Shown here: in pieces, positions 1 through 13,370 of the stretch
Layout: each line of letters starts with the position of its first letter
Position numbering within the stretch: the first letter of the stretch is position 1
Assembly: GCA_024276825.1 (NCBI GenBank)
Contig: JAJRWI010000008.1
Coordinates: 1 to 13,370, forward strand
Reading direction: 5' to 3'
DNA from: an archaeon
GTDB taxonomy: Archaea > Asgardarchaeota > Thorarchaeia > Thorarchaeales > Thorarchaeaceae
DNA length: 13,370 nucleotides
The notes under the pieces: model-generated
Seen by the model: the letters and a program-made list of their open reading frames with translations, nothing else
Databases searched by the model: none
Told to the model about the DNA's origin: nothing
Made by a program: the position numbers and the translations under genes

Positions 1-459
1 GGAAGAGCAGCAAGCGGGGCAATTGGATTCGCGTGGATGCTGATAAACTATTTTACCATCCCAGTAATGGTTGCCGAGAACAAGGGTGCGACTGAGGGCA
101 TCAAGAGAAGTACTAATCTTGTAAGAAAAAATTTTGTTGATGTCATAGTCAAAGAAACTGGCGTGAGATGGGCATTTGCGGTCTTGGCCTTCATGTTCTT
201 TCTAGGCTTTGGAATCGGAGGTGCAATCATAGGCTGGATACTCACCAGCAGTCTGACGATATCAATTCTAGTAGCTGTGCTCTTCCTCATTGTTGCAGGA
301 ATACCAAGCACACTTGTTCTTCGTACATTTGACATTGTCTATGTCACCCTGCTATATGTCTTCATTAGAAAGAAAGAGGGAGAGATTAAGACAAAGACCA
401 AGATTCCATCCGATCTAGAGAAGACCCTAAACTCAGCCTACACAAAGGCAAAGAAGTGA
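1..459 (+). CDS. Integral membrane protein, DUF6159-like (5'-truncated)
   Basis: Frame is open from base 1 (GRAASGAIGFAWMLINYFTIPVMVAENKGATEGIKRS...), so ATG 37 is probably internal. The 'W...F.IPV.V.E..G....IKRS' segment followed by hydrophobic helices resembles DUF6159 / glycerophosphodiesterase membrane-domain-like proteins. Stop TGA 457-459. Confidence 0.65.
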   Translation, partial: GRAASGAIGFAWMLINYFTIPVMVAENKGATEGIKRSTNLVRKNFVDVIVKETGVRWAFAVLAFMFFLGFGIGGAIIGWILTSSLTISILVAVLFLIVAGIPSTLVLRTFDIVYVTLLYVFIRKKEGEIKTKTKIPSDLEKTLNSAYTKAKK

Positions 460-468
460 AGTGATTAC

Positions 469-499
469 GAGGAGGAGCTTCAGCTCCCCTTCATTTTTT
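469..499 (+). terminator. Hairpin plus oligo-T terminator
   Basis: GGAGC-TTCA-GCTCC (474-487), extendable by GAGG/CCTT with one bulge, followed by TTTTTT (494-499), 10 nt after the stop codon. Confidence 0.65.
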
Positions 500-549
500 G
501 GGCATTATTGCATTAATCTACAAAACAGGATTTAATTGGAGAGATTAAT

Positions 550-906
550 TTGACTCGTAAGAGGAAAAAGTCCAAAATCAAGCCAATTGCTATTCTTCTA
601 ATTCTAATTGGAGTATCAGTGGCAATCATCGCATGGCGTGATGGGATACTCAGCACGACTTCAATTGAGAACATAAACAATGGCGAGATTCCAAATGGCA
701 CAACAGTGACAGTTCGAGCAAAGATGAGTGGTATAATTCTCAATATGGTTTCTGTCGTAGGAATCGATGGAACAGGTGGTCTCATGTTCATATGGGAAGG
801 AGCAAAGCCTGCAACGAATTCAATTGTTGTGATAAGGGGTAATATTTCAAGTCCATTCACATTGAACAATGTTATGCGGTTTGAAGAAGTCTGGTTATTC
901 AAATGA
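550..906 (+). CDS. Membrane-anchored hypothetical protein, probable extracytoplasmic OB-fold
   Basis: TTG start with GGAG at 538-541. Basic N-terminus (RKRKKSK), one hydrophobic helix, then a beta-rich domain with OB-fold-like patterns (GTTVTVRAK, DGTG.L, IVVIRG). Confidence 0.65.
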   Translation: MTRKRKKSKIKPIAILLILIGVSVAIIAWRDGILSTTSIENINNGEIPNGTTVTVRAKMSGIILNMVSVVGIDGTGGLMFIWEGAKPATNSIVVIRGNISSPFTLNNVMRFEEVWLFK

Positions 907-1833
907 CACATTGAGTTCCATCGAGAGTACCGCAGCGGTTTGAAGAATGCCTCGCACAACATCTCTCATATCAGGATCCACAGCTACAGTCCCATAGGTT
1001 TCAATGCCCAAAAAGCGAGAAACTATTACAGGAGCAAGAGCATCTTCTAAGTCTTGAAAATTAGCAATAGCAATGACTACGGGAGGTAAGAGGCTCCTAT
1101 ATTGGCCCATTAACTTTCTGGCCTCAATGACACCCTTCTTTGTACTATTAAGAACAAGAGCAGCAGCATCAGCTCTTGTAAGATATGTCTTCCAGACCCG
1201 ACGATATTTCTTCAGACCAGGCAAGTCATAAAGGACAAGGAGTCGGTTTGCAATTTGATACCACTCGTTCTCACTTCTATCAACATCCTCGATAAGCTTT
1301 TGATAAGCAGCATAGGCAGGGGTTTGATCCACACTTGAAGTGGGAATGTATTCAGTGACTATGGGACCATCTCTGACTAACTCAAAAAGTGAGGTCTTTC
1401 CAGTAGAAGGCAGGCCGAACAGGGCAATTCTCATGTACTGATATACAATCTCATTTACAATTGAAACCAGATCATTGAATTGGGCCCTTGTGAATTTCTT
1501 AATATTGCGAACCGAGTCAAGCTTGCTCAACTCTTTGATTATGTTTGTTGCTCGAATTCTGAGACTTGAACTGTCCTCCAGCTCGTCACCTATAATTACT
1601 ACTGCGTTCTTGCCATCTAATGCCACACCAAACTTTCGTATTCGGCCATCAGAACACTCCATTACAATTACTTGCATGTTTTTTAGAGGCGGCTCGATGT
1701 CAGGTTGCGCTTTCAATTTCTTGACATGTCTAACCACTAGCTTCAGATCTTTTTTATTGACTGGGAAGGGGTAGTATCGCAGCCTCAGTCGTTCAACCGA
1801 TGGTGGCGAGAGGAGCGCAACCTCCAATATCAA
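895..1833 (-). CDS. Ras/Arf-like small GTPase with ~130-aa N-terminal (longin-like?) domain
   Basis: G1 GLPSTGKTS, G2 YIPT, G3 DLPG followed by an Arf-like 'YR..W..Y' switch II, G4 NFQD, G5-region TVAVD. TTG start with GGAGG 8 nt upstream (1846-1842). The longin fold is inferred from size and hydrophobic pattern only. Confidence 0.85.
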   Translation of the reverse strand: MILEVALLSPPSVERLRLRYYPFPVNKKDLKLVVRHVKKLKAQPDIEPPLKNMQVIVMECSDGRIRKFGVALDGKNAVVIIGDELEDSSSLRIRATNIIKELSKLDSVRNIKKFTRAQFNDLVSIVNEIVYQYMRIALFGLPSTGKTSLFELVRDGPIVTEYIPTSSVDQTPAYAAYQKLIEDVDRSENEWYQIANRLLVLYDLPGLKKYRRVWKTYLTRADAAALVLNSTKKGVIEARKLMGQYRSLLPPVVIAIANFQDLEDALAPVIVSRFLGIETYGTVAVDPDMRDVVRGILQTAAVLSMELNVSFE

Positions 1834-1937
1834 TCATTTATCCTCCAAATAAATCGAACATCTCTAGAACAATACTGTTTCTTGTATTATTAAGGCATAA
1901 TATTATTACTTGTTTGTGTGGAATAACGCCAAAGTGA

Positions 1938-3077
1938 ATGATGATGCATATTGAAGAAATACTCACTCCTGCAGCCCTGATCGATCTAGGCAGATTGAAG
2001 AAGAACATCAAAAGAATGACAGAATTTGCACTGAGGAATCAAGTTTCTCTTAGGCCCCATATCAAGGCCCATAAGTGCATTGAGATTGCTAGACTTCAAA
2101 AAGAGGTTGGAATAGATGGCATAACAGTTTCAACATTGGGAGAAGCCCAGACCTTCTTAAAAGCTGGATTCACAGACATCACGTATGCTGTTCCATTGGC
2201 ACCTGCAAAGATTCCACGAGTTCTCGATCTTGCCAAAGGAGCAGACTTGAAGGTACTGGTTGATAACAAGCAGGTGGTCGGCCCTCTGGCAGAGGCAGCA
2301 AAAGAAAATGATGTTGAGATCAAGGTTATGTTGAAGGTTGATGTGGGATATCATAGATGCGGAGTTATCCCGAAAGAGCGCAATGCAATTGATGTGGCCA
2401 AACTTATTCATGATAGTTCACATCTACAGTTCATCGGGATTCTCACGCATGGTGGACATTCATATGACTGCCAAACAAGAGAGGATGTTGTTAAAATAGC
2501 TATTCAAGAGCAGCGGTCAATGCTTGATTTTGCCAAAGTCTTGGAAAGAGCAAATTCAAATCTTAGACCTGAAGTAATTAGTGTAGGCTCAACTCCAACA
2601 ATGTCGGTTATTGATACTTTGGAGGAGGGAATCACAGAGATTCGACCGGGAAATTATGTCTTTTTTGATTACACACAGGTACTACTCGGGTCTTGCAACA
2701 TGACTGACTGTGCATTGACCATTATTGCTTCAGTGATTGGCACATATCCAGATAGAATAGTAATTGACGCAGGCGCAACAATGTTGTCATTAGATCCTGG
2801 CCCCATACATATCGAGCCTGATTGTGGTTTTGGTAAGATCATTAAGGACTATGAAGGCGGGACATTAGAAGAAAGTGCCATAATAGCTAGTCTATCTCAA
2901 GAACACGGAAAAGTGCAATTGGTAGAAGACTCAGATCTTCATAGTAAGAGAATCGGTGATTTTGTCAGAGTCATTCCCAATCATTCATGTCTAGCGGCAA
3001 ACCTGTCAGAGAGGTATTATGTTGTTGAAGAAGATAATGTAATTGACGAGTGGATTGTTCATAGCCGCAGGGAATGA
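1938..3077 (+). CDS. Fold-type III PLP enzyme, DSD1 D-serine dehydratase / D-threonine aldolase family
   Basis: TPAALID, RPHIKAHK (PLP lysine), HRCG, HGGHSY, GSTPT, EIRPGNYVFFD, DAG, SQEHG and the metal-binding PNHSC. Three tandem ATGs (1938/1941/1944), so the exact start is uncertain. Confidence 0.9.
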   Translation: MMMHIEEILTPAALIDLGRLKKNIKRMTEFALRNQVSLRPHIKAHKCIEIARLQKEVGIDGITVSTLGEAQTFLKAGFTDITYAVPLAPAKIPRVLDLAKGADLKVLVDNKQVVGPLAEAAKENDVEIKVMLKVDVGYHRCGVIPKERNAIDVAKLIHDSSHLQFIGILTHGGHSYDCQTREDVVKIAIQEQRSMLDFAKVLERANSNLRPEVISVGSTPTMSVIDTLEEGITEIRPGNYVFFDYTQVLLGSCNMTDCALTIIASVIGTYPDRIVIDAGATMLSLDPGPIHIEPDCGFGKIIKDYEGGTLEESAIIASLSQEHGKVQLVEDSDLHSKRIGDFVRVIPNHSCLAANLSERYYVVEEDNVIDEWIVHSRRE

Positions 3078-3125
3078 TATCAAGGAATACTCTTAAGAGG
3101 AGTAGGTTGTAAAGGGGGTTCAAAG

Positions 3126-3962
3126 ATGACATTCATTCTATTCACAAACCTCTATAACGCAGAGGATGAGGTTTCGCGTCTATTCGAACTTGTTGAAACA
3201 TTCACTCTGCAACCAAAAAAATGGGTAATAATTAATGATGGCTCAAACGATAACACAGAGCAAGTCATTAAGGAGCACATTCAACAGTCAGGCAGAACGA
3301 ATGTTGTAATATTCAATCTTCCGCCCAAGGAGAAGGGGAATCTCAAGACAATTGGACATGCATATAATCAGGCATTTGAGCAGCTGCAGCTTAAGCAGGA
3401 GAATTATGAGTTCATGTCAATCATTGATCCTGATAATAGGATACACCCTCAATACTATGAGAAGGTTAAAGATATCTTTGATAGCGACCCCACTATTGGT
3501 GTTATCTCGGGATATAACCCAGATGCACCCAAACTGAAAATGCCTCAAGGAAATGGAAAATGTGTCAGATGGAGTATTATTCAAAACATGACCGGCGAAT
3601 TCTGGGATCCTGCACCGGACACCTTTTTGAATATTAAGGCCTGGGCTCAGGGATATAAGTGGATGATTCTGGAGAATGAGTATGGAGTCGTCACAGGACC
3701 TATTGCTGCTCGAAACCTAACTCCTGCGGGCGCACGACATGCTGGCTGGATGTGGTATTATGCAAGTGGTTCGTGGTCTGGTGCACTGGCCAGGGTGATA
3801 TATAGGGCATTAAAACGAAGGCAAGCTCTTGCATATTTCAAGGGGTTTCTTGATAATGCGTTGCATGATAAAATGCGATGCACGGATCCAGATGTCATCA
3901 GGTTTTATAAAAACGGGGCAAAACAACGAAGTGATATAATTATAACTGATGAAAGCATATAG
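3126..3962 (+). CDS. Glycosyltransferase family 2 (GT-A fold)
   Basis: N-terminal YNAE, IINDGSNDNT and DxD motif IIDPD. TATA-like CTTAAG about 30 nt upstream suggests a near-leaderless transcript. Confidence 0.85.
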   Translation: MTFILFTNLYNAEDEVSRLFELVETFTLQPKKWVIINDGSNDNTEQVIKEHIQQSGRTNVVIFNLPPKEKGNLKTIGHAYNQAFEQLQLKQENYEFMSIIDPDNRIHPQYYEKVKDIFDSDPTIGVISGYNPDAPKLKMPQGNGKCVRWSIIQNMTGEFWDPAPDTFLNIKAWAQGYKWMILENEYGVVTGPIAARNLTPAGARHAGWMWYYASGSWSGALARVIYRALKRRQALAYFKGFLDNALHDKMRCTDPDVIRFYKNGAKQRSDIIITDESI

Positions 3963-4056
3963 AGCAGGGAAATATATTTAGTATAGAATGATTTAAGAAC
4001 GGAGAATGACACACAATTGTATAACAGTGTACAAAAAAAAGTAGGAAGTATAAATT

Positions 4057-4473
4057 ATGGTCATAGACAGAGAGGGTGCAACATCCGCAATCATCTTGCG
4101 TATCAAAGGAGGAGAGCCTGTAGAGTTTCCAGCAGAGTTCATCAAGGACATGGGAGAGAGTGCAGCTCTAACCGTGATGCATCATAAGGACAGAGTTGTG
4201 AAGATCTTTCCTGTAAGTAGTGAGGACATATACCTTCTAAGGATTGAGATAAGCGACCTCTCAAGGAACTTTCTTAAGCAGCTGAACTTTGCATTCAATG
4301 AGGCTCGATTGAGTGATATTATCTTCACAACAGGTGTCTGCCTTCGCGGTGAAAAGTGCTACTACGAGTGCTATTTTGTGCCAGACCAACTAGAAAAGTC
4401 ATTAGACGAATTGAAAAACAGTCTTGAAAAGATTCATGGAGTGTCAAAAGTAGTCCTTCGCAGGGTAGAGTGA
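4057..4473 (+). CDS. Hypothetical protein, probable AbrB-like N-terminus plus C-terminal ACT-like domain
   Basis: C-terminal half has an ACT/ferredoxin-like pattern (LLRIEISD...LKQL...IIFTTG...LKNSLEKIHGVSKVVL). N-terminal 'VEFPAEFIKDMG...VKIFPV' resembles a degenerate swapped-hairpin domain. Confidence 0.6.
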   Translation: MVIDREGATSAIILRIKGGEPVEFPAEFIKDMGESAALTVMHHKDRVVKIFPVSSEDIYLLRIEISDLSRNFLKQLNFAFNEARLSDIIFTTGVCLRGEKCYYECYFVPDQLEKSLDELKNSLEKIHGVSKVVLRRVE

Positions 4474-4604
4474 CCCAATCCAATGCACCCTGCTCGATCG
4501 GCCACTGTCTTGAATTGCTAAGACGAATATGATTAGAAGAGACTGTTAATGTTATGTATTATTAGAAATAGGTAGGCCAACCAAGAGTGCGGGAGATTCT
4601 CAGG

Positions 4605-4626
4605 TCAGACAAACTTAATTGTCTGA
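4605..4626. promoter_or_regulatory. Perfect inverted repeat (putative operator) around a TATA-like element
   Basis: TCAGACAA-ACTTAA-TTGTCTGA: 8-bp perfect arms with a 6-bp spacer, about 40 nt upstream of ATG 4668. Confidence 0.55.
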
Positions 4627-4667
4627 AAGCAAAACGCAAAGCATGCTGGTCGGTACTGGTGTTTATA

Positions 4668-5399
4668 ATGAGTGGCAAAAATAACTCGCGCATAAAATTC
4701 ATTGATAGGGACTCGCGGCGTATAGAGATAAATGATTCAAACCTCTCAATGCTCTACCCATTAAACCCAATCCCAAGCGAACTTTATAATGCTCTACTCA
4801 ACTTGATTGAAGGAACAAATGAAGAAAGGCTAATTGATTACATGAGAGAAGAAATCACACATCAACCAGTCTTTATCACTTACGATTTCTCAATGCCGTT
4901 TCCTGTCAATTCCGCGAACAAGAGAGTATGGCTAACACTAACTGATGATGAGATTATGGCGAGAATTGATGATCTAGAGGGATTGGTGCTCGAGGCAAAG
5001 ACTCCACCTCATGCAAGAGATAATGAGATTCGAGCTGACCTCTATCGCAAGTTATTCATTGATGAGTCGAAGATTGACCTGTTTAGACTTGGCGCTATCG
5101 AGCTATATGGCAGTACAACATATCATAACATTCTGCGAAATCCACGAGTCACATTGCACTTTCGATGGTTCAAGAGAAATGAGCCGCGTAATGTTGGGAT
5201 GCAGATTAATTGTCTGGCAGAGATAGTCCAGCCAGGTGATCCGTTTTATCGATATATTCGTTTATTGGTATATTTATATGGTTGGAAATTCCTTGATTTA
5301 CCCGGGTCTGTGTATCCTTGTGCTTATAAATTATGGATCTCTGAAGTGAAGATAAAATCCTTGAATCATACTAGGGGATTTTATTCGACATCAGAGTAA
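4668..5399 (+). CDS. Pyridoxamine 5'-phosphate oxidase-like (split-barrel, FMN-binding fold) protein
   Basis: 'KIDLFRLGAIELYGSTTYHNILRNPRVTLHF...QINCLAEIV..GDPFY' matches the pattern of archaeal PNPOx-like proteins. Start moved from GTG 4587 to ATG 4668 because the extension overlaps promoter-like sequence. Confidence 0.65.
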   Translation: MSGKNNSRIKFIDRDSRRIEINDSNLSMLYPLNPIPSELYNALLNLIEGTNEERLIDYMREEITHQPVFITYDFSMPFPVNSANKRVWLTLTDDEIMARIDDLEGLVLEAKTPPHARDNEIRADLYRKLFIDESKIDLFRLGAIELYGSTTYHNILRNPRVTLHFRWFKRNEPRNVGMQINCLAEIVQPGDPFYRYIRLLVYLYGWKFLDLPGSVYPCAYKLWISEVKIKSLNHTRGFYSTSE

Positions 5400-5432
5400 G
5401 CAGAGTCAAAATCTTATGATTACAGAGGATCT

Positions 5433-5449
5433 CCAAAGGAAAAAAGAGG
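5433..5449 (-). terminator. Archaeal-type T-rich terminator of the RIO kinase gene
   Basis: Minus strand reads CCTCTTTTTTCCTTTGG about 30 nt after the stop codon. Confidence 0.4.
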
Positions 5450-5475
5450 TGGCGTGTGAATCAAAAGCTCGCATA

Positions 5476-6264
5476 TTACACCACCTCATCGAAGTGTTTC
5501 ATATTTCGGGGGATATATTCATTCAGGAATACTTGGACGATCTCCTCAATGTTTCGTGAGAGCCCATAGCGTTTGAAATATCGCAATACATTGAAGATGT
5601 CCATTCGAAGTATTTTCACAGCTTTGTTCATGTCAGTCCATGGTCCCACCTCGTAGGCTTGAGGGAGATCAATTATCCAAGGGTGCTCATTCCACCAGAG
5701 TATGTTAAAGGCACTGAGATCGCCATGCACGTAATGCGCTTTTGAATACATGAGTAGATACATGTCCAAGGTCTCATCCAGCACTCTCTCAGGGTCCTCC
5801 AATCGAACATCCTTTAGCTGTGGAGCAGGTTCGATACCATCACCAATGAATCGCATTGTTAGATAGTAGCCAACACGACTGATTGGCGTTGGAACTCGCA
5901 TACCTGCATTGAAGCAAGCTGTTAGCATATCGTACTCCTTTGCAGCAAGAACCTCAGCCTGTGCAGGAGCGAAGAACCCACGTTTCTTGCGAGCATGAGA
6001 ACTATGCCAGAGCCTATACGCTTTGAGGATGATCGGGTGGCCCTTCCAGAGAGCAAGGTAGATCGATGCCTCCTTGCCCGCCTTTATCTGAGATATTACA
6101 TCTGTGGCCAGACCCAGTGTTATTGCATCATTCTTCACCTCCCTAAATGTGATCTCATTTATCTCAACTGATTTTCCTCGTCGGCCCTCCCGCTCAGTAC
6201 TACGCTTCTGCGTGATGGCCCTTGCTTTATGTGGATTGAACTTTTCCACAATTCGAGTCATCAT
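5476..6264 (-). CDS. RIO-family atypical Ser/Thr kinase/ATPase (RIO1-like or RIO-B type)
   Basis: P-loop GKEASIY, catalytic Lys (ILKAYR), helix C Glu (KEY), VPTP, catalytic loop HGDLSAFNIL, metal loop IIDLPQA. No Rio2-type N-terminal wHTH. SD GGTGAG at 6270-6265; start is ATG 6264 or 6261. Confidence 0.92.
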   Translation of the reverse strand: MMTRIVEKFNPHKARAITQKRSTEREGRRGKSVEINEITFREVKNDAITLGLATDVISQIKAGKEASIYLALWKGHPIILKAYRLWHSSHARKKRGFFAPAQAEVLAAKEYDMLTACFNAGMRVPTPISRVGYYLTMRFIGDGIEPAPQLKDVRLEDPERVLDETLDMYLLMYSKAHYVHGDLSAFNILWWNEHPWIIDLPQAYEVGPWTDMNKAVKILRMDIFNVLRYFKRYGLSRNIEEIVQVFLNEYIPRNMKHFDEVV

Positions 6265-6546
6265 CTCACCATGGCAAGAGATGACTCAGATCCAATTGAT
6301 TATCTTGGTTCAACTTTCTTTTCACTCTCATCTGAGTCAGCGTACGCATCTTGTTCAAGGCACAGGGGATTTGGACATGAAAGAGTGAAAACACAGAACC
6401 CAACATTGAGGGGTGCTTAGCACACGATGCGTACAGAAATGTGCAAACGCCAGATGACCAGAAGAAGTCAGAAACCTACCTCAACGTGGGTGCCTGTGTC
6501 CACTGCTAGCAATACCGTTCTAACCGACATAGAAGGCAACACCTCC
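6255..6546 (-). promoter_or_regulatory. Structured 5' leader of the RIO kinase gene; putative translational attenuator
   Basis: Five interleaved complementary pairs: 6479-6499/6391-6411, 6377-6391/6319-6331, 6274-6287/6255-6269, 6413-6434/6342-6363 and 6330-6339/6282-6291. They form two mutually exclusive sets. Four mismatches become G-U pairs only on the minus strand. Confidence 0.7.
6468..6530 (-). CDS. Putative leader peptide (uORF), 20 aa, MSVRTVLLAVDTGTHVEVGF
   Basis: ATG 6530-6528 and TGA 6470-6468, preceded by a strong SD GGAGGTG (6546-6540) and a TATA-like box. Too short for the ORF track. Confidence 0.6.
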   Translation of the reverse strand: MSVRTVLLAVDTGTHVEVGF

Positions 6547-6580
6547 GTTGATGGTTGATTGATGCGTCGGAGAAATATGT

Positions 6581-6596
6581 CCTTTTAAGTCTTGGT
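6581..6596 (-). promoter_or_regulatory. Putative BRE/TATA promoter for the uORF-RIO transcript
   Basis: Minus strand reads ACCAAGACTTAAAAGG. This predicts a start near 6560, just upstream of the uORF SD. Confidence 0.5.
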
Positions 6597-6630
6597 GTCA
6601 ATTTGAGCCCCAGAAATGAAGAATAGGGAA

Positions 6631-8022
6631 TCATGTAATATCAATCGCTTCTTCTTTCTCCTCAATGATGACACGAGTGGGAAGGGTTTCTGAAACGTAC
6701 TTCTGAAGCAGTAATGCACCAATTATTCCAAGAAACGATGCAAGCCAGAATGGAATTATTATTCCTTCAAAAGTAATAGGTCCGAATGAAAACACCATTA
6801 ACGAGAAAGCAGCATAAAGAAAACCACCAAGAAGTGGGCCAATAGTAGCACCTGCATTGAAGAAGGCTTGTATTGTCCCAAATAATTTGCCCCTCAGACT
6901 CCAAGGGATTATGTCAGCCTGAATTGCCCGCAGTGCGGGTTGTGAGGATGATATTGCCGCATTCTGCACTATCCAGACGCCCCCCGTCTGTGCTAATGTG
7001 GTAGTAAATGGAAGCATTCCAAAAGTTGCTCTTGAAACAATGGCTCCACCCACAGCAATGCGCTTCCTTCCATGTTTGTCAGAATACCTGCCTGCAGGAA
7101 TCGAGAACATCATCCCAACAGCACCCGCACCTGAGATGAGAAGTCCAATCATGCCAATGTCAGTTGTGATCTTGCTCATTAGGAAGAGCTGGAACAATGG
7201 AAAGCCAATACCCATAGCAATACCATTCACAAGGGACATGATGTATAGTGCATGGATCATACGTTGTTTGTCAGATGGTATCACTGATTCCACCTCTGGC
7301 AGAGGATCGGAGGTGTCTTCTTCATTCTGTTTTGCCCTTGATTCTGACCATTCAGAACCATGAACAGTTTCATCAAGAATGAACATTGTGAGAACTGCGG
7401 CAGGAAGGACTATCAACGCCGCTATGAAATACGGGACCCGAAACACATCAGGCACAGGCAAAAGAAGCAGGTCCCTACACAGATTATATAACAAGCCTCC
7501 AAGGCCAGGGCCAATGATGAAGCCCACATTTGAGAAAGTCATGTATACACCGAGACCCTCTCCTCTGCACTCTTTTCCAACAATGTCCATAAGGGCAGCC
7601 TCAGCAACGGGCCATACCATGGCTGACACCATTCCCTGCAAGGCCCTCACAATCAACAGGTGGACCCAGTTCTGGGCAAGGCCAAAAAGAACAAGCAGCA
7701 GAACATAGCCAAAAAGGCCAATCACAAGGATCCTCTTTCTTCCATGCTTGTCAGACATTCCACCCCAGAATCTTGCAAGGAGAGTCCTTGTGGCCATGAA
7801 TGCGGCCATCATGATTCCAAAAATGACCGAGAAACTGGCGACTATTTCGGGAGGGACTATGTATCCTGGGCCAGGAGGTTGAGTGATTCCGCCTTCAAGT
7901 GCAATAAGGTAATAGGACAGGGAGGGTGAAACAATACCAAAACCAAGCATGATGGTCATCGCATCGAATGCGATAATTACAACCTTCAGATTTCTGTAAA
8001 GACTTGGTCTTGAGGACTTCAT
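6631..8022 (-). CDS. MFS transporter (DHA1/TetA-like)
   Basis: About 12 hydrophobic segments, motif A in both halves (GGMSDKHGRK, GRYSDKHGRK), RALQG and antiporter-type GFIIGPGLGG. Start moved to ATG 8022, which has SD GGGGAGGT 6 nt upstream. Confidence 0.92.
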   Translation of the reverse strand: MKSSRPSLYRNLKVVIIAFDAMTIMLGFGIVSPSLSYYLIALEGGITQPPGPGYIVPPEIVASFSVIFGIMMAAFMATRTLLARFWGGMSDKHGRKRILVIGLFGYVLLLVLFGLAQNWVHLLIVRALQGMVSAMVWPVAEAALMDIVGKECRGEGLGVYMTFSNVGFIIGPGLGGLLYNLCRDLLLLPVPDVFRVPYFIAALIVLPAAVLTMFILDETVHGSEWSESRAKQNEEDTSDPLPEVESVIPSDKQRMIHALYIMSLVNGIAMGIGFPLFQLFLMSKITTDIGMIGLLISGAGAVGMMFSIPAGRYSDKHGRKRIAVGGAIVSRATFGMLPFTTTLAQTGGVWIVQNAAISSSQPALRAIQADIIPWSLRGKLFGTIQAFFNAGATIGPLLGGFLYAAFSLMVFSFGPITFEGIIIPFWLASFLGIIGALLLQKYVSETLPTRVIIEEKEEAIDIT

Positions 8023-8207
8023 GGAACAACCTCCCCGTGCCAAAACTGAAAAAATTCTGGTTAATATACACTACCTTGTAGGACGCGTGAGAAACTGCAT
8101 TTTTTCGCATGTTTCAGTCCCAAATCAAAGGATTTATCTCTAGAAAAAGTTGGACACTCACGTTTTCCAAATGATAAAACAATGAAATGAGAAAGAAGTG
8201 GAGATAT

Positions 8208-9914
8208 ATGCCAAATCCAGCAAACCCATTGATAGTCCAGAGTGACAAATCGGTTCTTCTAGAGGTGGAGAATCCTCGATATGCAGAGGCGCGTGATGCA
8301 CTGGCGAGATTCGCAGAACTGGTGAAGAGTCCCGAGTACGTTCATACATACAGGATCACACCACTCAGTCTCTGGAATGCTGCTGCAATCGGGATGACAC
8401 CTGATGAAGTAATGGACACATTAAACGAGTTTGCAAAATACCCCATCCCAGGAAACATCGAGCGCGAGATCATAGACTACATGAGTAGGTATGGACAACT
8501 CACTCTGTTTATGGATGGCGAAGACCTTGTGCTTTTGTGTGACAATGAGGATTTGGCAGAAGAGATCTGGCAAAGCAAGAAGGTTAGGGAGTATTTGTTG
8601 GGCAGACTGGACCCCACAACTCTCAAGGTTGACCCGAATTACCGTGGACTAATCAAGGCTGCATTGATTGAGATTGGTCACCCAGTAGAGGACCTGGCAG
8701 GATATGTTGAGGGAGAACCACTCCATTTTGAACTCAGGAAGATGACTCGTGAGGGCAAACCCTTTGCTCTCAGAAGGTACCAGCAGGAAGCAGTGGATGT
8801 GTTCTATGCGGGAGGCGGAACGAAAGGCGGGTCGGGTGTTGTTGTACTCCCTTGCGGTGCCGGCAAGACTATGGTTGGCATTGGGGCTATGGCTAAGCTA
8901 CAGACATCAACCATCATTCTATGTCCAAATGTGGTTGCTGTCAGACAGTGGATATCTGAGCTTTTGGACAAGACAACTCTTACTCCTGAGGATATTGGTG
9001 AATACACGGGAGACTTGAAAGAAGTCAAGCCAGTGACCGTTGCAACATACCAGATTCTAACTTGGCGAAAGTCAAGAGACGCTGACTTTGAGCATTTCAA
9101 GATCTTTGAGGCCAGAAACTGGGGACTTATCATCTATGATGAAGTGCATCTCCTGCCTGCCCCAGTCTTCAGGGTGACTGCACAGATTCAGGCAACAAGA
9201 AGGCTGGGTCTCACCGCAACTCTGGTCAGGGAGGATGAGCGTGAGGAAGAGGTGTTCAGCCTTATTGGACCCAAAAGATTCGACATGCCCTGGAAGCTGC
9301 TTGAGGATCAGGGATGGATTGCCACAGCAATATGCTACGAAATAAGAATAGACCTTCCCCAGTCATTGAGAAGGAAGTATGCATTGGCGGAGGATCGAAA
9401 GAAGTATCGTATCGCTGCAGAGAATCCGGTGAAACTCGAGGTCCTCAAAGAAATCGTTGAATACCACAAGGGTGACAATATCCTCATCATTGGAATGTAC
9501 CTTGACCAGTTGCATATTATTGCAGAAGAATTGGATGCACCGTTGATCACTGGGAAGACCAGCAATGCAGACCGAGAAGTGCTTTACAAGGCATTTCGAG
9601 AGGAGAAGATCCGTTGTTTGGTTGTTTCCAAAGTTGCAAACTTTGCCATTGACCTCCCTGATGCAAACGTTGCCATTCAGGTGTCTGGAACTTTCGGCTC
9701 ACGGCAGGAAGAGGCACAAAGGCTTGGAAGAATACTTAGGCCAAAGACTGATGGAAGCTTCGCAAGGTTTTATTCAATTATCACCAAGGACACTCGTGAC
9801 ATGGAATTTGCAGCCAAACGCCAGCTGTTTTTGACTGAACAGGGTTATCAATATGTCATTGCATCGGCTGATGAAAAGGTCTGGGAAGAACCTCCTGAGA
9901 AGTTCTTTAGATAG
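8208..9914 (+). CDS. xpb: XPB/Ssl2/Rad25 family DNA helicase/translocase with N-terminal domain
   Basis: N-terminal PLIVQSD...ELVKSPEYVHTYRITPLSLWNA, LRRYQ, Walker A LPCGAGKT, DEVH, LGLTATLVRED (RED motif) and GSRQEEAQRLGRILR. Start moved to ATG 8208 (GGAG at 8200-8203). Confidence 0.95.
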   Translation: MPNPANPLIVQSDKSVLLEVENPRYAEARDALARFAELVKSPEYVHTYRITPLSLWNAAAIGMTPDEVMDTLNEFAKYPIPGNIEREIIDYMSRYGQLTLFMDGEDLVLLCDNEDLAEEIWQSKKVREYLLGRLDPTTLKVDPNYRGLIKAALIEIGHPVEDLAGYVEGEPLHFELRKMTREGKPFALRRYQQEAVDVFYAGGGTKGGSGVVVLPCGAGKTMVGIGAMAKLQTSTIILCPNVVAVRQWISELLDKTTLTPEDIGEYTGDLKEVKPVTVATYQILTWRKSRDADFEHFKIFEARNWGLIIYDEVHLLPAPVFRVTAQIQATRRLGLTATLVREDEREEEVFSLIGPKRFDMPWKLLEDQGWIATAICYEIRIDLPQSLRRKYALAEDRKKYRIAAENPVKLEVLKEIVEYHKGDNILIIGMYLDQLHIIAEELDAPLITGKTSNADREVLYKAFREEKIRCLVVSKVANFAIDLPDANVAIQVSGTFGSRQEEAQRLGRILRPKTDGSFARFYSIITKDTRDMEFAAKRQLFLTEQGYQYVIASADEKVWEEPPEKFFR

Positions 9915-10866
9915 TTTCAAGCCTATCTTTGAGCTCTTTCAATTTGCTCTTGGTGTATAGGACCACATTTTCGTGCGTCTTGTGAACCATCAGATTGGGT
10001 TCGAGCAATCCATTAGAATAATGGGCGATATGCTCGATGCCCCAAGATATTGCAAAGGCTAGTGCAAGAGGGACAAGATCACTTGCTCGCTCGACAGAGT
10101 CGCCCTGCGGGATTAATGACTCATCAATTACTGATGAATGAAATCTCTGATTATGCAGATAGGCGATATCGAGAAGAGGATCTCCAATCGCAGAGAACTC
10201 AAAGTCGAGAAAGACAGCTCTGTCCTTACAAAAAACAATGTTGTTCTCTTGCAGGTCACCATGCATGAAGCCTGTTCTCCATTCAATGTCGTTAATGTAA
10301 GAGTAGATAGACATCAGTTGCACTTCAAGTTCGGCAATCAATTCTAAGAGGGGGTCATGAGGAGAGATTTCGAGTTGCACATCTGAGATTTTATTCATGA
10401 GCGAGTCGATGTAGTCAGAGGCGCTCTTGAAAAATGGAACAAATGGGGCATGAGTCTGTGAAAGGACTGAGAGTGACTGCTTCAACAGTGATTTCTCAGC
10501 ATTTGAGAACTCATCAAACGATCCAATCACTCTGCCTTTAACAAACTCGTAGATAATGAATGGGGTATTCATATTATTATGGAGCCGTCCAATGAATACT
10601 GGACGGGGCGAGATACCATGCGTGTGAAGTGTTGAAAGAAGTGCATATTCATTCTCAAACGGATTCGTTTCAAACTCGGTCACTAGGCCAGGAAGTCTCA
10701 GCACTCCCTTTTGCCCATTTATTGTGATTAGAATGTTGAGATTAGACCACCCACCGAGCAAGCATGACGACACATCTATTGTGGATTCTGTGAGCGTGTT
10801 TCGCAATGAGTTCTCTAATTCATCTTTTGAAAGGCCATGAATTGATGTAAACGATTCTCTGCACAT
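9907..10866 (-). CDS. Aminoglycoside phosphotransferase / choline kinase family protein
   Basis: GGWSN, VLRL, Brenner motif HGDLQENNI and FLDFEFSAIGDPLLDIAY. Start moved to ATG 10866 to avoid a head-to-head overlap with the next gene and to fit the TATA position. Confidence 0.85.
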   Translation of the reverse strand: MCRESFTSIHGLSKDELENSLRNTLTESTIDVSSCLLGGWSNLNILITINGQKGVLRLPGLVTEFETNPFENEYALLSTLHTHGISPRPVFIGRLHNNMNTPFIIYEFVKGRVIGSFDEFSNAEKSLLKQSLSVLSQTHAPFVPFFKSASDYIDSLMNKISDVQLEISPHDPLLELIAELEVQLMSIYSYINDIEWRTGFMHGDLQENNIVFCKDRAVFLDFEFSAIGDPLLDIAYLHNQRFHSSVIDESLIPQGDSVERASDLVPLALAFAISWGIEHIAHYSNGLLEPNLMVHKTHENVVLYTKSKLKELKDRLETI

Positions 10867-10885
10867 CGCAGTCAACAATCTTATG

Positions 10886-10906
10886 AAGAAGTACTTAAAG
10901 GGTTTC
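10886..10906. promoter_or_regulatory. Putative shared bidirectional TATA element
   Basis: TACTTAAAG (10892-10900) lies at the midpoint between divergent ATGs at 10866 and 10924. It has purine-rich upstream flanks in both directions (AAGAAG on +, GAAA on -). Confidence 0.5.
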
Positions 10907-10923
10907 AATTCCAGAATTGTCCC

Positions 10924-11211
10924 ATGAATGGACGCAACCTTGTACTGATACTGGCACATCTTTTCAGAATATTCGGACCAGTAGTCAGTATTGATGATGC
11001 GGTTGAGTTTCTCTCATTCAGATGTCATTACGGCCCTCCCACCGAAATCAGAAAGGCATTGGCGATGGCACTGCAGAAAGAGATGATATCTAGAAAGGGG
11101 GACAGTATAAGGGCATCATTCATCTATGACACGCAAATTCTCACTGTTGGAAAGCTGGCCAAACTGGAGAATAGAATCAGGGTTGATGGGGATTATCAGC
11201 CGATGTATTAG
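10924..11211 (+). CDS. DUF2240-like small protein (winged-helix-like)
   Basis: 'LA.LFR......DAV.FLSF.....P......LA.A....MI......I.A.F' resembles the N-terminal part of archaeal DUF2240 proteins. Shorter than typical members. Confidence 0.55.
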   Translation: MNGRNLVLILAHLFRIFGPVVSIDDAVEFLSFRCHYGPPTEIRKALAMALQKEMISRKGDSIRASFIYDTQILTVGKLAKLENRIRVDGDYQPMY

Positions 11212-12331
11212 ATTCGAACTCAGCACTAATTCTTATGATTGATGTAATCAGGGCGGTCAGATGAATATATGGATTGCGGGCAATATTCAACTTGCTGTCT
11301 ATATCTGCTATCCTCTTAAGAATTACTGCCCGAGTATCATGGTCCAATGGTCGTATGAGAATGTCGCGTTCAATCTGTCTAATGACATCAACGGGCTCGT
11401 AGCCTTCAATTGTCAAAAGTTCTCGAAGCATCTTTCTTGCCCTTACGAACTCGCCATTGAATGCGAGCGTGATTATATTATGAACATAGTGTTCAAGAGG
11501 TGTCTGTGAAACTTTATACACTTCATCTTCCGTCACCCTGTCAACTCCTGCAGATGCCATCTGCAACAGATTGATTGCTCTTCTGACATCACCATGACAG
11601 ATCTTTGCAATAGTTGACAGCACTACATCATCGGCATTAACACCCTCATTCTGAGATATTTTCCTTAGAAGACCAGTAATTGCCTCCTTAGGGGGACTCT
11701 GAAAACGAAGCACTAACGAGCGTGAAAGTACGGCAGGACTCCATCCGGCCAATGATTGAGTGATGAAGATAAAGCGGGACACATCACCATATATCTCCAT
11801 GGTCCTTCTCAATGCTTGCTGCATGCTTGAATTCATTGCATCGGCTTCATCAAGGACAAGAATCTTCACAGGGACCTCACTTAAGGTGTAAGATGAGGAA
11901 AAGACCCTTATTGCCATCTGTAGCAACTGCGTTCTGTTAGGAGTGCCTTTCTGCCCTCGCATTTTTAGTTCCTCTTGAGCTTCTTGATATATTAGGGACA
12001 TGTACTCATCGAGGTCAGAACGGAGTTCAGGGTCGACTTTAGCAACCTCTTGCAAAGACCGCTTTGCAAGCGTGAGAGGATAGGTCATAAGTTCACGAAC
12101 ATTGATCAACTTGAAGTTTGTAGAGTAATCCTCGCCCAGCACCTGTCTACAGTATATGTTCACAGCGGCTGATTTTCCAGTGCCTGATGGCCCGTAGATG
12201 ATCATATTGGGAAAACTCTTGGATTCCGCAAAGATCTTAAGCTGATGCACTGCCTCATTATGAGCAATGAAATCATCCCATGTCTTTGGCCTATATTTCA
12301 GACACCATAGGGGCGAGTCCACTGTTAACAC
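11177..12331 (-). CDS. rfcS: Replication factor C small subunit, subunit-2-like paralog with a large insertion
   Basis: WCLKYRP, Walker A GPSGTGKS, Walker B LDEADAM, QQALRRTME, arginine finger as SRS, sensor 2 GDVRRAINLLQ and C-terminal collar. GTG start. Confidence 0.9.
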   Translation of the reverse strand: MLTVDSPLWCLKYRPKTWDDFIAHNEAVHQLKIFAESKSFPNMIIYGPSGTGKSAAVNIYCRQVLGEDYSTNFKLINVRELMTYPLTLAKRSLQEVAKVDPELRSDLDEYMSLIYQEAQEELKMRGQKGTPNRTQLLQMAIRVFSSSYTLSEVPVKILVLDEADAMNSSMQQALRRTMEIYGDVSRFIFITQSLAGWSPAVLSRSLVLRFQSPPKEAITGLLRKISQNEGVNADDVVLSTIAKICHGDVRRAINLLQMASAGVDRVTEDEVYKVSQTPLEHYVHNIITLAFNGEFVRARKMLRELLTIEGYEPVDVIRQIERDILIRPLDHDTRAVILKRIADIDSKLNIARNPYIHLTALITSIIRISAEFESNTSADNPHQP

Positions 12332-12459
12332 CTGCAGTTAGTACAAGTCAAATTAGTAATAAGTGCAACTCCTTTGATTTATGATTAGACCTAAAATTTT
12401 ATGTGCACACAAACGCAGGCGGCTTGGCTATTAAATCTCTAAAGGGGCATGCAAAGAGT

Positions 12460-13370
12460 ATGGCAAAAGAATCCCTTGAAAAAGAACTGTCAGAGATGTT
12501 TAGAGAAGACCTCATCGTTGCTTGTCAGTACTGGGGAGTCGATGTCAGCAATAGCAAGTCTGGCGACTCTCTGATTAATATGTTGGCAGAGCAGATGAGA
12601 AAGAAGCAATATCGAGAGAAGATGTTTCAAATACTCTCTGAGAGAGAGAAGGATCTTCTTGGTATGCTCACTCTGAATAATGGTGCAATGAGTTATGACA
12701 AGTTAAAGCCATTCAGAAGGCAATACAGTTATGGTCAGCTTAATCAGACAGAGCGCGATCTGCGAAAGAAGGGGTTCATCATTAGGAGAATGATGACTAG
12801 AGTTACTGACCATGGAAGGGAGGTAGCAGAGTTCAAAATCATCGACTTCTTTCTACCTCATTTACGTGACTTCTTCAGTCGAAAGCCTGAGCCCAATCCT
12901 GAAAAGCCTAAAAAGACCCGTACGATTGTTAATGAACGTGACTCGTTGTTGATTGATATGCTTCTCCTACTGTCGCATATCGCCAAGAATGAGATTGTGA
13001 TGACCAGCTCTTGGGAGTTTCCAAAGAGAGAGGTCGAACGGATCAAAGAAGTGATGTCCAAACCCACTGATGAGAGATTCGAGATGGTTCAGAAGCTCGC
13101 ACGAAAAGCAGGGGCTTATCGCATCATTGAGAATGATAGAGTTGTTCCGGGCAATGTGAAATTACTGTTCGAAGGAAAACAGCATGAAGTGGCCACAAAA
13201 CTGCTTCTGACATCACTTGGAAGGACAAGGGCAATCTGGGCAACGCCAGATCAGCCTACCGAGTACACACTGAACCTTGCCATATGCAGACTTAGAGAGA
13301 GTACAGTTGATGAGTGGATTAGCATCACTGAGATGAAAGACTGGATTCGCAGTGAGTTATTCATCAGCCA
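12460..13370 (+). CDS. Large helical protein (3'-truncated), resembling XPB-associated 'helicase-associated domain' proteins
   Basis: Open frame of 303+ codons from ATG 12460 to the window end, absent from the ORF track (MAKESLEKELSEMFREDLIVACQYWGV...). TATTAAAT at 12429-12436. Segments 'LINMLAEQM......MFQILSEREKDLLGML...GAM' and 'DMLLLLSHIAKNEIVMTSSWEFPKREVERI' recall N-terminal wHTH regions of bacterial XPB-neighbour proteins. The CDS is secure; the function is inferred. Confidence 0.7.
   Translation, partial: MAKESLEKELSEMFREDLIVACQYWGVDVSNSKSGDSLINMLAEQMRKKQYREKMFQILSEREKDLLGMLTLNNGAMSYDKLKPFRRQYSYGQLNQTERDLRKKGFIIRRMMTRVTDHGREVAEFKIIDFFLPHLRDFFSRKPEPNPEKPKKTRTIVNERDSLLIDMLLLLSHIAKNEIVMTSSWEFPKREVERIKEVMSKPTDERFEMVQKLARKAGAYRIIENDRVVPGNVKLLFEGKQHEVATKLLLTSLGRTRAIWATPDQPTEYTLNLAICRLRESTVDEWISITEMKDWIRSELFIS

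Follow-up and report, generated by a model that had tools for sequence, protein, structure and literature searches.

A conserved structured leader with a small upstream reading frame precedes a RIO-type kinase gene of Thorarchaeota: a candidate translation-linked RNA switch

The kinase gene and its leader

The window (the whole stretch of DNA analysed, 13,370 nucleotides) comes from a member of the Thorarchaeota, in agreement with the Asgard origin proposed in a first-pass annotation of the sequence. The region of interest lies on the minus strand and comprises a kinase gene, a promoter and, between them, a long leader with a small upstream open reading frame (uORF).

5476..6264 (-): RIO-type kinase/ATPase gene, 262 aa, Pfam PF01163; the candidate regulated gene
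6468..6530 (-): uORF of 20 codons plus TGA (MSVRTVLLAVDTGTHVEVGF), with ATG at 6530 and TGA at 6470-6468
6540..6546 (-): SD1, GGAGGTG, a perfect Shine-Dalgarno match serving the uORF, invariant in 61/61 leaders
6582..6599 (-): BRE/TATA promoter of the leader-RIO transcript, with TATA-like CTTAAAAG at 6589-6582

RIO kinases complete small ribosomal subunit maturation. The 262-aa protein matches PF01163 with an E-value of 1.3e-33, and the RIO motifs GKEAS, HGDLSAFN and IIDLPQ are legible in its translation; the domain match and these nucleotide-binding/catalytic motifs together indicate a member of the RIO kinase/ATPase family, as the first-pass annotation had recognized. The start codon is at 6264 or 6261, preceded by GGTGAG (SD2, 6270-6265). 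Related proteins of Candidatus Thorarchaeota carry the name 'RIO1 family regulatory kinase/ATPase', the gene is distinct from the canonical Rio1 of the same genome (contig 45), and the Rio2 N-terminal domain is absent both from the 262-aa protein and from the whole genome. Since its best matches among the NCBIfam models fall far under the cut-off, the protein is a divergent paralog, specific to Thorarchaeota. Two RIO genes are frequent in relatives.

The leader, of about 300 nt, precedes the orthologous RIO paralog in some 60 genomes of a single Thorarchaeota family, with one copy per genome, and nhmmer finds leader homology 5' of the paralog at 67 loci. Among 26 genomes of the family, 24 contain a single match to a covariance model of the 5' domain (R1), each time adjoining the RIO gene, whereas the model gave 0 matches in 125 genomes drawn from 26 further Asgard families. 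The orthologous RIO proteins are mutually just 50-65% identical, yet their leaders are homologous. A repeat, a mobile element, a tRNA or a known RNA family can be set aside, as the intergenic stretch is unique within its own genome, a tRNA search of it returned nothing, and Rfam 15 gave no leader match at E <= 1, the sole match in the window being a chance microRNA far from the leader. Nor is the leader a decayed remnant of a tandem RIO copy, being homologous to the relatives' leaders and not to coding sequence, or the 3' UTR of the upstream MFS gene, as it stays with RIO where the MFS gene is absent and has a conserved promoter of its own. This promoter, a BRE+TATA of the gaccgcaaa..CCTATATA type, stands 40-45 nt 5' of GGAGGTG in most orthologous loci. 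The usual archaeal spacing would place the transcription start near 6560, and the conservation of the BRE/TATA element about 45 nt upstream of GGAGGTG supports the earlier assignment of the region to the 5' leader of the RIO mRNA.

The reading frame and the helices

SD1 is complementary to the 3' end of the organism's own 16S rRNA (...GGAUCACCUCCU) and lies 9-11 nt from the ATG in 56/61 leaders; the combination GGAGGTG-N8-11-ATG occurs at only 20 sites across the 2.9-Mb genome. The ATG is invariant and the frame is open for 18-26 codons in 61/61 orthologs, with the other two frames shut before codon 18 in 60/61 and 57/61 leaders. Stop codons are of all three kinds (TAG 23, TAA 22 and TGA 16 among 61 leaders) and fall inside the loop of a hairpin, P2, in 55/59 leaders. 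The distance from ATG to GCAC is 34, 37, 40, 43, 49 or 55 nt, a single frame, in 57/59 leaders, so that length changes come in multiples of three. These observations support the view that the uORF is kept as a reading frame, in line with the conservation claimed for it at first pass, and suggest that it is probably translated. Gene callers overlook this conserved 20-codon ORF in the Thorarchaeota lineage.

Among 59 different leader peptides no arrest or C-terminal motif is conserved, and the C termini vary (..VEVGF, ..VEKV, ..DRVF, ..AVRN); the peptides thus give no indication of a nascent-peptide stall of the ermC/cat type. Conservation is limited to one stretch, VD-x-CT, encoded by the RNA strand common to P1 and helix a (below); the peptide sequence is poorly kept wherever RNA pairing imposes no constraint, and two genomes of a single genus read the conserved CUGCAC motif in a different frame.

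Pairing in the leader was assessed with an alignment-free covariation scan, in which cognate and non-cognate duplexes were compared over 2850 window pairs. A total of 42 pairs reached z < -4, and none z > 3.5; the antidiagonal streaks correspond to P0/P1, a, P2, f, P3, d, e and c, of which P0/P1 (sequestering SD1), P2, P3 and f had been missed by the first-pass annotation.

6481..6551 (-): P0/P1 hairpin, 5' arms 6551-6546 and 6543-6537, 3' arms 6494-6489 and 6486-6481
6391..6511 (-): long-range helix a, 5' arm 6511-6479 (uORF codons ~7-18), 3' arm 6411-6391
6462..6480 (-): P2 hairpin, whose loop holds the uORF stop codon; scan z = -4.1
6412..6458 (-): central domain, helix f (~6458-6448 with 6412-6399) and hairpin P3 (6451-6439 with 6425-6412)
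6342..6434 (-): long-range helix d, 6434-6426 with 6350-6342
6311..6336 (-): block of highest conservation in most genera, consensus CUCAGUCAAUGAGAGUGAA..AAGUUG, including the 3' arm of helix b (6328-6319)
6282..6339 (-): helix e, the putative anti-sequestor, 6339-6330 with 6291-6282
6255..6287 (-): hairpin c, the putative sequestor, 6287-6274 with 6269-6255, burying SD2 GGTGAG and the starts at 6264 and 6261

P0/P1 encloses SD1, the ATG and uORF codons 1-16. Its duplex scores are z = -6.2 to -6.7, 73.8% of cells pair on alignment A1 compared with 33-46% in slid controls (0/500 shuffles as high), and folding predicts that it dominates in most orthologs (mean 0.63). Helix a, 20-25 bp long, appears as six consecutive window pairs with z = -6.3 to -9.0; when the 3' half of the uORF is matched against the RNA downstream, its best partner lies in the homologous region for 25/29 representatives, at -22 to -40 kcal/mol, and the cognate versus non-cognate partner test gave z = -7.3. 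As P0/P1 and helix a share the strand 6494-6481, they are mutually exclusive. In most orthologs the 5' arm of helix a is occupied even when no ribosome is present, a result that alters the logic of the first-pass proposal, in which helix a is part of the OFF set and is prevented by a stalled ribosome, and which overlooked the hold of P0/P1 on this arm.

Downstream of this first exclusive pair, P2 shows changes on both sides in all 7 of its pairs, with 77% of cells pairing. P3 (z = -9.5) and f (z = -6.4) were, like helix a, judged without column counts, the MAFFT columns being out of register there. The P3 loop carries the 5' arm of helix d, which gave the scan value z = -11.5, with 94% of cells pairing, both sides changing in 8/8 pairs and 0/500 shuffles as high; it is also the sole consensus helix returned by RNAalifold in its region, with 6/6 pairs compensated. 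With both helices supported, P3 and d likely form an H-type pseudoknot.

In the 3' domain, the block at 6311-6336 is conserved in alignments A2 and A3, with four genera carrying a GAAGGUGUA-type form instead. Hairpin c, present in the orthologs examined, scores z = -5 to -6.7, and on A3 67.4% of its cells pair (0/500 shuffles as high) with a covariation score reached by 3/500 shuffles. For helix e the scan gave z = -4.5 to -5.1 and 68.5% of cells pair on A3 (slid controls 18-44%), with column covariation on A3 not above shuffles; just 9/20 short-class representatives have a strong helix e (-11 kcal/mol or below), about half of the lineages have a weak one or none, and we regard it as conserved complementarity of moderate support. 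RNAalifold found no consensus helix in the RBS region, where the MAFFT columns are again out of register. Helices e and c share the arm 6291-6282 and so constitute a second exclusive pair, an RBS sequestor and its anti-sequestor, as the first-pass annotation had argued. That annotation described a TATA element, GGAGGTG, the 20-codon uORF and five helices (a-e), all of which are present on the minus strand where it placed them, with every helix complementary. Covariation stands behind a, c and d, and more moderately e, but not helix b (6391-6382 with 6328-6319), which is complementary in many orthologs and reaches a best, non-significant z of -2.6 in the scan.

Folding and control of the RIO start site

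The unconstrained minimum-energy fold of 6560-6250 contains helices a, b and c, reproducing the default fold previously suggested for this leader. At -94.8 kcal/mol it lies below its dinucleotide shuffles (-85.2 +/- 5.2), but is only weakly better than chance (z = -1.86, with 4/100 shuffles equally good). We consider the leader to be more than chance because the leader, its uORF and most of its helices recur in front of the RIO orthologs of about 60 genomes, a conservation that makes it probably an undescribed archaeal switch tying kinase synthesis to translation.

The RIO RBS is sequestered in a hairpin, as in the erm/cat attenuators. The mean cost of opening the RBS in hairpin c, taken over 29 representatives, is about 16 kcal/mol; no state of the equilibrium models destabilizes this hairpin, and helix e is never populated at equilibrium when the RNA includes the 3' arm of c. 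The opening costs at both start sites (~10-19 kcal/mol for SD1, ~16 kcal/mol for SD2) are high and fit kinetic control. Forcing the uORF to be single-stranded, which had been expected to open the RIO RBS, left the RBS of the own leader at an unpaired probability of 0.27 before and after, and the RBS opened in 1/59 leaders, staying shut in the other 58; equilibrium coupling of the uORF state to the RBS averaged -0.1 kcal/mol and was +2.6 kcal/mol for the own leader. These models thus fail to reproduce a freeing of the RBS by ribosome occupancy of the leader ORF, and kinetic or pseudoknotted routes lie outside their scope. Several helix pairs cross (a/d, P3/d and b/e), and since the programs used cannot model such crossings, it is uncertain which helices belong to which state. 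In a pseudoknot-free treatment of the helix topology, b and e cannot coexist, nor can d coexist with a or b. Folds of nascent-length transcripts predict that masking of SD1/AUG1 raises the share of helix a from 0.18 to 0.43; helix e is predicted in some lineages only, and in the own leader it forms with a and without d. The nascent-transcript results are lineage-dependent, with no consistent polarity. Transcription attenuation by a hairpin and oligo-U was rejected, as P2 and helix a are followed only by short U-rich runs that differ from ortholog to ortholog.

We propose, with a probability of roughly 0.6, that the leader is a translation-linked RNA switch acting on the RIO RBS in Thorarchaeota. 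The proposal builds on the anatomy of the leader and its conservation, on the reading-frame constraint and on the two exclusive helix pairs. The transcript would begin about 15 nt before the perfect SD GGAGGUG, which would drive translation of a uORF of 18-26 codons. As a first toggle, the second half of the uORF would pair either with the SD1 strand (P0/P1), hiding the SD and start of the uORF, or with a segment about 70 nt downstream (helix a). As a second, the RIO SD and start codon would be locked in hairpin c, the 5' arm of which could find an alternative partner in the conserved GCUCAG segment (helix e). Ribosome loading on SD1 and ribosome position on the uORF would determine which of two folds the leader adopts, and the choice of fold would set the time for which the RIO start site lies open, most likely while the RNA is being made or shortly afterwards, since c wins at equilibrium. 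We infer translation of the uORF, which state is ON and a coupling of the two toggles, for which the obvious link, helix b, is unsupported.

Within this translation-linked switch, it is with low confidence that we suggest a polarity, in which a 30S subunit seated at SD1/AUG1 releases the uORF strand into helix a, and P0/P1 closes when loading does not occur. Through the leader, the supply of initiation-competent small subunits would thus be signalled to a factor of small-subunit maturation. A more specific version, in which the leader acts during transcription as a kinetic sensor of initiation-competent 30S subunits, either captured on GGAGGUG or pre-empted by closure of P0/P1 some 50 nt later, with the outcome of this race deciding the fold and a brief exposure of the start site, is speculative and, as it stands, unlikely. 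Overall, we regard the leader as real, translation-linked and new.

The logic originally put forward for this leader was that of the ermC/cat attenuators: a ribosome stalled in the uORF would block helix a, allowing d and e to form, releasing c and turning RIO on, with a+b+c as the OFF state. The covariation of a, c and d, the conserved complementarity of e, the overlap of helix a with the uORF, the arm shared by e and c, the exclusions predicted by the pseudoknot-free topology and the a+b+c default fold of the own leader are all consistent with this. However, equilibrium folding yields no RBS switch when the uORF is masked, an outcome that the first-pass annotation had itself named as refuting its model, helix b does not covary, the nascent-length folds of the own leader place e with a rather than d, the peptides share no arrest motif, and P0/P1 removes the need for a stall to block helix a in most orthologs. 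We therefore find this account doubtful.

Somewhat less probable still, and in our judgment unlikely, is a riboregulator in which helix f, the P3/d pseudoknot and the blocks CAUUGA, UGUGCUA and AUGAGAGUGAA..AAGUUG bind a metabolite or a protein (e.g., the RIO kinase or a ribosomal protein), with the uORF and hairpin c as expression platform. Such a role would suit a leader far more elaborate than a minimal attenuator, with sequence-conserved blocks unexplained by any supported helix and a likely pseudoknot, and there is bacterial precedent for a riboswitch acting together with a uORF (PMC11260477). Against it, even the permissive Rfam search produced no relative, and the gene context names no ligand or protein as a sensed partner. 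Mimicry of 16S rRNA was also rejected: local alignment to the 3' 568 nt of the own 16S and to a same-genus 16S scores 16 and 21, compared with shuffled means of 18 and 20, and the likeness of the leader's CACC-C-ACGUUG to the own 16S/ITS junction CACCUCCU-ACGUUG (16S 3' end/site D) does not hold across 20 genomes, in which the sequence after CACC fails to track the ITS start.

Finally, a 5' UTR of constitutive structure holding RIO translation at a low level, with the uORF as a decoy/standby site or the gene of an independent small protein, agrees with the stability of hairpin c in every equilibrium state and the weakness of helix e in about half of the lineages, but is improbable, as a static fold leaves unexplained two exclusive helix pairs kept across 12-16 genera, and the poor conservation of the peptide outside paired RNA and the CUGCAC motif read in another frame argue against a functional peptide.

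Relation to known systems and significance

The nearest likeness is to the erm/cat attenuators (ermC-ermCL, cat86, cmlA), which share with the RIO leader a short leader ORF with a strong SD, a downstream RBS held in a hairpin, an alternative pairing that uses an arm of that hairpin, and switching RNA that lies partly inside the leader ORF. In contrast to these systems, of about 140 nt and four segments, the RIO leader is archaeal, about 300 nt long and composed of at least nine helices; it sequesters the SD of the leader ORF as well, it has no evident arrest peptide or inducer, and it folds at equilibrium without a switch. Bacterial uORF-dependent attenuators such as that of Bacillus subtilis vmlR likewise place a small ORF and competing hairpins before a ribosome-related gene, but use transcription terminators or proline pauses, whereas the RIO leader has no consistent oligo-U terminator after any helix. 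We found no homology to them, the leader having no Rfam match and its covariance model being limited to one archaeal family. The resemblance to eukaryotic GCN4/ATF4 is functional only: there, translation of short uORFs reports the state of the initiation machinery to the main ORF downstream, as proposed for the RIO leader, but by scanning and re-initiation without RNA switching, whereas starts in the RIO leader are SD-led and control would operate through alternative base-pairing. The rRNA-mimic leaders of ribosomal-protein operons (archaeal L1 mRNA) are also structured, precede a ribosome-related gene and contain conserved unpaired blocks; the RIO leader differs in that no 16S or 16S/ITS resemblance was found and in its putatively translated uORF, an element absent from those systems.

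Leader-peptide/uORF RNA switches are textbook material in bacteria and, to our knowledge, essentially undocumented in archaea. The searchable literature holds no description of a RIO-kinase leader, in line with the first-pass statement that no attenuator of this kind is known for a RIO kinase or in Asgard archaea. The roughly 60 genomes amount to a natural mutagenesis of this leader in the Asgard archaea, the closest prokaryotic relatives of eukaryotes. If the proposed model is true, Rfam would gain a new family of structured RNA, and the leader would offer a defined set of helices for mutate-and-rescue experiments. As it precedes a paralog of the kinases that complete small-subunit maturation, it would also provide a concrete case of translation-state feedback on ribosome biogenesis and, should the 30S-sensing version be correct, a direct feedback from 30S supply to 30S biogenesis in Asgard archaea by way of a translated uORF.

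The leader and its reading frame

The RIO-type kinase gene is preceded by a promoter-proximal conserved leader that carries a uORF constrained as a reading frame and two pairs of mutually exclusive helices. The first pair engages the uORF and its Shine-Dalgarno sequence (SD1), the second the RIO ribosome-binding site (RBS). The leader lies in the 366-nt gap between the MFS and RIO genes, where the TATA box, GGAGGTG, ATG, uORF, helices a to e and RIO Shine-Dalgarno sequence and start described in the first-pass annotation were all found in place.

Features of the locus
8187-9914, plus strand: XPB helicase gene, divergent neighbour of the MFS gene
8043-6631, minus strand: MFS transporter gene, upstream neighbour of the leader
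6589-6582, minus strand: TATA-like CTTAAAAG, by sequence inspection
6546-6540, minus strand: GGAGGTG (SD1), Shine-Dalgarno sequence of the uORF
6530 (ATG) to 6470-6468 (TGA), minus strand: uORF of 20 codons, by sequence inspection
6264-5476, minus strand: RIO-domain gene, 262 aa (PF01163, E = 1.3e-33)

Most loci have a BRE/TATA element 40-45 nt 5' of GGAGGTG, which puts the probable transcription start about 15 nt ahead of SD1. The intergenic stretch contains no tRNA and no Rfam match, and is single copy in this genome. The organism belongs to Candidatus Thorarchaeota, judged by the sources named for close relatives of its RIO protein. The MFS gene, of the Tet(A)/multidrug type, ends 85 nt ahead of SD1 with the leader promoter in between; in 8 of 23 loci inspected it separates the divergent XPB gene from the leader, and in loci lacking it XPB faces the leader directly.

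All 61 leaders examined share GGAGGTG and the ATG without variation, with a spacer of 9-11 nt in 56. The frame stays open for 18-26 codons in 61/61, whereas the other two frames are interrupted ahead of codon 18 in 60 and 57 leaders. The stop codon (TAG in 23, TAA in 22, TGA in 16) falls within the loop of hairpin P2 in 55/59 leaders, and the distance from the ATG to a conserved GCAC is 34, 37, 40, 43, 49 or 55 nt, a single frame, in 57/59, the two exceptions both coming from one genus. Length changes in threes, together with interchangeable stops at a fixed place, argue for selection on translation and not on RNA structure alone, and the conservation expected of the uORF across orthologous leaders is borne out as that of a reading frame. 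This genome contains only 20 GGAGGTG-N8-11-ATG sites; its 16S rRNA 3' end is GGAUCACCUCCU.

Covarying and competing helices

Because the variable arms fall out of register in MAFFT alignments, we used an alignment-tolerant duplex scan. For 29 representatives (<78% mutual identity) and all 2850 pairs of 10-column windows, it set the duplex energy of two segments from one sequence against that of segments exchanged between sequences. The null had a median z of 0 and a highest positive z of 3.0, with none above 3.5; 42 window pairs gave z < -4, arranged as antidiagonal streaks. Relatedness among the representatives means that these z-scores overstate independence somewhat, although the null derived empirically from these sequences is clean.

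Duplex-scan z by helix
Helix d: -11.5
Hairpin P3: -9.5
Helix a, six consecutive windows: -6.3 to -9.0
Hairpin c, sequestor of the RIO RBS: to -6.7
P0/P1, hairpin at SD1: -6.2 to -6.7
Helix f: -6.4
Helix e, anti-sequestor sharing one arm with c: -4.5 to -5.1
P2, hairpin at the uORF stop: -4.1

Covariation was thus found for a, c and d of the helices originally proposed, and b fell short of significance (z -2.6). Column-based counts agree with the scan wherever the columns can be trusted. Helix d, the sole consensus helix returned by RNAalifold in its region, pairs in 94% of cells, with 8/8 pairs compensated and 0/500 shuffles scoring as high, and hairpin c pairs in 67%, its covariation score being matched by 3/500 shuffles. 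Helix e is moderately supported: 68.5% of its cells pair, against 18-44% with partners slid, although its column covariation does not rise above shuffles. In alignment A1, covering P0, P1 and P2, 73.8% of cells pair compared with 33-46% with partners slid, and P2 shows changes on both sides in 7/7 pairs. A three-codon mini-ORF, AUG GUG AGA UGA (6272-6261, minus strand), lies in hairpin c and overlaps the RIO start AUGAUG, as seen only in this sequence, and about a third of leaders carry an insertion of ~120 nt inside the hairpin c loop.

P2, P3 and f extend the earlier set of helices, which had also overlooked that 6494-6481, the 5' arm of a, doubles as the 3' arm of P0/P1, a local hairpin formed with the SD1 region around the uORF ATG. 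Sharing this strand, P0/P1 and a are mutually exclusive, and both are maintained. Under nested equilibrium folding P0/P1 is the prevailing structure in most orthologs (mean 0.63), and helix a in this leader and four others. The 5' arm of d is displayed in the P3 loop, an arrangement that would make P3 and d an H-type pseudoknot. The site homologous to helix a is the best downstream partner of the uORF 3' half in 25/29 representatives (-22 to -40 kcal/mol; z = -7.3). In the remaining loci (L020, L047, L050, L060) the strongest partner is located within or close to the RIO ribosome-binding region or the insertion, which hints at direct uORF-to-RBS pairing in some lineages. By inspection, the 3' arm of a may alternatively fold into a local hairpin whose sequence varies by genus.

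Folding and the proposed switch

Unconstrained folding of 6560-6250 returned hairpins a, b and c, with a stability only modestly above that of shuffles (z = -1.86). The first-pass annotation had reasoned that a ribosome stalled in the uORF would block a, permit d and e and free the RIO RBS; with the uORF forced single-stranded, however, the RBS of this leader stays closed (P(unpaired) 0.27 both ways), and its unpaired probability rises by more than 0.15 in only 1/59 leaders. Opening the RBS costs ~16 kcal/mol, on which uORF masking has no effect (mean difference -0.1, this leader +2.6). In nascent-length folds, of transcripts ending ahead of the 3' arm of c, helix e forms in this leader in every condition, with a and without d, and its prediction extends to only some of the other lineages. 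With SD1 and its AUG masked, the ensemble moves from P0/P1 to a (a from 0.18 to 0.43). On the comparative sequence evidence each toggle, P0/P1 against a and e against c, is real; nearest-neighbour folding, which cannot represent crossing helices (a/d, P3/d, b/e) or kinetics, recovers neither their coupling nor their polarity.

We propose that ribosome loading at SD1 and transit of the uORF would select the P0/P1 or the a fold, and that this choice would be passed on to that between e and c, during or soon after transcription, since c prevails at equilibrium. It is conceivable that a ligand or protein binds the conserved unpaired blocks. Nascent-peptide arrest of the ermC type is unlikely, the uORF peptides of the 61 leaders being unconserved outside the stretch that doubles as a helix strand and sharing no C-terminal motif, and a sensor of 30S loading is the more attractive hypothesis. 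The proposed logic resembles in outline that of bacterial leader-peptide translational attenuators, but as neither their occupancy-driven RBS release in folding nor their arrest motif was found here, we do not assign it to that family. The searchable literature yielded no account of RIO-kinase leaders or of Asgard leader peptides.

The RIO paralog and the range of its leader

At the nucleotide level, iterated nhmmer searches recovered the leader from 67 fetched loci, at a position 5' of the first RIO gene, despite protein divergence and with either upstream neighbour, MFS or divergent XPB. Covariance model R1, built on its first 118 positions, has exactly one match per genome in 24/26 sampled family genomes, each adjoining the RIO gene, and none in 125 genomes from 26 other families of the phylum, searched with stricter filters. 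In two other Asgard families GGAGGT and an ORF of 28-29 codons lie ~240-270 nt 5' of distant RIO paralogs (29-35% identity; L025 in G035, L030 in G028), at sites that R1 does not detect. No such uORF precedes canonical Rio1 genes, which lie behind an eIF1A-like gene or a tRNA.

In most family genomes the leader is followed by two RIO paralogs in tandem (e.g. G007 C3 150817-149220; loci L003, L004, L005, L007, L009, L012), one of them shortened to ~150-176 aa in G001 (same genus) and G023; here a single paralog is followed directly by a convergent gene (window 5400-5475). Some orthologs (P0021, P0035, P0037 and others) have an additional precomputed Pfam match, PF19974, absent from the window's protein.

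Sequence identity marks the RIO gene as a paralog specific to the family, with orthologs in 71/86 family genomes at 50-65% identity and only ~30-39% identity to canonical Rio1 genes. The Rio2 N-terminal winged-helix domain was not found in this genome (98% complete), which has just two RIO genes: a canonical Rio1-like one (contig 45, 44910-45518) and the leader-controlled paralog. The latter may thus act in place of Rio2 in this lineage. Through the leader, the synthesis of a small-subunit maturation factor would be matched to the state of translation.
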